A DNA stretch of 64,000 bases, taken from assembly GCA_965601925.1 (NCBI GenBank), contig OZ271854.1, positions 608,001-672,000 of the forward strand. The letters are read 5' to 3'. A model generated the notes under the pieces. That model searched no databases. It saw nothing but the letters and a program-made list of their open reading frames with translations, and had not been told where the DNA came from. This DNA is from Alkalispirochaeta sp. GTDB taxonomy: Bacteria > Spirochaetota > Spirochaetia > DSM-27196 > Alkalispirochaetaceae. A program made the position numbers and the translations under genes. Shown here one piece after another: positions 1 through 64,000 of the stretch. Each line of letters opens with the position of its first letter. Within the stretch, counting starts at the first letter, position 1.

Positions 1-346
1 ATATGTCGAGATCGATGCCTTTCTGATACAGGGGCCCCAGGGCGTTTCCGGCGATAATGTTGGTAAACTCTCCGACCATCTCGTTTATCATAATCTCCCG
101 TTGCCGCTCGGTTTCGAAGACCATACCCGTGCGCTCCAGGAGCTTATCCGCCAGCAATCGCGGAAGCCGAATAACGACGACGCCGGTATGAGTCCCGAGA
201 AAGCTGATAACACCTGATATTTCCCAGCGGTGATTGCCGAGGCGTTGCACTAAATGGGGAGTGCCGGGAGTCGGGTCGAGCCTGAACATCTTCTTGAAGA
301 GATTCATCGTCGACTCCAGGAACGGATTGATGATGATGGCCCTCAT
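1..346 (-). CDS. cheX: Chemotaxis phosphatase CheX-like protein (3' end runs off the window)
   Basis: Own translation, not in the ORF track: MRAIIINPFLESTMNLFKKMF...WEISGVISFLG...EMVGEFTNIIAGNA. Has the INPF start and ExxN motif; AAGGAGA upstream. Confidence 0.8.
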   Translation of the reverse strand, partial: MRAIIINPFLESTMNLFKKMFRLDPTPGTPHLVQRLGNHRWEISGVISFLGTHTGVVVIRLPRLLADKLLERTGMVFETERQREIMINEMVGEFTNIIAGNALGPLYQKGIDLDI

Positions 347-648
347 ACCTGTAGCGCCCGTCTCCTTGGATGAATAATAGAGAGAGATACCGACCTGTAC
401 AATAGCGCGACTCGGCGACGAGTGTCTCCGGGCGATGAACGAGATCGATTTCTCTCACTTCCTTAATACCATCCAATATAACGCTCGATGGGGCTAACGG
501 CGAAAGTGACCTCTCCCGATGCTGCTCCTCATCGACGCCGTCGTACGCCGAATGAGGGCGCCACGTTCGCGCTCGGCCGGCACACTGCGCTGCGGCGGAA
601 GCGGTGCGCAACCCGAGTATCGCAGGCGCGTATACACAAAGCGGTACA

Positions 649-843
649 CTATACCGCCGCCGTCCGGATGTCCGAGCATTGGGTGCGGGTCTCTCGACGA
701 AATCTCCGTCGCGCACCGAGGCGAGCGAGACTCCATAGTCGGAGCCCGCCCCCCTTCGCGAGAGTCGTCGGGGCACCCCCGGCGGCCTCATGTCCAATCG
801 ATTGCATGAACGAAAACAGAATCACATGCTGAATTGAATACAT
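649..843 (-). CDS. Small hypothetical ORF (64 aa) or degenerate gene remnant
   Basis: GGAGGT RBS just before the ATG at 843; sigma70-like promoter directly upstream; no recognisable family. Confidence 0.3.
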   Translation of the reverse strand: MYSIQHVILFSFMQSIGHEAAGGAPTTLAKGGGLRLWSLARLGARRRFRRETRTQCSDIRTAAV

Positions 844-894
844 GTCGCACCTCCACGAACGCTGTCGTCCTTTATCGGACAACATATTATCGAT

Positions 895-936
895 AAGGTA
901 TGCCTACAGGTGAATGTAGTCAAGTAGTGGACAACA
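895..936 (-). promoter_or_regulatory. Sigma70-type promoter overlapped by inverted repeats (candidate operator)
   Basis: TTGACT (923-918), 17 nt, TACCTT (900-895). Inverted repeats CTACA-N6-TGTAG (904-919) and TGTAGTC-N8-GACAACA (915-936). Confidence 0.5.
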
Positions 937-1052
937 AAAAACAGAGGTAGGCCGTACAAACCGCTACGACCGTCGATACATCGCGTGCAAGGACTCTGAG
1001 AACGTCGAATATCTCTATCGGAGGAACAATCTTCAAGGAGAAACGGGAAGCG

Positions 1053-1853
1053 CTATACGATGCTGTCGATAGAGGACGATTCCTGCAAGCTGTGGAGTAG
1101 TATGTCGTCCTCTACGATGTTCTTGACCCCGTGCTTTTTTTCCAAACGATGTAGGTAGATATCGTGGTGAAAGTGCTCCGATACCAGATCGATCAAAATC
1201 ACGTCGTCCGAGTAGACACCGCGAAAATCGTCCTCTCCGTGACCACGAACGATAAGAGCCTTACCGTTGTCGACCACCATCATCATTTTGGAATACGGCC
1301 TACGCGAAGCGTCGAACTTGTCGCTGTAGTAAAACTCCACCGGCAGCGCTCGTTCGTTCACTCGGCAAAATGAAAAGACGATGACCCGCACGCCCCGGTC
1401 GGCAAGCTCGTTCAACTCGCGCTCGAACACCGACAGCTCGATGTTCGTATGCATGTAGATCTCTGCACGCGCCGAGGTCAAAAACTCCTTAGTCTTCACC
1501 AACACGTTGGTGTAACCCTCTATGTTGACGAATCCCTGGGAGGTCTTCTTCACCGACAACTTCGACAGCTCGTCGGAGATGGTAGCGGCGGAGCGGCGCA
1601 AATCGTCGGTGAGACGCGCAAACAGGGCCTGCGGCTCCTCCGCCTGATAGACGCTGATATTGCCGGGAATCAGAATCACCGCTCCGCGCCGTTCCAGATT
1701 ACCGAGAGAGTTGTACACGGTACTGCGCGGCAAATTGACGATTTTGGCCAACTGAGAGCCGTTGAGTTCCGGATATTGCAGCAGATTGACGTAGATTTCG
1801 GCCTCGATCCTCGTGAAATGAAACTTCGTCATTTCGGCGTACAGTGCGTCCAT
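1053..1853 (-). CDS. TrmB family transcriptional regulator
   Basis: N-terminal wHTH (FTRIEAEIYVNLL...LPRSTVYNSLGNLERRG) and a TrmB effector-type C-terminal domain; start trimmed to MDALY. Confidence 0.85.
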   Translation of the reverse strand: MDALYAEMTKFHFTRIEAEIYVNLLQYPELNGSQLAKIVNLPRSTVYNSLGNLERRGAVILIPGNISVYQAEEPQALFARLTDDLRRSAATISDELSKLSVKKTSQGFVNIEGYTNVLVKTKEFLTSARAEIYMHTNIELSVFERELNELADRGVRVIVFSFCRVNERALPVEFYYSDKFDASRRPYSKMMMVVDNGKALIVRGHGEDDFRGVYSDDVILIDLVSEHFHHDIYLHRLEKKHGVKNIVEDDILLHSLQESSSIDSIV

Positions 1854-1975
1854 AGTGTGTCCTGTTTTCCAGTGTAGGACGACTCCGAAATTGAGGCAAC
1901 CGGCCGCGCCCGCGCGCGACGGACGGAACGAGCCATACGCCGCATGCGCACGGATCGCGCCGACGGCGTTCGGGT

Positions 1976-3349
1976 TCAACACCCCATCTTCGTCAGTTGC
2001 TCCTTGGGAATACGAATATGAAACGAGGCGCCGCCGCCCTCCGCATTCCGCGCGTCGATCGTCCACCCGTGACTATCGACAATCGCGCGCGCCGTCGAGA
2101 GGCCGAGCCCGAACCCCGGCTCCTGGCGCGAGTTGGTACCCCGTGCCAAGGGTTCGAACAACTTCTCCGGATCGTTATCGCCGAATCCCGGGCCCGTATC
2201 GTCGACACACACCGTCACCGCGCCGTCGCCTTCGATCCCTGCGGAGACGGTGACGCGGTCGCCTTCGTTCGTGTACCGCAATGCGTTGTGAAAGAGGTTT
2301 TCGAATACGCGTGTGAGAAGCGCCTTGTCGCCCATCACGTTGAGATCGGCGGGAAGGTCGATATCGTAGCCGAATGTGCGGCCGTGGACGCGCGCATCTT
2401 CGGTGAGCACCGCGCAGTGGCGGGTCAGAAACTCGCGGAGGGAGAAGCAGGCGTTCTGCATGCGCCAATCGCCGGTCTCCATACGCACGAACTCAATCAA
2501 CTCCACGATACGGGTTTCCAGAACTTCCGACTTCTGTCGAATGATCGATAGGTATTGAGCCAGCGTCTCCGCACTATCGGCGAGCCCGTCGTCGATCGCC
2601 TCCAGATACCCCCGTATCGTCGTCAACGGCGTCTTGAGGTCGTGAGAGACGCTCATGAGAAAACGCGATCGCTTGGCGTACTCCTCCTTGAGCGTACCCC
2701 GCGTCGCATCGAGATCGCGAGCCAAGTCGGACAGCTCGTCGCTACCCACTACCTCAACCGGGACGTCGAGATTGCCGCCGGCGATGCGTCGAATCGCCTC
2801 ACGGATCGAACTGAGTCGCCGCCGGAAGGAGATGATTGCGAGGTTACCGCCCACCGCTCCGATCAGGACCATACCGAGAAAACCGGCCAGGGCTATGATG
2901 ACGCGTCGCGTCCGACTGAAGAACTCCCGCTGCAGCGCTGCGGGAAAGGCCTGTGCGATCTGAAAGACGCGACCGTTGGCGTTTTCTATATTTTCGAGAA
3001 AGAAGGTGAAGTTGCTTTGCGGCGGACCGTCGAACCCCGGGGGATGATCCAACTCGTCGGCACGATGTCCCTCGACGAGCTCCGGTATCGATGAGAAAAG
3101 CACCGTTCGCTCCGCGTGGTCGATAACGACCACCATGACGCCCTCGGGGGGGAGGATGCCGTCGAAGTTCTCCGTCTCTATGCGCGGACGGATCTCGCGC
3201 TCGATCCAGTCCCGTTGCTCGACAAACCGCGTAATCGTCTCGCTGTCGCGAGAGAACAGCGCGACACCGGCCGAGAGAAGCACCGCGGTGACCGCGGGCA
3301 CCGTCACGATACCGACCATCAGCACGCGGAATTTGTGCTGCAACGTCAC
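1976..3349 (-). CDS. Membrane sensor histidine kinase (HAMP-HisKA-HATPase)
   Basis: 2 TM, HAMP, SHDLKTPL H-box, NLFHNA N-box, DTGPG, GLGL. Confidence 0.93.
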   Translation of the reverse strand: MTLQHKFRVLMVGIVTVPAVTAVLLSAGVALFSRDSETITRFVEQRDWIEREIRPRIETENFDGILPPEGVMVVVIDHAERTVLFSSIPELVEGHRADELDHPPGFDGPPQSNFTFFLENIENANGRVFQIAQAFPAALQREFFSRTRRVIIALAGFLGMVLIGAVGGNLAIISFRRRLSSIREAIRRIAGGNLDVPVEVVGSDELSDLARDLDATRGTLKEEYAKRSRFLMSVSHDLKTPLTTIRGYLEAIDDGLADSAETLAQYLSIIRQKSEVLETRIVELIEFVRMETGDWRMQNACFSLREFLTRHCAVLTEDARVHGRTFGYDIDLPADLNVMGDKALLTRVFENLFHNALRYTNEGDRVTVSAGIEGDGAVTVCVDDTGPGFGDNDPEKLFEPLARGTNSRQEPGFGLGLSTARAIVDSHGWTIDARNAEGGGASFHIRIPKEQLTKMGC

Positions 3350-4050
3350 TGCAACTGGTCCTCGGCGAAGGTATATCCGTATCCGTGAACGGTCACAATG
3401 TAGCGCGGGGAGGAGGGGTCCTCCTCGATTTTGCGCCGTAGTCGCTGAATGTGGACGGCCACCGTTGCGACCTCGCCGAACTGATTACCCCACACCTCTC
3501 TATAGATATCTTCGGGGGACTTTGGTACTCCGGCGTTGCGGACCAGAAAGGTGAGGAGATCGAACTCTCGCGGAGCGAGGGGCACGCGCTCCCCCTCCCG
3601 ACGAAGCAGATAGCTCTCAGGCTCCAGCTGGAACGGTCCGAATCGATAGGTCACACCCAGCGGCACCCGTTCCCGGGCGCGGCGCAGCCTCGTCCTAATA
3701 CGCGCGACGAGCACTTTGGGTGAAAAGGGTTTGGTGACAAAGTCGTCCGCTCCGATTCCCAGTCCCAGAACGATATCGGAATCGTCTTGGCGTGCGGACA
3801 CGATGACGACCGGAATCTGCGTCGTCTTCCGTAACTCCTGCAGCACCTGAAACCCGTCGATTCCCGGTAGGTTGAGATCGAGAATAACCAGATCCCACGT
3901 CTCCTCTCGGAGGGCGGCGAGACCGGCCTCGCCGGTCTCACAGTGGCGCGTATGTACGCCCTCGCGCTCCAGATACATGACGATGAGATTCGCGATATCG
4001 GAATCGTCTTCGATGATAAGAATGGAACCCTTCACATCGACCATTATCAT
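3346..4050 (-). CDS. OmpR/PhoB family response regulator
   Basis: IIEDD...LDLNLP...KPF receiver; wHTH ending TVHGYGY; overlaps the kinase start by 4 nt. Confidence 0.93.
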   Translation of the reverse strand: MIMVDVKGSILIIEDDSDIANLIVMYLEREGVHTRHCETGEAGLAALREETWDLVILDLNLPGIDGFQVLQELRKTTQIPVVIVSARQDDSDIVLGLGIGADDFVTKPFSPKVLVARIRTRLRRARERVPLGVTYRFGPFQLEPESYLLRREGERVPLAPREFDLLTFLVRNAGVPKSPEDIYREVWGNQFGEVATVAVHIQRLRRKIEEDPSSPRYIVTVHGYGYTFAEDQLQ

Positions 4051-4103
4051 ACGCGTAATGCACGCCCGCCGCCAGGGGAGCCCGGCGACGGTGTACGCCT
4101 CCA

Positions 4104-7100
4104 CTACTGCGAATCGTGTGCCAACGCGACCTGTGCGGCGTGCGCCGTCGGATCGACTTTACGTACCGTGGACTTGCTGGCGATGAGCGAGTAGAGCACC
4201 GGGACGACGAAGAGCGTCATGAAGGTACTCGAGACCAGCCCCCCGACGATGGTCAACGCCACCGGCTGCGTCGCAACGGCGGCGTCGCCGGGAAAGAACG
4301 CCAACGGCACCATGCCGAGTATGGTCGTAAAGGTGGTCATGAGCACGGGGCGCAACCTGCTGCGTCCCGCCTCGACACATGCATCGATCAGAGACAAGCC
4401 GCGCACGCGCAAAAGGTTGGTGTAATCGACCAACACGATCCCGTTATTTACCACCAGCCCCGCGAGCATGATGAGTCCCATGAAAGAGAACATGCTGAAG
4501 GGTTGACCCATGAGAAAATAGATCCCGATGGCTCCGATCAACATCAAAGGAATCGTGAAGACGATGATAAAGGGTGAACGGAACGACTCGAACTGGCTCG
4601 CCATGACGGCGAAGACCAACAATATCGCCATCGCCAACACGACGAGAAACGCCGACGCGGTCTCGGCGATGACCGCCTGTTCCCCCGAAAAATCGAGTCG
4701 TACCCCTTCATCGAGGGTGATAGTCGACTCGATCGCCGCCTGCAGACGCGCCTGTACTTCAGCCGGCGTATTCTCCGGCAACAGACCGCCTGTCACATTT
4801 ACGATGCGCTGTTCGTTCTCACGCTCGATCGAGACCGGACCGCCTCGCCGTTGGAGTGTCGCGAAGTTGGAAAGGGGCACGACCTCGCCGGCCGAGCTTC
4901 TGAGAAAAATCCGCTCCAAATCGGGAATATCGGACCGATCCTCCTGACGCAGGGTCACAAACAGGTCGATCTCCTCGCCGCTGGAGCGGTACTGCGTCGC
5001 GACGGTACCTTGCACGTTGGCGCGAATCTCCTCGGCTATGTCGGCGACACTCAGACCGAAGGCGTAGGCGCGGGAGCGGTCGATCACCACTTCGAGCTCG
5101 GGCAGGGCGTCCGAGATGCTCAACGTCGGCTCGGTAATCTCCGGAAAGCGGTCGAGCATGAGACGTTGAATCGAGTACGCCGTATCGGTAGCGGCGTCCA
5201 AATCGTCGGCGATGATCGCCACATCGATCGGATCCGAGCCGGACAATGCCGCGCCCTGGCTCTCACTGAAACTGAGCTGCACGCCGGGGAAAAGGTTCGC
5301 ATTATCACGAACGAACTGTTCGATGTCGCCGACCGACGTCGTGCGTTCGCCGACCGTCGGGAGATTCACCGTGACCTCGCCGAGATGTTCGCTGGACGCA
5401 CCCCCGAAGAAGCCTCCTCCGGCCGATCCGGCGGTCACCAGAATGTTCTGAATCTCGTCGAATTCTTCGACGATCATCGTTTCCAGCCGTCTGAGCGAGG
5501 CCTCGGTAACCTCGATGCGCGTACCGACCGGCAGCTCAAACTCGACGGAGATGCTGTCCTCTTCGGTCGGGGGTGCGAATATGATGTCCAGACGCGTAAC
5601 GAGGAGGAGCGATACGACAAGCACGGCAAAGGCGACCACGAGAGTGGCCGCACGCGCCGAAAGAACGCCACGTACCGCGGACGCATAGACTCGGTCGAGC
5701 CATTGGAAAAACTGCTCCATCTTTCTATCGGCGCCGCGAAATACACCCAACTTCTTCTCGCGAGCCTCCGGGGAACGCAGAGGGAGGTAAGTACTGGAAA
5801 GCACCGGCACCAGAAGCACGGCGACGAGGAGGGAAGCGAGGATGGCAAAAATGATCGTAAAGGCGATCTCGCCGAACATGACCCCGATGACATCCAACTC
5901 ACCGCGCATGAGGACGATCGGCAAAAAGACGCTGATCGTCGTCATCGCTGAGGCGGTAATGGCTCCGACCATCTCCTGCGTTCCGAGAACGGCCGCCTTG
6001 TGGGCGTCCAGGCCCTCCGCGCGCCGATTGTAGATGTTCTCCAGAATGACGATCGACGAGTCGACGATCATCCCCAACCCCATGATGAGCCCGGATAATG
6101 AAACGACATTGAGAGAAACGCCGGCGAAGTACATCGCTCCCAAGGTGATCGCCATGGAGATCGGAATCGAGAGAGCGATGATGAGGGTCGTGCGAAGGTT
6201 CCTCAGGAACACGAAGAGCACGAGCGTGGCGAAGGCCAGCCCGATCACGAGGGAGGATGCAACCTCATTGAGGGCGCTGCGAACGATCGTGGTGGAGTCG
6301 TCGACGACCTCGAGTGAGACACCGGAAGGGAGTGTCGGCGCGATGAGCTCGATCTCCGAGCGCACACCGTCGGCAACCTCGACCGAGTTGGTCCCGCTCT
6401 CCTTGCGAATCGAGAGATAGACACCCGGCTCGCCGTTGATATAGGCCGTCTGGTCGACGTCGCTCAGTCCGAACTCAACCTCGGCCACGTCACGCAGGCG
6501 AATCGGCCGCCCGAGGCGGGAGGTCCTTCCGCGAGAGTCGGCCGGAGCGCCGGTGGCGATGACGGTGTTGCGAATCTCGTCCAGGCTCCCAAACTCCCCG
6601 GAAGTCCGCAACAGAAGATTGCGCTCCCCCTCTGCGATCTCACCGCCGCCGACCTGTTGGTTTTGCGTTCTGAGCGCCGCGGCGATCTGCGTGATCGTGA
6701 TGTTCAACGCCTGAAGTCTATTTTGGATCACCTCGACGCGCACCTCGCGCTCGCGCCCCCCTTGAATGTTCGCCTCGCCCACGCCCTCGACGCGTTCGAA
6801 GCGGGGCTGCACGATATCCTCGGCGACCTCGCGCATCTCGGCGGCCGAAAGATTTCCGCGGAGCGCGATGTCCATGATCGGCTGGCTCGAGGGATCGAAC
6901 TTAAGAATCTGCGGGTCCTCGGCCTCGGAGGGAAGCAGAGAACGAACCAGCTCCAACTGATCGCGAATCTCGTTCGTCGCCTCGGTAAGGTCGCTCCCGA
7001 AGACGAACTCCAATACGACCGAGCTGAGCCCTTCAGAGGAGCTGGAACTCATCTCCTCGATACCGCTGACGCTCGATAGCGACCCCTCCAGGATCCGCGT

Positions 7101-7289
7101 CACATTGGTCTCGACCTCCTGGGGCCCGGCGCCGTCGTACTGCGTATTGACGACGATGATCGGGAGCTCGAACTCGGGGAAAAAATCGACGGGTATGTCC
7201 CCGAGACCGAATATCCCCAGCCCCACCAAGACGATGAAGAGCATGATGATCGTTACGGGCCGTCGTACGACCCCTTGTACGAAGTTCAC
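4104..7289 (-). CDS. RND efflux transporter permease (AcrB/AcrD/AcrF family)
   Basis: 1061 aa; two large periplasmic loops; GMIVDSSIV, VNNGIVLVD, RLRPVLMT. Confidence 0.95.
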   Translation of the reverse strand: MNFVQGVVRRPVTIIMLFIVLVGLGIFGLGDIPVDFFPEFELPIIVVNTQYDGAGPQEVETNVTRILEGSLSSVSGIEEMSSSSSEGLSSVVLEFVFGSDLTEATNEIRDQLELVRSLLPSEAEDPQILKFDPSSQPIMDIALRGNLSAAEMREVAEDIVQPRFERVEGVGEANIQGGREREVRVEVIQNRLQALNITITQIAAALRTQNQQVGGGEIAEGERNLLLRTSGEFGSLDEIRNTVIATGAPADSRGRTSRLGRPIRLRDVAEVEFGLSDVDQTAYINGEPGVYLSIRKESGTNSVEVADGVRSEIELIAPTLPSGVSLEVVDDSTTIVRSALNEVASSLVIGLAFATLVLFVFLRNLRTTLIIALSIPISMAITLGAMYFAGVSLNVVSLSGLIMGLGMIVDSSIVILENIYNRRAEGLDAHKAAVLGTQEMVGAITASAMTTISVFLPIVLMRGELDVIGVMFGEIAFTIIFAILASLLVAVLLVPVLSSTYLPLRSPEAREKKLGVFRGADRKMEQFFQWLDRVYASAVRGVLSARAATLVVAFAVLVVSLLLVTRLDIIFAPPTEEDSISVEFELPVGTRIEVTEASLRRLETMIVEEFDEIQNILVTAGSAGGGFFGGASSEHLGEVTVNLPTVGERTTSVGDIEQFVRDNANLFPGVQLSFSESQGAALSGSDPIDVAIIADDLDAATDTAYSIQRLMLDRFPEITEPTLSISDALPELEVVIDRSRAYAFGLSVADIAEEIRANVQGTVATQYRSSGEEIDLFVTLRQEDRSDIPDLERIFLRSSAGEVVPLSNFATLQRRGGPVSIERENEQRIVNVTGGLLPENTPAEVQARLQAAIESTITLDEGVRLDFSGEQAVIAETASAFLVVLAMAILLVFAVMASQFESFRSPFIIVFTIPLMLIGAIGIYFLMGQPFSMFSFMGLIMLAGLVVNNGIVLVDYTNLLRVRGLSLIDACVEAGRSRLRPVLMTTFTTILGMVPLAFFPGDAAVATQPVALTIVGGLVSSTFMTLFVVPVLYSLIASKSTVRKVDPTAHAAQVALAHDSQ

Positions 7290-8239
7290 AGCTCGCCTCC
7301 CCCTTCAACGAAGAGACGGTCGGCGGAGAGTACCTGTACCGAGGATCCCTCTTCGATGACGCTTTGGCCGCGCACGACGACCGGATCGCCCGGTTCGAGT
7401 CCCTCTTGGATCTCCGCGAGTTGATTCTCAATGAGCCCGACCCGGACGGGACGTAACGAAGCGACCGAATCGTCGACCACGGTGAAGATGAAGTCGCGAT
7501 CGGAACGGGTGATGATACTCTCGACGGGAATCACGACGACGTCGTCGCGCGTCTCGGTAATGATCGTCACCTCGGCGAACATCCCCGCCTCCGCTCCCGT
7601 CTCGACCGGATCGACGAGAAAGCGAACCTCCTTAGTACGCGTCGTGGAGTCCAGAAGCGGACTGATCTCGTTGGCCGCCACGGTGAACCGACTGCCCGGA
7701 AAGGCCGACAACTCGACGTCGGCGGTCATACCGGGACGCGCCGCCGAGACAAAACGTTCGGGAATGTCCACAACTACTTCCAACGTGTCGAGCTCGCCGA
7801 CGGCGACGATCGGCGTGGCGGTCGAAACGGTACCCCCCTGATCGACGTATACGGCGGTTACCGTACCGGAGATCGGCGCGGTGACGGGGCTCACCTCAAA
7901 GCGCGCGCCGGGCCGCGAAGGGTCGATGTTCGCCACGACCTGCCCCCTACGGACGCGGTCGCCGAGGCGCACGAACAGACGCTGCACCTCGCCGGCGACC
8001 TCGGGATACGTGTCGACGTTGGTCGTGGGGACCACCTCTCCGTTGAGCCGTATCAAGGAGCGGACGGTACCCGACCGCGCCTCATCAAGCTCGACCGAGT
8101 ACACACGGTCGGTCGCCGCCACCTCGAGATTTCTCCCGCCGGGTCCTCCGTCGCCGCCCAGGACGAAACGGGCGCTTATGACGACAAATAGAATCGAAGC
8201 GGCTATGGTGATGGAAGATACGACTCTCTTCTTTTTCAT
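7286..8239 (-). CDS. RND efflux periplasmic adaptor (MFP) subunit
   Basis: N-terminal TM, lipoyl-like halves (GDRVRRGQ, APISGTV), C-terminal GLEPGDPVV. Confidence 0.92.
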   Translation of the reverse strand: MKKKRVVSSITIAASILFVVISARFVLGGDGGPGGRNLEVAATDRVYSVELDEARSGTVRSLIRLNGEVVPTTNVDTYPEVAGEVQRLFVRLGDRVRRGQVVANIDPSRPGARFEVSPVTAPISGTVTAVYVDQGGTVSTATPIVAVGELDTLEVVVDIPERFVSAARPGMTADVELSAFPGSRFTVAANEISPLLDSTTRTKEVRFLVDPVETGAEAGMFAEVTIITETRDDVVVIPVESIITRSDRDFIFTVVDDSVASLRPVRVGLIENQLAEIQEGLEPGDPVVVRGQSVIEEGSSVQVLSADRLFVEGGGEL

Positions 8240-8250
8240 CGGTGTCTCCT

Positions 8251-9552
8251 TTACTGACTGGTGCGTATGGTTGTATTGAGTGCGTACTCGAGATCGAGCA
8301 GCGTCGATAGATAGGTAAACTGTTCACTGAGCAGCTGATATCGCGCCTCTTCGAGGTCGTCGGCGGCCTCCAGCACGTCGATGAAATCGGTAACGCCCTG
8401 CTGATATGAGTCGAGGGTAAGCAGATAAATCTCTTCCTGGAGGCTGAGGCTGAGTTCGAGCGACTCCAAGGCGACCGCGGAACTCTGCAGCGCCCGCAGG
8501 AGTGAATCCACCTCGAAGCGGGCGTTATCGAGCACGTTCGCGCGCTGGATCTCAAGGGCGCTCAGGATGTCGTCGTTTCCCCGTAGATCGACGCCCGTAG
8601 AGGAAAAGGGCAGATAGTTGTCGAGTGGAATCGTTACCGTAACGCTCAACGAGCCCTGATCGTTCCACTCGTCGCCGGCGGGGTTGTCGGCGTTAAAGGG
8701 ATCGGCGAGAGCGGGGCTGTACGAGGCGCCGAGGGTCACCGTCGGCGTGCGCTCCAACTGTGTGGTGGCGCGGTTGACGCTGCGCCGCGTGGCAATCTGG
8801 GCGTCAATATCCTGCAAATCCCAGCGACCCGTAAGATCGGTGCGCCCGGCAATCTCGTCCAGCCCGTCGAGCGCCTCAACTTCGATGGTACCCTCCAGCT
8901 CGATCACCTGCTCTTCGCGAATCCCCAAAAGGAGGCGAAAGTTCGCCAGCGCATCGTCGTAGGCCGCCTCCTGGCGTTGCAACGTCAGCCGCCTGTTCCG
9001 CAACGTCACCTCCGCCTGGCGTAGCGTCACCTCCGAAACCAACCCGGCATTGAACTCCGTTTGGGTTTGTACCAGCGTCTCTTCGGCCGTCGCGACGCTC
9101 TGCTCGGCGACGGTGATGTTCTGCTCCGCCAGGATCAAGCTGTAGAAGCTCTGACGTACCGCGAGCGCGACGTCGGCGACCGCCTGCTCGTAGGTGATTT
9201 GGTCGTTGATGTACTGCAGCCGCGCCGTCGAGATTCCCTCGATCGAGGCGATCGAGAATACGAGTTGAGCCTCCAAGCGTGCAGAAAACGTCGTATTGTA
9301 CGGATCGGTCGTCGATATCTCCTCGTTGGACCGGGCAAGGGTGCCGCTCACATTCATGGACGGCAGGAGGGCGTTCCACGCCGTATCGGCCGAGCGAGCC
9401 GACGTGGATAGATTGACTCGCCCCTGCGCGAGACTCAGATTCTCGACGATCGCCCGCTCTACCGCCGAGTCTTCGGTGAGCACGATTGTCTGCGCGAATA
9501 CCGGCAGCAAGGCGGTCGAAATCATTAGGATCGTTAGCACTGTTCTTTTCAC
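8251..9552 (-). CDS. TolC family outer membrane efflux protein
   Basis: Signal peptide; two OEP repeats (FNAGLVSE, YQQGVTDF); first gene of the RND operon. Confidence 0.88.
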   Translation of the reverse strand: MKRTVLTILMISTALLPVFAQTIVLTEDSAVERAIVENLSLAQGRVNLSTSARSADTAWNALLPSMNVSGTLARSNEEISTTDPYNTTFSARLEAQLVFSIASIEGISTARLQYINDQITYEQAVADVALAVRQSFYSLILAEQNITVAEQSVATAEETLVQTQTEFNAGLVSEVTLRQAEVTLRNRRLTLQRQEAAYDDALANFRLLLGIREEQVIELEGTIEVEALDGLDEIAGRTDLTGRWDLQDIDAQIATRRSVNRATTQLERTPTVTLGASYSPALADPFNADNPAGDEWNDQGSLSVTVTIPLDNYLPFSSTGVDLRGNDDILSALEIQRANVLDNARFEVDSLLRALQSSAVALESLELSLSLQEEIYLLTLDSYQQGVTDFIDVLEAADDLEEARYQLLSEQFTYLSTLLDLEYALNTTIRTSQ

Positions 9553-9580
9553 GTGTTGCCTCTCAGTCTCGTTTAAACCA

Positions 9581-9636
9581 AATGTAGTCGGCTCTCCGAC
9601 TCATTGCTATAAACGACGTTTTAAAGTTGGGATAAC
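9581..9636 (-). promoter_or_regulatory. Candidate OmpR-family box (11-bp period) with -10 element, tolC operon promoter
   Basis: ATAAAC-GACGT-TTTAAA-GTTGG-GATAAC at 9609-9636; minus-strand TACATT at 9586-9581; near-identical copy at 15292. Confidence 0.6.
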
Positions 9637-9665
9637 GGATCGTTTATGAGTTGTACCACTCCCCT

Positions 9666-10736
9666 CTAAACCGTAGCAACTTCTTTTATTATTTGTAATT
9701 GCATAAGAAACGACCTCGATACGTGCATCCGTCGCTCGAGCGGATGTATGCCCCGGCGCGCGCGCAACGGTCCCCTGCCGGCAAACGCCGAACGCGCCTG
9801 TGCGGACGCGTACACGCGCGCCCGTCGAGATGCGGCGAGTGGGCGGTAGCGGTGACGATGAAACGTCAACGGAAATCGTCCGGTGGCGTATGCGCACGTC
9901 AGGAGGTTCGTGAAAAGCGCGCCACGGGGTTGCGTCAACTCCTCGTCCGAAACGCCGAATACGCGCTCGAACGATCCGATACGCGAGAACCGATCGAGAT
10001 CGCCGGTGACGGCCGCCGGAGCGTTGAGGGAGACGACCGTTCCGCGGCCGGATGACCGCCCGAGCCCGTACGATCTCACGCCTGCGGCGGACTGCGCCGG
10101 TGCAGCGTTACGGGACGGAGCCTGGTGTTCATCGGCGGGTGCGGATAGGCGGCGCCATAAACGGGTTGCCGCCTCGTCGATACGATCGACTCCATCGCCC
10201 GAACCCGATGCGAACCGGAACCGCGTGTGGCCTGATCGGGTCGCGAGCTCCACCGCCAAGGAGAGGGCGGGCGCCCACCGACCGACTACGGTGACCTCAT
10301 CGCTCTCCAACAACCGCTCAACGAGTTGATGCCGGAGCGTCGCGTCGACAATCGCTCGATCGCCCGCCGTCTCACGATACGTTGATACGATCCCATCGTA
10401 GAGGCCGTAGGACGGAGTGCACAGAAGCGCCTTGAAACCGACGGTTCGCACTGCTCCGTCGGGCGAGCGCATCGTGATGGAGTCGGCATCGATATCGATC
10501 GGATCGGCGACGAGATACCCGTCTATCGGAAGGAACTCATCGACATCCCGGACGAACGCCTCTACCGGATATCCGGCGACAAGCGCGCCGGCAAAGTACG
10601 GATCGTATATCCGAGTCGTGGGAGTGACCAAGGCGGCCGGAACCAATCGTCGTAAGGCGGCGGTCCAGGCGATCGCCGTCGGGCCGTTACCGACGATGAA
10701 TATGTGGTCGTCGCCTATGTCTCGCAGGTGTGCCAT
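9666..10736 (-). CDS. Divergent FAD/NAD(P)-dependent oxidoreductase-like protein
   Basis: IFIVGNGPTA Rossmann motif; degenerate second motif VTVVGRWAPALSLAVELA; GGAGA RBS. Confidence 0.55.
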   Translation of the reverse strand: MAHLRDIGDDHIFIVGNGPTAIAWTAALRRLVPAALVTPTTRIYDPYFAGALVAGYPVEAFVRDVDEFLPIDGYLVADPIDIDADSITMRSPDGAVRTVGFKALLCTPSYGLYDGIVSTYRETAGDRAIVDATLRHQLVERLLESDEVTVVGRWAPALSLAVELATRSGHTRFRFASGSGDGVDRIDEAATRLWRRLSAPADEHQAPSRNAAPAQSAAGVRSYGLGRSSGRGTVVSLNAPAAVTGDLDRFSRIGSFERVFGVSDEELTQPRGALFTNLLTCAYATGRFPLTFHRHRYRPLAASRRARVYASAQARSAFAGRGPLRARRGIHPLERRMHVSRSFLMQLQIIKEVATV

Positions 10737-10944
10737 TGCGTTTCTCCAGTGACGTCGTCGTCGGGTGCCACTCATTCCGACGACCGACATTCGATGTAGG
10801 CCAATCTACGGCGGTGAGCGGCGACGTACCATAAACGGCGGGTAAGCTTCGGATAACACGTTCGTTTAAACGATCGCGGTCCTCGACGCGTCGTGTCCGC
10901 GTTCATCCGGAACGGGCGAACGGACTGCGCCGGGCGCGGGTCAC

Positions 10945-11002
10945 AAAAAAACCTCACCCGTTCGGTCACGAGCGCGTCGGCCTGCTTCCGAACGGGTGAG
11001 GT
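10945..11002 (-). terminator. Rho-independent terminator-like hairpin (minus strand)
   Basis: 15-bp perfect stem ACCTCACCCGTTCGG (10951-10965) / CCGAACGGGTGAGGT (10988-11002), followed by a U-run on the minus strand. Confidence 0.6.
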
Positions 11003-11116
11003 GAATCCTAAGATCCCGAGAAGGAATCCGAGATAGATCATAACGAGGCGACGTGAACGGGAGGTGAAGCGGAGCTGAAGTCTTGCTGTATGTTGCGACG
11101 GTCGCCCGAGCACCTC

Positions 11117-11170
11117 ATCAGGGCGTTTTCAGTTCCCGTTCAGCTTGCGTTCATATTGCTCAGCTATAGT
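11117..11170 (+). promoter_or_regulatory. Array of 11-bp-period direct repeats plus -10 element upstream of the porin
   Basis: ATCAG (11117), TTCAG (11128), TTCAG (11139), TTCAT (11150); TATAGT at 11165-11170. Confidence 0.5.
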
Positions 11171-11271
11171 ACCTCCGACTGCGACGGCCGCTCGCGGCGG
11201 TCGTCGGGCACTAGAAAAAGCCGGGGAAAAGGGCCGTCGGTCCACCCGGGAAACCCTTGAGGAGGAATAGC

Positions 11272-12453
11272 ATGAAACGATTTGCGATCGTCGGCTTGGC
11301 GCTTTGCACTATCGGAGCCGCCGTCTTTGCGGAAGAAGAGGTCGGTCCGAGCATCAACGTAGGCGGCGAATTGACCTACGGCTTCGTCGTGAATCCCGAA
11401 ACGGATCCCACGTTCACCGATCTTCTCGACGCCGCCGATATCAACTTGACCGGTAACATGGATGCATATAACTCATATCGCATACGTCTCGACTTCAACG
11501 GCGGTACCGACGAGCTCCAGGAGGCCGACGATGTGGCGGTCGACGAGGCGTTCATCAACACCGATCTGGCGCACTATTTCGGACTCGACGCATTGGGCGT
11601 CGTCATTCAGTGGCGCAACGGATTCGACGATACCAACGCGTCGGTGCACAGCGCCGGTACGCGTTATGCGTTCGACGAGATCACCGACAACGACGATTTG
11701 TCCACCGACGACACGTGGATATCCGAAGTAACGCTCGGATACATGGACGTATTTCGTCTGAAGAGCGCTTGGGCGTGGGACACCGATCAAGGCGCCGACG
11801 ATATTCCCGAGATGCTCTTTGAGATATCAAGCGCTCCGGTCACCGGTGTCGAGGCGGCGGTCGCCTATACCACCAACCGTACCGCGGGCGGTACGATCGG
11901 CGTGAGCTCGAGCTTTGCGCTCGCTGAGTTCGTTCCGACGTTCGCCTCGTCCGGCATCGGACTCGATCTCGGCGCCAACTTCGCCTACAACCTTTCGGCG
12001 TCCGACGACTTCACCGAGTCCGGCGTGGAGCCCGATGTCATCGCGGCGGAGCAGGCGGTCTGGGGTGCATCGGCTAAGGTCACCTACCTCGGCGCCGACC
12101 TCGGCGTGTCCTACGTCGGCGGCGCGGAAGACGATGAGAACACAGCGGCCGGCTTTGTCGTTATCGGCATCGACGCCGGATACCAGCTCATCGAGGATTT
12201 GGGTGTGTACGGCGGAATCGCCCTTGACTTCACCGATTACGAGGCGGTCGGCGGCGCCGAGAACATCGAGGGCGTCGCCGGCGGAGAGTTCGGCGTGTCG
12301 TGGGACATCGGCGGCCTCAACCTCAAGACCGGGTACTGGTTCAGCGACGGGTACGGGTTGGGTAGCATCGACGCTCTCGGAGAAGACGTCGACGGCGACA
12401 TGAATCCCGACGGCGGCATGTTCTTCCGCTTCTCCTACGAGTGGGGAATCTAA
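11272..12453 (+). CDS. Acidic outer membrane beta-barrel protein / porin-like
   Basis: GAGGAGG RBS; signal peptide (AVFA/EEE); amphipathic beta strands; aromatic C-terminal strand FRFSYEWGI; strong terminator. Confidence 0.75.
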   Translation: MKRFAIVGLALCTIGAAVFAEEEVGPSINVGGELTYGFVVNPETDPTFTDLLDAADINLTGNMDAYNSYRIRLDFNGGTDELQEADDVAVDEAFINTDLAHYFGLDALGVVIQWRNGFDDTNASVHSAGTRYAFDEITDNDDLSTDDTWISEVTLGYMDVFRLKSAWAWDTDQGADDIPEMLFEISSAPVTGVEAAVAYTTNRTAGGTIGVSSSFALAEFVPTFASSGIGLDLGANFAYNLSASDDFTESGVEPDVIAAEQAVWGASAKVTYLGADLGVSYVGGAEDDENTAAGFVVIGIDAGYQLIEDLGVYGGIALDFTDYEAVGGAENIEGVAGGEFGVSWDIGGLNLKTGYWFSDGYGLGSIDALGEDVDGDMNPDGGMFFRFSYEWGI

Positions 12454-12479
12454 CATCGATCGAGTTGTTCAAAGAATCG

Positions 12480-12518
12480 GGCCGCAGTCGGGTAACCACT
12501 CGACTGCGGCCTTTTTTT
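12480..12518 (+). terminator. Rho-independent terminator of the porin gene
   Basis: GGCCGCAGTCG...CGACTGCGGCC stem followed by T7. Confidence 0.85.
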
Positions 12519-12532
12519 GCTCTTCCGCCGGA

Positions 12533-13294
12533 TCACGATGCGGGGGATAGTGCGGCGGGAGACGGCACCGGGGAACCGCCGAACTGGTACCCGTATCCTC
12601 GAATCGTCTCGATCCAATCGGGCCATCCCAGTTTCTTCCGTATGTTCTTGACATGGGCATCCAATGAACGCAGATAGCTGCTCGTATACTCGTACCCCAT
12701 GCACTCCTGTACAATCGCGTCGCGCGCGCAGTTCTTCTCGGCGCGATACGCGAGATACCGCAGGACTTTCCATTCGGTTTCGGTCACCCTGAGCGCCTTC
12801 CCATCCAGAAAGACCTTATGGGCGTCGTCGTCGATGGTGAGCGTACTCCCGTGGAGCCGCCAAGAGCGACGTATATCCGAGGTCTGCTGCGCCGCGGAGT
12901 AATCCGAAGTGGAGGCGTGAAGTATTCCGGCGATACGGAGCGCAATCTCGCGCATCGAGAACGCCTGATCGATAATGCCGCTGGCTCCGATTCGTAACAA
13001 GTTGAGTCGGTCACCCTCGCCGATTGCGGTGCTTACCACGATGACGACGCGCTGGTGCCCCAGAGCCAACTCCCGCACGGTGTCGAAGGCGAGCCGCTTT
13101 CGCCCAAAATCGCCCACGACGACCGTCGGTGTCGGATACGGTTTCGTATCGACGGGTCGCGAGACAACTTCACGAATGCTGGAACACGCGACGATCGAAT
13201 AGCCCAAGAGCGCCAACTCGTTTTGCAAGGGTCGACTCGTCTTCTCATCGAGAGTCAGGACTTCAATTTCGATACCATGCATCATTCTCTCCAA
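12533..13294 (-). CDS. Atypical OmpR-type response regulator (degenerate receiver + wHTH)
   Basis: Clear C-terminal wHTH (VTETEWKVL...LDAHVKNIRKKL...TIRGYGY); receiver lacks the DD and KP motifs. Confidence 0.8.
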   Translation of the reverse strand: MERMMHGIEIEVLTLDEKTSRPLQNELALLGYSIVACSSIREVVSRPVDTKPYPTPTVVVGDFGRKRLAFDTVRELALGHQRVVIVVSTAIGEGDRLNLLRIGASGIIDQAFSMREIALRIAGILHASTSDYSAAQQTSDIRRSWRLHGSTLTIDDDAHKVFLDGKALRVTETEWKVLRYLAYRAEKNCARDAIVQECMGYEYTSSYLRSLDAHVKNIRKKLGWPDWIETIRGYGYQFGGSPVPSPAALSPAS

Positions 13295-13458
13295 GTGTGG
13301 ACTACCCCCGTACGAGAACTATGGTATACACGCTGGACGACGACATTGAATCGACGGAATACCACACGTCGACGCGCATTCGTCGAGAGAAACGACGTTG
13401 GTTCCGACGATGTCGCCTAACGGGACAATCGGGCCGTCGGCGCCGAGTACGGCGACGC

Positions 13459-14115
13459 CTACGCGCTTTCCATCCGCCGCGTAGCATCGTCGACGAGGGT
13501 GAGAAACTCACGACTGACCGGCGGCATTCGGGCGTTCAGAAGGTCGGGCGTCGCGATGAAGAAGTTTGCAACGAGGAACGCCGCAATGTCCTCGACCGAT
13601 ACGCGGCAATCCTCTTTCACCCACCACGATAGGAGCCCGAGAAGGCTTCCGGCCAGCAGGTGCGCCAGAACGACGAGGGGCATCCTCGGCGTGCTGTGAT
13701 TATGATCGACGACGTGGGTCAGGCGGTGGCGAAATGCATCGACGGCGGAGTCGCGCATCCTCAAGACGAAGTCTCCCGAGCCTCGCGGGCCGAACATAAG
13801 CTTGTAAAAGTCGAGATTGTGTTTGATGTGGGTAAGCATAGCAAGGGTGTATTGCCGCGGTTTGTCGATCCCGTTGTCCTCCATCTCTTCCGGCACGGAC
13901 CAGAGGGTGTTCCAGATCTCGTCGAGCATTTCGTCCATGCCTCGCGTAAACAGGTCGCTCTTATCCTCGTAGTGTCGGTAAAACGTCGTTCGATTGACCA
14001 TCGCTCGCTCGGCGATCTCGGCGACGGTAATCGCCTCGTACGATTTCTCGTTCATGAGGTCCATGAGCGCCTGGCGCAGTATCTGCTTTGTTCTACGAAC
14101 CCGTAAGTCCGGCAT
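13459..14115 (-). CDS. TetR/AcrR family transcriptional regulator
   Basis: DLRVRRTK...ITVAEIAERAMVNRTTFYRHY. Confidence 0.9.
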   Translation of the reverse strand: MPDLRVRRTKQILRQALMDLMNEKSYEAITVAEIAERAMVNRTTFYRHYEDKSDLFTRGMDEMLDEIWNTLWSVPEEMEDNGIDKPRQYTLAMLTHIKHNLDFYKLMFGPRGSGDFVLRMRDSAVDAFRHRLTHVVDHNHSTPRMPLVVLAHLLAGSLLGLLSWWVKEDCRVSVEDIAAFLVANFFIATPDLLNARMPPVSREFLTLVDDATRRMESA

Positions 14116-14357
14116 CGTTCCCTCCTGTCACCGATCGGTGCCCAACGCGTAGTCGCGATCGACCGTCGGCTATACGGTTCGACGCGCACTCCGCCGTCGA
14201 ACATGCTGGAAAAACCCGACGAGGTTTTTTATATGGAGCATACGTTTTACGATTCGATGTGATACGGCGACGAGATCCTCGTGCGGACACGGCGCCGATA
14301 GTCGACGAACGCCCGCGACACAGCTGCCGGTCACGACGGTCGCGCATCACGATCGCG

Positions 14358-15197
14358 TCAAAAACGATACGAGACGAACACTCCGCCATTGAACTGCTCA
14401 CCTTGTTGCACGATCGGACTATCCTCGGCGTCTCCGGTAATCCACGTATAGCCGAACGTACCGTTGAGGAGCCAGCGCTCCCCGAGGACATACATGACGC
14501 CTACGTTCGTTCCCAGTGCGTAAAAGCCGGCGTCGGCGTCATGTCGATTCAGACCGGAGCGTACGGCCTGCTCACCGTTCACGCCGAAGTAGCGTTCCAT
14601 ATAGGTTTCGTTCGCCCACTCGGCCGAAAAACCGAGCATAACGGCGGGTCCGGGAGGCGGTCCTCCGCCGCCCATTTCTCCCGGACGAATGTCGCCGGTC
14701 ACCATTGCAAGGGGAACCATGGCGCGCACGCCTACCTCGGCCGTGAGGCCGTCGGTTCCGCCGAGGTGTTGCGTGAGCGTTCCATAGGGCGTGACGGGCC
14801 CGAGTCGATACTCGAATCCACCGTTGACCGTCACCGCGGGATCGATATCGCCGAGACCGTTGAGATCGTCGTGGTCATCGGGGCGCCCGGTGGAGTATCC
14901 GAGACCGCTCGAAATGGTGAAGCCGCCTCCGCGGTACAGATGCACACCGATTCCGCGCGGGACGCTGAGATATAAGCGATCGTTCCACTCGATGTTTACC
15001 ATCGGCAGGACGCGCAGTTCCATCTCGTCGGCGCCGTCGTAGGCCGAGCCGTATAGGGACCCGACGCCGACGGATATATCCCACATCCCCGCCTCGACGA
15101 GCCGATCGCCGTCGGCGTCTACCGGACGGGGAGACGCTACCATACACAGCGCCGCGACCATCATCATCGTCGCGGCGCTCGACGAGCCTCTTACCAT
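14358..15197 (-). CDS. MipA/OmpV family outer membrane protein (paralogue 1)
   Basis: Signal peptide; YDGADE, LNGLGDID, YFGV, DAEDSPIV; C-terminal SYRF. Confidence 0.88.
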   Translation of the reverse strand: MVRGSSSAATMMMVAALCMVASPRPVDADGDRLVEAGMWDISVGVGSLYGSAYDGADEMELRVLPMVNIEWNDRLYLSVPRGIGVHLYRGGGFTISSGLGYSTGRPDDHDDLNGLGDIDPAVTVNGGFEYRLGPVTPYGTLTQHLGGTDGLTAEVGVRAMVPLAMVTGDIRPGEMGGGGPPPGPAVMLGFSAEWANETYMERYFGVNGEQAVRSGLNRHDADAGFYALGTNVGVMYVLGERWLLNGTFGYTWITGDAEDSPIVQQGEQFNGGVFVSYRF

Positions 15198-15263
15198 GGC
15201 TCACCCCTCCTCGATCGATGCGGAACGGAGAGCGCCTCTCGCAGACCGTTACGTATCGCGTTC

Positions 15264-15319
15264 AGGGTAGCGATTCGACCGGCTCGACACCATAAACGAC
15301 GTCTTAAGTTTCTATAAAC
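15264..15319 (-). promoter_or_regulatory. Candidate OmpR-family box (11-bp period) with -10 element, mipA promoter
   Basis: ATAAAC-GACGT-CTTAAG-TTTCT-ATAAAC at 15292-15319; minus-strand TACCCT at 15269-15264; same spacing as the 9609 site. Confidence 0.6.
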
Positions 15320-15365
15320 AATTTGGCGCGTCCGCGGTGCATATCGATTTCATGGCATAGAGAGT

Positions 15366-16613
15366 TCACCGGCGACTGCGCCGGGCAAAGGCGTACAGCC
15401 GCTCAACCGCATCGATGACCACGTGCGGGGCCTCGTCCTGCACCCAATGCCCGACGGACGGGTCCGTCCACACACCGACGATCCGGTCGTCATTCCAACG
15501 GTCGAGAAAACGCTCCAATGGATACCAGTACGGTCGACCCGCGGCATCGACGCAGTTGGTGCGCGCATCGACCTCGCCGGGTTCCGGAACAAACCCATCA
15601 ACGCACAGCGCTCGCGGCTCGCCAAGAAACCCGAGATCTACTTTGTAGGGTCCAAAGGCCGTATCATCTCCGAAGGCGAAGTACGCGGGTACATCGGTGA
15701 GCGCATCCAAGGACTCGTCGAGCTGTTGAAGAAACGCGCCGTCTCGGACGGTGGCCATCGCCGATATGTGTATCGCATCCGTGATATCGTCTCGCAACAG
15801 CTCGTAGGGCTCGGTAAGCTCCAAGTACGGCGCCCACATCGCATTTCGCAACGCGACGTACTCAGCCGTCCCCTCCTCGGCGTTGCGCCGGGCAACGCCC
15901 AATCCGCCGCGACGGATGAGCGCGCCGCTGCGATAGAAGGCCGGCTCGGCCGCCGCGTGGACTCCGCGATCGTGGACGGCGTGCATAAAGGCGGTCTCCC
16001 CTCGCCGGATGTCCGGTAGACGCCACGCCCACGTGTTCATGATCACCACGGCCTGAATGCGATGCGACTCCTCGATACCGGCCGCGAGTCCTATGGGCCC
16101 GCCCCAATCCTGCACTACGAGATAGATCTCCCGCAGATCCACGTCGCGGATGAAATCGGCCAACACCTCCGCGTGATCGTGGGGCATATAACCGAACCGT
16201 GAGACCGGAGGCTTGTCCGACATACCGAAGCCGAACTGATCGGTGGCGACGACGCGAAATCCCGCCTCGGTAAGCGGGGCGACGATCTTGCGGTAGATGA
16301 AGCTCCACGCGGCGTTCCCGTGGACCGCAAGCACCGTGCCCTTCGGCTCGCCGCCGCCGATCGGCGGCTCATCAATGTAGTGATAGGCGATGCCGTTCCA
16401 TTCGTAGACGTGCGAATCGAACGGATAGAGCGCCTGCGAGACGTCGAACGGTCGCGTCCAGTCGGCTCCGTGTGCGGTGTCGACGGCGCGGCGTTCACCG
16501 ATGTCCGAGGTACCGGCGTCGGCGGTCTCGTATCGGCCGGTAGTAGAGCAGCTCGCCGCGACGGCGAGCGCGACGACAACGACGATCGATCGAAAACTAC
16601 GGTAGGTATACAT
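15366..16613 (-). CDS. Haloalkane dehalogenase-like alpha/beta hydrolase, probable lipoprotein
   Basis: HGN, GFGMSDKP, VQDWGGPIG nucleophile elbow, GHWVQDEAP; signal peptide ending AVAASC; CAGGAGG RBS. Confidence 0.8.
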   Translation of the reverse strand: MYTYRSFRSIVVVVALAVAASCSTTGRYETADAGTSDIGERRAVDTAHGADWTRPFDVSQALYPFDSHVYEWNGIAYHYIDEPPIGGGEPKGTVLAVHGNAAWSFIYRKIVAPLTEAGFRVVATDQFGFGMSDKPPVSRFGYMPHDHAEVLADFIRDVDLREIYLVVQDWGGPIGLAAGIEESHRIQAVVIMNTWAWRLPDIRRGETAFMHAVHDRGVHAAAEPAFYRSGALIRRGGLGVARRNAEEGTAEYVALRNAMWAPYLELTEPYELLRDDITDAIHISAMATVRDGAFLQQLDESLDALTDVPAYFAFGDDTAFGPYKVDLGFLGEPRALCVDGFVPEPGEVDARTNCVDAAGRPYWYPLERFLDRWNDDRIVGVWTDPSVGHWVQDEAPHVVIDAVERLYAFARRSRR

Positions 16614-16827
16614 AATGACCTCCTGAGTCACGTGAAATAGCGTGTGAAACGATGCATCGAGGCCTGGAAGGGTCCTCAACGCCGAGAGGAGCGTAGCGTA
16701 GTGCTCCGGGGAACGGCGCGACCGTCGACGGCCGGCCGATGTCCCACGTACGAGGAGCGCGGCCCCGGTCGTCGGCTGCTCCGCGCCATGCGCGACCGCA
16801 GATCGCGACATCCACGCAGCCGCCCCC

Positions 16828-17625
16828 TCAAAAGCGATACATCACGAGGAGCGCGGTGACGTACTGGTTTTCATTCCGCACGATCGGACTGTCCGCCGCA
16901 TCCCCGATGAGGCGGGAGTATTCGAACGACGCGGTGGCAAAAAACCGAGCGCTCAAGGGATACATGAGGGCGATGCTACCCCCGAGGGACTTAAACCCCG
17001 CCTCGGCGTCGTGGCGCTCCAGCCCGGACCGCGTCGCCTGCTCGGCATCGACACCGAAGTACGAACTCATATACCGATCATCGGCCCAACTGACCGCCAC
17101 CGCGGGTGCAATCGCCGGTCGCGGTCCGTTTTGGTCCGCCGGCCGTCCGAGAGGAATCCGTCCCCCGACTTCCAACGACGCCTCCACACCGTCGGACCCG
17201 CCGACGTACCGCTTTGCCGAGAGGCCGGTCGTAATCGGTCCTACCTCGTATTCGATCCCGAAATTGACTGTAGGGGCGCGATCTATGTCGCCGAGCCCCG
17301 ACAACGCGTCGTCGTCGTCGCGACCGAAGTCGTAGCCGATACCGATATTCGCCTCGATATTGCGGTTGTTATAGAGCGTTACCCCGAGTTCTTCCGGTAT
17401 CGTAAGATAGATACGGTCGTTCCACACGAGGCGAACCATCGGCACCGGGGAGACGCGCATATCGTCCGCCCCTTCGTATCGAGGAGAGAGAGCCACACCC
17501 GCACCGATCGATAACTCCCACGGAGAGTCGTCGTGTTGCTGTGCCGCAAGGGGTACCCTCGTTACAAGAATTACCGCCGCGATCGACAACACGGCGCGCG
17601 CCGTATCTAACGTGATCGTTCTCAT
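16828..17625 (-). CDS. MipA/OmpV family outer membrane protein (paralogue 2)
   Basis: PRYEGADD, LSGLGDID, YFGV, DAADSPIV; C-terminal MYRF. Confidence 0.88.
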   Translation of the reverse strand: MRTITLDTARAVLSIAAVILVTRVPLAAQQHDDSPWELSIGAGVALSPRYEGADDMRVSPVPMVRLVWNDRIYLTIPEELGVTLYNNRNIEANIGIGYDFGRDDDDALSGLGDIDRAPTVNFGIEYEVGPITTGLSAKRYVGGSDGVEASLEVGGRIPLGRPADQNGPRPAIAPAVAVSWADDRYMSSYFGVDAEQATRSGLERHDAEAGFKSLGGSIALMYPLSARFFATASFEYSRLIGDAADSPIVRNENQYVTALLVMYRF

Positions 17626-17755
17626 CTTTTTTACCCTCCACTGTGTTTTAGCGACACACCGCGATTCGGCCGAACGAAGCGCCGGGTTTCGACGCGCCGC
17701 CGGCGGCACGGTCAAGGTCGCTACGGCCGAACGTGCCGTACGGAGGGGTAAAGGT

Positions 17756-17779
17756 CGTTCGAGTACGCGTACTCGAACG
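17756..17779. promoter_or_regulatory. Perfect 24-bp palindrome in the divergent mipA/araC intergenic region
   Basis: CGTTCGAGTACG|CGTACTCGAACG. Confidence 0.55.
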
Positions 17780-17837
17780 TTTTTCGTATGATGGAGCCTT
17801 GATCGGAGGGATCGATTACCCTATATCGTAGAATGAG

Positions 17838-19013
17838 ATGAACGGCATTGTCTCATACATACTCTTTACCTCCTCAATTTGGGGGTTCACGATCTCATCG
17901 GTACTGTTCATCGCGAATCGCAATCAGAAAGCGAACCGTGTGTTGGCGTTGTTTCTGTTTTTCGTGGCCCGGGGATTGCTCCAGGGATACTTCACCTCCC
18001 TCGATATACACACCCGCGTTCCCCACCTCTTGTGGCTGACATTTCCCCACATGTTTATCTTCGGACCGCTTCTGTACATTTACTGCCGAGTACTCACACG
18101 AAACGCGCCGGTGTTCTCTGCGGAGGCCGCCTATCATGCGATACCGTTTCTCGCGAGCCTCCTGTACCTGAGCCTCTTCTTCTATGCGCTCCCAGCGCAG
18201 GAGAAGCTTGCGCGCTTCCTCGCGATCGAAGCGAGCGGTCCACCGATATCCCTCACGATCATGCGCATCGCGGGACGCATATCCGGCATGACCTACTCGC
18301 TCTTCTCATTTCTCCAGGTGCGCTCCTATACCAAGAGAATCAAGGGGTACTTCTCCGACATTCATCAAGTGAACCTGAACTGGCTCCAAGCCATACTGGG
18401 GATGGTCATATGCGCGTGGTCGCTCTCGAGCGTTTCGTTCGTCTCCGAGACATTTCTGGCGACACCCTTGGGGGTCGTGGACGGTGCGACCAACCTTGTC
18501 GCCTTTTTGCTGTTCTATACGATGTCGTATCTCATGATTCAACAACCCGATCTGTACAACTGGGTCGAACATCTGAATGCCGAGCGCGTGTTGTGGGAGG
18601 AACGAAGAGACTCCGCGCCGTCGGATGAAAAACGAGAACAAAAATCGATCAATCTTAACGAAGCCTCGTTGGAACTCTATCGCAACGAGATATACCGCTG
18701 TATGGAACGTGAGCGCCCCTATCTCGACAGCCTCCTTACGATCAAGAAGCTCTCTTCCGTCTCGCGCGTGCCGGTGAACGTACTCTCCTACATCATCAAC
18801 ACCGATACGGGGAACAACTTCTACTACTTCATCAATCGCTATCGTATCGATCACGCCGCCGCGCTGCTCCTCGACAAGGAGGAACCCGATACTCGCATCC
18901 TGGATATCGCCTATTCGTCGGGGTTCAACTCAAAGTCGGTCTTCAACACGATGTTTCGTAAGTTCAAGGGCACGACGCCAAGAGACTACAGAACACGGGG
19001 GGAGGCGCAATGA
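17838..19013 (+). CDS. AraC family regulator with N-terminal multi-pass membrane sensor domain
   Basis: About 7 hydrophobic segments (incl. FGPLLYIY); C-terminal AraC HTH (FINRYRI...IAYSSGFNSKSVFN...GTTPRDYR). Confidence 0.9.
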   Translation: MNGIVSYILFTSSIWGFTISSVLFIANRNQKANRVLALFLFFVARGLLQGYFTSLDIHTRVPHLLWLTFPHMFIFGPLLYIYCRVLTRNAPVFSAEAAYHAIPFLASLLYLSLFFYALPAQEKLARFLAIEASGPPISLTIMRIAGRISGMTYSLFSFLQVRSYTKRIKGYFSDIHQVNLNWLQAILGMVICAWSLSSVSFVSETFLATPLGVVDGATNLVAFLLFYTMSYLMIQQPDLYNWVEHLNAERVLWEERRDSAPSDEKREQKSINLNEASLELYRNEIYRCMERERPYLDSLLTIKKLSSVSRVPVNVLSYIINTDTGNNFYYFINRYRIDHAAALLLDKEEPDTRILDIAYSSGFNSKSVFNTMFRKFKGTTPRDYRTRGEAQ

Positions 19014-19098
19014 CGGTTCGGCTACACCACCGCTTCACAAGGAGCGCTCGCTCCGATGTCACGTCATCCCGCGCATCGAACTCATTTGAGAGGACGGT

Positions 19099-20454
19099 AT
19101 GACGCGCTGTACGATTCTCACGTTGTGGCTGATTATGTCCGTGGGGGTAGTGGCGGTGTCTTCGCAATCCCCACACACGGCCCTCACCGAACTCGGCGAT
19201 GTCACGACGGCGCTCGAAACACACCGAGTACCGCTCATCGCGATCGTCGTTACCCGGGACGGAGTGTCCTATCGCCTTACACAACACCGAGACGGCCGTA
19301 CCGTCCCGGCGGCCGTCGACGATGAGGATCGCGCGCCGATCTTTGAAGCCGCCTCCCTCGGGAAGGTGGTGACGGCCTATCTCGTCTGCATCCTCGCCGA
19401 TCGCGGTATCGTCTCTTTGGACGAACCGGTATTTCCGTATCTCGAATCTGAGTGGACCGCGGACGACAGTGTCCGAGATGTCACGTTGCGCACGCTCCTG
19501 TCTCATACCGCCGGCTACGGCAACTCGGTGGTTCCCCTAGATAGAACGATATACGACCCTCCGGGCACGCATTTTCGCTACTCCGGCGTCGGATATGTAG
19601 CGGTTATGCGCATGCTGGAGTATAAAACGGGCCGCCCATTCGAGGCGTTGGCCGACGAACACGTCTTTACGCCCTTGGGAATGACCTCGAGCAGTTTTGT
19701 GACCGATCGATCTATCGTCGCGCGCAAGGTGGCACCTCACGTCAATACGACCACCGCACTGGCTGCGGTAGTGATCCCCGCCGTGGCGATTTTTACCGCG
19801 TGTGCGATCGTCGCCGGTCTTATCGTGCGGGTCACAAGACGCCGCCGCACGCTCCGCTCGCTCTTTGTCCCGCTTTTGATCGGCACCGCGCTTTTGGAGA
19901 CCGCGCTCTTTCTGGTGACGGCGCCGCGCTTTCTGTGGATCAACGTCGCCGTATGGGGTGCTACTCTCGCGTGTGTGATTGCGACGCGACATCTGCTGAG
20001 GAGGACGTGGATCGGGATCGCCGTCATCGCGACGTCCATCGCGGCGACCGCCCTTTTCGCGGGAGAGGCGCAGGTACCGCTCATGGCGGAGGCGGTGACG
20101 AAACCGAACGCCGCCTATACGTTCCACACCACGAGCTCCGATCTCTCCCGATTTGCGGAAATCCTACTGGCCGATATCGGTGAGTCGTACCTGCGTCCCA
20201 TGGTCACACCGCAGATTCGCGTCGACACGCATATGAGTTGGGGAAGCGGACTCGGTATCGAGGAGCACGCAGGCCGTACGGTGTACTGGCACTGGGGGTC
20301 CAATATGGGATTCAAGAGCCTCTTGATTATCGACCCTGCAGCGGGAACGACCTCGGTTATGTTGACCAACGGCGACAACGGCTTGGAGGTAGCGCGTCAC
20401 GTGGCACGCACGATGCATGGCGCTGCATTTCGCTTTCGACTTCCGGACGAATGA
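19099..20454 (+). CDS. Serine hydrolase (beta-lactamase class C-like fold) with internal TM insertion
   Basis: Signal peptide; SLGK (SxxK), LLSHTAG, YSG, HWG; four hydrophobic helices mid-protein. Confidence 0.85.
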   Translation: MTRCTILTLWLIMSVGVVAVSSQSPHTALTELGDVTTALETHRVPLIAIVVTRDGVSYRLTQHRDGRTVPAAVDDEDRAPIFEAASLGKVVTAYLVCILADRGIVSLDEPVFPYLESEWTADDSVRDVTLRTLLSHTAGYGNSVVPLDRTIYDPPGTHFRYSGVGYVAVMRMLEYKTGRPFEALADEHVFTPLGMTSSSFVTDRSIVARKVAPHVNTTTALAAVVIPAVAIFTACAIVAGLIVRVTRRRRTLRSLFVPLLIGTALLETALFLVTAPRFLWINVAVWGATLACVIATRHLLRRTWIGIAVIATSIAATALFAGEAQVPLMAEAVTKPNAAYTFHTTSSDLSRFAEILLADIGESYLRPMVTPQIRVDTHMSWGSGLGIEEHAGRTVYWHWGSNMGFKSLLIIDPAAGTTSVMLTNGDNGLEVARHVARTMHGAAFRFRLPDE

Positions 20455-20498
20455 GCGCTCGGCCGCGGGCTGTGCGCCGAGGACGGAAGAGCGCTACG

Positions 20499-21965
20499 CT
20501 ATAGATTCGGCGCCGGGCTCAACATCGCCCAGGAATCGGCCAACTTCTCCGCTATCTGGAACTGCAGGTCACGCAAGCCGGAGAGCGCGATATCGTATTG
20601 CCTCCTGATCTGCTCCAGTCCGGAGTCGCGGACCCCGCGGACTCGCTTCGCGAGAGCGCGCTCATACCGAACGCCCAGCTCCGCGGCCCGGCCCCCCAAC
20701 CCGTCGTACCGGCTCCGTAGCTCCTGCACGTTGGCGACCAACGTTGTTAACCGTCGAGCCGTACCCTCCCGCGCCTTGAGTCGGAATCCGTCGGCCAGCT
20801 CACGCACCAGCTCCGCGACGGGCACGATCTCCTTGATTCGATACGCATTGGCGCCGACGAAAACGAACCCGTGGTTGAGCCGTCCCCGGCGAGCGTTGTT
20901 GAGAGCGATAGAGATGCAGTAGCGCGCCGAGTCCGCCTTGCAGCTGGCCAAACAGCGCCACGCACACTTGAACGCCGGTCGTCTCCCCTCTTCGGCGGCG
21001 GCGATGAACTCGTTACGGATAGCGCGTCCCGGCATGCCGACGGGACTCCGTATAATTCCGATCTCCTCAGGCGTACAGTCCACGTAGGCCTGTTTGAACG
21101 CGTCGTCGGCGTCACACTCGTCGGTCGCCACGAACCGTGTCCCCAACTGTACCGCTTTGGCGCCGAGCGCAAGGGCTGCATGAATATCCGCGCCGGTAAA
21201 TATCCCCCCGCCGGCGACAACGGGAACGGCGCGGCCGAACTCCTCTTCGTACGGTTTTACCGCCTCGACGATCCGTGGAACGATCGCCTCCAACTGATAC
21301 GCCGGATCGTCCAGCTGCTCCTCCGAAAAGCCCAGATGTCCCCCGGCCGAAGGTCCCTCGAACACAACCGCGTCGGGCACGTCGTGGTAGCTCTTCTTCC
21401 ACATCCGAAAGATGAGCTCTGCCGCCCGCGCAGAACTGACGATCGGAAGCGCCTTGACGCCGGCGGCGCGCATCCGTTCAACGGGGATGTCTTTGACCGG
21501 AAGGCCGGCTCCCATGACGACTAAATCGACCTTCTCCTCTATCGCGACGTCCAGAAGCTCGCGAAAGTCGTTGACCGCCACCATGATGTTCACTCCGATA
21601 ATACCCTCGGTGCGTCGTCGTGCAGCGCGAATCTCCCGCCGAAAGGCCCGCAGATTGGCGGCGCGTCCGTCCTTGTAGTAGTCCTTCTCGAGCATACCGA
21701 TACCGTTTGCGGCGATGATGCCGACCCCACCCGCCTCGGCCACCGCTGAGGCGAGCCCCGACAGAGAGACACCGACCCCCATACCGCCCTGGATGATGGG
21801 CACCGGCGCGCACAGATCGCCGATCCGCAACGGGGGCCACTCGAAACGCGGCGAACGGGGAAGCCGCAAGGACTCACGCAGCTCCTTAAAGGGAAGCGTA
21901 GCGGATAGCTCCTCGGTCAGACTCTTCAAAGTAGTCAACACGTTTTCCAACTGAAATGTGTGCAC
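20499..21965 (-). CDS. Nitronate monooxygenase / FabK-like flavin oxidoreductase with C-terminal helical extension
   Basis: PIIQGGMG, GAGLP, EGPSAGGHLG, GGI, GTRF, CxxxCxxxC; AGGAGA RBS before GTG. Confidence 0.85.
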   Translation of the reverse strand: MHTFQLENVLTTLKSLTEELSATLPFKELRESLRLPRSPRFEWPPLRIGDLCAPVPIIQGGMGVGVSLSGLASAVAEAGGVGIIAANGIGMLEKDYYKDGRAANLRAFRREIRAARRRTEGIIGVNIMVAVNDFRELLDVAIEEKVDLVVMGAGLPVKDIPVERMRAAGVKALPIVSSARAAELIFRMWKKSYHDVPDAVVFEGPSAGGHLGFSEEQLDDPAYQLEAIVPRIVEAVKPYEEEFGRAVPVVAGGGIFTGADIHAALALGAKAVQLGTRFVATDECDADDAFKQAYVDCTPEEIGIIRSPVGMPGRAIRNEFIAAAEEGRRPAFKCAWRCLASCKADSARYCISIALNNARRGRLNHGFVFVGANAYRIKEIVPVAELVRELADGFRLKAREGTARRLTTLVANVQELRSRYDGLGGRAAELGVRYERALAKRVRGVRDSGLEQIRRQYDIALSGLRDLQFQIAEKLADSWAMLSPAPNL

Positions 21966-22101
21966 GTATGTCTCCTAGGAGCGGGCGGCTCAAAGATATT
22001 CGGCCCGCGGCCGATTTCTTATTATCGCACGTTTGCCGTCTCTCGGATAGTGACGCGCCGGTTGGTTGCCGCTCCGACGCCGGCACAGCAGATATGGCGG
22101 T

Positions 22102-23811
22102 TCAGTCCGGCCCTTCCGTATCTCGATCTCCGGCGGCAACGTCGACGAACAGCGGGAAAAACTCGCTCATCGGAGTGTGCGGCGGCGCCTGAGAGCCCTC
22201 CATGCCGAACTCGAATCCCCGTTCGACGAAGCGGTCGAGAATCTCTCCATCGCGGGCGGCGATGTGAATCGGAACCGAAAGATGCGCGTCGAGTTCGCGG
22301 ATGGGTCGTTGCGCCTGATGGTCGCCGAATATCATAATGACGGGACTCCGCGACACATCGAGGTGCTCTTCGACGTAGTCGGAGATCACCCGAAACACAT
22401 ATGAGATGGCGGCAATGTACCCCTCGTCCAACTGAGTACCGCCGGTCCACGTGTTGTCGAAGGTGCGCACCTCGTCTGCGAGCTCACGGTAGATCGATCC
22501 GTCGCCCAGCCGCTCCCAATCATCGATAAGCGGCGGAATACGGTTGAACGGAGTGTGACTGCTCACGAGTTGGTAGTAGGCGAACAGCGGCCGATCGTAT
22601 GCCGCGCCGCCGGGAGAGGTGACCTCCGCGATACGGCGATGGGCGGCCCATAGTGCAAACTGATCGGTGACGGCGACGTAGGAGAACCACGGACCGGCGT
22701 ACCCGAAATCGCCGTCGTAGGCCACCAGCATATCCTCGAAGCGGTAGAGCTCCCACCCCTCGGGCCACGATCCGTGCACCGTCCCGGGGCGAACCGTTAG
22801 GGTGTAGTATCCGCCGGCGTGGAGGAACCCGCTCAGCGTCGGAAGCTCGGCACCGTACAGCTCCTCGAACGCCGGTTGCGAATCGATCCATTGGCCGGTG
22901 AGAAGTGTCGCTTCGGCGAGCCAACTGAACCCGCCGGCGACCGGAGAGCGCAGAAAGCTCGAGACGACGCGATACCCCTTTTCACCGAGCGTCGCCTCCA
23001 GCGCGGTCCTCTCCGGGCGTAGGGATGCGGCGAGCTCTTCGCGGCTGAAGGCGGCGTACCCGTAAGCCTCGACGGCGAACACGTAAATATCGCGGTCCAA
23101 GATTCCCGGGAAACGGTAGTGCGTCTCGACGGCGGCGCCGCTCGGGATGAGTGGATCCCCGTGTCGCTCCGTCGGGTCGTCGGCCAACGCGTCTCGTATA
23201 TCGGCGCGGCCGCTCTCACCCCAGGCGGCGACGGCGCGTATCGCAAGATCGGGAGACACCCCGGCGACAGCGATCGCGCCCCCGCTCAGGACGGTCGCCG
23301 CCGCGAGGACGTGCGCCGCGTACGGGACGCGACTGAGTACGTTGCCGGCGGCGGACACGTAGGCGATCCCAATGAGAAAAAACGCGACAAAGACCGCCGT
23401 GATGACGACCGGAGTCAGGATGCCGGCCCACGGACCGATTCTCCCGACCGTCAGCTGCAACAGGCTCCGCGCCATAGGAATATCCGCACGAGGTACGAAA
23501 GGGCGCGCGTAGATGTACCGAATAGCCGCCTCTGCGACGGCAAACCCAATTACGTACCCGACGACGACGCCGACGGCGGCTCGCCATCGCGCCCGGAGGC
23601 GGCGCGAGTAGACCAGAAACGTCGCCCAAAGGGCGCCAACCGTCTCGATACGGGGAATGAAGATCGAGCGGGGCGACCCTTCGGCGCTCCACTCCGGGAG
23701 CGCGATCGCGATATTGAGAGCGAAAAACGCGATCGCGACGAAGAAAACGCTCGCGATGATGCCGAGGCGGTCGCTGTTTTTACTCATACGGCGTCGGGAA
23801 ACGTACCGCAT
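22102..23811 (-). CDS. Membrane-anchored sulfatase / alkaline phosphatase superfamily protein
   Basis: N-terminal TMs; VEAYG, GGFSWLAEATL, SSHTP, GDHQ. Confidence 0.75.
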   Translation of the reverse strand: MRYVSRRRMSKNSDRLGIIASVFFVAIAFFALNIAIALPEWSAEGSPRSIFIPRIETVGALWATFLVYSRRLRARWRAAVGVVVGYVIGFAVAEAAIRYIYARPFVPRADIPMARSLLQLTVGRIGPWAGILTPVVITAVFVAFFLIGIAYVSAAGNVLSRVPYAAHVLAAATVLSGGAIAVAGVSPDLAIRAVAAWGESGRADIRDALADDPTERHGDPLIPSGAAVETHYRFPGILDRDIYVFAVEAYGYAAFSREELAASLRPERTALEATLGEKGYRVVSSFLRSPVAGGFSWLAEATLLTGQWIDSQPAFEELYGAELPTLSGFLHAGGYYTLTVRPGTVHGSWPEGWELYRFEDMLVAYDGDFGYAGPWFSYVAVTDQFALWAAHRRIAEVTSPGGAAYDRPLFAYYQLVSSHTPFNRIPPLIDDWERLGDGSIYRELADEVRTFDNTWTGGTQLDEGYIAAISYVFRVISDYVEEHLDVSRSPVIMIFGDHQAQRPIRELDAHLSVPIHIAARDGEILDRFVERGFEFGMEGSQAPPHTPMSEFFPLFVDVAAGDRDTEGPD

Positions 23812-23885
23812 GGCGGCTCACCGGGGCAAGTGTGACCGCTACGGGACGAGCGTCGGCATCGACGCCGGAGCCGTACTACTGAGTA

Positions 23886-24135
23886 TCAGCTCTCACCGTC
23901 GGGGAAAAAGCCGTACACCGCACCATCTCGACATCGACCGGCGCCGGCGGCTCGACACAACGCTCATGATGTTCTTTTGAAATGCGAGAAACGCCTCGGT
24001 ATCAGCCGGCGGACTCCTTCCGTCGGTAGTATCGATGGACGCCACATAAAAAAGGTTACTCCGTCCTCGGCCCTGAACGTCGCATACCGCAGATTCGCCG
24101 GCCTCATCCGGTGGAGCTCCTCGTATACGCCCTGA
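23886..24135 (-). pseudogene. Frameshifted remnant of a small conserved hypothetical protein
   Basis: Joining frames gives VYEELHRMRPANLRYATFRAEDGVTF / VASIDTTDGRSPPADTEAFLAFQKNI / ERCVEPP, resembling a small-protein family I recognise; no start seen. Confidence 0.55.
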
Positions 24136-24234
24136 CGCCCAGCGGGTCGCGGTTCTACCCGGTGCTTAAGCTCCTCGGCGATTGGGCGGATGCCCACACC
24201 AGAGACGCCCGGCGAGAGTGAGGCATCCGGCGTC

Positions 24235-24729
24235 TCAGCGCGCCTGCCGTCGATACCGTGCATCGCGGGCGGCTTGCGCCCGCACTCGATAGGCGCGTCT
24301 GCCGGCGGCGAGAAAGAATGATGTTGAGGCGACCACATGCAGGAACACGGCCACGGTATACAGCTCGGGATACCCGCGCTTGATGAAGAGTAAGTCCCGT
24401 CGTACGACCGCGGCGATCGCCTCCCATGTGGCGAGTATCCACGTCGCCGCGGCAATCCCGTGATGTCCGCTCCCATAGGCGCGAAACGTTATCGCGACCA
24501 ATATGAACGTCTGGAACAGATAGGCGGAGAAGAGTTCCACGGGGGAAACGGATATGACGCCGGATGCTCCGACAAAGGCGAACCAGATATTTCTCAACCC
24601 GTCGGTGGCTCCGAGCGCCGCCAAGACGATACCGGCGAGAATGCCGATTCCGATTGCACGAGCACGCGCGTTCTCTCGACGCTTGGCCTCGGTGAGAATC
24701 TGTTTGTCGTTCCCTCGCATCGGCACCAT
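24235..24729 (-). CDS. Hypothetical membrane protein
   Basis: About 4-5 hydrophobic segments; divergent from the dienelactone hydrolase gene. Confidence 0.55.
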   Translation of the reverse strand: MVPMRGNDKQILTEAKRRENARARAIGIGILAGIVLAALGATDGLRNIWFAFVGASGVISVSPVELFSAYLFQTFILVAITFRAYGSGHHGIAAATWILATWEAIAAVVRRDLLFIKRGYPELYTVAVFLHVVASTSFFLAAGRRAYRVRAQAARDARYRRQAR

Positions 24730-24785
24730 GAGCAAAGTAGTATTTTCTACCGAAGACGGCCACAATGCAAACAGAGGACGGTGCC

Positions 24786-25649
24786 ATGGAAACACGACGG
24801 AATGGACGGCGATGGTGGCGATGGATCGTATTCGCACCGGTAGCCCTTATCGTCGCTGCGGCGTTATGGGGACTCCTCGATGCGGTGGACGGCGCGAGCG
24901 CCCGAACGGTGTGGAATCGCACCTGGAGGGACGCCGGCGGGCGCGAACTCGGAGGATATCTTGTCGTACCGGAAGAGGCGCGGCGCGTGGTGTCGGTCAC
25001 CGCAACCCGCACCCTCGCCGCGACACAACGTTCGGACGACGGACGGTATCCCGCAGTGCTACTCATTCACGAGTGGTGGGGACTCACCGTCGATACGGCG
25101 CGCATGGCCGACCAGTTGGCCGCCGACGGTTACATCGTACTCGCCGTCGACGCGTTGCGGGGTCGACGCGCGGTAAGTGTACCGGGAGCTCTCACCCTCA
25201 TGATCATGACGAGCGAGGAGGTGATCGATCGGGATATCGATCGCGCCTTGGACGAGCTTGCGGCGCTTCCCGACGTCGATCCCCGACGAATCGCAGTCGC
25301 CGGTTTCTGCTTCGGCGGCTCCCAAGCGATGCGATTGGGTAGCCGACGGGACGACGTCGCGGCGACGGCGATTTTTTACGGCGGGGGGCCCTTTTCAACC
25401 GCCGAGGAGGTCGGCCTGCTCGGACGATCGGGGCCGGTGTTGGGCATCTACGGAGCGGCGGACCGAACGATTCCCACCGAGGAGGTACAGCGGTTCGAGT
25501 CGCTGCTCCTCGACGCCGGTGTCGACGCGCGAATCACGATCTATGACGGTGTCGGACACGCCTTTGTCGATCCGGTGAGCATCGGCATCGACCCCATCGC
25601 CGCCAGGGCGTGGGATCAGTTCCGCCTGTTTCTGATGAGCGCCTTGTAG
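24786..25649 (+). CDS. Dienelactone hydrolase family protein with N-terminal membrane anchor
   Basis: HEWWG, GFCFGG, D (AADRTIP), GHAF. Confidence 0.9.
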   Translation: METRRNGRRWWRWIVFAPVALIVAAALWGLLDAVDGASARTVWNRTWRDAGGRELGGYLVVPEEARRVVSVTATRTLAATQRSDDGRYPAVLLIHEWWGLTVDTARMADQLAADGYIVLAVDALRGRRAVSVPGALTLMIMTSEEVIDRDIDRALDELAALPDVDPRRIAVAGFCFGGSQAMRLGSRRDDVAATAIFYGGGPFSTAEEVGLLGRSGPVLGIYGAADRTIPTEEVQRFESLLLDAGVDARITIYDGVGHAFVDPVSIGIDPIAARAWDQFRLFLMSAL

Positions 25650-25682
25650 TCTGCTCATCCGCCATTGAGTATGTTTACGGGC

Positions 25683-26267
25683 ATGGTAGTGACGATCCTG
25701 CGAATCCTTGCGAGCGTGGCCGCCTTCACGGCCGCGGCGATCGGCATGGAGTTTGTCGCGCGCTTCATGCACAAATACGTCATGCACGGAAGAGGGTGGT
25801 GCTTTCATTACGATCACCACAACCATTCGGGACGCGTATTTCAGAAGAACGACCTCTATTTTTTCTTCTTTGCCGGGCTCTCCTTTGTCCTGATATTCTT
25901 CGGATTGCGCGCCGGGTGGTACGAAATGGCCGCCGCCGGACTGGGCGTGGCGCTCTACGGCGTGGGCTACGTGCTCTTTCACGACATCATGTTTCACGGC
26001 CGGATCAAGCGGTTTAAGTTCAAACCGAAACACCCGTACCTCAAGCGCATCATTAACGCCCACCGCGTGCACCACGCAACCGTGACCCAAGGCGGCGCGG
26101 TGAGCTTCAGCTTTCTATGGGCGCCGAAGTTCTACAACCCGGACAACCAAGAGGCGATCAACGCAAAACTCAAAGAGATTAGAGAGATGCAACTGGCCAT
26201 AAAGCGTCGTGAGCGAGAGCGCGCCGCCGCATCGGGCGTCACGACGGCGGAGCCGAACAACAGCTGA
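25683..26267 (+). CDS. crtZ: Beta-carotene hydroxylase
   Basis: His motifs HKYVMHG, HYDHH, HDIMFHGR, HRVHH; KNDLY; SFSFLWAP. Confidence 0.88.
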   Translation: MVVTILRILASVAAFTAAAIGMEFVARFMHKYVMHGRGWCFHYDHHNHSGRVFQKNDLYFFFFAGLSFVLIFFGLRAGWYEMAAAGLGVALYGVGYVLFHDIMFHGRIKRFKFKPKHPYLKRIINAHRVHHATVTQGGAVSFSFLWAPKFYNPDNQEAINAKLKEIREMQLAIKRRERERAAASGVTTAEPNNS

Positions 26268-26291
26268 GCCCCACCGCTCCGACGTACGATC

Positions 26292-26966
26292 TTAACCGAG
26301 CGCACCTTTGACGTAGGTAGTCACCGCGTCCAGTTCGTCTTCGTTGATGGTGTGCCCCATTCCCTCGTAGAGTCGTAGATCGACCGCACCGTTCAACGAT
26401 TCCGCCACACGCGCACTCTCGACGACGCGCTCTTTGGGTATATGCATGTCCACATCGCTGCACCCGAAAAAAACGGGCGTCCCATCGAGATCGCCGTCGA
26501 AGGCGAAGACCGTATCGGGCGGGCCGATGAGGCCACCGCTCAGAGCGAATACGCCGCCGTAGCGCCGCGGGTACCGTACGACGGTATCGCTCGCGAGGCA
26601 CGCGCCCTGGCTGAACCCGGCGATAAAGAGGCGTTGGGGCGGCGTTCCCTGCTCGATCAGTTGATCGATAAGGGAGGCCGCGGCCGCTCTCGCGGAGTCG
26701 AGCCACGGCTGATTCTGCTCTTCGGGAGCCAGAAAGGGATAGGGGTACCACGTCGCATTCGCCGCGTCGGGAGCCACGAGCAGCGTATCTTCGCGGCCGA
26801 GGCGACGGGCGATCTCCCGCCCGAGCCCGATGATCCCGTCGGCCCCCGCTCCGCGGCCGTGTAGCAACAAGATCGTAGCGCCCGCACGAGCCGGGCTCGG
26901 CCCCTCCGAGAAGACCGGTCTACCGGCGTGCGGCCCGTCGATTCGGGACAGATCGATTGCTTTCAT
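26292..26966 (-). CDS. Phospholipase/carboxylesterase family alpha/beta hydrolase
   Basis: LLHGRG, WYPYPFLAP, GFSQG, D, GHTIN. Confidence 0.9.
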   Translation of the reverse strand: MKAIDLSRIDGPHAGRPVFSEGPSPARAGATILLLHGRGAGADGIIGLGREIARRLGREDTLLVAPDAANATWYPYPFLAPEEQNQPWLDSARAAAASLIDQLIEQGTPPQRLFIAGFSQGACLASDTVVRYPRRYGGVFALSGGLIGPPDTVFAFDGDLDGTPVFFGCSDVDMHIPKERVVESARVAESLNGAVDLRLYEGMGHTINEDELDAVTTYVKGALG

Positions 26967-27400
26967 ATGTCGTCTCCTGTGATGTCGTCTCGAGCCGTCG
27001 AGCGATACGGAACGGCCCCGTCGGTTTGAATGAAGATCGAATACCGCGGGACGCCCCCGACGTTGCGCGTACGGTGCCCCCGGCCTTCGGTGTCTTCCAA
27101 GAACAGCGTCGTTCCCGCCCCCACCACTCGCGTCTCGCCGTCGCCTACTTGGATTTCGATCGCGCCGGTCACGACGACGACGAACTGGCGCGCCGGCGTC
27201 GGGTGCCAGTCGTAGTCGTAATCCGCACCGGTGCTCCGAAAGATGATCTTCGCCGGACCGATGACGTCCGAGAGTCGCCCGATCTCTCCGGCCGACCGCA
27301 ACTCGACTCGGCCGTCCTCGAAATGCGTTACACCCTCGGTATCGCTGTAGATGCGCACCACGGGAAACCACTCCTCGGTATGATTCGATTCCTGTTCCAT
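26963..27400 (-). CDS. Cupin domain protein
   Basis: WHPTPARQ, EDTEGRGH; overlaps the esterase start. Confidence 0.8.
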   Translation of the reverse strand: MEQESNHTEEWFPVVRIYSDTEGVTHFEDGRVELRSAGEIGRLSDVIGPAKIIFRSTGADYDYDWHPTPARQFVVVVTGAIEIQVGDGETRVVGAGTTLFLEDTEGRGHRTRNVGGVPRYSIFIQTDGAVPYRSTARDDITGDDI

Positions 27401-27482
27401 GGCGCAAACATACGAACACCGCGAAGAAAGGTCAATGTTGAACTATATTAAACGTAGAGCGGTCGGCGACTTTCGAACCGTA

Positions 27483-28445
27483 CTACCCTTCAAGCGGCGC
27501 CTGCAGCGTCTCACTCCCGGTCCGTGACGCACTACTACTCAGACGGACCGCGACCAGGACGAAGAACGCACCGGCCCACTGTATCGCGGTAAGTCGTTCG
27601 TCAAGAACGATCCAACCGGTAACGGCGGTGACAACGGGAATCGCGTTGATGTACAGCGCTGCGCGGCTCGCCCTCTCGTACCGCAACGCCCAGTTGTACA
27701 AGAGAAACGCCGCGACGGTCGCTCCGATGGAAAGAAAGAGCAGCGCTCCCCATCCGAACCCGTCGAGGGAGATCGGCCCGAATCGGTCGCCGGTGACGGC
27801 CCACAGGAGCACGAACACACCGCCGCCCCACCACGTCTGCACGATCGTGACGCTGACCGGATCGTGGTGCTGGTTGAGCCTTCTCGCCAGCGTGATGTAG
27901 CACGCCGCGGAGAGGACCGCACCGATCACGAGAAGGACACCCGCGAGCTGCCCCGTGAGCACACCCGCCACGATGCGCCGCCCATTCGGACCGGCCTCCG
28001 AGGCGGCAGTCCCGGCCGATGAGCCGAACACCAATAGGGCGATACCCGCCATAGAGACGAACACTGCGACGATCCCACGCCCACTCAGCGGTTCTCCGAG
28101 AAACAGCGAGGCGAGCACGGCCACCGCGAGGGGTATCGTGGCGATGATGAGCGCGGCGGTCGTCGCCGGTATGAGACGAAGTCCGAAGCTCTCGAACAGA
28201 AAGTACGCGATCGGCTCCGCCAGGGCGGTGAGGGCGATGAGCGCATGGGTACGTCGGGAGAATCGCGGTCGCCCTCGTACAACCATCACGACGCCGAGCA
28301 CGGCGGAGGCGATTAAAAACCGAATCGCCATGTAGGTGATCGGCGATATCTGCTCCAACACCAACTTCGACGCGACAAAGGAGACGCCCCAGAAGAGCAT
28401 CGTCGTCACCATTGCCAGCTGTACCGCAACTCCGGGGGGCTTCAT
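27483..28445 (-). CDS. DMT/EamA family transporter
   Basis: 10 TM in two repeats; WGVSFVASK, RFLIA. Confidence 0.9.
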   Translation of the reverse strand: MKPPGVAVQLAMVTTMLFWGVSFVASKLVLEQISPITYMAIRFLIASAVLGVVMVVRGRPRFSRRTHALIALTALAEPIAYFLFESFGLRLIPATTAALIIATIPLAVAVLASLFLGEPLSGRGIVAVFVSMAGIALLVFGSSAGTAASEAGPNGRRIVAGVLTGQLAGVLLVIGAVLSAACYITLARRLNQHHDPVSVTIVQTWWGGGVFVLLWAVTGDRFGPISLDGFGWGALLFLSIGATVAAFLLYNWALRYERASRAALYINAIPVVTAVTGWIVLDERLTAIQWAGAFFVLVAVRLSSSASRTGSETLQAPLEG

Positions 28446-28563
28446 AAACGGTGTGAGTGTATCGCGCTCAGTACGCTCGTCACAAGCTGCCGGGAGGGAC
28501 CGCAACGCGCCTCGTACGTCCCGGCGCGTTGCGGCGTTCTCCGAGCAATGCCATAATGGCGAC

Positions 28564-29529
28564 ATGCGGGAATATCGGTGGCCGCTGGGCGGCATTGCGA
28601 CCGGCGAGGTGATCTACGGTTGCATGGAAATCGGGGGCGGCTGGGACGATACGCCGCCGGGACGGGAAACGCGCAGCCGCGCCTTTGCCGTCCTCGACGC
28701 GGCGATCGAGGCGGGATACACGATGTTCGACCACGCCGACATCTATTGTCGGGGCAAGTCGGAGACGCTTTTCGGGGAATGGCTCTCCGCGCGGGGCGAT
28801 GTTCGCGATCGAATCACGATTCAGTCGAAATGCGGCATCCTACTCGCCGACGGAGACGCACAACCCTCACCGCGTCCGACGATGTACGACTTTTCATACG
28901 ACCATATTACACGATCCGTCGACGGCATCCTTTCGCGACTCGGGGTGGAGAGAATCGATGTTCTTCTCCTCCACCGACCCGATCCACTCGTCGAGCCGGA
29001 GGAGGTCGCCCGCGCCTTCGACGATCTTCACGGCGCCGGCAAAGTTCGTTCATTCGGCGTGAGCAACCACTCGGCGATGCAAATCGATCTCCTACGTTCG
29101 GCGACCGATTATCCGATTGTCGCCAACCAGATGGAGATCAGCCTCGCCCATCCCGATCTCCTCCTTGCCGGAACGGCGGTCAACCAGCGTGAACCGACGT
29201 GGTCGATGCGGGCCGCCGACACGGTTGAGTACTGCCGGTTGGAGGGAATTACCCTTCAGGCGTGGTCGCCGTTAGGTCGCGGCATCTACTCAGGGCGCGA
29301 GGAAAATGCGACCGCACGAGTGGTGGAACGCCTCGCCGCCGAGTACGACGTGAGCCGAGAGGCGATCGTGTTGGCGTGGATCATGCACCACCCGGCGCCG
29401 ATCTTACCGGTCGTGGGATCTACGAACACCGACCGCATCGCTGCCGCCGCGGAGGCGTCGGGAGTACGACTGAGTCGCGAACACTGGTATCTTCTCGCCG
29501 AGTCGGCGCGCGGCATGGGGATGCCCTGA
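28564..29529 (+). CDS. Aldo/keto reductase (YdhF-like)
   Basis: FDHADIY, QSKCGI, LLLHRPD, GVSNH, QAWSPL. Confidence 0.92.
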   Translation: MREYRWPLGGIATGEVIYGCMEIGGGWDDTPPGRETRSRAFAVLDAAIEAGYTMFDHADIYCRGKSETLFGEWLSARGDVRDRITIQSKCGILLADGDAQPSPRPTMYDFSYDHITRSVDGILSRLGVERIDVLLLHRPDPLVEPEEVARAFDDLHGAGKVRSFGVSNHSAMQIDLLRSATDYPIVANQMEISLAHPDLLLAGTAVNQREPTWSMRAADTVEYCRLEGITLQAWSPLGRGIYSGREENATARVVERLAAEYDVSREAIVLAWIMHHPAPILPVVGSTNTDRIAAAAEASGVRLSREHWYLLAESARGMGMP

Positions 29530-30554
29530 TGCGCCGCATCTGGATACCCCGCGCCGGGAGGGCGCACGTGCTTGAAGTGCGAGAAGAGCCCGACGTTACA
29601 CCGGCTGAGGGCGAGGTTTGTATCGACGTGGTCGCGGCGGGCGTCAACTTCGCGGATGTGCTGGCACGCACCGGAATGTATCCCGACGCGCCGCCCTTTC
29701 CGTGCGTCGTCGGTTATGAGGTATCGGGGCGCATCCGGGCGGTCGGTAACGCCGTCTCGGAGGCGAGGCCGGAACTGATACCGGGAGCGGCGGTCGTAGC
29801 GCTCACACGGTTCGGCGGTTACAGTGACACGGTATCGGTCCCCCACGGTCAGGTATTCGTTCTGCCGCCGGAGATACCGGTGGAGGATGCGGCTGCCTTA
29901 CCCGTCAACTATCTCACGGCGTGGCTCGCCCTCAGGCGTCTGGCGGTCGTCCACCCCGGCGACCTCGTGTTGATCCACAACGCCGGCGGAGGCGTGGGAA
30001 TCGCCGCCACCCAGCTCGCAAAGGCGGCCGGAGCGCGCACCGTCGGAACATCGTCGGCGTGGAAGCACGACGCGCTTACGGCCGGCGGCCTCGACCACGC
30101 GATCGACTATCGCACGCGCGATGTGGCCGAGGAGGTTCGCCGCATCGAGGCGCGCGGCGCCGACGTCATACTCAATCCGATGGGAGGTTCCACGGTGCGT
30201 CGCGATCTCCGTCTCCTCGCTCCCCTCGGTCATCTCGTGCTGTTCGGTCTATCGGAACCGGTCGCGGAGGGTCGTCGCTCGTGGTGGCGCCTCCTCCGCT
30301 CCCTCGTCGCGATGCCGCGCCCCGGGGTACTGGGCCTCATCAGCCGCAACCAGAGCGTCGCGGGACTCAACATCGGCCATCTCTGGTCGGATTTTCACCG
30401 ATTCCGGGCCGCCGGCGAGTATCTGCTCGAGGACTGGAAGAACGGTGTGATAGCGCCCAAGATTCACGCGCGCGTTCCCTTCGTCGACGCGGCACAGGCG
30501 CACGAGATACTCCAGGAGCGTAAGAATCTCGGCAAGGTACTCCTCGTCCCGTAA
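29529..30554 (+). CDS. Medium-chain dehydrogenase / quinone oxidoreductase (VAT-1-like)
   Basis: GVNFAD, GYEVSG, PVNYLTAW, AGGGVG, GKVLL. Confidence 0.9.
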   Translation: MRRIWIPRAGRAHVLEVREEPDVTPAEGEVCIDVVAAGVNFADVLARTGMYPDAPPFPCVVGYEVSGRIRAVGNAVSEARPELIPGAAVVALTRFGGYSDTVSVPHGQVFVLPPEIPVEDAAALPVNYLTAWLALRRLAVVHPGDLVLIHNAGGGVGIAATQLAKAAGARTVGTSSAWKHDALTAGGLDHAIDYRTRDVAEEVRRIEARGADVILNPMGGSTVRRDLRLLAPLGHLVLFGLSEPVAEGRRSWWRLLRSLVAMPRPGVLGLISRNQSVAGLNIGHLWSDFHRFRAAGEYLLEDWKNGVIAPKIHARVPFVDAAQAHEILQERKNLGKVLLVP

Positions 30555-30665
30555 AGCGGCCTACCGGGGGCGACCGCGCCGTATCGGCCAACACGACATC
30601 GGCGCTCACCATTGACGATACCGCATCGGCGGTAGTAGAGAAGGAGATGTGACGGAGTTTTCTAC

Positions 30666-31664
30666 ATGAGTAACGACCGCCTCGGCGCATCGGCGCTTGA
30701 CGACAAGGAATACGAGCAGCTCCTGCGATCGGCTCTCGACGCGTATGTGGCGGTACTCGTCGCCGACCTTGACGATCGAATACTGTACGCCAACAAGCAA
30801 TGGTGCGATATCTGGGGCTACACCGACGGGCCACCGGAGGTGGTCGATACGAAACTTCTCACTCTCGCACGCAACATGATTCACGATGTCGACGCATTCG
30901 AAGCGCGCATCGTCTACTTACGCGCCAACCCTCACGAAACCTCCTTCGAACTCGTACAATTCACCGACGGTAGAGTCCTGGAGCGACTCACCGCTCCATT
31001 GTACGTCGCGGGCGAGCTGCGCGCGCAGATATGGGCGTTCAGAGATCTGTCGGACCGCCTCAGCCCGTCGCTCATCTCACCCTCGAGCGGTCTCATATCC
31101 GGAAGCGGCGAGTCGGCGCGGCGCCTCGCCGCGACATCGGCGCGCGTTCGCGATTTCGTCAGTCGACACGTCGACGACATGTGCACTGTCTGCGTGGGCC
31201 TCGTATCGCTCCTTCACGACGCCATCGAGTCCGGAAGCGAGGATGACGAGTCACCAGTTCGCGCGCTCTCGCGTTACACCGCCATGTACACCGCAACCGG
31301 CCTCGGCTGCGATCCGAACGCCATCGACATCTCCGACACCCGTGAGAACGGCGCGGCGATGGTACCGCGGAGTCTAGACGCGCTTCTCGGTGCCGAACTG
31401 CTCCTCGCCGGCCTCGTTGCACTCGCGGCCGGGGAGGAGGTTGTGGCCGAGGTGCGGATTCACGCTTCGACGCTGGACATCGCCGGGCGACATCTCGGCT
31501 CGTATCCGCCCGTCGTAACCTACCCTCACATCGATATCGCCCGCGACTGCGCCGATCTTATACGGCGAGAGACGGACCACACGAGGACGGCGCAACCGGG
31601 ACTGGTGAGATTCGCGAGGCTCCGGTTTGAGGAGGAGACGACTCGCGGGGAGGATACGCGATGA
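30666..31664 (+). CDS. PAS domain protein with unassigned (possibly degenerate kinase-like) C-terminus
   Basis: ILYANKQWCDIWG...FTDGRVLER...IWAFRDL PAS signature. Confidence 0.75.
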   Translation: MSNDRLGASALDDKEYEQLLRSALDAYVAVLVADLDDRILYANKQWCDIWGYTDGPPEVVDTKLLTLARNMIHDVDAFEARIVYLRANPHETSFELVQFTDGRVLERLTAPLYVAGELRAQIWAFRDLSDRLSPSLISPSSGLISGSGESARRLAATSARVRDFVSRHVDDMCTVCVGLVSLLHDAIESGSEDDESPVRALSRYTAMYTATGLGCDPNAIDISDTRENGAAMVPRSLDALLGAELLLAGLVALAAGEEVVAEVRIHASTLDIAGRHLGSYPPVVTYPHIDIARDCADLIRRETDHTRTAQPGLVRFARLRFEEETTRGEDTR

Positions 31665-32701
31665 ACCGGTCCGTGGCGTTTTACGACGCCATCCTCGACA
31701 CGTTGGCCGCCGTGCTCATCGTAGATGAGGAGGGTAGAGTACTATACGCAAACGAGCCGTGGTACGACATGGTCGATGTCGAACGGAGTATCGTAGATTT
31801 TCGCATCACGCCGGAGCTTCGCGAGCGGTGGTCGGCCATGCTCCGCAATCCCGAGGGCTTCAGCGCTCGACTGGAGGAGTTACGGGAACACCCCGAGTTG
31901 GAAGCGCACGACCTGATCGAGTTCAAGGACGGGAGACTCTTCGAACGGTACAGCAAGCCGATTCCGAACGAGAACTATAAGAACGTACGCTTATGGGTCT
32001 TTCGCAACTTCTCAGACCGCCTCGCGATGCACGACGCTCTACCGTCGATCGCCCTCTCACAACGGGGGGCAAATAGGATCGCCGAGCGGATCGCGACACT
32101 CGAGTACGAGCTCGCTCGAGCTCGCGTACTGCGCGCCCACGCCGACGTAGCGACCGAGAAGAAGGCGGAATGGCTCGATACACTGCTCGGGACGGCGCAC
32201 AAGGTGCTGGGCGAGCTCCTTTCCGATCAGCCGCGGGGCGCCGGCTCGCTCGAGGCGGGGGAGATCCGCGATCGAGGGGCAGCCGCATTCGACGTCGCGA
32301 TTCACGGATACGCCGTGTTTCGGTTCGACGAACTCTGCTCGATTGCCGACGTCGCGTCGGTCCCGGTGTTCAGCCCGACGGCATTTCTGGAGGGATTCGT
32401 TCCTGCGCTCTGCGCACACACCCTCATGCTGAACAAACGACATTCCGGGATGCGCAACACCGAACCCGCCATACGTCTGTTTGTCGCCGGCGGCTCGGTC
32501 GTGATCGAGTCGGTCGGAGATATGCCCCCTCCCGGTGCGAGTGCCGCCGTGACCGGCGGCGCGACGGGAGATCCGCTCGATCCGCTGCGTCCCAAGCTTC
32601 GCGTGATTACCGAGCTCGAGGACATCTTTGCGACGTTAAGCGGCTTTCACCGCGCCGAGACCCGTACGGCCCGGGAATGGATACGGTACGAACATGATTG
32701 A
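31661..32701 (+). CDS. PAS domain protein, paralogue of the upstream gene
   Basis: VLYANEPWYDM...FKDGRLFERYS...LWVFRNF; ATGA overlap with the upstream gene. Confidence 0.75.
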   Translation: MNRSVAFYDAILDTLAAVLIVDEEGRVLYANEPWYDMVDVERSIVDFRITPELRERWSAMLRNPEGFSARLEELREHPELEAHDLIEFKDGRLFERYSKPIPNENYKNVRLWVFRNFSDRLAMHDALPSIALSQRGANRIAERIATLEYELARARVLRAHADVATEKKAEWLDTLLGTAHKVLGELLSDQPRGAGSLEAGEIRDRGAAAFDVAIHGYAVFRFDELCSIADVASVPVFSPTAFLEGFVPALCAHTLMLNKRHSGMRNTEPAIRLFVAGGSVVIESVGDMPPPGASAAVTGGATGDPLDPLRPKLRVITELEDIFATLSGFHRAETRTAREWIRYEHD

Positions 32702-34691
32702 CTACACCGACGGACTGCACACGACCACCATCGTGACGCTCGCCGCTCGCGAACTCCTCGGCAACCCGCGGTACGTGCGCATCGAGAGCCTGAGCGAGCG
32801 GTGGCTCGTCGAAAGCCACCCCGACGCACCGCCGGACCGCGTCGACACGGAGACGGTGCGCGGGGAGCGCCACGATGAGACGTGGCGCATCGATTGGTCT
32901 CACGGCGAGACGGGTGAACCGGGCGTACCGGTCGATCGCGAGCGCATTCGGGCCGTCTTTGCCCGGCTCATCGACACGCACGCCGACCCCGCATTTTCGC
33001 TTCGGGGGCTGCAGACGCACCGTGAGGCATCGCCGAGCTATTCCGGCGCACCGTTAAGCCCCGGCGTAGTGGCGGCGGTACCGACGAAAATCGACACGTG
33101 GGAACTCGATTCGATCCTCGCGTCGACCGAGTTACGACGCGAGATCGCCGAAGGCGAAATCGTCGCCGCCTCGCGCCTCGTGACGACCGAGATTCGCTCC
33201 CTCGCGGAGCGCTCGGCGAGCCGGGATGCCGCCGCGGTACTGGAGGCCCAAGCACTCCTGCTCGAGTCGTCGTCGTTCATCGGGGCGATCACGAGCAGCG
33301 TACGCGACGGCCAGTCTTTCAGCCTTTCGGTATCCTCGACCGTTAATCGCCTACGCGATCGGATTCGCGGCGTCGGCTCCTCGCTGGTGCTCGAAAAGAT
33401 TCAAGATATCGAGGATCTGGCGATGCGGCTCTCCCTCGCCGTACTGGGCACGAGCAGCACCTCCGTGAACGTGGCGGGGCGCATCGTATGCATCGACCAA
33501 CCGCAACCGTCGACGCTCTTTCAACTGACGAATGCGGGCGCCGCCGGTATTGCACTGTTCGACGCGACGGCAACGTCCCACCTCGCGATCATCGCTTCGT
33601 CTCTGCCGGTTCCGACCGTCCTGTTCGAAGGAAACGCGCCGACGCAGTTTGCCGCGGGGCCGTATACACTCGACGCGGAGTCGGGTGCGTTTTACGCCGG
33701 AACCGAGGCGTCCGGTACGAAGATATCCCTTCCACCGGCACTCGAGCTGGCCGGTGGACTGTCGCTGACCGATACCTCCATCATCGATCGCCCGGCGCTG
33801 CTTGCGAACGTGAGCGCGGAGCAGGATGCGGCCATCGCCGCCGCGGACGCGGAAGGCATCGGCCTGTACCGTACGGAACTTGCCTGGGAGTTGGTCGGAC
33901 GCATCCCCGCGGAGGACGAACAGTGTGCAACGTATCGCACCGTGTTCGCTTCGTTCGCAGGTAAGCCCATCACCGTCAGAACGGCCGATATCGGTGGCGA
34001 CAAGCCGATAGACGAAACTCTCTCCGACGCGGAGGATAACCCGTTTCTCGGCGTGCGGGGCATTCGATTCTCCCTGGCCCAGCGCGAGCTGTTTCGACGC
34101 CAGTTGCGGGCGATATTGCGCGCCGGAGTCGGATACGATGTGCGCGTTATGCTCCCGATGGTGACCACACCGTCGGAAATCGAGACGGCGCGCGAGGAGC
34201 TCGCTATTGCGGCGCTCGAGTTGGAACACGACGGCGTCGAACATCTGCGGACTCCCAAGCTCGGCATTATGATCGAAACGCCGGCGGCGGCGATCTATGC
34301 CGAGGAGTTGGCCCGTCGCGTCGATTTCTTTTCGATCGGTACCAACGACTTGGTCATGTATCTCATGGCGGTTGATCGCACGAATCAGGCCGTATCGTCA
34401 CTCTATCGCACCTTTCATCCGGTGATCCTCAGAACTCTCGATACGGTGGCAAAGGCGGCACATAGCGCATCCATACACGTATCGGTCTGCGGTCAGGCGG
34501 CCGCCGATCCGCACTTTTTGCCCTTCCTCGTCGGTATCGGCATCGATGCGGTAAGCGTCGCCCCCGGGAGTCTTCGTCGCACTCGCGACATCATCGCCCG
34601 TCTCTCACCCGCTCTATGCCGCGGATTCGCGGACCGCCTGCTGTCCGGCGAATCGTTGGCGGCCGTGTTGTCCGAGGTCGGGGACCGATAG
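32694..34691 (+). CDS. PEP-protein phosphotransferase (PTS Enzyme I-like) with extra N-terminal domain
   Basis: TSHLAI phospho-His, GIGLYRTE, DIGGDK, NPFLGVRGIR, SIGTNDL, CG; about 110 aa N-terminal extension. Confidence 0.9.
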   Translation: MIDYTDGLHTTTIVTLAARELLGNPRYVRIESLSERWLVESHPDAPPDRVDTETVRGERHDETWRIDWSHGETGEPGVPVDRERIRAVFARLIDTHADPAFSLRGLQTHREASPSYSGAPLSPGVVAAVPTKIDTWELDSILASTELRREIAEGEIVAASRLVTTEIRSLAERSASRDAAAVLEAQALLLESSSFIGAITSSVRDGQSFSLSVSSTVNRLRDRIRGVGSSLVLEKIQDIEDLAMRLSLAVLGTSSTSVNVAGRIVCIDQPQPSTLFQLTNAGAAGIALFDATATSHLAIIASSLPVPTVLFEGNAPTQFAAGPYTLDAESGAFYAGTEASGTKISLPPALELAGGLSLTDTSIIDRPALLANVSAEQDAAIAAADAEGIGLYRTELAWELVGRIPAEDEQCATYRTVFASFAGKPITVRTADIGGDKPIDETLSDAEDNPFLGVRGIRFSLAQRELFRRQLRAILRAGVGYDVRVMLPMVTTPSEIETAREELAIAALELEHDGVEHLRTPKLGIMIETPAAAIYAEELARRVDFFSIGTNDLVMYLMAVDRTNQAVSSLYRTFHPVILRTLDTVAKAAHSASIHVSVCGQAAADPHFLPFLVGIGIDAVSVAPGSLRRTRDIIARLSPALCRGFADRLLSGESLAAVLSEVGDR

Positions 34692-34790
34692 ACTTCCGAA
34701 ACGGCCGGCGAAATAAGACTATATGCTCCGCAGCTGAGACCTCCGCGCCTCCGGTGGAGCATTGAGCGTTGATTCCCGGCGGCGACGGTC

Positions 34791-35435
34791 CTAATAAGGA
34801 TCGGGAGCGTCGGCACCCCACAGTTGCCGGAGTCGCGCGTCGCGACCGCAGCCGGTGCGGTAGGTACGATATCGAACCGGGTTCTTGAGGTAGTAGTCCT
34901 GATGAAACTCCTCGGCCACATAAAACGGACGCGCCGATAAGATCTCGGTGACGACCGGAGCACGCAGCCTCCCCGACTCGTCGAGGGCGTCTCTGCTCGA
35001 CTCCGCCGACCGCTGTTGTTGGGCATCGGCGTAAAACACCGCGGTGCGATAACTCGATCCGCGATCGCAAAATTGACCACCGGCGTCGAGGGGATCGATG
35101 TTGACCCAAAAGACGTCGAGCAACTCCTCGTAGCTCACGACGCCGGGCTCGTAGACGATTAGGACCGCCTCGTAGTGCCCCGTATTGCCGCGAGTCACCT
35201 GACGATACGTAGGATTGGCGACGATGCCGCCGGTATATCCGGAGATCGTCGCAACGACGCCGTCGACCGAGTCGTAGGGGTGCTCCATGCACCAGAAACA
35301 ACCTCCGGCAAACACCGCCACCGCTTGATCGTCTTCCAACGTGGAAAAATCGAATGCCGGCTGTTGAGCCGCAATCGACATGGAAAGAACGAGGGAGAAG
35401 AGGACGATACTGTGAAAAGAAACCACGGTTTTCAT
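34791..35435 (-). CDS. msrA: Peptide-methionine (S)-S-oxide reductase, exported
   Basis: GGCFWC, GYTGG, GQFCDRG, AEEFHQDYY; signal peptide. Confidence 0.93.
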   Translation of the reverse strand: MKTVVSFHSIVLFSLVLSMSIAAQQPAFDFSTLEDDQAVAVFAGGCFWCMEHPYDSVDGVVATISGYTGGIVANPTYRQVTRGNTGHYEAVLIVYEPGVVSYEELLDVFWVNIDPLDAGGQFCDRGSSYRTAVFYADAQQQRSAESSRDALDESGRLRAPVVTEILSARPFYVAEEFHQDYYLKNPVRYRTYRTGCGRDARLRQLWGADAPDPY

Positions 35436-35476
35436 GTGATAAAGATAGCCATAGACCGTCGAGACGGGGAGGAACC

Positions 35477-36436
35477 ATGCAGAAATCGTATATCGAGCGA
35501 CGGCGGATCGCAACGTCGCGGAACGTCTACGGCGGTCTCCTCGTTCTGATGTTGACGACTCTCTCGCCGACGGTCGCGTGGGCCGTGGATGTCCGCAACG
35601 AGATTCTCATACCGGCCCAGGGATACGTCGGGGCCGCCTACTGCCACGGAGGCTTCGCGGCGCCGTGCTTCGACTGCAGCGGCTTCGTCTCGCACTTATA
35701 CAGCCCGCACGTTCCCGGACTTCCGAGAATTTCCAACGATATGGCGCGCTTCGGGACACCGGTCGAGCGCTCGGATCTTCGTCCGGGAGACCTCGTCTTC
35801 TTCGTCACCGGAAGCCGCTCCGGGGTCGTAACGCACGTCGCGGTGTATATGGGCAACGATTCGATCATTCACGCAATATCGGACGGCCCGAATCGCGGTG
35901 TGTCGATCACGCCGTTGAGCGCTCGGTACTGGCGCACGCGGTATCACAGTGCACGCCGGGTCGTCCAATCGGCGCCCCCGGCGGCGTCCGGGGAGCACAC
36001 CGATCGCTCCATCCGTTTTGCCGACGGTGCGTACACGGGCGAGCTCCGGGACGGCGTGCCGCACGGCGAGGGACGAATCGTTCTGAACAACGGCGACGAG
36101 TACGCGGGTTCGTTCGAAGAGGGAGCGTTTCACGGCCGAGGCGTCTATCGTTGGGCTTCGGGCGAGCGCTACGAGGGCTCATTTCGCGCCGGCTCGATGC
36201 ACGGCGAAGGGGTGTTCGTCCGCGCCGACGGCCGGACGGTCGCCGGACAGTGGCGCGACGGCGCGTTGCAGCCCGAAGCGACCGCCGCGGCGCCGCCACA
36301 GCAGATCGAACGGCGCACGTATACGGAAACCGCGACCTCTCCGTGGGATACTTGGGACGGTATCGTCGAAGGCGACTTTCGCGCGTGGCTCCGGCAGCAG
36401 GAGGCCGAGTTTGAGGAGTGGAAGCGCAATAACTAA
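35477..36436 (+). CDS. NlpC/P60 (C40) peptidase with C-terminal MORN repeats
   Basis: FDCSG, PGDLVFF, HV, IHA; three YxGx(F/L)xxGxxHGxG repeats plus a partial fourth; GGAGG RBS. Confidence 0.9.
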   Translation: MQKSYIERRRIATSRNVYGGLLVLMLTTLSPTVAWAVDVRNEILIPAQGYVGAAYCHGGFAAPCFDCSGFVSHLYSPHVPGLPRISNDMARFGTPVERSDLRPGDLVFFVTGSRSGVVTHVAVYMGNDSIIHAISDGPNRGVSITPLSARYWRTRYHSARRVVQSAPPAASGEHTDRSIRFADGAYTGELRDGVPHGEGRIVLNNGDEYAGSFEEGAFHGRGVYRWASGERYEGSFRAGSMHGEGVFVRADGRTVAGQWRDGALQPEATAAAPPQQIERRTYTETATSPWDTWDGIVEGDFRAWLRQQEAEFEEWKRNN

Positions 36437-36819
36437 CGGCGGAGATCGAGGGCGCGAAAGACGTGCGGTAACGATGCGGGATCGTCCGACACAAAAAGTA
36501 TCTCGCCGTCGGTCGCGATGAGTACGACGGCAAAATCGCTGTCGGCGAGACCGAGCTGGTGCGCGACCGCTTCCACATTGTAGATCGCAGGATCGACGTC
36601 GATCGCGACCACGTTGCGCGCGACGACACGATTCCATTCCGTAGAGAGGGCCAGGTTAAAGGAAAACACGCGCGGATCGTCGGTATCGGAAGAGAACACG
36701 ACGAGTACGTTCGATTCTCCCCGATATTGCTCCAGATCGAGAGCTTGACCGTACAAGACGGCGGTCGGAGCGAGGACGACGAGCATCGCAAGCCGGCGAA
36801 TCGTTACACGTACCGTCAT
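36433..36819 (-). CDS. DUF4174-like exported small protein
   Basis: Signal-like N-terminus; LEQYRGESNVLVVFS...FAVVLIATDG. Confidence 0.6.
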   Translation of the reverse strand: MTVRVTIRRLAMLVVLAPTAVLYGQALDLEQYRGESNVLVVFSSDTDDPRVFSFNLALSTEWNRVVARNVVAIDVDPAIYNVEAVAHQLGLADSDFAVVLIATDGEILFVSDDPASLPHVFRALDLRR

Positions 36820-36967
36820 GGCACCACAGCGTACCCGCCGCCCGGGGTTTGAGCAAGACGCGTCGTCGGCACCGGAATGACGAACATGAGTGTGCGCATG
36901 CAGCCGTCGAAGGCGTTCCGGTAGTACCTTTGACCGATCCAAGCTAATCATCCAGGAGGTGTAGTCA

Positions 36968-38416
36968 ATGGTACCGATTACGGTGGCCCGAGGAGACGGG
37001 ATTGGACCCGAAATCATGGATGCGTCGTTGCGCATTCTGCAGGAGGCCGGAGCTGATATCGAGATAGAAGAGGTAATGGTCGGTGAGAAGGTATACCTTT
37101 CCGGTAATACATCCGGCATCGAGCCGGCGTTTTGGGATTCCATCCGTCGAACAAAGGTATTCTACAAGGCGCCGTTGACGACTCCTCAGGGAGGCGGTTA
37201 CAAAAGCATCAACGTCACTACACGTAAGACGCTATCGCTCTATGCGAACGTTCGTCCCGCGCGATCACTGCATCCCTTCGTCGAGACCAAACATCCCAAA
37301 CAGGACCTCGTAGTGATCCGTGAAAACGAGGAAGACCTCTACGCGGGAATAGAGCATCGGCAAACCGACGAGGTCTATCAGTGCCTCAAGCTCATATCGC
37401 GACCCGGAAGCGAGCGCATCATCCGCTACGCCTTTGAGTACGCCAGAGCCAATAACCGCCAAAAGGTCACCTGTTTTACCAAAGACAATATCATGAAGCT
37501 CACCGACGGACTCTTTCACGACGTCTTCGACGAGGTCGCCGCCGAGTACCCCGACGTTGAAAACGAGCACTGGATCGTCGATATCGGCGCGGCGAAGATG
37601 GCCGACGCACCGGAGAACTTCGACGTACTGGTCCTCCCCAACCTCTACGGAGACGTTCTCTCCGACGTCGCAGCCCAGATCGCGGGTTCCGTCGGCATGG
37701 CCGGCAGCGCCAACATCGGCGAGCACGCGGCGATGTTCGAGGCGATTCACGGAAGCGCGCCGCGCCGGGCGGGTCAGAATCTCGCCAATCCGTCGGGACT
37801 GCTGCAGGGCGGCATCATGATGTTGGTACACATCGGACAAAGCGAGGCCGCCGAACGCGTCCACAACGCGTGGTTGCGCACGATCGAGGAGGGAATTCAC
37901 ACCTACGACATCTATCGCGAGGGAGTGAGCAAACAAAAGGTCGGCACCAAGGAGTTTGCCGATGCGGTGATCGAACGCCTCGGGAAGAAACCGGAGACGT
38001 TGCAGGCGGTAAGCTACGCCGGGAGCGCCGGCGTGCCCGCAGCGACGTCGGCATCAAAACGTAAGCCGGCGGAGCGAATTCTCAAAGGTGCGGACATCTT
38101 TCTCTCCTGGGACGAGGCCGACCGAAGTCCGGAGGTGCTCGGAGAGACGCTGAGCAAAGCAAGCGACGACCGCATCAAACTCACAATGATCACCAACCGC
38201 GGCCTCAAAGTATGGCCTAAGGGGGCGCCGGAGACCTTCTGCACCGACCACTGGCGGTGTCGCTTCGAGGGCGCAACCGATGCGGTCCAACTGAAGCCCC
38301 AAGACATCGTCGACGCGCAGCAGCGGGTACTGCAAAACGGGTTCGACATCATAAAGACGGAGAATCTGTACACATTCGACGGTGTTCCCGGATACTCGTT
38401 GGGCCAGGGGCAATAG
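36968..38416 (+). CDS. icd: Isocitrate dehydrogenase (NADP), type with C-terminal extension
   Basis: GDGIGPEI, KAPLTTP, RENEEDLY, KDNIMK, NLYGD, EAIHGSAP; C-terminal YSLGQGQ. Confidence 0.95.
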   Translation: MVPITVARGDGIGPEIMDASLRILQEAGADIEIEEVMVGEKVYLSGNTSGIEPAFWDSIRRTKVFYKAPLTTPQGGGYKSINVTTRKTLSLYANVRPARSLHPFVETKHPKQDLVVIRENEEDLYAGIEHRQTDEVYQCLKLISRPGSERIIRYAFEYARANNRQKVTCFTKDNIMKLTDGLFHDVFDEVAAEYPDVENEHWIVDIGAAKMADAPENFDVLVLPNLYGDVLSDVAAQIAGSVGMAGSANIGEHAAMFEAIHGSAPRRAGQNLANPSGLLQGGIMMLVHIGQSEAAERVHNAWLRTIEEGIHTYDIYREGVSKQKVGTKEFADAVIERLGKKPETLQAVSYAGSAGVPAATSASKRKPAERILKGADIFLSWDEADRSPEVLGETLSKASDDRIKLTMITNRGLKVWPKGAPETFCTDHWRCRFEGATDAVQLKPQDIVDAQQRVLQNGFDIIKTENLYTFDGVPGYSLGQGQ

Positions 38417-38527
38417 CTCGCAATCTATCACATCGACCGAGGACGCCCCGGCGTTCTCGGTCGCACCTCACCTTCGGACACGCACCGTGTACGATTTCCA
38501 CGATCGGTAGGCGGAAGCCGGCGCTCG

Positions 38528-40162
38528 TCAGCGCAGCAACCGCCCGCCGAACCGCTTAATAACGTACTCGGTCACCTCGCTCATTGTATCGATCGAGCGC
38601 GACGAGTTTCCCGATCTGACGAAAAACCGTTCGACCGGCGGCGCACCCTTTGCGGCAATTCGGGTGTACAGCGGGACTCGTCCCTTGCGGACGTCCAACC
38701 GACAGATCTCCCGACCGTCGATGACGGGAAAGCGAATTCGGATACGATCGGCGGCAAAGGCGGTACCGTAGTGCGACGAGATGAGGTTACGCAGATGGAG
38801 CTCGAAATAGTCTTTTCCCTCGTCCTTGAGACAGCCGTAATCGGCGTCTAACCCCGCGATCTGGCCGTCGTCGGACACACCGATGAGAATCGTTCCGCCG
38901 CGATGGTTGTTAAAGGCCGCGATCGATTTAATGATCACCAACTCGAGATCCTTGTTGGGCCTCTTTTCGCGATGATCCCAGCGGAGTGACGCTTTTAACT
39001 CCAGCGACGCGGACTCGCCGCCGGCGATGCGCGCCTTGAGCTTCTCCTCGTCGGTAGCTTGGTCGATACGCGTCATGAAGTCCCGCACCAACAGAATCGA
39101 CAGGAGCGCGACGGCGCCGAATACGAGGGCGCCGACGAGTTGAAAGGGGAAATAGAGTCGTGCGATCCATAAGGCGTCTTCGGGAATGACCGTACCGACG
39201 AGAATGTCGGCGCGTCCTACGTTGAGGGTTCGCGAGTCCGTGCGCCAGGTGCGCCCCCCGTACTGGAACAGCACGTCACGAGAGAGTGCGGATACGCCGT
39301 CGGTCCGTTCGCCCAACGCCTCGGCGAGTAGGTCCGCCTCATCGCCGAAACGGATCGGCGGGCGCGCGAAGCCGGACTCGTCGAACGGTTCTGCGGTACC
39401 GGCGACCTCATCAATCGAAAAGATAAGATACTCGCCCTGGGGCAAAAGGAGAAAGACCGCCGCGTCGGAGACGCCCTCAAGCGGCTCCAGCCAGTGAGCC
39501 ATCGTGGCAAGGGGCAGGTCAAGCCACAGGTGGATCGTCGAGTCGGTCGATCGCGCACCGATCTCGGCCTCGATCGTCACTCCCGTGACGTCTTTGTCGA
39601 GGAGCGTGTACGGACTGCTGATACGAAATCGGACGCGCGATCGGATCTCCTCCACGGTAGCGATCGGCGAGTCCCACAACCGTAGGTACTCGATATCGGC
39701 GCGCCTGCGACGAGCGATCAAGGAGTCTCCGTGCTCCACGGTCGTCTCGTACCATTCATAGGTCTCGAGCGTATCGTCGAGTCGGAAGACCAACTCGCGT
39801 TCGGCATCGTCGGCTATTGAGATCGCCGAGACCGAGCCCATCGACGCAAGACTATGGAAGAGCGTGTCGGCGTAGGCGGCGGGATCACCCAACGAATCGA
39901 TGGCGCCGATCTCGACCCACAACGACGCCGAGGAGATAAATTGAAACAAGGGAGAGAAATACCCGTCGACGACCCTGAGAAAGCGCGTGGAAAGAGTGTC
40001 GACGATCGCTTCGTTGAGTCGTTCGCGAATCATCGTACTGCCGACGGCCAGAAATACGAGCGCCGCGAGCGCGGCGGACAGTAAGAGAATGGTCAAACGA
40101 CGAACGAACTGTCGTACTTGATCCGAACGATCGGGTTTCCATTCGATCCGGTATAAACTGAT
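38528..40162 (-). CDS. Two-TM periplasmic sensor (Cache-like) fused to a cytoplasmic Schlafen/AlbA_2 domain
   Basis: TM, about 300 aa loop, TM, then GESASLELKASLRWD...IAAFNNHRGGTILIGVSDDG...FFVRSGNSS. Start uncertain (ATC after GGGAGG). Confidence 0.8.
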   Translation of the reverse strand: MSLYRIEWKPDRSDQVRQFVRRLTILLLSAALAALVFLAVGSTMIRERLNEAIVDTLSTRFLRVVDGYFSPLFQFISSASLWVEIGAIDSLGDPAAYADTLFHSLASMGSVSAISIADDAERELVFRLDDTLETYEWYETTVEHGDSLIARRRRADIEYLRLWDSPIATVEEIRSRVRFRISSPYTLLDKDVTGVTIEAEIGARSTDSTIHLWLDLPLATMAHWLEPLEGVSDAAVFLLLPQGEYLIFSIDEVAGTAEPFDESGFARPPIRFGDEADLLAEALGERTDGVSALSRDVLFQYGGRTWRTDSRTLNVGRADILVGTVIPEDALWIARLYFPFQLVGALVFGAVALLSILLVRDFMTRIDQATDEEKLKARIAGGESASLELKASLRWDHREKRPNKDLELVIIKSIAAFNNHRGGTILIGVSDDGQIAGLDADYGCLKDEGKDYFELHLRNLISSHYGTAFAADRIRIRFPVIDGREICRLDVRKGRVPLYTRIAAKGAPPVERFFVRSGNSSRSIDTMSEVTEYVIKRFGGRLLR

Positions 40163-40333
40163 CTGCGCCTCCCGCGTTATTGCGGTACCATACCCTCGCC
40201 GTTCGGACCGTATCAACCCGCCGAGCCCGAGGAAAAAGAGCAATAAACGGAATGAGCCGTGCGGTGAGAAATGCGTACACTCGGAGTACGTTGCGGCGCG
40301 CAACGATACGTATCAAAAAACGGGAGGATACGG

Positions 40334-41185
40334 ATGAAACACGCGGAAACGCCCCATCACTTTCGGCTCGCCGAACGCTGCATCGCGTATCTCGACGGCC
40401 ATAAACGGGAAAAGGTCGATATGAAAACGCTCTCGCAACACGTCGGCGTCTCGGAGTTTCACCTCAATCGACTCTTCTCCGAGTGGGTCGGCATTACGCC
40501 GGATAGATTCATGCGATACCTCAAAAAGGAGGTCGTTCTGTCCCACTTGGCGCAAACGCCCCTACTTGATATCGCTCTGGATGTCGGATTCGCAAGCCCA
40601 AGCCGAGTACACGAACTGATGGTGACCTATGAGGCGATGTCGCCGGGAGAGCTGCGCCTGCAGGGTCGCGGCAGTGTAATCCGCCACGCCTTCGCCGAGA
40701 CGCCGTTCGGGCGGGGATTCATCGCCGCAACCGATCGCGGGATTTTGGTGCTTCGCTTTGCCGAGGAGACCGACGCAGACCCCGTAGGCGACCTCTCCCG
40801 CGATTTTCCGCACGCGGACATGCGAGAGGATACGGCCACCGGCGACGTCCTTCGAGACCTGTTCACCACCGGCGGCGGCACATCGCGGCGTCTCCATCTC
40901 CTTTTGCGGGGAACGAACTTTCAGGTCCGAGTATGGGAGGCGCTGCTCACCCTACCCTTCGGTACCGTAGCCTCGTACGGGGACATTGCACGCGCAATCG
41001 GCAAACCGTCGGCCTCTCGCGCGGTCGGGCGGGCGGTGGGAGCAAACAAGATCGCCTACCTCATCCCGTGCCACCGCATTATTCACAAAGTTGGGACGAC
41101 CGGCGAATATCAATGGGGGATCTACCGCAAAAAGGCGCTGCTGGCGTGGGAGGCGGCGACGGTTGATCGGGGTCGCGATCGCTGA
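40334..41185 (+). CDS. ada: AraC-HTH / methylated-DNA-protein-cysteine methyltransferase (Ada-like)
   Basis: HLNRLFSEWVGITP HTH; GTNFQVRVW; IPCHR active site. Confidence 0.88.
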   Translation: MKHAETPHHFRLAERCIAYLDGHKREKVDMKTLSQHVGVSEFHLNRLFSEWVGITPDRFMRYLKKEVVLSHLAQTPLLDIALDVGFASPSRVHELMVTYEAMSPGELRLQGRGSVIRHAFAETPFGRGFIAATDRGILVLRFAEETDADPVGDLSRDFPHADMREDTATGDVLRDLFTTGGGTSRRLHLLLRGTNFQVRVWEALLTLPFGTVASYGDIARAIGKPSASRAVGRAVGANKIAYLIPCHRIIHKVGTTGEYQWGIYRKKALLAWEAATVDRGRDR

Positions 41186-41273
41186 GTGTCGCTGCGGCGA
41201 GGCCGCGATGATCGAGAGGGGGAGGGCCGCGGGCCGCTCCCCCTTCAAAAGCCGGTGTCGGTATATTAAGACG

Positions 41274-42122
41274 ATGATTCGCGTATGCACCGCATGGGCG
41301 GTACTGCTCGGCACGATGTCACTCCCGCATACGGCGGAGACGCAGCAACCGCCGCTCATCGTCGGCACGTTTAACGTTCACTACATCAGCGACGATCAGG
41401 GGAACTTTGCGTGGGAGGTGCGAAGGGACGCGGTGGCGCGCTCGATTCGTGACGGCGCACCCGATATCATCGCATTTCAAGAGATGGAAACGTTCGAGGG
41501 CGGGCACTACAACGAGCGGAATGTGCAACTCGAGTTCTTACGCGATCGATTTCCCGAGTACGCCTTCGGTGCGGTGGGCGAGCCCGCCGAGTATCCCTCG
41601 ACTCAGCCGGTGATGTACCGCCGCGATCGTTTCGACCTTCTCGATCAGGGGTTCTTTTTCTTCTCCGCTACGCCCGATATGATCTACTCGAGATCGTGGG
41701 ACGGGCGTTTTCCGGCGTTCGCGTCGTGGGCGCGCCTGTACGATCGCCTACGGAGCGAGCGGTTCTATATCTATAACATTCACTTCGACCACGGCAGCAG
41801 GCGCAACCGTCTTATGGCCGCGGCGTTGACCGTAGAGCGCATCGCCGACCGTACCCATCCCGAGGATGCAGTACTCGTGGTAGGAGATTTCAACGCTCCC
41901 CGTTCCTTCCGCCCGGTACGTATCGTCGCCGAGGCGGGGTTTCGCGTCGCGCGCTCCCGCGGAAGTACGGTGCATTTTAACCGTGGCGTCAACGTCGTAC
42001 CGGCGATCGATCACATCCTCTACTCCGAACCGTTCCGCTTCCGAAGCGCGACGATAATACGGGAACGCTACGACGGCGTGTGGCCGTCCGATCACTATCC
42101 GGTGTTCGTCACCTTCGAATGA
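41274..42122 (+). CDS. Endonuclease/exonuclease/phosphatase family protein, exported
   Basis: TFNV, FQE, NIHFDH, GDFN, IDHI, SDHYPV; signal peptide. Confidence 0.9.
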   Translation: MIRVCTAWAVLLGTMSLPHTAETQQPPLIVGTFNVHYISDDQGNFAWEVRRDAVARSIRDGAPDIIAFQEMETFEGGHYNERNVQLEFLRDRFPEYAFGAVGEPAEYPSTQPVMYRRDRFDLLDQGFFFFSATPDMIYSRSWDGRFPAFASWARLYDRLRSERFYIYNIHFDHGSRRNRLMAAALTVERIADRTHPEDAVLVVGDFNAPRSFRPVRIVAEAGFRVARSRGSTVHFNRGVNVVPAIDHILYSEPFRFRSATIIRERYDGVWPSDHYPVFVTFE

Positions 42123-43398
42123 GTGACGCTATCGATCGCGCCGAGCCGCCTGAGCGTGCGGCCGCCGTATGTGCAGTCGGTGAGGGAATGTGAATCGCGA
42201 TACCGGCGCCGTGGCACCCGGTGGGCGCCGAAACGCTCCCGTGAAGTTGGTCGACCAACGCATCGACCAGGTATCCGCCGTGGGCCGAGACGCGTTGTGC
42301 GAATGCATACGCCCGGCTCTCGTCCGCTTTCCCGCAAAACGTGAGGGTCGCGTCGGACTTCGAAGCGGAAAATGTAAGCGAGCAACGGCCGGGTCTCTCG
42401 GCCTCACGGTGTACTACGCGCCATGTGCGTAGAACCTCGTCCACGAGGAGTGCAATCGGGCCGGCGGCGTCGAAACCGATCCGCACGCCGCGGGCCTCCA
42501 CCGAACACCATTGATGGGCGCCGAACCGACCGTCCGTTGCGAGGGAGTGATCCCTGATCGTCGTAAGGAGTTCCTCGCCGTCCACCGTGGCGGCGTCGTC
42601 ATTTCCGTGGAGTAACTCGTGGGCGACGGCCAGGCAGTACACGCGCGACCGAAAGGTCTCGAGAGTCGTTCGTGCGTCGACCTCGCCGTCGGACTCGAGG
42701 TTGAGGAGGCTTGCCAGGAGTTGCAGGTTGTTCTTGACGCGATGGTGCAGCTCGCCCAGCAATCCCGCCTGTAGCTCGAGATGAAACCGCAGTAGTTCGT
42801 TTGCATCGCGGACCTCGGCGTGGCGACGAAGAAGCGCAAGATGATAGGCGCGCTGCCGTGCGAACGACGCCTCGAGCCGCGTTACGAGAAAATCCGTAGC
42901 GAGCGCCAACACAGAGGATACAGCGAGAAAGTTCGTCATATGAACGGTCCACTCGACGACCGAGATAGACCATGCGAGGAGATCGCGAGAGAGCGCCCAC
43001 CCCAACACCACCGTGGCGGCGACAACTGCCGCGATGGTAACGAGAGCACCGGTACGACCCAAGAGGAGCGCACTGAAGGCGACGGCGGCGAAGAGCCACA
43101 CAATCCCCCCGCCATGCGGCCCTAACTGCACCAAAAGAAGCGTCGCGAGGACGAACGCGATTAGGATAACGCCGGCGACACGGATCATGTACGGTATGCG
43201 CTTGCCGATCCACAACACGAAAATCAACACATAGGCGGCCAGATCGATCCAAAATACGAGCCATAGGGACGCGGAGAACGAGAGCGCCAGGCTGGGGATC
43301 AAGGCGATAAGCGCCGCAACGAGGGCGATTCGCAAGCAGTAGGTGAGCAGCCGGTTACGCCAGGCATTAACGAGGGTTAGATCCGTCGTGAACGACAT
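42109..43398 (-). CDS. Membrane HisKA_2-type histidine kinase with degenerate ATPase domain
   Basis: About 6 TM; ELHHRVKNNLQ; N and G1 boxes not conserved. Confidence 0.8.
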   Translation of the reverse strand: MSFTTDLTLVNAWRNRLLTYCLRIALVAALIALIPSLALSFSASLWLVFWIDLAAYVLIFVLWIGKRIPYMIRVAGVILIAFVLATLLLVQLGPHGGGIVWLFAAVAFSALLLGRTGALVTIAAVVAATVVLGWALSRDLLAWSISVVEWTVHMTNFLAVSSVLALATDFLVTRLEASFARQRAYHLALLRRHAEVRDANELLRFHLELQAGLLGELHHRVKNNLQLLASLLNLESDGEVDARTTLETFRSRVYCLAVAHELLHGNDDAATVDGEELLTTIRDHSLATDGRFGAHQWCSVEARGVRIGFDAAGPIALLVDEVLRTWRVVHREAERPGRCSLTFSASKSDATLTFCGKADESRAYAFAQRVSAHGGYLVDALVDQLHGSVSAPTGCHGAGIAIHIPSPTAHTAAARSGGSARSIASLIRR

Positions 43399-43531
43399 GC
43401 TTCCAACTCAGTGTATCGCACCCGGGTGCGAGAAACACTTCTTATAACGCCGAAACCGCGACGGCGCGAGGGAGACGCGAGGTCGATGCAAATGTAACGC
43501 GGCTCACCGCTATCGATTCGGTCGTTAGTCG

Positions 43532-44584
43532 TTACCGGCGGGACGCGGCGGCCGCAATCCCCTTATCTACACGATCCGCGATCGCCTGCCGCTTTTCCGG
43601 AGAGCCGAGCACACCGGCCGCGGCGTTTCGTTGCCACTCCGCTACATCGTCCGCGGTAAATCCGAACTGCCGCGTCACGCGAAAAAACTCGTCGGTGTAG
43701 GTCGTCGCGAACATCGGGGGATCGTCGGAATTGACGGTGACGACGAGTCCGCTCTCCACCAGACGCGGCAACGGATGCTCCGCCAACGACGGTACGACGC
43801 CGAGACACACGTTGCTGGACGGACACACCTCGAGAAGAATGCGCCGGGAACGCAGATACTCGACCAGCTCGGGATCCTCCAGACAGCGTACACCGTGACC
43901 GATACGCACGGCGCCCAGCTCCTCGAGGGCGCCCCAAATGCTCGCGGGCCCGTCGGTCTCGCCGGCGTGGATTACGGCGGGCACTCCGGCACGTCCGGTG
44001 ATATCAAACGCCGCCTTGAACATCTCGGGTGGAAACCCGATCTCGTAACCACCGAGCCCCATCGCCACGATCGTCTCCCCCCAACTACCCGCAAGCCACT
44101 CGGCAACGAGGACTCCCTCCTCGGGCGTGCCGGTATCGCGCGGGATATCGACGATAACGCCGAAGGAGACGTCCAACTCCCGCTCCGCCCACGCACGCGC
44201 GCGATCGAGCGCTGCGAGTTGTGCGTCAAAGGCGATGTCGTAGTTCTGATAATGGGTGAGAGCGGTAAACGTGAACTCGGTATAGACGATATTTTGAGCC
44301 GCCTGGCCCTTAATGAAGTCCTTTGCGAGCAGTTCGATATCGTCCGCCGAACGAATGCACTTGGACGAGGTGTGATAAACGTCGGCAAAGTGCGGAAAGT
44401 CCTTGAACGTGTACCACCTCGCAATCGCCTCCGGTGTATCCACCGGCAGCGCTACACCGTTTCGCCGAGCAAGCTCGAGCAGCGTCTCGGGAGGTATACT
44501 CCCCTCTAAGTGAACGTGCAACTCGACTTTGGGAATCTCTCGAATGAAGGAATCCAACTGCTGTTGTGTACGTACCGCGTCCAT
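43532..44584 (-). CDS. add: Adenosine deaminase
   Basis: PKVELHVHLEG, HAGE, RIGHG, CPSSN, NSDDP. Confidence 0.93.
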   Translation of the reverse strand: MDAVRTQQQLDSFIREIPKVELHVHLEGSIPPETLLELARRNGVALPVDTPEAIARWYTFKDFPHFADVYHTSSKCIRSADDIELLAKDFIKGQAAQNIVYTEFTFTALTHYQNYDIAFDAQLAALDRARAWAERELDVSFGVIVDIPRDTGTPEEGVLVAEWLAGSWGETIVAMGLGGYEIGFPPEMFKAAFDITGRAGVPAVIHAGETDGPASIWGALEELGAVRIGHGVRCLEDPELVEYLRSRRILLEVCPSSNVCLGVVPSLAEHPLPRLVESGLVVTVNSDDPPMFATTYTDEFFRVTRQFGFTADDVAEWQRNAAAGVLGSPEKRQAIADRVDKGIAAAASRR

Positions 44585-44691
44585 GTACCACCATCATACG
44601 ACGCGGAGGTACCTCGAGCAAAGATATGCTATGCGAACACGCCCGCCGCCGATACACGCGACATGCGCCGCGTCTCCGGCGCAACCGTCGT

Positions 44692-45147
44692 TCACCGCAG
44701 CGTCAGGATGTAGTCCCAACACGCTGCCGAGACGGGCATGATCGATAGCCGATTACCGCGCCGTACAAGCGGCATCTCGGCGAGCGCCTCTTCATGGTCT
44801 TTGAGCGTATCGAGAGTAATCATAGCGTCAAACTTCTCGACAAACTCGACGTCGACGCGAAACCAGCGCGGGTTATCGGGATCGCTCTTCGCGTCGTAGT
44901 GCTTGTCCTCGGGATCGAACGCCGCAGAGTCGGGGTACGCGTCGGTGACGATTTTCATGATGCCGACGATGCCCGGCGGCTTGCTGTTGGAGTGGTAGAA
45001 AAACGCCAAATCGCCGACGCGCATGTCGTCGCGAATCATGTTACGAACCTGGTAGTTTCGAATGCCGTCCCACGGCTCAACCCCAACGCGCTGCAGATCA
45101 TCGATGCCGAACTCATCGGGTTCGGACTTCATCAGCCAATACGCCAT
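44692..45147 (-). CDS. EVE domain protein
   Basis: YWLMKSEP, WDGIRNYQVRN, FFYHS, RLSIMPV. Confidence 0.93.
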   Translation of the reverse strand: MAYWLMKSEPDEFGIDDLQRVGVEPWDGIRNYQVRNMIRDDMRVGDLAFFYHSNSKPPGIVGIMKIVTDAYPDSAAFDPEDKHYDAKSDPDNPRWFRVDVEFVEKFDAMITLDTLKDHEEALAEMPLVRRGNRLSIMPVSAACWDYILTLR

Positions 45148-45355
45148 ACACTTCCTCATATGCCCGGCGAAAACCGAGCCGTGCTTTTCCGCCAGAAGGT
45201 ACACGAATCGGACCGAAAACGACAATTACACGAAACGAGGGAGGCGGTCCGGACGCACCCGCGGTGCCGGCCGGGATGTTCTCCGTCATACCGGCCCGCC
45301 GATTCCGCCGCGGAGCCGCTCCGGATGCGCCATTCGGTGTAGTATGACGGCACAG

Positions 45356-45380
45356 GAAACCGCGCGGCGGTTCTCTCGTC
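45356..45380 (+). promoter_or_regulatory. ECF-type promoter upstream of the sigZ-like gene
   Basis: GAAACC-N15-CGTC. Confidence 0.6.
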
Positions 45381-45400
45381 GTAATGAATGAGGACAACGA

Positions 45401-46012
45401 ATGGAAGAGCTGTATCGAGAACTACACGACGCCGTGTTTCGGTACGTACGCCGACATATTGACTCGGACGAGACTGCCGAAGACATAACTCACGACATCT
45501 TTCTTAAGCTTCTTATCGCATTTCGCGACGGCGACGCGATTCGGAATGCCGGAGCGTTTCTCTTTCGCGCCGCAAAACACCGTATCATCGATTACTATCG
45601 TACCCGACGAGTCGGAGAACCGTACACGGAGATCGGCGACGACGTTGACGATCGTCGTCGCGACGAGATTGGTAGGATCGAGATTGCAAGCTGGATGCGC
45701 GGCACGATCGCAGCGTTGAGTGAGCCGTATCGCACCACTCTATTGATGACCGATATCGACCGCCTCCCGTACGGCGAGGTCGCACGCCGCCTCGATCTCA
45801 CGCCCTCGGGGGTGAAAAGCCGCGTCCGGCGCGGACGAGCGATGATGCGAGAGCGTCTTCTGGCGTGTTGTCGCTTTGTGTTCGACGCGAGAGGCCGCGT
45901 CGTGGACTACGAGTCCATTGCGTGGAGAGCCCGAAGGGGACGCCGCGAGTGCGCAGCGGAAGGAACGACACCGACCATCCGTGAATCGTGTGGGTGCAAC
46001 ACGTCTCAATGA
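45401..46012 (+). CDS. sigZ: ECF RNA polymerase sigma factor, SigZ-like, with Cys-containing tail
   Basis: AEDITHDIFLK region 2, VKSRVRRGR region 4, LLACCRFVFDARG C-terminal motif. Confidence 0.8.
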   Translation: MEELYRELHDAVFRYVRRHIDSDETAEDITHDIFLKLLIAFRDGDAIRNAGAFLFRAAKHRIIDYYRTRRVGEPYTEIGDDVDDRRRDEIGRIEIASWMRGTIAALSEPYRTTLLMTDIDRLPYGEVARRLDLTPSGVKSRVRRGRAMMRERLLACCRFVFDARGRVVDYESIAWRARRGRRECAAEGTTPTIRESCGCNTSQ

Positions 46013-46384
46013 GAGACGTGACGCCGGATCACCTTCGATGAAGATCAACACATAGGTACCGGCGAATAGACCGTTGCGCGCAAAGACAGATTGAGTCACG
46101 GGACCGCAGTCGTCAGGATCGACGGGGGCGAAATCGACCGTGAGAGGAAGTTCATCGGCGAGAGCCGGTTTCGGCCGAAACCGCGACCTATCGCGGGCCG
46201 ATTACGCACGAACGGGTAGCGAATGCCGATCCGGCGGCGGCGCCTCGATTTACACGGACGCAGTGCATAAACCTCAAGGAATACACGCCGATCTATAATG
46301 AGGAACGTGCCGATCGACCGTCGGCGTGAGGCCGATACGCACGAATGGTCGGATATAGGCGCGCAGGACACTATCGTGAGCGTT

Positions 46385-47176
46385 ATGAAACTGTTGAGCC
46401 CGATCCGGCGTATCATTCGTCGATACGTCGAGATTCACGGATCACTTTTGACGAAAGGCTTGAGCTTCAGCCTCATCGTCGGAACCGTTCCCCTTCTCTT
46501 CACGCTCTTTTTAGCCGGTTCCATCCTCGTGACTCCGGAGATCGTAACGCTCTTGGAGGGGGAGCTTCTAAACTTTTTGCCCGAAGGGATACGTCGTGGG
46601 TTTCTCGCCGGAATCGAGCGGTACTCCCGTAACCCGGGCTCCCTGTCTCTGTTCACCGTCGCCTTTTTTCTCTTGGCGGTAAACAACCTCTTTTTCGACC
46701 TCTATCGTACGCTCGCAGTCGGCATCGGTTGCCGCTGGTCGCCCAAACGAGGTCGCATTGCCGCGGTGGCCGCCGGCGCGCTGCTTCTGGCCCTGCTGTA
46801 CGTCGCTGCGCTCGCCTCCGCGGCCGCGGAGCTCATAGGTCGGATCTATCCCCTTCCGACGAGGTTGATCACCTTCGGAAGTCGGTCCTTTTCGGCCCTC
46901 GTTGCCACCGGCGCCTTCTTTGCCATCTTTCGCGCCGCCGCCGGGCGACCGCTCAAGAGGGGACGCACCATAGCCATCTCGCTGGGAGCGGCGATCGTGT
47001 GGCGCGTTCTGTTTACCGCCGGCGGCGCAACGGTACGCGTCGCCGGCTCGCGCTTCGTCGCCTACGGTGTGATGGCGTGGGCGGTCGTATTTCTCACCTT
47101 CATGCGTCTTATGGCGGAGATCCTGCTCTTTTCCGCAATTCTCATACGCGAGTTCGCCGTGTCCGACGACACATAA
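46385..47176 (+). CDS. YihY/BrkB family membrane protein
   Basis: About 6 TM; LSFSLIVGTVPLL; YGVMAWAVVFL. Confidence 0.7.
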   Translation: MKLLSPIRRIIRRYVEIHGSLLTKGLSFSLIVGTVPLLFTLFLAGSILVTPEIVTLLEGELLNFLPEGIRRGFLAGIERYSRNPGSLSLFTVAFFLLAVNNLFFDLYRTLAVGIGCRWSPKRGRIAAVAAGALLLALLYVAALASAAAELIGRIYPLPTRLITFGSRSFSALVATGAFFAIFRAAAGRPLKRGRTIAISLGAAIVWRVLFTAGGATVRVAGSRFVAYGVMAWAVVFLTFMRLMAEILLFSAILIREFAVSDDT

Positions 47177-47280
47177 CCGTCCCGCACCTCGATCATCCCC
47201 TGCCGGCGACCTGTCTATCGAACATGCGGTCGCCGACGGGCCTACGCGTGCGGTCGCCCGCCGGACCGCGCGGGCCGAGC

Positions 47281-48084
47281 TTACGCAGGCGGTTTGTGCC
47301 CGCGAATGGTCGCCGATGCGACGGGATAGTTCGGCTTGTCGATGCTCTTCCACGACACATTCGAGCCGCCGATCTCCACGCCGGCCTCCTCAAAGCCGGC
47401 TACCCTGAGCATGTCGACGACCGACTCTTCGGTCTCCGCTCCACTCACGCACGATCCGTACAACGCCATGTCGGAGCGCTCTGCGTCGGTCATCGGTCGT
47501 AACGCGATGATATCGGAGATCGCTAGCCGTCCTCCCGGCTTCAGTACGCGAAACACCTCGGCAAACACCCTCCCCTTCTCGGGCGAGAGATTGACCACGC
47601 AATTCGAAATCACGACGTCCACGCTGTTATCGGAGAGTGGAAGCGCCTCGATCTCCCCGAGAACGAACGCGACGTTCTCGACCCCGCCGATACGCGCGTT
47701 ACGGCGAGCTTTCTCGACCATCTCCGGTGTCATGTCCACACCGATTACGCGTCCCGCCGGACCGACGGTGCGCGCCGCGAGAAAGACGTCGACGCCGGCA
47801 CCGCTTCCCAAATCGAGCACCGTCTCGCCGGGCGCCAACTCGGCGACGAGAGTCGGATTCCCGCATCCGAGGCCCAGATCGGCCCCTTTCGGGAGCGTGC
47901 GTATCTGATCAGCGGTATATCCTCCGCCGCACTGCGTCGAGGCACCCTCCTCGGAGGAAGATCCGCAACAAGAGACGGTCTCGCCCACCGTTTCGCAACA
48001 CGATCGGTCGTCCTCGGACTCGACGACGACCGATCGATATCGATCTCGCACGGTCGAGCGTACAGCCTTTGGTGAAACGTTCAT
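47281..48084 (-). CDS. arsM: Arsenite methyltransferase
   Basis: N-terminal CC pairs, LGLGCGNP, LDLGSGAG, ISNCVVNL, GSCVSGA. Confidence 0.92.
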   Translation of the reverse strand: MNVSPKAVRSTVRDRYRSVVVESEDDRSCCETVGETVSCCGSSSEEGASTQCGGGYTADQIRTLPKGADLGLGCGNPTLVAELAPGETVLDLGSGAGVDVFLAARTVGPAGRVIGVDMTPEMVEKARRNARIGGVENVAFVLGEIEALPLSDNSVDVVISNCVVNLSPEKGRVFAEVFRVLKPGGRLAISDIIALRPMTDAERSDMALYGSCVSGAETEESVVDMLRVAGFEEAGVEIGGSNVSWKSIDKPNYPVASATIRGHKPPA

Positions 48085-48122
48085 ACTCCACTCCTTTGTA
48101 GCGATAGTTGCATACCATTACA

Positions 48123-48147
48123 GACGACGAGGCGGAGTGACGGTTTC
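48123..48147 (-). promoter_or_regulatory. ECF-type promoter upstream of arsM
   Basis: Minus-strand GAAACC-N15-CGTC, same elements and spacing as at 45356. Confidence 0.6.
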
Positions 48148-48179
48148 ACGGTGCGGGTGCACCCACGGTACGGCCGAGA

Positions 48180-48890
48180 CTAAAAGGGAAAGCCGAACAC
48201 CGGTCCCAATCCTACGGTGAACAACCAAAACCCATACACGCCGTGGAGCAGGCATAGCGACAAGAACCGTCGTGAACGCAGCCAATGGAGGGAGAAGACG
48301 TATCCACCGGCAAAGGTAAGGGCGTAGACGATCGGATGGTGCAGGATCGCATGGGCGATCGAGAACGAGACGGCGTTCAAGAGTAGCGCGAGCCATCGTC
48401 GGTCTCCCCACAGCACGCGATATCGGTCGAAAAAGACCACGCGAAACAGCGCCTCCTGCGGCGCAACCGAGCCCACGGTGTAGATGAACCAAAACAGGAG
48501 CCACCGACGCGGCGCTTCCCGGGGAGCGCTAAAGAGCAAATCGGGCCGAATCAGCGCGATCATTACTGCAGAGACGACGGCAAAGGCGAGAAACGTGATG
48601 CTGATAGCTGCGAAATCGGGCGGCAGACGACGCCGCACCCCCGACTCGGAGCGTTTGGTGCGGCCGACACGCCCGCCGCGCGACGTTTTGCGCGAGCGTC
48701 GTGCACGTATACCGACGACGGCGATCCAGACGATCGCGACCAAAAACGCCGGAACGTACCATCGGGGCCTCAAACCGGCAAGCGGGAGGGCCGGGATAAG
48801 CACATAAATGATAATGAACTCGACGGTTAGAGCGATGCGGCGGGCTGCGCGCGCTTCGTTGGTTCGAGACGCGTGTACATTATCGTTCAC
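48180..48890 (-). CDS. CPBP (CAAX/Abi) family intramembrane protease
   Basis: PQEALFR, FSIAH, LLHG; start uncertain. Confidence 0.8.
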   Translation of the reverse strand: MNDNVHASRTNEARAARRIALTVEFIIIYVLIPALPLAGLRPRWYVPAFLVAIVWIAVVGIRARRSRKTSRGGRVGRTKRSESGVRRRLPPDFAAISITFLAFAVVSAVMIALIRPDLLFSAPREAPRRWLLFWFIYTVGSVAPQEALFRVVFFDRYRVLWGDRRWLALLLNAVSFSIAHAILHHPIVYALTFAGGYVFSLHWLRSRRFLSLCLLHGVYGFWLFTVGLGPVFGFPF

Positions 48891-49028
48891 GGTGTGGTAC
48901 CGCCTCTCTCGCGTCACAGTAGGAGTGCCATATGCGGTCCATTGACTACCTCTCAAAATTAGTTGTATTGTAAAATATATCGTAAAGACGACGGTCGAGG
49001 GGCAGACCGTAACAATGGCTACGCAACA

Positions 49029-49847
49029 GTGAAAGCAAAAACAACCCGATACAACCTGCCCGCCGGCGTAAAGCGTCTTACACCGTCTACGAACTTCATC
49101 ATCGGAAGTGCCGTTGTTTCGGCGCTCATAGCGGTGTGGTGGATCATAGCGGCGCTCGAAGTTGTTCCGCGCCTGTTCGTCCCCCATCCGATGGAAGTCG
49201 TACGCGCTTTTCTCGATATTTTGATGTACGGCTATCGCGGCGGAACGCTTCTCTTTCACCTTCGTTCGAGTCTGTGGCGCGTCTTCGCAGGGTTTGCCCT
49301 CGCCGTTGTTACGGCGGTCCCCATCGGGTTATGGATGGGCCACAACCGCTTCATCTATGCCGCCTTCGATCCGATTCTACAGTTCTATCGCCCCCTGCCG
49401 CCGTTGGCCTACTACACGGTACTCATCCTGTGGCTCGGCATAGACAATGAGTCCAAGATTGCACTGCTCTATCTCGCCGCATTTCCACCGTTGGCGATCA
49501 GCGCCTCATCGGCGGTACGGAGTGTGTCCGAGGAGAAGCTCCACGCAGCGCGTTCCCTCGGCGCCGACGAGATGCAGGTGATGTGGCACGTCATCTTTCC
49601 GGCGTGTCTACCCCAGATTCTTACCGGCATGCGCGTGAGCGTCGGGTTCACCTACACCACGCTCGTCGCTTCGGAGATCGTCGCGGCTCAGTCGGGTATC
49701 GGCTGGATGGTGCTGGACGCGAGCAACTTCCTCAGGAGTGACGTCATATTCATGGGTATATTCGTAATGGGCATCACCGGGGTCCTGTTGGACCGTGGGA
49801 TCGTCCTTATCGAACGACGGCTGGTGCCGTGGAAAGGGAGAGAATAA
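49029..49847 (+). CDS. tauC: ABC transporter permease, TauC/SsuC family
   Basis: SLWRV, RPLPPLAY, AARSLGA loop, ASEIVAA. Confidence 0.8.
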   Translation: MKAKTTRYNLPAGVKRLTPSTNFIIGSAVVSALIAVWWIIAALEVVPRLFVPHPMEVVRAFLDILMYGYRGGTLLFHLRSSLWRVFAGFALAVVTAVPIGLWMGHNRFIYAAFDPILQFYRPLPPLAYYTVLILWLGIDNESKIALLYLAAFPPLAISASSAVRSVSEEKLHAARSLGADEMQVMWHVIFPACLPQILTGMRVSVGFTYTTLVASEIVAAQSGIGWMVLDASNFLRSDVIFMGIFVMGITGVLLDRGIVLIERRLVPWKGRE

Positions 49848-50878
49848 TGCAACGAAAAGTCATCGCGACGATAGTCGCTGTGTGGATCGCGGCGGTAGCG
49901 GCCGCTCCGCTCATGGCCGGAGGCGGTCAAGAGGCCGACTCGGGAATGCCCGAGGAGATCGTCATCGGGTTTCAGGCGATACCGAATGCGGAGATCATCG
50001 CCAAGAACCTCGGCTGGCACGAGGAGGCGCTGGGGATTCCGATCCGTTGGGTGCAGATCGACTCCGGACGCGACTTGAATACGGCGATCGCCGCCGGCGG
50101 CATGGATCTGGGCTTGGGCGGCTCGAGCACGACGGTCGCCGCGATCGCCCAAGGCGTGCCCGGCCAAGTGTTCTGGATCTACGACATCATAGGTGAGAAC
50201 GAGGCGTTGGTGGTCCGCGAGGACTCCGATATCCGCGAGGTCGCCGATCTCGTCGGCCGGCGCGTTGCGGCACCCTTCGGGGCGACGACGCACTATCATC
50301 TCTTGGCGGCGTTTCAGGAGTTCGGCGTAGATCCGGCGACGGTTGAGATCTTCGACATGCAGCCCCCGGAGATGCTCGCGGCGTGGCAGCGGGGAGATAT
50401 CGATGCCGGGTTCGTATGGGAGCCGACCCTCGCCCAAATGCTCGAGTTCGACGGGCGCGTCCTGATATCCAGCGGGGAGCTTGCCTCTCGCGGATACGTA
50501 ACCGGCGATATCGGTCTCGTGCGTACCGCCTTTGCGGAACGCTATCCCGAGGTGGTTTCGACCTATCTCGCGACGCTCCACCGCGCCGTTCAGTTCTACA
50601 GAACCAACCCCGATGAGGCCGCAGAGGCGGTGGCGCGTGAGTTCGGTATCGAGGTCGAAGAGGCGGCCAGGCAAATGGCGAGCCTCGTATGGGTAGACGG
50701 CGAGGAACAGCTCGGCGAGGAGTATCTGGGTACGCCCGGCGCAATCGGCAATCTCGCCGACGTATTCGTGGCGACGGGGCAATTTCTCTTCGAGCAGGGA
50801 ACCATCACAAGCGCCCCCTCGCGAGCGGTATTCGAAGAGGCGATCAATCCACAGTATCTCGAGGAGGCGCTTCAATAG
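49847..50878 (+). CDS. tauA: ABC transporter substrate-binding protein, TauA-like
   Basis: Signal peptide then AGGGQE; DSG, EALVV, PFGATTHY, AAWQRGDIDA, VWEP. Confidence 0.78.
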   Translation: MQRKVIATIVAVWIAAVAAAPLMAGGGQEADSGMPEEIVIGFQAIPNAEIIAKNLGWHEEALGIPIRWVQIDSGRDLNTAIAAGGMDLGLGGSSTTVAAIAQGVPGQVFWIYDIIGENEALVVREDSDIREVADLVGRRVAAPFGATTHYHLLAAFQEFGVDPATVEIFDMQPPEMLAAWQRGDIDAGFVWEPTLAQMLEFDGRVLISSGELASRGYVTGDIGLVRTAFAERYPEVVSTYLATLHRAVQFYRTNPDEAAEAVAREFGIEVEEAARQMASLVWVDGEEQLGEEYLGTPGAIGNLADVFVATGQFLFEQGTITSAPSRAVFEEAINPQYLEEALQ

Positions 50879-51651
50879 CCCCTCCGCTTATCTCATTTCG
50901 CGACGCCTCGGTCGTCTTCCCTACCCGGGGAGGCGGCGTCGAGGCGCTCAAAAACATCAATCTCGAGGTACAGCCGGGAGATTTTGTGTGCGTGGTGGGG
51001 CCGTCGGGAAGCGGCAAGACGACGCTCCTGCGCCTCATTGCCGGCTTTCTCACACCGACGGGGGGCGACGTCCGCTTTCAGGGAAGCGCCATACGCGAAC
51101 CGGGGTGGGAACGCGGCGTCGTATTCCAGAGCGCGTCGCTGTATCCGTGGCTCTCGGTCTATCGCAACGTGGAGTTCGGTCCCCGGATGCGCGGCATGGC
51201 AAAGGGTGAACGCCGCGAGTCGGTCGAACGCTATCTGCGGATGGTGAAGCTGTGGGACTATCGCCATCGCCACCCGCACGAGCTCTCCGGCGGCATGCGT
51301 CAGCGCGTCGCAATCGCGCGAGTGCTCGCCAACGAGCCGCAAGTGCTCCTCATGGATGAACCGCTGGGCGCTTTGGACGCCCTGACGCGCGAGCACTTGC
51401 AAGAGGAGCTTCTGGAAATCTGGCGCTCGACGGGAAAGACCGTCGTATTAGTGACTCACAGCGTAGAGGAGGCGGTTTTTCTTGCGACCCATATCGTGGT
51501 GCTCTCCTCGCAGCCCGGTACCATTCTGGCGACGGTGTGTCCGCCCTTCAGCCGCTCCGAGACGGCCGGCCGCGGGCGCGCCATCAAGTCCGACGCGGCC
51601 TTCGTCACGCTTCGCGAAGAGGTGCTCCAGCATATCTGGACGTCTCACTGA
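50875..51651 (+). CDS. tauB: ABC transporter ATP-binding protein, TauB/SsuB family
   Basis: GPSGSGKT, LSGGM, LLMDEP; best start is an ATA after GAGGAGG. Confidence 0.82.
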   Translation: MAPPLISFRDASVVFPTRGGGVEALKNINLEVQPGDFVCVVGPSGSGKTTLLRLIAGFLTPTGGDVRFQGSAIREPGWERGVVFQSASLYPWLSVYRNVEFGPRMRGMAKGERRESVERYLRMVKLWDYRHRHPHELSGGMRQRVAIARVLANEPQVLLMDEPLGALDALTREHLQEELLEIWRSTGKTVVLVTHSVEEAVFLATHIVVLSSQPGTILATVCPPFSRSETAGRGRAIKSDAAFVTLREEVLQHIWTSH

Positions 51652-51689
51652 GGCGTCCGCTCCTTCGCCACGCACGCTGCGTTGACCTA

Positions 51690-52358
51690 TCAAGAAGCCG
51701 GTTGCGAGAAAACGAGTAGCGGCATCGCACTACGAACCAGCGCTTCCACGTCGTCAATTACGTCCCCGGACAGCCACTGATCCTTTGACAAGTTCCGTCT
51801 CACGAGCAGGCTTCTCAAACGGATGTAATCCGCATGACGATGTCCGTCATGACGTGAGTATCCACGCGGCATAGCTGCGAGCGCATCACCGCGATCCACC
51901 GCAAGACCGGCTTCGTTAAGCGAGCGCAATACGAGGTCGAACGCGCCGGCCCGTTCAATGATCGCATCCCGGATCGGCGTGAGTTGCCGGGGCGAGAGTC
52001 GGTGAAAACCGGTCGATGCAAATCCCCCTTTCACGTCGATCTGCAGGTAAAGCAGCCCGGCCTCGTTCGATTTTTTACCGGACGGGCTCATCAAGCCGTT
52101 TACATGGGTATTGTACGGCGTCTTGTCTTTTGAGAAACGTACATCGCGATGAATGCGATACATAGATTGTCGACCGCCCCGTAGCGGATAGTCGGCATCC
52201 CCCAGTCTATCGTTCAACGCATCGATCACCCGTACGAACGGGATTTCTAAGAGGCTCCTGAACGCGTCCTTGTTTGAGGCGAACCACTCACGGTTATTGT
52301 TGTTCTCCAAGTCCTTCAGAAAAACAAAACTCTCCTCAGAGAATCCCAGTGTCTTCAT
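51690..52358 (-). CDS. DUF2461 family protein
   Basis: NNNREWF, RIHRDVRFSKDKTPY. Confidence 0.88.
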   Translation of the reverse strand: MKTLGFSEESFVFLKDLENNNNREWFASNKDAFRSLLEIPFVRVIDALNDRLGDADYPLRGGRQSMYRIHRDVRFSKDKTPYNTHVNGLMSPSGKKSNEAGLLYLQIDVKGGFASTGFHRLSPRQLTPIRDAIIERAGAFDLVLRSLNEAGLAVDRGDALAAMPRGYSRHDGHRHADYIRLRSLLVRRNLSKDQWLSGDVIDDVEALVRSAMPLLVFSQPAS

Positions 52359-52489
52359 CTACAATCCTTTTGAGCCACGGACGTTCTCTGCGGGCTCTCG
52401 CGTTGAACCTGTTGAGTTCGACCGATGGAGGTGCGTCGATCGCGCACCGACGCACCGTCCCGAGAGACTCTCGGCGAAATCGCGGATGC

Positions 52490-53248
52490 TCAGAACATCC
52501 CATTGTCATGCACCATCTCGGTCGGGATCTCCTGTACCGTATCCCAATGTTCCACGATCCTTCCGTCGGCGACGCGAAAGAGGTCATAGAACACATGCGG
52601 TGTACCGGCGATGCGCCCCTCGCTCTGAAGAAGAACGAAGTTGCCCTCGGCTATCGAACGATGGGTCTTGATTAGCTCGAAGGGAATAGTATTTTCTTGG
52701 ATATGGTCGAGGAAACCCATCAACCCTTCCGCACCATCCGCAATGCCGGGATTGTGTTGGTGATAGGTTTCGCCCAGATACTCTCCGAGCCTCTCCGTCC
52801 TTCCGTCGATCAAGATCTCTTGGTAGAAATCGACGACCAGTTTTCTGTTCTGCTCGGTCCGATCGAGATCGGTGATTTCGGTCGGCCCATCGATCATCGA
52901 TCGGCCGGACACCGTCGTATCCGGTGGTTCTTGGATTCCGTCCCAATGCTCCACGGCCACACCGTCCCGAAATGCGAACACATCGAATGCAGCGGATTCG
53001 CCCACGCCGGTATGGCGTCCGTGAACGGCGACGACATCTCCATCGGCGATTATGCGCACGGGCTCGACCGTGAAACTCCCGCCCTCGGACTGCAGGTGCT
53101 TCACCATGCCGATCAGCCCCTCGCGGCCGTCGGGGACCCGTGGATTGTGCTGCTTGTAGTCCTCGGCGACGATGTGTTCAAGAAAGTCGGTGTCTCCGCC
53201 GGCGATACCTCTTACCAGTATGTCAACGGCGTTCTGTCGGTTGTTCAT
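52490..53248 (-). CDS. Tandem SnoaL/NTF2-like domain protein
   Basis: Two repeats of YxQHNP..DG and EHWD. Confidence 0.85.
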   Translation of the reverse strand: MNNRQNAVDILVRGIAGGDTDFLEHIVAEDYKQHNPRVPDGREGLIGMVKHLQSEGGSFTVEPVRIIADGDVVAVHGRHTGVGESAAFDVFAFRDGVAVEHWDGIQEPPDTTVSGRSMIDGPTEITDLDRTEQNRKLVVDFYQEILIDGRTERLGEYLGETYHQHNPGIADGAEGLMGFLDHIQENTIPFELIKTHRSIAEGNFVLLQSEGRIAGTPHVFYDLFRVADGRIVEHWDTVQEIPTEMVHDNGMF

Positions 53249-53272
53249 ATGATGGCGCCTCCTGTATCGATA

Positions 53273-53296
53273 AGTAACTTAGTTACTATTAGTAAC
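53273..53296. promoter_or_regulatory. Candidate HxlR operator
   Basis: AGTAAC-TTA-GTTACT-ATT-AGTAAC between the divergent genes. Confidence 0.6.
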
Positions 53297-53340
53297 AACA
53301 TCCAAGAGAAATTGCAAGCAGACTCGGAAAGGTCACAACC

Positions 53341-53733
53341 ATGAGCAAGCGTACTCCGCCGAACATCGCTCCCGACGAGTTCTATGACACCGCGTGCTGC
53401 CCTATACGAGGCGTCCTGGCCCACATCGGGGACAAGTGGAGCCTGCTCGTCATCACCCATCTTGGTTTCGGGCGGCATCGGTTTTCCGAGTTGTTGAACG
53501 CCCTACCGGACATCTCGCAGCGAATGCTCACTCAGACGCTCCGTAAGCTGGAGCGTGAAGGGTTGGTATCCCGAACGGTCAACCCGACTACGCCTCCTCG
53601 CGTCGATTACGCGCTCACCGACCTCGGGCGGTCGCTGGTCGATCCGCTCACCACACTGTCGCGTTGGGCGAAATCGAGAAAAGCGGAGATCGAGGGAGCA
53701 CGGGCGGCGTTCGACCGCAGGTCCGAGGAGTGA
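53341..53733 (+). CDS. HxlR family transcriptional regulator
   Basis: CPI...IGDKWSLL...RFSEL...ISQRMLTQTLRKLE...PPRVDYALT. Confidence 0.92.
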   Translation: MSKRTPPNIAPDEFYDTACCPIRGVLAHIGDKWSLLVITHLGFGRHRFSELLNALPDISQRMLTQTLRKLEREGLVSRTVNPTTPPRVDYALTDLGRSLVDPLTTLSRWAKSRKAEIEGARAAFDRRSEE

Positions 53734-54263
53734 GCGATCGTTCCACTGTACGCCTGCAGGTCACCCGCACGGTATGCCGCCGTCACCGTCCGGGCGGCAA
53801 AGAGGTGGATAGAGTGTCGGAAGATATAGCGATCGACTCACATGGTCCCCATCGGGGAGATACGGTAGATCCGAATGAAATCGGAACGATCTACTTCGGT
53901 ACGCGGATTGAAAACATGGTCATGCTCGACCGCGACGGCATTAGTCGACCGATCAGTGTATTCGACGACCTCCCGCGAAGTTCCCGAAATCGCACGAACG
54001 TCACCGCCGTCATCCCGAAACGGTTCGCCCGCTCCCTTCGTCGACCGCCGGTCGACAAGAAAATCGACGGTATTCCGCAGGAGTACTACTCGTTGGCGCT
54101 ACACCCGTTCATCGCCGCAATTGAACCGGACATGATAGCGGGCTGGATCGTCGGTCCGGAAACGGTAGCCGTGATTCAGAAGGAGATGGACTCCGGTACG
54201 CTGTCACCGCGATCAATATGGGACGTGACATCACTCCGACCGATGCAACCGTCCGAGGCGTAA
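53730..54263 (+). CDS. Hypothetical protein
   Basis: ORF with protein-like composition filling the gap; GTGA overlap with hxlR; start uncertain. Confidence 0.45.
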   Translation: MSDRSTVRLQVTRTVCRRHRPGGKEVDRVSEDIAIDSHGPHRGDTVDPNEIGTIYFGTRIENMVMLDRDGISRPISVFDDLPRSSRNRTNVTAVIPKRFARSLRRPPVDKKIDGIPQEYYSLALHPFIAAIEPDMIAGWIVGPETVAVIQKEMDSGTLSPRSIWDVTSLRPMQPSEA

Positions 54264-54442
54264 GCACCCGAGTCCGGCGGTACCGGAGACGCGAAACGCG
54301 GACAGGTCCGGTCCACCGTCGCAACACCATATAACAGGTGCGCCGCGCCGATCGTCCACCGCTCCGCTTCCGGCAGCATCGTGCAGGCCGGCCGGACGGT
54401 ATGCCGCTTTCGAATAACTCGTCCGTTTGGCGGATCATTTTT

Positions 54443-54491
54443 AGTTGACACGGCAACTTTTTCGCATCATATTAGTATCCATGGAAACTAA
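54443..54491 (+). promoter_or_regulatory. Sigma70 promoter with two MarR-type operator palindromes
   Basis: TTGACA (54445), 17 nt, CATATT; AGTTG-N6-CAACT over the -35; TTAGTATCCATGGAAACTAA over the ATG. Confidence 0.65.
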
Positions 54492-54951
54492 ATCGAGTTT
54501 GGGCGGATCGTACGCCGGTAAGAGTCAATCGGCCCCGTTGATAATCGGCAAATTGTTGAACATCGGCGGCATGCTCCAACGCCACGGCAACAGACTTCTC
54601 AAATCGTTCGGCCTGAATCAGCAACAGTTCTCAGTTCTCTATGAGATCGCGAAAGCTCATAACGTCAACCAAACCACCATGGTCAACCGCCTCGCTCTGG
54701 AAAAAGCTCATGTATCCAAAGTTGTCAAGAAGCTGAATCAGATGGGTCTGGTCGCAATCAAGACGTCGGCGGAAGACCGCCGCTCGACGTGGTTGGAGCC
54801 GACCTCAACGGGCGATCGGCTGATAGGCGAATGTATGACGGTGTTCGAGCAATGGAATGAGAAATGGATCGAAGCATTCGATCAAGAAGAGCTGGATTCG
54901 ATGGTCAACCATCTGACACAGCTACAATCCGTCTTCAGGGAAAACACGTAG
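54481..54951 (+). CDS. MarR family transcriptional regulator
   Basis: GLNQQQFSVL, VSKVVKKL, EDRRS. Confidence 0.88.
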   Translation: METKSSLGGSYAGKSQSAPLIIGKLLNIGGMLQRHGNRLLKSFGLNQQQFSVLYEIAKAHNVNQTTMVNRLALEKAHVSKVVKKLNQMGLVAIKTSAEDRRSTWLEPTSTGDRLIGECMTVFEQWNEKWIEAFDQEELDSMVNHLTQLQSVFRENT

Positions 54952-54971
54952 ATCGACAAGGAGATCGCACG

Positions 54972-55367
54972 ATGGAACGAAGAATCATTAACCCATGGAC
55001 CTGGCAGGATCAGTTTGGCTTCGTTCAGGCGAACGAGGTCACCGACGCGGAACGCACCCTATTTACCGCGGGTATCGTATCGGTTGATCAAGACGGGAAC
55101 CTCCTTCACCCCGGCGATATGGAGAGACAGATCGATCAAACACTCGACAACATGGAAACGTTGGTTCGGCAGGCCGGTTTTCAGCTTTCGGATGTCGTCC
55201 GATTCACCTACTACACAACGGACGTTGAAGCATTCGCGAGCGCCGGACACGTGCTGGGCACACGCCTGGCCGACGCGGCCTGTCGGCCCGCGACCTCTTT
55301 GATTGGTGTCGCCGCGCTATTCCATCCGGACTGCGTCGTTGAGATCGAAGCGGTCGCGTCACGTTAG
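54972..55367 (+). CDS. RidA family protein
   Basis: INPWTWQD, DVVRFTYYTTD, PATSLIGVAAL, VEIEAVA. Confidence 0.88.
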   Translation: MERRIINPWTWQDQFGFVQANEVTDAERTLFTAGIVSVDQDGNLLHPGDMERQIDQTLDNMETLVRQAGFQLSDVVRFTYYTTDVEAFASAGHVLGTRLADAACRPATSLIGVAALFHPDCVVEIEAVASR

Positions 55368-55499
55368 TCGGACGGCAAATCCCGGGTGGTTGGAGTAACA
55401 CGCGTACACGGCGGCCCCGTGTGGCCGGGACCGGTCGGACCGATATAACTCTGGGTGAAAGTGAGCGGCACTGCTATAATGAGACATGCGAGGGCTTCC

Positions 55500-55799
55500 G
55501 TGTACACAGCAATGATGCAATACCGACGCCTACCGGAACGGCTCGAGAAGAGGTGCGCAACGCGGCTACGGGAAGGGCTGGATATCGCGCGCGGACACGA
55601 CGGATTCGTGCGGATGAAGCGCTACTCTCGCCCCACCGACGAGGTGCTCGCGATCGGCCGGTGGAAATCCCGCGACCACGCCGAAGCGTGCCTCAAGACC
55701 GGGGGCTTCCGGAGACATCTTCACCGACTGAGCGGTATGACGACCGAATCGTCGACTCCCGTTCGCGGGGAGCTCCGGAGTTTCGCCTCTGCCGTGTAG
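55500..55799 (+). CDS. ABM-like small protein (possibly degenerate)
   Basis: DGFVRM...LAIGRWKSRDHAEA pattern. Confidence 0.5.
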   Translation: MYTAMMQYRRLPERLEKRCATRLREGLDIARGHDGFVRMKRYSRPTDEVLAIGRWKSRDHAEACLKTGGFRRHLHRLSGMTTESSTPVRGELRSFASAV

Positions 55800-55844
55800 T
55801 CTGCGGCGGCTCGTCGCGGCCGGACGCCCAAGAAGGACACCACA

Positions 55845-58800
55845 ATGAACAACACCGACTCCCCAGCGCTGAACCGAGCAATGACCGAGGAACTTGTCGT
55901 CGCGGTCAAACGCGTCATAACGTCGGAGGATCACCGGCGCCGTGCAAGAACACTGGCGAAGATGGTGCTCGGTGCGCGGCCGACCGGACGCGACGGAGCG
56001 TTCGCGCGGGTCCGGTTCGGCATCTGGATGCCTGGGATAGCAGACGGGAAACTCGCCGATCGTCTCGAAGATATCCGGCTCGAGATTTTCCGCTTCGCGG
56101 ACCCGTTCGACTTCGCAGAGTTACCGTCGGGGACGAGCGTTTCCAAGGAGGCGTACGTCGCGGCCGTCAGGCTCGAGGCGGTCGGCGACTACCTGGTCGG
56201 TGAAGTCGACGGCGTCGTGGCCGGCGATCGCACGACCCTCGGCGACCTCTACTGGCTGCGCTATGACGACGGCGAACGACGTCACATCATTCGCGACCCC
56301 CTTGCGGCGTCGCTGCCCTTCGGAATCTACGCGCCCGCGGAGGTATTCGACGTCACGACGATGCTCGCCGGCCGCCGCGATATGGAGTACTTCCGCACCC
56401 ATAACGCACGACAATTCTCCGACGGCACCTATCGCGCACACGACGTTGGAATGCATCTCGAAATTCACACCGAGACGGCCACGAGCGAGCGGACGTTTGC
56501 GGCCCTTACCGAACGCTACCGGCGGATCGGAGAATCGATCCAAGAGGCTCTGGACGCCGGCGAGGAGCCGTACGCTCGTCTTAGCCCGGCCGACCGGATG
56601 TTCGTCGGGTTCGACTCGGTCGAGCTGACGCCCGAAGTACCGCCGGCGGAGCGCGAAGGGGTCGCCGAACGCTCGGGTGAGTTCTTTCGGATTTCCGACG
56701 GCGTCGATACGGCGCCGTCGGACGCCGAGGCCGGTGCGATAACGATCGCTCTCTCCCGCCCGGACATCTCCAACTGGGGGTACGATACGCCGATCCTGGG
56801 GTCGGCGGCGGTCAATCCGTCGGTCCTGCGCACCGTGCGGCCGAACGAGTTTCTCGAGTTCGTCGAGACGCTCCACACCATGCCGTACCGGCCGATCCAG
56901 CTGTGCATCGACTCGGTCCTCGGGCACTGCGACTTCCAGGGCGCCCGTCTCCTTCAGACCTTCGAGCGGGTTTCGACCGATCACGACGACCTCCAACATG
57001 TGAACAGCGCGTACCTGCGCGGAGCTAACATGTACGGACGGGATATCGATTTCGGGCGGCCCGAAGTACAGGCGTTGCTCTTGGAGCTGTTGGAACGGAA
57101 GCTCGCGTACGGGTTCGACGCCGTAAGGGTCGACGGCGCGCAAGACTTCGTCGCCGATCGCGATCCGGTCTCGGGGATGCGCATCCAGAACGACGCCTTC
57201 CTGAATGAAATGGCCAACATCGTCGTCGACATCAACGGAATCCGACGCCGTCCCGACTTCAATCTCGAAGACGGTAGGCCGTGGCCCGACGACATCAACT
57301 GGCTCTACAACTCGAAGTACCTCGACCACACGATAGAACGTACCCTTCCGTTCGGCGACCGGGTCAAACAGTGGAGCCCGATTATCTTCGCCCACAACGT
57401 GCACGGGAAGTTCAAGTGGTTCTTCTCCAAGTGGGATCGGTTCGTCGAGGTGTTTCGCTACGGCGCGCACTGGATTACCGGCAACAGCAACCACGATAAC
57501 GCCCGCTATTTCTATCGCATGACCAAGATGACACCCGCATCCGAGTACCGCACCGGCGACGCGTTCGAGAACTATTACAACGATGAGCTGGGTGCGACGA
57601 TGCGGGAGGTGGCGCACAACGCGCTGGACCACGGGGCGCTCACGGCGCTGACGCTCGGCTTCCTGCCGGGGCACCCGATGTTCATGCTCAACGTCCTGTT
57701 TCATACGCCGTGGACGTTCATGCGCGATATCGATCGGACCTACGACGTCAAAATCGCCGCCGAAGAGGGTTCGCGCTATTTCACCTGGTACGTCGACGAG
57801 ACCCTGTACCGCAAAGAGGGGTTTTACACGCGTCTCAAGGCGCTCGGGTTCACGACCGTTCGCTCCCTCGTGGCGCCGCCGGCGGAGAAGGCGCGTCACC
57901 CCGGGTTTGCCGATCGGCTGGATCAGCTCCGATCGGAGGTGAAGACCGAAGCGCTCGCCGCTCGATATCTCTTCGACGATCCGGAAGAGGGTGGAGGCTA
58001 CGGAGATGCGCTGGCGCTCGAACACGCCCTTGAACGGCTCCGCGCCGCCGGAGAGACCAACGCGCATTGGAGCGCGATGGCCTGCCGGATCGCCGGCGAC
58101 CCCCGCGCGTCGGAACATCGAGTCGCGGCCGCGCGCGCGCTGTTCGACAAGAGCCTGACGTGGCTGATGCGGCGCATTCCACGCGTCGGCGCCGCGCGCG
58201 CCGCCGTCCTGACTCGAATGGTCGAGAAACTGAAGGTACTGGCAAGCTGCAGCGATCGTGAGCTCGCGTTGTTAATTGAGGACGCCGACTGCATCGACGA
58301 CTACAACCCCGCACGTTGGTCGACCGACGCCGAACTCGTTCGCGAGGCGCCCAGAGCGATGCGCGACGATCGCGACATGATCGCGAGCGGGATGCTCTCC
58401 AAGTACGCCCGCGCCTTCATGTTGGATGCGCGCGACGCCGCAACGATCACCGCCTTCGAGGACGATGTCGACGATGCCGGGTCGGCGTACCGTCTCGCGC
58501 TACGCGCATTTCGCAGCCGACATCGCTGGCTCGCGGCAAACCCGAGCAACGACGTACGTCGCGACTATTTTGCCCGCAAGCTCCTGCCGAACGGCGCCAA
58601 GGACACCGGAGATTGGGGCGACACCGGCGACATCGTCAACTGCAACACGATCTACTACGGATGGCGCACCAGCCCCGATAATCGCGAGCAGGTGTTTGCG
58701 ATCGCAAACATGGAGGGTTCACCGGTCGACGTGTGTCCGCTCTCTCTGTTTATGAACTTCTCCGGCGAATGGACCGTCGCGATCGCCTCCCCGTCGATGA

Positions 58801-58940
58801 AACCCCTCCCCGACCGGTTCGACCGCTCCTCCGTTATCGAAAACTTTCGAAACGGCGAGGCGTTGATCCTCGTTCGGAGCGTCGACGGCGCGGGTCACGA
58901 CCCCGACGTGGTCTCGGACGATCGGGATATCGTCGATTGA
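55845..58940 (+). CDS. gghA: Glucosylglycerol hydrolase-like glycoside hydrolase
   Basis: RDPLAASLPFGIYAPAE, NWGYD, NMYG, RVDGAQDF, EDGRPWP, GNSNHD, ANMEG; motifs recalled from cyanobacterial GghA. Confidence 0.75.
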   Translation: MNNTDSPALNRAMTEELVVAVKRVITSEDHRRRARTLAKMVLGARPTGRDGAFARVRFGIWMPGIADGKLADRLEDIRLEIFRFADPFDFAELPSGTSVSKEAYVAAVRLEAVGDYLVGEVDGVVAGDRTTLGDLYWLRYDDGERRHIIRDPLAASLPFGIYAPAEVFDVTTMLAGRRDMEYFRTHNARQFSDGTYRAHDVGMHLEIHTETATSERTFAALTERYRRIGESIQEALDAGEEPYARLSPADRMFVGFDSVELTPEVPPAEREGVAERSGEFFRISDGVDTAPSDAEAGAITIALSRPDISNWGYDTPILGSAAVNPSVLRTVRPNEFLEFVETLHTMPYRPIQLCIDSVLGHCDFQGARLLQTFERVSTDHDDLQHVNSAYLRGANMYGRDIDFGRPEVQALLLELLERKLAYGFDAVRVDGAQDFVADRDPVSGMRIQNDAFLNEMANIVVDINGIRRRPDFNLEDGRPWPDDINWLYNSKYLDHTIERTLPFGDRVKQWSPIIFAHNVHGKFKWFFSKWDRFVEVFRYGAHWITGNSNHDNARYFYRMTKMTPASEYRTGDAFENYYNDELGATMREVAHNALDHGALTALTLGFLPGHPMFMLNVLFHTPWTFMRDIDRTYDVKIAAEEGSRYFTWYVDETLYRKEGFYTRLKALGFTTVRSLVAPPAEKARHPGFADRLDQLRSEVKTEALAARYLFDDPEEGGGYGDALALEHALERLRAAGETNAHWSAMACRIAGDPRASEHRVAAARALFDKSLTWLMRRIPRVGAARAAVLTRMVEKLKVLASCSDRELALLIEDADCIDDYNPARWSTDAELVREAPRAMRDDRDMIASGMLSKYARAFMLDARDAATITAFEDDVDDAGSAYRLALRAFRSRHRWLAANPSNDVRRDYFARKLLPNGAKDTGDWGDTGDIVNCNTIYYGWRTSPDNREQVFAIANMEGSPVDVCPLSLFMNFSGEWTVAIASPSMKPLPDRFDRSSVIENFRNGEALILVRSVDGAGHDPDVVSDDRDIVD

Positions 58941-59209
58941 TGAGTAGTCAAGCCCTCTAACGTTTTTCTGCTTGGTCGGTATTACCGCGGGCGCCGACAC
59001 CTTTGTGTCTATTCCGGTCGATCTCGATCCTGCTGCGCCGGAGAAGTCGAGCGGCAGGCGGCGCCTGCGTTCCGTCGAGAGCCCGGGGTATCGCTTCGTA
59101 GAGACGCAGCGCTCTATGGTGCGTTTGGAAGGGGCGATACCGTTCGCCCTCGGCCTATCATTCGATACGACTGACCGGCGACTCCGCCGACGAAATCGCG
59201 AGATTTAGC

Positions 59210-59269
59210 TTGACAAGTCACCGGTAAGTGACATATCGTACAAATCAAGAAGTCACCACTTAGTGACAT
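59210..59269 (+). promoter_or_regulatory. Promoter with two TetR-type operators
   Basis: TTGACA at 59210; GTCAC-N6-GTGAC at 59217-59232 and 59252-59267. Confidence 0.75.
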
Positions 59270-59282
59270 TACAGGAGTACGC

Positions 59283-59906
59283 ATGAAGGATAGATCGGCG
59301 ACGAAGGAACGAATACTGGAAACCGTAGGGCGGATGCTCGCGCGGGGCCGGTTCCGGGACATCGGGATCAACGCCGTGGCTCGCGAGGCGGGAGTAGACA
59401 AGGTGTTAATCTACCGCTACTTCGGCGGACTGAGCGAGCTGCTGGACGCCTATGCCGAGTCAACGACCTTTTGGCCGAGTTCGGAGGAGCTTCTGCAGGG
59501 GGCGTCGACGGAGCCGTCCGACGCCGATGAGGCCGCGGGCCTTACCATCACCGTGCTCCGCAACCATTTGCGGCGGCTGCGGCGGCTGGCGGTAACCCAG
59601 GACATCATGCGGATGGAGCTGATCGAACGAAACGAGCTCACCGACAAGCTGGCCCACGCTCGGGAGGAGCAAGGGTTGCAGTTGTTGCAACGGATGGGGA
59701 AGGCCGTGGATGAGGAATGGGACGTGGCGGCGTTCGGCGCGCTGCTCCACGCGGGAATCAGCTATCTGATCCTGCGCTCGGGAACGGCATCGAATTACAT
59801 GGGTGTCGATCTCGGCTCCGAAGCCGGATGGAAGCGGCTGGAGGCGGCGATCGAGCCCGCGGTTAGGGGGTACTGGAAATGGAAAAGAGAAGACGTCGAC
59901 GAATAA
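59283..59906 (+). CDS. TetR/AcrR family transcriptional regulator
   Basis: GINAVAREAGVDKVLIYRYFGG. Confidence 0.9.
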   Translation: MKDRSATKERILETVGRMLARGRFRDIGINAVAREAGVDKVLIYRYFGGLSELLDAYAESTTFWPSSEELLQGASTEPSDADEAAGLTITVLRNHLRRLRRLAVTQDIMRMELIERNELTDKLAHAREEQGLQLLQRMGKAVDEEWDVAAFGALLHAGISYLILRSGTASNYMGVDLGSEAGWKRLEAAIEPAVRGYWKWKREDVDE

Positions 59907-60490
59907 CACTCGTGGTAGTTTGGATCGCGCTGGTGATACCTGTGCAGCCGTTCGCTCAGGATAGCGAATCTCGCGGTCCAGAGCCGCGGATCTCTGAGGC
60001 TGTGGGTTTCACCTTCGACCTACTCCCTCCGGTCATGAGTGCAGCTGCGGGCGAGATCGGTCTATCGGGTCAAGCGTGGTACGCCCGGGAGCATGTGCGG
60101 TTTCGCCTCGTGGGCGCCGGACTCCGCTTTCCCGACGCCGTGTTGGGAACCGATGATTTCCGTTCCTACCGCACAAACGTCATGGCGCTGATCACCGATT
60201 ACACCTTTGGCAAACGGCACAACGGACCGTGGATCGGTGCCGGTCTGGAACTTTGGATGAGCACGATCGAACACGAGGCGACCGGCGTCGAGACGAGCTG
60301 GAACAGCTTGGTCGCAACGGTGGGCGGTGGCTACATCTGGCGGCTTCATCCCCGCCTCTACCTGGAACCGTGGGGAGCCCTCCATGTGGCCACGAGGTCC
60401 GAAACGGTAGAGATCGGGAGCGATCGGTTTGAGCCGAGACGGGTGAGCGGTGAAGTCTCACTCAAAGTCGGATGGATCTACGATTTCTGA
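59879..60490 (+). CDS. Small outer membrane beta-barrel protein
   Basis: Signal peptide, amphipathic strands, C-terminal VGWIYDF. Confidence 0.7.
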   Translation: MEKRRRRRITLVVVWIALVIPVQPFAQDSESRGPEPRISEAVGFTFDLLPPVMSAAAGEIGLSGQAWYAREHVRFRLVGAGLRFPDAVLGTDDFRSYRTNVMALITDYTFGKRHNGPWIGAGLELWMSTIEHEATGVETSWNSLVATVGGGYIWRLHPRLYLEPWGALHVATRSETVEIGSDRFEPRRVSGEVSLKVGWIYDF

Positions 60491-60509
60491 TATGAGAAGG
60501 AGAGACGAG

Positions 60510-61295
60510 ATGAAAATGAAACGCATATACCTCGGCGCGGCCCTTGTGGCTCTCTCGGCCGCGGCGGCTTGGGCGGGCGGATCAAAAGAAGAAACGGTTC
60601 GGACCGGAAGCCACGGTGGAGACACTCTTGTCCTCCGAGTGACCCCGGGGGAGCACTACCTTCACGATCTGAAGGTTTCCTGGTGGCTTACCGTACGTAA
60701 CGCACCGCAAATGGCGGTTTGGATGGAGACGCTCGAGGGCGAGTACATTCGCACGCTCTACGTCACCGACCGCGCCGCAACGCAAAACTGGCGGGCGGCC
60801 CCACTGGATGGTGTGGCGGCTGGAGATATCCGCCGGCCGTCTGCACTCCCCGTCTGGCGGCATCGCGCACGCCTCGCCGGCGACGCGACGGTGGAGTCTT
60901 CAGACCCCTTCGAGACCCCGAGCATCGACATCGATGCGGTATCCGCCGCCACGACGAAGAGGGCGCTCATCCTACACGCAACCATGGACCTGCCAGCCGG
61001 CCCCTGTGTCGTTATGCTCGAAGTCAATAGCTCCACCGACTTTAACGATGCGTATCCGCAAGACGTCGAACCGGGGGCCTCCGGCTACTCCGGCGGCCCC
61101 TGGGGAAGCGGACAACCCGCCCTTATTTACGCGGCCGTCGTGGAACCGGTAGCCGCAGGGGCTGTCGAGCTGGAACTCATAGGCCACTCGAGCCCCGATG
61201 GATCGGACGGCGACGTTCGGTCGGGTGTCGCCGACGTAACCACGGCGACGAGTATCCTCGAACGGGTGACGATTGAGGTTGTGGCCGGAACGTGA
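60510..61295 (+). CDS. DUF2271-like exported protein
   Basis: Signal peptide then AGGSKE; PQMAVWME..G.YIRTLYVT, LPVW, DAVSAAT, GQPALIY. Confidence 0.75.
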   Translation: MKMKRIYLGAALVALSAAAAWAGGSKEETVRTGSHGGDTLVLRVTPGEHYLHDLKVSWWLTVRNAPQMAVWMETLEGEYIRTLYVTDRAATQNWRAAPLDGVAAGDIRRPSALPVWRHRARLAGDATVESSDPFETPSIDIDAVSAATTKRALILHATMDLPAGPCVVMLEVNSSTDFNDAYPQDVEPGASGYSGGPWGSGQPALIYAAVVEPVAAGAVELELIGHSSPDGSDGDVRSGVADVTTATSILERVTIEVVAGT

Positions 61296-61371
61296 TCAGA
61301 GTCCATTAGCATGTCGGCGGGACAATCGCTTTCGGCAGAGATACTCCGGAGAAGAGTAGCGACATCTTCCG

Positions 61372-61725
61372 TTAGCTGCGGCGACGTGCCGTTCCTGATG
61401 CCGAGCCGGAAACGATACCGCGCCGGGTCGGCTCATCGGATCTCGGCACGTGGATTGTGCCGTCGCTCTTGAGAACTCGGTACGTCTCCTCGGAAACTAC
61501 TATTCTGCCCGGCGCATCACGTTTCCGGGGCGCGACGTCGGTTTTGCCGTTCGTTAACCGTCCGGGACCACTCGTGTCGCCGCCTTGCACGATGCGTGCC
61601 GTATGTCGTCGTCGAGGGCGGTTGTTGTGTATGCGTGCTCGGACCGTCAGCGACAGAGCTATCAACGCGAGGGATGCAATGAGTAACTCCGGCCGAACTA
61701 TCACCCGAAGAATCGTCCTCACCAC
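61372..61725 (-). CDS. Hypothetical protein with N-terminal TM
   Basis: One hydrophobic helix; no family recognised. Confidence 0.35.
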   Translation of the reverse strand: MVRTILRVIVRPELLIASLALIALSLTVRARIHNNRPRRRHTARIVQGGDTSGPGRLTNGKTDVAPRKRDAPGRIVVSEETYRVLKSDGTIHVPRSDEPTRRGIVSGSASGTARRRS

Positions 61726-62062
61726 CGTGGGGAGAGGTTACAAGAAATGTACTCCGGTCGCAACGGATCAACCTCTTCCCGGTCGGGGGCGCGGGGATCA
61801 ACGTCCGGCGGCACAGGGCCGGTACGACGAAGCACCTCTCAACGAGCTCGAAGAACGGCGAAAGTCGCGGCGCGCTACCGTTGTCCATTTGAGAACTGAT
61901 ACACGATTGAAAGGGGCGAATTTCGGGCTGTAGGAGGGCCAAGCGGCCGAACCACGCACCGGCGGGAAGACTACCCTCGGTACGAGGCGGATTCGATTTC
62001 ATACCGGCGCCGCCGGGAGACGCGTTCTTGACCATCGGCCTCTCTCGCCGTACAACGGAATG

Positions 62063-62629
62063 ATGGAATCACGCACACACGTTGCCACGATCGGTATCGT
62101 GACGGTGTCCGATCGCGCCTCCCGGGACGAGTACGGGGATCGGAGCGGTCCCGCGATCGAGCAGTGGCTGGAGCACACATTGGCGACACCGTGGCGGCGG
62201 GAGTATCGCCTGGTGAGCGACGATCAAACCCTTATCGAAGGAGTACTTACGGAGTTAATCGACGAGAAGGGGTGCTCGCTGGTACTGACCACCGGAGGGA
62301 CCGGCCCCGCACCGCGCGATGTGACGCCCGAGGCGGTGCGGTCGGTTTGTACGCGTATGCTCCCCGGCTTCGGCGAACAGATGCGTCGCGCGTCACTCGA
62401 GTCGGTTCCCACGGCGATTCTTTCCCGACAGGAGGCCGGTGTGCGCGATGCGTGTCTGATCATCTCCCTACCGGGGCATCCCGCGGCGATCGCGGAGTGC
62501 CTGGACGCCGTATTCGCCGCAGTGCCGTACGCGATAGACCTCGTCGGCGGAGCGTGGATCGATACCAAACGCGAGCGTATCGTATCCTTTCGTCCGGCCC
62601 ACGCGCGACGGCCGGAAGCGGCTGATTGA
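62063..62629 (+). CDS. mog: Molybdopterin adenylyltransferase
   Basis: TVSDRAS, TTGGTGPAPRDVTPEA, GFGEQMR, ILSRQ. Confidence 0.93.
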   Translation: MESRTHVATIGIVTVSDRASRDEYGDRSGPAIEQWLEHTLATPWRREYRLVSDDQTLIEGVLTELIDEKGCSLVLTTGGTGPAPRDVTPEAVRSVCTRMLPGFGEQMRRASLESVPTAILSRQEAGVRDACLIISLPGHPAAIAECLDAVFAAVPYAIDLVGGAWIDTKRERIVSFRPAHARRPEAAD

Positions 62630-62664
62630 CACCGGCGCGGTGAGGTAGCGTGCCGTCGGCGCTT

Positions 62665-63120
62665 CTACCGATTGACCTTCCATCGGTGTGTGTCGCCGTC
62701 GAGGATCTCCTTTCCGTAGATCGGCACGTCGCGCTTGATCTCTTCCAGAATCTCCTCGCAGAGACGAAACGCCTCTTTCCGATGGCCGGTACCGACGACG
62801 ATGACGATCGGGCACTCGCCTACCTCTACGCGGCCCAGGGCGTGTTCTACGTGTACTCGGAGGAATCCGCCTCCGACGGAGCCCGCACGATTCCGTACGA
62901 TCTCCCTCATGCGCTCCTCGGCCATCTCACGGTGGGCGGAAAACTCGATCGCCGCGACCGACCCGTCCGGCGTCGCATCACGCCGTACGACACCTGAAAA
63001 CGTCACGACGGCTCCGATCCTCCCGTCGCTCGCAAACACTGTGCTCACCGCCGCCGGGCGGGCGGCGTCCAGCGGCCCGTCGTGCACCATCTCGTCGGGT
63101 TCGATTACTACGTTGCTCAT
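62665..63120 (-). CDS. moaE: Molybdopterin synthase catalytic subunit
   Basis: GAVVTFSGVVR, H.LG, HRKEAF, K..VPIYGKE. Confidence 0.92.
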   Translation of the reverse strand: MSNVVIEPDEMVHDGPLDAARPAAVSTVFASDGRIGAVVTFSGVVRRDATPDGSVAAIEFSAHREMAEERMREIVRNRAGSVGGGFLRVHVEHALGRVEVGECPIVIVVGTGHRKEAFRLCEEILEEIKRDVPIYGKEILDGDTHRWKVNR

Positions 63121-63148
63121 AAGGACTCCTGAATGTGTACCGCGCGCG

Positions 63149-63385
63149 TCATCCGCCGGAAAAGGGCGGCAACAGCGAAATCTCGGCGGCGTGTTCGACA
63201 GAGCCGCCGGCAGAAATCATGGTGCGATCCACGGCGATTTGAAAGGTGCGATTCCCGAGCGCCGGCAGATGAGAGCGCAGCTCGGCCTCCAGATTCTCCT
63301 TTGACGCGGGTAGCGACACCTCGACATCGAGTGAGGTGGGAAACAGATCGGTGAGGGGGCCGAAAAAACGCACCGTTACCGTCAT
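63149..63385 (-). CDS. moaD: Molybdopterin synthase sulfur carrier subunit
   Basis: 78 aa; VRFFG...LLPPFSGG C-terminus. Confidence 0.9.
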   Translation of the reverse strand: MTVTVRFFGPLTDLFPTSLDVEVSLPASKENLEAELRSHLPALGNRTFQIAVDRTMISAGGSVEHAAEISLLPPFSGG

Positions 63386-64000
63386 GCGAGCTCCACCCGA
63401 TCGGTTCGCATCGTTTTTCCATCGTAGAGCAGCAGCGACGAGCAGAGCGGCGTCTCGTGCGGGTCCGCACACCAGTGCAAAAACTCGCCGGTCTGAAAAG
63501 CGGCGACCGCCGCAACGGTGTGAACCAAAATGGGCTTGGGCCCCCCCGGTATCTCGGCGTACTCGGGTCCGAACACGCGCGCATATCCACCGCGGCCCGG
63601 CAACAGCGTCGTCACCTGGCCGTACCACCCCTCTACGCCGCCATGAAAAACGGGGCACCCGATGCGATGATGAAGCGCGTCGAGCCCCTCGCGGGCGGCA
63701 AAGGAGTCGAGGCAATCGAAGACCACCACCTCCGATCGATCGGCGTCGCCCAACGGGACTCCTGCGGCGTCGACCGGTACGGCGTCTTGAACGGCCGTTA
63801 CGTCCAACTGAGGATTGATTGCACGCAGGCGCTCGGCCGCGGCGAGCACTTTGGGGCGTCCCACGTCACCCTCGGCATACAAAACCTGCCGATTGAGATC
63901 GGGCTCGTCCAGGAGGGCGGGGTCCCATATCTCGATGTGCAGCGCCCCCAACCTCGATAACACCTGGAGTACGTGAGACCCGAGCCCCCCCGCACCGGCA
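63382..64000 (-). CDS. moeB: HesA/MoeB/ThiF family adenylyltransferase (5' end outside the window)
   Basis: GAGGLG, DLNRQ, DCLDS; upstream of moaD-moaE. Confidence 0.82.
   Translation of the reverse strand, partial: AGAGGLGSHVLQVLSRLGALHIEIWDPALLDEPDLNRQVLYAEGDVGRPKVLAAAERLRAINPQLDVTAVQDAVPVDAAGVPLGDADRSEVVVFDCLDSFAAREGLDALHHRIGCPVFHGGVEGWYGQVTTLLPGRGGYARVFGPEYAEIPGGPKPILVHTVAAVAAFQTGEFLHWCADPHETPLCSSLLLYDGKTMRTDRVELA

Follow-up and report, generated by a model that had tools for sequence, protein, structure and literature searches.

Two genes for probable PAS pseudokinases form an overlapping unit with a divergent enzyme I gene in Alkalispirochaeta and may supply the enzyme with an external sensor

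Several described systems share part of the design of the locus analysed here. NifL combines PAS with a kinase-like domain used for protein binding, takes a sigma-54 activator as its target and binds nucleotides, and in ChpT the ATP domain is degenerate. Among the enzymes I (EIs) of the phosphotransferase system (PTS), a GAF domain is the known input of the GAF-bearing forms (PMC13104625, accessible part). Known links between the PTS and kinases involve EIIA-Ntr, which binds the active kinases KdpD and PhoR, or the housekeeping EI, which acts on CheA (PMC13104625, PMC4996493 and a 2026 review, each in its accessible part), and the state of EI affects the CheA kinase complex (PMC4996493, same part). 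In Caulobacter, the PAS protein MopJ and PtsP interact genetically (PMC4620464, available portion). However, the CheA and MopJ cases concern a housekeeping EI or parallel, unlinked pathways, whereas the locus described here brings together an EI paralogue and two probable pseudokinases in one unit. No described unit of an EI with PAS pseudokinases was found in the literature searched, which was mainly the openly accessible part.

The three-gene unit and its genomic context

The window, a stretch of 64,000 nucleotides of Alkalispirochaeta sp. (contig OZ271854.1), contains three genes, designated P1, P2 and EI, which overlap one another as the initial annotation had described; the open reading frames and both overlaps were recovered (Table 1). 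Judged from the sequence, the two junctions are of the translational-coupling type. The P2/EI overlap constrains the start of EI to M-[I/T]-[D/E], and the EI of a distant relative begins with MTE. Two contigs of one study, possibly the source of this very DNA, span the three genes unbroken and with 0 differences, so that an assembly slip is ruled out. The unit is flanked by a dehydrogenase gene, which may be part of the same inserted block, and by msrA; no gene for a response regulator, receiver protein or upstream kinase was present among the flanking genes. Searches of the locus for a sigma-70 promoter, a terminator 3' of the unit, Rfam families, tRNAs or a notable repeat gave no matches. 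Recent acquisition of foreign DNA was considered and rejected, the GC content (63-65%) and codon scores (0.11-0.16) lying inside the range of the genome (quartiles 0.12-0.19 for the latter).

Table 1. Features of the P1-P2-EI locus
Feature	Position	Strand	Basis or remark
Zinc-binding/quinone-type dehydrogenase gene	29529..30554	+	111 bp upstream of P1, same strand
P1 gene	30666..31664	+	ORF, 332 aa
P1 PAS domain	residues about 15-131		PAS_8, TIGR00229 profile matches
P1 DHp-like helical pair, shortened	residues 146-188		predicted model
P1 ATP-domain-like (GHKL) fold without kinase boxes	residues 190-320		predicted model
P1/P2 stop/start overlap, ATGA	31661..31664	+	read from sequence
P2 gene	31661..32701	+	ORF, 346 aa
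P2 PAS domain, paralogous to P1 PAS	residues about 5-121		identity to P1, PAS_8
P2/EI overlap, 8 nt	32694..32701	+	read from sequence
EI gene	32694..34691	+	ORF, 665 aa
EI N-terminal domain, about 110 residues (1-112)	32694..33030	+	sits where related EIs carry GAF
EI docking subdomain, helical, divergent	residues 118-250
EI His domain	phospho-His H296
EI PEP barrel	residues 367-637		PF02896, 307 bits

The absence of HPr and EII genes from the window, as first annotated, agrees with our search for the HPr and EIIA_2 families, which gave no match there. The genome as a whole has 7 strong HPr matches, hprK, 13 EIIA_2 matches and 21 HisKA_2 matches. With 11 PEP-barrel matches and 9 EI-like genes, of which the window EI is one, the possibility that it is the only ptsI of the genome is ruled out.

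Enzyme I: active site, docking helices and N-terminus

EI carries all three Pfam EI domains, strongly in the barrel and weakly in the N-terminal helical domain. The annotated phospho-His (TSHLAI) and conserved PEP barrel were borne out: H296 aligns with the TSH motif of solved EIs and is His in 43/43 aligned rows, and R393, R429, R455, E528, N551, D552, R562 and C599 are likewise present in all of them. We take the corresponding catalytic residues of E. coli EI to be R296, R332, R358, E431, N454, D455, R465 and C502. This catalytic set is retained in 4/4 rows of the EI's own family although their stem has accumulated about 2 changes per site. In E. coli EI, H189 is the phospho-His of the mobile domain (PMC13598208, in its accessible part). 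On its residues, EI looks catalytically intact. It is a divergent rather than a typical PTS enzyme I, and falls below the curated whole-protein cut-offs (306.3 vs 341.7 bits for TIGR01417, and 283.4 vs 583 for PRK11061, PtsP).

The helical HPr-docking subdomain, PF05524, is absent from PPDK and PEP synthase. Here it scores 28.2 bits (cut-off 24.4), against 61-76 bits in 7/7 relatives scanned, and it has lost 8/16 positions conserved in the parent clade, including the equivalents of Asp82 and Tyr122; the region is divergent, as first proposed. In the barrel, 13/102 conserved columns are lost (Fisher p 0.0014, computed on columns that are not independent). The losses in the docking subdomain may mean that HPr is no longer served, and one alternative builds on this: in a PEP-driven phosphorelay, EI would have exchanged HPr for PAS-gated, ATP-blind kinase relics, and the phosphate of H296 would pass to a His of P2 (H180 or another) or of P1 (H184). 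P1 and P2 would then act in the manner of ChpT, with PEP standing in for the lost ATP-binding function. We regard this as quite unlikely. The docking helices fit it in that they are altered relative to the parent clade, yet 83-85% identical within the EI's own family; however, 4/8 HPr-contact positions, as named in the available portion of PMC3724859, are kept or conservatively replaced, and only PtsO/HPr is named as acceptor from PtsP/EI in the accessible sections of the 2026 review.

In maximum-likelihood trees, whose members were the best matches, proteobacterial PtsP not among them, EI groups on a long branch with spirochaete GAF-bearing, PtsP-like EIs (support 99; 100/100; 95/98 inside the second group). 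A position outside this clade was not rejected in the AU test (p 0.3). EI looks regulatory in ancestry, which it would share with EI-Ntr (PtsP), together with an extra N-terminal domain and a gene located away from HPr genes; the grouping with spirochaete GAF-EIs is a further likeness. Leu occupies the column equivalent to Thr168 in both, and both docking subdomains contain EKxxD. Unlike EI-Ntr, it has no recognisable GAF (110 residues, compared with about 170-190), its docking helices are remodelled, its gene is coupled to two probable PAS pseudokinase genes and it stays under the PtsP and EI cut-offs.

The N-terminal domain of about 110 residues was initially left unassigned, and a Pfam search relaxed to E 5 indeed gave no hit for residues 1-115. 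It is 47% identical to the one relative, and an Atlas search with it returned EI fragments only (0.81). A search for a GAF remnant gave profile and pairwise scores inside the shuffle range (best z 2.4, in 1/20 pairs). The GAF sensor of this EI has likely been worn down. Since GAF is worn or lost also in other members of the EI's group, whose loci carry no PAS-type partners in their 1.5 kb flanks, such loss does not require PAS partners. The grouping with GAF-EIs and the location of the N-terminus at the GAF position favour a role of P1 and P2 in EI regulation over one in phosphate acceptance.

P1 and P2: PAS domains and kinase-like remainders

The two proteins upstream of EI share a PAS domain, as annotated. 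P1 passes the PAS_8 cut-off (27.2 vs 21.8) and also exceeds that of TIGR00229, P2 remains just under the former (21.3; E 2.5e-4), and the two are 34% identical over 137 residues (E 5e-20), a similarity confined to PAS. Conservation in the P1 family also peaks there, with 83-105 of 117 residues identical among members.

Beyond PAS, the ATP-binding boxes that had been reported as unrecognisable are indeed missing: N and G1 box patterns occur in 0/18 P1/P2 family members, and no HATPase Pfam family matches. Neither does any of these members fit the class I or HRxKN patterns of the H box, and there is no HisKA Pfam match. A GxGL string is found in 3/18 members, located before the ATP-domain core according to the P1 model. 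With the H, N and G1 boxes lacking in all 18, P1 and P2 are likely pseudokinases, that is, catalytically dead histidine kinases. The proposal that FVSRHVDDMCT and ATEKKAEWL represent decayed H-boxes was not confirmed: H168 in FVSRH is replaced by Arg in 1/11 relatives, and profile comparison scored no better than shuffles. In profile-profile comparisons with 36 class I and 13 HRxKN cores, the C-terminal halves of P1 and P2 reached 11.8-20.7, against up to 24.9 for shuffles, and their similarity to each other was not significant.

The fold of P1 is clearer. Its model (pLDDT 67-92, in blocks over residues 151-320) matched kinase cores and ChpT, with a Foldseek E of 1.7e-6 and, in VIA, Z 8.8, rmsd 4.0 and 149 aligned residues; in a wide fold search the top 26 rows were all kinase-type chains, as were all the Foldseek rows listed. 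The fold predicted for P1 behind PAS is thus that of a histidine-kinase core in shortened form (DHp-CA, similar to ChpT). For P2 the kinase-like signal is weaker. Its model (pLDDT 36) gave no fold match at E 0.001, and the best Foldseek row, the NifL-NifA complex (E 4.8e-3), is not reliable given the low quality of the model. Its Atlas look-alikes scored 0.85-0.88, below the 0.9 mark, with 181-205 shared features, and kinase families account for 9 of the 10 rows shown. The part of P2 beyond PAS is likely a helical region followed by a kinase-derived C-terminal domain without kinase boxes.

The predicted DHp and ATP-domain fold of P1 resembles that of ChpT (Z 8.0-8.6, rmsd 4.0-4.8, 154-159 aligned), which is among its top matches and lends some support to a phosphorelay. 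So do the invariant His residues on predicted helices: H184 in 11/11 P1 family members, where D185 and E244 are also invariant, and H180 in 7/7 P2 family members, followed by Arg in 2/7, as in an H-R box. However, this invariance draws on few independent lineages, and P2 has 4 further invariant His (H253, H330 and H345 among them). Moreover, the site of HK853 H260 falls near residues 160-163 of P1, where there is no His, by a rough, ungapped extrapolation from superposition ranges, and no receiver gene adjoins the unit. Unlike ChpT, P1 has PAS in front, a shorter DHp-like part and no His placed at the canonical site, and its partner would be EI, where that of ChpT is a hybrid kinase and CtrA. 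With NifL-NifA the likeness is in the PAS and kinase-like architecture, whereas no sigma-54 activator gene is found at the locus.

DivL is similar to P1 in combining PAS with a DHp-CA core without a phosphorylatable His at the canonical site (fold match Z 6.8-7.0). It acts by binding, its partner being a response regulator, and its N, G1, F and G2 boxes are retained (PMC4211667, in the accessible part), whereas P1 and P2 have lost their boxes, are two paralogues and have an EI gene as neighbour. DivL is also a precedent for a second alternative, its pseudokinase core being reused to sense a phosphoprotein, DivK~P (same source, same part). Here, P1 and P2 would remain unphosphorylated, read the phosphorylation state of EI as a PEP/pyruvate gauge and relay it to a target, for instance a true kinase. 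The altered but conserved docking face of EI would suit a new binding partner, and the HisKA_2 proteins of the genome are possible targets. On the other hand, the unit includes neither an output domain nor a target gene, and the well-kept PAS domains suggest that P1 and P2 take a signal of their own; we consider this flow of information very unlikely. Complex prediction with P1 140-325, P2 120-346 and EI 1-340 gave 0.65, 0.00 and 0.00 (mark 0.32) and was uninformative either way.

Distribution of the unit and a candidate mechanism

The P1-P2-EI unit is rare, being known from a handful of metagenome relatives. No full-length copy was found in 98 genomes of the order and 400 of the class, and another gene occupies the site in 10/11 same-genus loci. 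In one distant lineage (64-70% identity), the clusters of all three proteins list contigs of identical sizes, 151,594 and 125,506 bp, and the same gene order appears to be present; joint inheritance of the three genes is thus apparent in one distant lineage or more. With the other EI-like genes of the genome, this means that the first refutation put forward, a sole ptsI whose orthologues lack PAS neighbours, did not succeed. In a closer lineage (72-89% identity), EI was not found on contigs of 1.2-5.8 kb by a search that skips fragments <365 aa. DNA of relatives did not turn up in JGI metagenomes, searched with two queries, in plasmids searched with P2 or in genome contigs searched with P1; the EI query retrieved only two ordinary GAF-EIs. 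A genome designated G056 contains a lone pseudokinase of the same PAS subfamily, with no EI gene overlapping its 3' end. That this gene and the EI of G056 form one split operon was rejected: both lie at contig ends, but the ends read have no sequence in common, and the stop of the pseudokinase gene is not overlapped by another gene.

Such patchiness raises the possibility that the three genes are passengers of one accessory block, perhaps co-regulated, whose proteins make no contact, EI being a spare PtsP-like enzyme and the pseudokinases acting elsewhere or drifting. The lone G056 pseudokinase, the low identity (30-36%) of the ATP-domain-like part of P1 in more distant relatives and the finding of all three genes together in what appears to be one other lineage only are in line with it. 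Against it stand both overlaps, of which that between P2 and EI is predicted to persist at 64-70% protein identity, and the lack of any P1/P2 family copy in the searched genomes without this EI type; in addition, the reading frames are open over their full length and the active site of EI is intact, which speaks against simple decay. This explanation is rather unlikely.

We tentatively favour, at a little less than an even chance, a reading in which the PAS pseudokinases bind EI as external sensory subunits that replace its likely worn GAF, the output passing through the HPr/EIIA pool. EI retains H296 and the PEP-site residues, and P1, less surely P2, would be a PAS-DHp-CA protein unable to use ATP. 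Because their genes overlap and they are paralogues, we infer that P1 and P2 are made together and form a dimer. A PAS signal would alter the hold of this dimer on EI and thereby change its autophosphorylation or the hand-over of phosphate, which would leave through an HPr of the genome, most plausibly the one beside hprK, towards EIIA-type regulators. Counted in favour of EI regulation were the gene overlaps, the retained EI catalytic set, the tree grouping with GAF-EIs in an EI with no recognisable GAF, the conservation of PAS in P1, the kinase-like model of P1, the flanking genes (dehydrogenase and msrA, no response regulator), the existence of an output path (HPr, hprK, EIIA_2) and EI-CheA coupling as a precedent for contact of an EI with a kinase complex. 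Counted against it were the AU result, the missing GAF remnant, the poor P2 model, the docking loss, GAF loss elsewhere without partners, the failure of the C-terminal halves to exceed shuffles against kinase profiles, and the closer lineage in which no EI was found.

The weight of the finding is limited by the rarity of the unit, which is confined to few uncultured or little-studied lineages. If the phosphorelay were true, it would represent a transmitter of the two-component type that runs on PEP in place of ATP. If the favoured reading is true, an EI could shift its sensory input away from a GAF domain in its own chain and onto stand-alone subunits derived from dead kinases.

The three-gene locus and its distribution

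Re-reading the window bore out the three open reading frames of the initial annotation, the PAS proteins P1 and P2 and the enzyme I-like EI, with their lengths and both overlaps (ATGA at 31661-31664; 8 nt at 32694-32701). The locus lies in a closed genome of 5.05 Mb, in which its GC content and codon use are ordinary, and the region showed zero differences across two contigs from one study, which possibly stem from the same source DNA.

Relatives are few. By cluster there were six for P1, two full-length for P2 and one for EI residues 1-340, and when 1.84 billion representatives were searched by profile, two full-length rows were among the best 150. Where relatives of P1 and P2 carry a name, it is Spirochaetales bacterium, and the EI query retrieves Oceanispirochaeta EIs; the host is accordingly likely a spirochaete. 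Full-length P1 was not found in 98 other genomes of the order, nor full-length P2 in 400 of the class, with four and 12 PAS-only matches, respectively; no close EI relative appeared in 98 genomes of the order (listed matches 32-49%) or 400 of the phylum (listed matches 24-34%), many of the genomes searched being incomplete.

Contigs of 151,594 and 125,506 bp in length are listed for each of the P1, P2 and EI families, one of 92,662 bp is listed for both P2 and EI, and P1 and P2 relatives carry consecutive accessions in one assembled genome. The His-Asp-stop end of P2 and the 8-nt overlap together fix the EI start as M-[I/T]-[D/E], which the distant-lineage EI, beginning MTE, fits. This is indirect evidence that the three genes stand together in the distant lineage, with the overlap predicted to be kept. 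In the closer lineage, where contigs are short, EI was not found among proteins of at least 365 aa. That the genes are merely co-transcribed seems unlikely to us.

Of the 11 msrA loci read in the same genus, 10 have, after msrA, a gene of ∼260 aa that matches PilZ weakly, and an aldo-keto reductase orthologue is next in line in six of those. No such gene was found in the window's genome, where the reductase and msrA instead flank dehydrogenase-P1-P2-EI. The unit has the character of an accessory block.

Coordinates of the features discussed (window positions unless a genome or locus is named; G000:C1, contig of the window's genome)
Feature	Position	Strand	Remarks
Dehydrogenase	29529-30554	+	upstream of the unit
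P1	30666-31664	+	332 aa
P1 residue 170	31173-31175		Asp or Glu in 7/7 P1 rows, first alignment
P2	31661-32701	+	346 aa
EI	32694-34691	+	665 aa
Membrane protein	38528-40303	-	sensor-like periplasmic region; Schlafen/AlbA_2 domain at end
MASE11-HisKA_2 kinase	42112-43398	-	ordinary; 7 kb downstream, unlinked to the unit
GAF-EI paralogue	G000:C1:4786600-4788918		PtsP-like
GAF-EI paralogue	G000:C1:4080291-4082813		PtsP-like
Canonical PPDK-like gene	G000:C1:4705421
Second PPDK-like gene	G000:C1:2325889-2328513		nucleotide-binding N-terminal region divergent by eye
∼260-aa gene after msrA	L095:2085-2873		also in nine same-genus loci; weak C-terminal PilZ, receiver-like start by eye
PAS protein of another genome (G056)	L090:197-1309	-	370 aa, alone at contig end

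Copy number, ancestry and docking of the enzyme I

The proposed check for separate ptsI-type genes was run. The genome holds 11 PEP-barrel matches, two PPDK-like by eye and nine EI-like on protein reading; because there are nine EI-like genes, the EI of the unit is an extra copy and not the sole one. Five others, in clusters of the sugar-PTS or dihydroxyacetone type, adjoin HPr or are fused to it; one stands alone and two carry a GAF (one strong, one weak). The PTS kit is unusually rich, with seven strong HPr matches and several sugar-PTS clusters, each with its own EI and HPr.

The phospho-His and PEP barrel are conserved as first described: H296 and eight PEP-site residues are kept, as in 43/43 aligned rows (computed alignment; barrel residues identified by their E. 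coli numbering). EI groups with enzymes bearing an N-terminal GAF (GAF-EIs), with support of 99 in a quick tree (43 rows) and 100/100 in a careful tree (20 of the 43 rows, after removal of near-duplicates and of two canonical EIs on long branches). In the careful tree it nests within the second GAF-EI group, the more divergent one (95/98), and its stem measures ∼2 changes per site. EI also has in common with the GAF-EIs a Leu in the column equivalent to Thr168 and, within the docking subdomain, EKxxD. The tree relatives were best matches and long branches are involved; EI may be a member of the PtsP-like GAF-EI clade, a position outside being retained by the AU test (p 0.3). Many genomes of the order have two GAF-EI paralogues (L028-L059); members of the second group have a weak or unrecognisable GAF or seem to have lost it, and L036, L037, L043 and L048 have N-termini of 9-22 residues.

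EI residues 1-112 occupy the GAF position of related EIs and share 47% identity with one other lineage; Pfam, profile and pairwise tests revealed no GAF ancestry. The divergence noted in the HPr-docking region was confirmed (28 bits versus 61-76 in relatives), with 8/16 parent-conserved columns changed versus 13/102 in the barrel. The two main docking helices keep 83-85% identity within the family, matching the His domain and barrel. Among the eight HPr-contact positions named in PMC3724859, D178, E184, K235 and D238 are kept or conservative in EI, and R177, S192, S194 and L231 are not; the GAF-EI parent clade also deviates at some. As judged from its sequence, the docking subdomain is specifically altered, its face changed, not necessarily useless for HPr.

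The PAS proteins

P1 and P2 resemble each other only in the PAS domain. No other member of their PAS subfamily was found among the genome's predicted proteins, in keeping with a tandem duplication. In a wider library, this PAS type occurs mostly in long proteins; by rough pattern matching, 70/147 have a kinase motif and 21/147 a GGDEF-like one.

An AlphaFold2 model of the P1 C-terminal half (seven sequences; pLDDT 67-92 per block, PAS poorly modelled) matched kinase cores, ChpT and DivL (Foldseek best E 1.7e-6), and a VIA search gave a best Z of 8.8 with kinase-type chains in all top 26 rows. A Z near 8 is by itself middling; the uniform match list carries the weight and suggests a kinase-type fold, with only ∼43 helical residues ahead of the ATP-like domain. 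The P2 model was unusable, and its Atlas look-alikes, kinase clusters at 0.85-0.88, are a lead only.

The suspected kinase decay stood in part: H, N and G1 boxes are lacking throughout the family, but the reading of FVSRH as an H-box was not borne out, H168 being Arg in 1/11. Sequence profiles cannot fix the H-box register. P1 residue 170 falls in the phospho-His column under a class I reading, register unproven, and may be a fixed phospho-mimic. H184 of P1 and H180, H253, H330 and H345 of P2 are invariant in small sets; direct phosphate transfer from EI to P1/P2 is, in our view, improbable. The PAS is the best conserved part of P1 and the ATP-like domain the least; in the distant lineage, the helical region of P2 is best conserved. 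That P1/P2 read out the state of EI is less probable still. The L090 protein, of the same PAS subfamily, is by eye a separate kinase decay, without H or N box pattern and with one DxGxG near the end.

A candidate regulatory PTS

The simplest wiring, which we favour tentatively at a little short of an even chance, makes P1/P2 external sensory subunits of EI. The inputs would be two conserved PAS domains on cores likely unable to use ATP, and the catalyst would be EI, its active site apparently intact and a recognisable sensor absent. No receiver protein adjoins the unit. Output might pass through the HPr encoded next to hprK and to a gene that by eye resembles rpoN, and through the 13 EIIA_2 matches of the genome. 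Everything beyond sequence and fold in this wiring we infer.

The unit would work like PtsP, but with the sensor in trans, and P1/P2 are similar in plan to ChpT, DivL and NifL. EI scores under the curated thresholds set for EI and for PtsP, and P1/P2 do not pass the motif tests for kinases. The literature searched, mostly lacking subscription papers and including PMC13104625, PMC4996493, PMC4211667, PMC2405797, PMC13598208, PMC3724859 and PMC4620464, listed no such PAS-pseudokinase and EI unit. The P1-P2-EI unit is real and rare, and would be a new form of regulatory PTS.

Follow-up and report, generated by a model that had tools for sequence, protein, structure and literature searches.

The 64,000-nucleotide stretch of Alkalispirochaeta sp. 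DNA analysed here (contig OZ271854.1; "the window") encodes a receptor in which a diverged double-Cache sensor is joined through the membrane to a Schlafen nuclease domain. The receptor is a new member of a class that has been catalogued, as pSlfn12, with no discussion or test in the literature that we searched. What is apparently new, judging from the sequences, is a pattern of ATC and ATT start codons in the spirochaete members of this class. Our preferred reading, to which we give an even chance, is that the receptor is a signal-gated tRNase at the inner membrane that serves physiology rather than immunity.

Architecture of the receptor

A hydropathy scan of the receptor showed two hydrophobic segments, starting at aa 23 and aa 341. 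Together with Pfam and a structural model, this bears out the anatomy proposed in an earlier note on this DNA, namely a transmembrane (TM) helix, a region of about 300 aa, a second TM helix, a short linker and an AlbA_2 domain (Table 1). No HAMP and no MCPsignal domain was found by Pfam, so that by domain content the protein is not a methyl-accepting chemoreceptor; the description "chemoreceptor-like" in that note fits the sensor half and does not fit the output. The combination of a Cache sensor, TM helices and a Schlafen output with an intact catalytic triad supports the idea, also put forward there, of a one-component receptor. A Pfam match to Pallilysin was weak (E 0.035) and was dismissed.

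Table 1. The receptor gene, its parts and its neighbours in the window. Residues are numbered from the ATC codon at 40162.
Feature	Position	Strand	Basis or remark
Two-TM dCache-Schlafen receptor gene, pSlfn12-type, 544 aa	38528..40162	-	ATC start at 40162 probable; stop TAA 38530-38528
Shine-Dalgarno (SD) GGAGG, 5 nt ahead of ATC	40168..40172	-	Sequence; spirochaete orthologues arranged alike
Weak sigma70-like promoter match TTGATA-18-TATGGT, 9/12, just upstream of SD	40187..40216	-	Not above chance (0.7 expected)
TM1, aa 23-41	40040..40096	-	Hydropathy, model; basic N-terminus before TM1 fits N-in topology
Double-Cache-fold domain, extracytoplasmic (predicted), aa ~43-337, without YxxxxRxWY	39152..40036	-	Models, Foldseek, profiles
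TM2, aa 341-359	39086..39142	-	Hydropathy, model; one helix running to aa 366 in model
Cytoplasmic linker, 19 aa, aa 360-378, without HAMP or other transducer domain	39029..39085	-	Pfam, model
Cytoplasmic single-lobe Schlafen/AlbA_2 domain, aa ~370-540	38543..39055	-	Pfam, fold, profiles
Catalytic motif E383-x4-E388-x-K390 (ESASLELK)	38993..39016	-	Sequence; 134/134 relatives; motif defined in PMC13056530
icd (isocitrate dehydrogenase), second divergent copy, convergent with receptor gene; neighbour, not partner	36968..38416	+	
Ada-like AraC/O6-methylguanine methyltransferase, divergent from receptor gene; neighbour, not partner	40271..41185	+	

The sensor half is a diverged double Cache

Pfam gave no Cache match in the ~295-aa middle region of the receptor, the cut-off for dCache_1 being 45 bits. 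A first model, built from 15 sequences, had a pLDDT of 73; when it was searched with Foldseek, double-Cache sensor domains from chemoreceptors or kinases made up nearly all of the top rows (best E 2e-7). An AlphaFold2 model built from 132 relatives reached a pLDDT of 91. Over aa ~40-340 it matched 3lif with Z 12.8 (rmsd 4.7, 229 residues aligned); Z was 12.8 for 3lic and 11.7-11.9 for McpX, TlpC, PctD and Tlp3, and the double-Cache structural matches spanned 220-255 residues. At the profile level, the family matched solved dCache domains at E 1e-5. The spirochaete and Bacteroidales sensor profiles gave 0.6% in a direct hhalign comparison and are linked only via a third group of relatives, with 99.2% for the spirochaete profile (E 1e-19, 272 columns) and 99.0% for the Bacteroidales one. 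Several relatives in this third group carry a Pfam dCache_1 signal (best E 1e-8), all of them below the 45-bit cut-off. As modelled, the sensor of the receptor is a diverged double Cache, a call that rests on fold and profile links. The Cache-like traits claimed for this region earlier are thus upheld by fold and profiles, and not by Pfam.

The motif of dCache_1AA amino-acid sensors is YxxxxRxWY (PMC8915833). Its RxW[YF] core is missing from the query and was found in 3 of 133 sensors, and the query segment that aligns to the pocket motif YDPRxRPWF of the relative P0035 is shortened, with the motif gone. The purine pocket of McpH (dCache_1PU) is formed by Y121, R129, W140, F167 and D169 (PMC11245519); by alignment the W-aromatic pocket pair appears to be lost in the query. 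Sensor residues that are invariant in the spirochaete clade cluster in the first helices (W82, G86 and I88), and W137, R152, F179, S182 and G194 in the distal module are also invariant.

The Schlafen domain keeps its catalytic residues

Residues 383-524 matched the Pfam family SLFN_AlbA_2 (PF04326) with 51.6 bits against a cut-off of 25.3 (E 1.7e-13), and the receptor is the sole PF04326 match in the 5.05-Mb genome. Both motifs reported earlier for this domain, E-x4-E-x-K and N..GG.I.IGV.D (N419 to D431), were confirmed in the sequence. A Schlafen fold, the lack of which the earlier note would have taken as refuting its reading, was found in the model: aa 370-540 matched 3lmm (DIP2311; Z 12.9, rmsd 3.2, 143 aligned), a SAMD9 domain (7ksp; Z 11.9) and SLFN5, SLFN11 and SLFN12 (Z 8.5-9).

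The two-TM layout is common to 166 of 338 candidate sequences, so the fusion occurs beyond this assembly; its restriction to the assembly had been named as a second ground for doubt. These relatives were picked by TM spacing and not by motif, all having been found via similarity to the nuclease, and 134 were left at 90% identity. E383, E388 and K390 are kept in 134 of the 134, among them P0160, which has an SBP_bac_3 sensor in place of dCache. Mean top-residue conservation in the two-TM relatives was 0.64 in the Schlafen domain versus 0.26 in the sensor. RorSlfn5 (PMC13056530) and CbCash (PMC13462974), both of which act as oligomers, need the Ex4(E/D)xK motif to cleave tRNA. Homodimer prediction with aa 360-544 gave ipSAE values of 0.26 and 0.24 against a mark of 0.42 and was counted neither way. 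Since the TM2 helix runs on to aa 366 and the linker is short and without HAMP, direct mechanical coupling is plausible.

Relation to known proteins

The architecture Cache.pSlfn is listed as pSlfn12, with 25 proteins and a group defence score of 0.36, taken here as the share near defence genes (Perez Taboada et al., Nat Microbiol 2026, PMC13056530, Supplementary Table 2); the score is 69.6% for pSlfn overall and 0.76 for the DUF262 group (PMC13056530). Like the query, pSlfn12 proteins have an N-terminal Cache, a C-terminal Schlafen and no other domain, and they are ~490-535 aa long. The architecture is therefore not as new as the earlier note had implied. WP_240526032.1, one of the pSlfn12 proteins in the table, belongs to the same 90% cluster as P0051, a relative found here; the nuclease half of the query matches P0051 at E 3.5e-43, and the sensor halves are linked only via the third group. 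In the parts of PMC13056530 that were available, pSlfn12 is only tabulated and lies outside the four architectures tested, and the words "Cache", "membrane" and "transmembrane" have 0 occurrences in the main text. The available parts of the Cash paper and its supplements (PMC13462974) make no mention of Cache. A literature search for Cache-Schlafen receptors, which covered few subscription papers, found no discussion of them. We take AAA_4 to be an earlier name for PF04326. For Marichromatium and Thiocystis, Upadhyay et al. 2016 (PMC4822843, supplementary file 12) list proteins, 535 and 537 aa in length, that combine a dCache_1 prediction with AAA_4. They were classed there as "No_output", Schlafen not being recognised as an output; by description these are like the query.

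RorSlfn5 (Slfn-Ig), EcoSlfn7 (DUF262-Slfn) and Cash (Slfn-Csx15) share with the query a single Schlafen lobe, the Ex4(E/D)xK motif and a fused sensor, and activated tRNA cleavage has been demonstrated for RorSlfn5 (PMC13056530) and CbCash (PMC13462974). These three are soluble cytoplasmic proteins, encoded in defence loci, that respond to a phage protein or cA4, whereas the query has two TM helices and a predicted extracytoplasmic sensor and lies outside defence loci. With the dCache_1 receptors, which comprise chemoreceptors, histidine kinases and diguanylate cyclases (PctA, McpX, TlpC, HK1s), the query has the TM-dCache-TM layout and the fold in common (Z 11-13). Unlike them, it has no HAMP, no MCP, kinase or cyclase output, no amino-acid motif and no Pfam dCache_1 match. 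Eukaryotic IRE1 uses a sensor in the lumen to govern an RNase on the cytoplasmic side of a membrane; with its kinase-KEN nuclease, single TM helix and unrelated folds, IRE1 is an analogy only, and we claim no homology.

Spirochaete genes appear to start with ATC or ATT

At the site equivalent to the probable ATC start of the window gene, 14 spirochaete orthologous loci have ATC or ATT with an SD 6-7 nt upstream (9 loci), ATG (2) or TTG (3). With the window gene, an ATC or ATT apparent start thus stands behind an SD in 10 of 15 spirochaete genes, a sample in which L105 duplicates L002, and L108 and L109 are near-copies. The spacers vary among these orthologues while the SD and the position of the codon persist. 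The non-canonical start is particular to the spirochaete clade: in 75 of 77 two-TM genes outside it, an ATG lies in frame no more than 35 codons ahead of TM1. Across the genome, GGAGG stands 5-7 nt upstream of 0.46% of positions, of 0.42% of ATC/ATT (no enrichment) and of 0.70% of ATG.

Other starts were considered and rejected. Upstream TTG codons (including the TTG at 40303, which would give a 591-aa ORF) have no SD, run into the ada leader and are not conserved; moreover, L002/L105 and L003 have no in-frame ATG, GTG or TTG before TM1. A downstream TTG at aa 22 would remove the conserved basic N-terminus.

AUC and AUU initiate at 1-2% of the level of AUG, and for E. coli only infC and pcnB are given as confirmed examples (bioRxiv 10.1101/063800); IF3 debars starts of this type (PMC9723500). 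The spirochaete clade may therefore limit a toxic nuclease through a weak ATC/ATT start. Such a start would add to the very few natural examples of non-canonical initiation in bacteria, and it would account for the N-termini annotated for many orthologues, which are absent or too long.

Distribution and phylogeny

Two runs contain the whole stretch without change, in each case on one contig, and this DNA may derive from them; the four runs concerned belong to a single sample, and no RNA data set was listed as carrying the locus. The partial sequence P0008, closely related at 87% identity, bears the name of a Spirochaetales protein. The metagenome scan was done with the full alignment because a sensor-only alignment was too divergent, and the matches listed lean toward the nuclease domain. 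A scan of genome contigs gave no matches with the single protein as query and 201 loci with the alignment. The best 80 of these 201 comprised 58 two-TM, 6 REC-Schlafen, 14 DUF262-Schlafen and 2 other loci; 73 of the 80 were scanned by Pfam, four two-TM loci were 5'-truncated, and L004 and L037 were assigned without a visible TM. Two-TM members occur in Spirochaetota, Bacteroidota and Ignavibacteriota/Chlorobiota. In a quick tree of the nuclease domain (omitting L029, L030, L037, L039, L043, L081, L083 and L084), a spirochaete clade of 10 with the query had an SH-aLRT of 95 and a Bacteroidota-Chlorobiota clade of 28 had one of 98, and DUF262 fusions were scattered over phyla. Most two-TM rows clustered by phylum; the two-TM label needs 3 changes on this tree, which thus does not show a single origin.

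The sensor half was found in 0 of 69 other genomes of the order of the window genome, 49 of them high quality, and 21 family relatives contained no full-length match. Of 32 genomes from the order of the closest orthologue tested, 10 were positive. In a sample of 81 genomes from one Bacteroidales family, 37 had the gene, each as a single copy. Plasmids gave no match covering 80% of the receptor, and phages and viral contigs gave no match. The GC content of the gene (0.596) equals that of the genome (0.601), so composition gives no sign of recent transfer, and repeats around the gene were short two-copy matches with no mobile-element sign. The gene is thus accessory in this genome, and was probably either acquired long ago or lost in most kin.

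A genome of the same genus (L083, G008:C15) carries a DUF262-Schlafen protein instead of the receptor. Members from Treponemataceae (L023:973-2046 and L026) are shorter (455 aa), with part of the distal sensor module gone, and adjoin a CheB-type chemotaxis gene and a DEDDh exonuclease.

Gene neighbourhoods

The neighbours of the receptor gene in the window are, by Pfam, icd, the Ada-like gene, an EEP nuclease, NlpC/P60, MsrA and a PtsI-like enzyme, and the identities given earlier for the flanking icd and ada were right. The start of the Ada-like gene is likely at 40334, judging from its own SD. Both icd and ada were rejected as partners on orientation and on their absence beside orthologues; no partner gene is conserved beside the spirochaete orthologues, which lie near metG, truA or thrS. 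The window icd is 53-62% identical to the icd of relatives, versus 69-85% for the other copy of the genome, and was therefore probably acquired horizontally; that other copy, like the window copy a long-type isocitrate dehydrogenase, is at G000:C1:1471009-1472472. At 30666-34691 of the window, two proteins with PAS domains, neither having a recognised output domain, overlap head-to-tail with the PtsI-like PEP-utilising enzyme, which has an unusual N-terminal extension.

PADLOC gave no match to the window receptor and no clear defence system among its 22 neighbouring ORFs; matches in 3 of the 22 seem to be to generic domains (deaminase, methyltransferase and ATPase). Across the family we scanned two genes on either side, at E 1e-20 and with one representative per neighbour cluster. 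Among the best 80 of 201 loci, a PADLOC match lay within two genes in 4 of 58 two-TM loci (two generic DEDDh exonucleases, one weak match and one PDC-S01), compared with 12 of 13 DUF262 fusions and 3 of 6 REC loci, the last mostly by a weak OvoA match. A Fisher test on these neighbourhoods (p 2e-9) overstates the difference because the loci are related and the counts not independent. The earlier inference that this is not a defence gene had been drawn from the icd/ada context, which itself says little; at the family level these counts and the pSlfn12 defence score agree with it.

In 22 of 58 two-TM loci queG is directly upstream, often nearly abutting, and in 26 of 58 an SSS symporter or deaminase is downstream. 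The order in Bacteroidales is fixed as HU, RNase E/G, usp, ruvB, queG, receptor, SSS symporter and TadA-like deaminase. The run from ruvB to the deaminase, in some cases followed by rluA, is seen at L028:5177-10753 and in about 21 other Bacteroidales loci. The raw recurrence of tRNA-related neighbours (queG, TadA-like deaminase, truA, metG, thrS and rluA) is suggestive.

Proposed function and alternatives

As a signal-gated tRNase of physiology, the receptor would bind a cue with its periplasmic double-Cache domain. The change would travel down TM2, whose helix continues into the ~19-aa linker, and the cytoplasmic single-lobe Schlafen domains would re-orient or cluster. Their metal-dependent E-E-K site would then cut RNA, most likely tRNA loops, and slow translation, while in the spirochaete clade the weak AUC/AUU start would keep the protein scarce. 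Ligand binding, signal transmission, the oligomer change, nuclease activity, the tRNA substrate and the physiological purpose are steps that we infer. This reading draws on the invariant triad and on the conservation of the Schlafen domain relative to the sensor. It also draws on fusions of the related nuclease to REC (6 of 80 loci) and SBP_bac_3 (P0160), which are ordinary signalling inputs, and on the double-Cache fold, the few defence neighbours, the synteny with queG upstream and a symporter or deaminase downstream, the single copies, the grouping of most two-TM rows by phylum and the lack of full-length copies on plasmids or phages.

The same protein could be an anti-phage abortive-infection factor whose dCache domain senses a phage protein, injection damage or lysis metabolites and sets off tRNA cleavage, which we consider rather unlikely. 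The two characterised bacterial single-lobe Schlafens considered, RorSlfn5 and CbCash, are immune tRNases in the available text of PMC13056530 and PMC13462974, and a weak start codon would suit a toxic effector. Among relatives that are not receptors, the nearest are DUF262-Schlafen fusions from restriction-modification loci, 42-53% identical in the Schlafen domain, and this architecture is anti-phage in EcoSlfn7 (PMC13056530). The patchy, accessory distribution in this lineage resembles that of defence genes, the spirochaete order with 10 of 32 positive genomes is patchy as well, and a conserved nuclease with a fast-changing sensor, the pattern seen here, has been tied to phage co-evolution by the pSlfn authors (PMC13056530); the pSlfn12 score is low but not nil. 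The DUF262 relatives, the distribution in this lineage, the conservation pattern and the score also count against a physiological role, as do the missing RxW[YF] of the query and the indirect link between the spirochaete and Bacteroidales sensors. An immune role is opposed by the near absence of defence neighbourhoods at two-TM loci, by the stable housekeeping gene order and the single copy per genome in a Bacteroidales family, by the plasmid and phage results, and by the fusion of the same domain to REC and SBP.

Two further readings keep the architecture and change the part played by one half. It is improbable, in our view, that the spirochaete sensor no longer binds a small molecule and serves as an anchor, a dimer scaffold or a partner-switched domain (for example, for a solute-binding protein) beside an active Schlafen domain. 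The shortened pocket segment, the concentration of clade-invariant residues in the first helices and the missing direct profile match to Bacteroidales sensors would fit such a role; the complete, confidently modelled double-Cache fold and the invariant residues of the distal module speak against it, as does the lack of a conserved partner gene beside the spirochaete orthologues. If its Schlafen domain bound DNA or RNA without cutting, the receptor would be a membrane-tethered regulator with a logic like that of ToxR and CadC, which seems a little less probable still. Database labels such as "AlbA family DNA-binding domain" and "predicted HTH regulator" are attached to such proteins, several mammalian SLFNs are without catalytic residues (PMC13462974), and the SAMD9 domain among the top structural matches was solved with DNA. 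If there were no catalysis, it would be hard to see why the three catalytic residues are strictly kept in 134 of 134 relatives, and no HTH was found in the protein by Pfam.

More broadly, and with more doubt than confidence, we suggest that widespread bacterial transmembrane receptors turn an extracellular cue into tRNA cleavage for non-immune growth control, functionally like IRE1. The Schlafen nuclease would be a general signalling output with dCache, SBP or REC inputs, and its level in spirochaetes would be tied to initiation fidelity via an IF3-sensitive AUC/AUU start. About 30% of pSlfn genes lie outside defence islands, and a non-immune role was left open by their discoverers (PMC13056530). 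With its intact nuclease site, standard sensor fold and housekeeping synteny in Bacteroidales, the receptor family is a strong test case. The concept, each functional step of which we infer, would be striking if true and would answer that stated question on pSlfn. If RNA cleavage is ligand-gated, one-component receptors of bacteria would have an RNase among their outputs, and the family would supply a modular tRNase that can be switched by a chemical.

Related Schlafen fusions

REC-Schlafen response regulators with a closely related nuclease domain were found in Bacteroidota (L016:1567-2610, L018, L020, L024, L025 and L035). They form one clade (SH-aLRT 99), four of them lie near an OvoA-like gene, and CheY.pSlfn is listed as pSlfn18 (PMC13056530). 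Fusions of related Schlafen domains to GNAT, BrxL/Lon and REase-helicase also occur.
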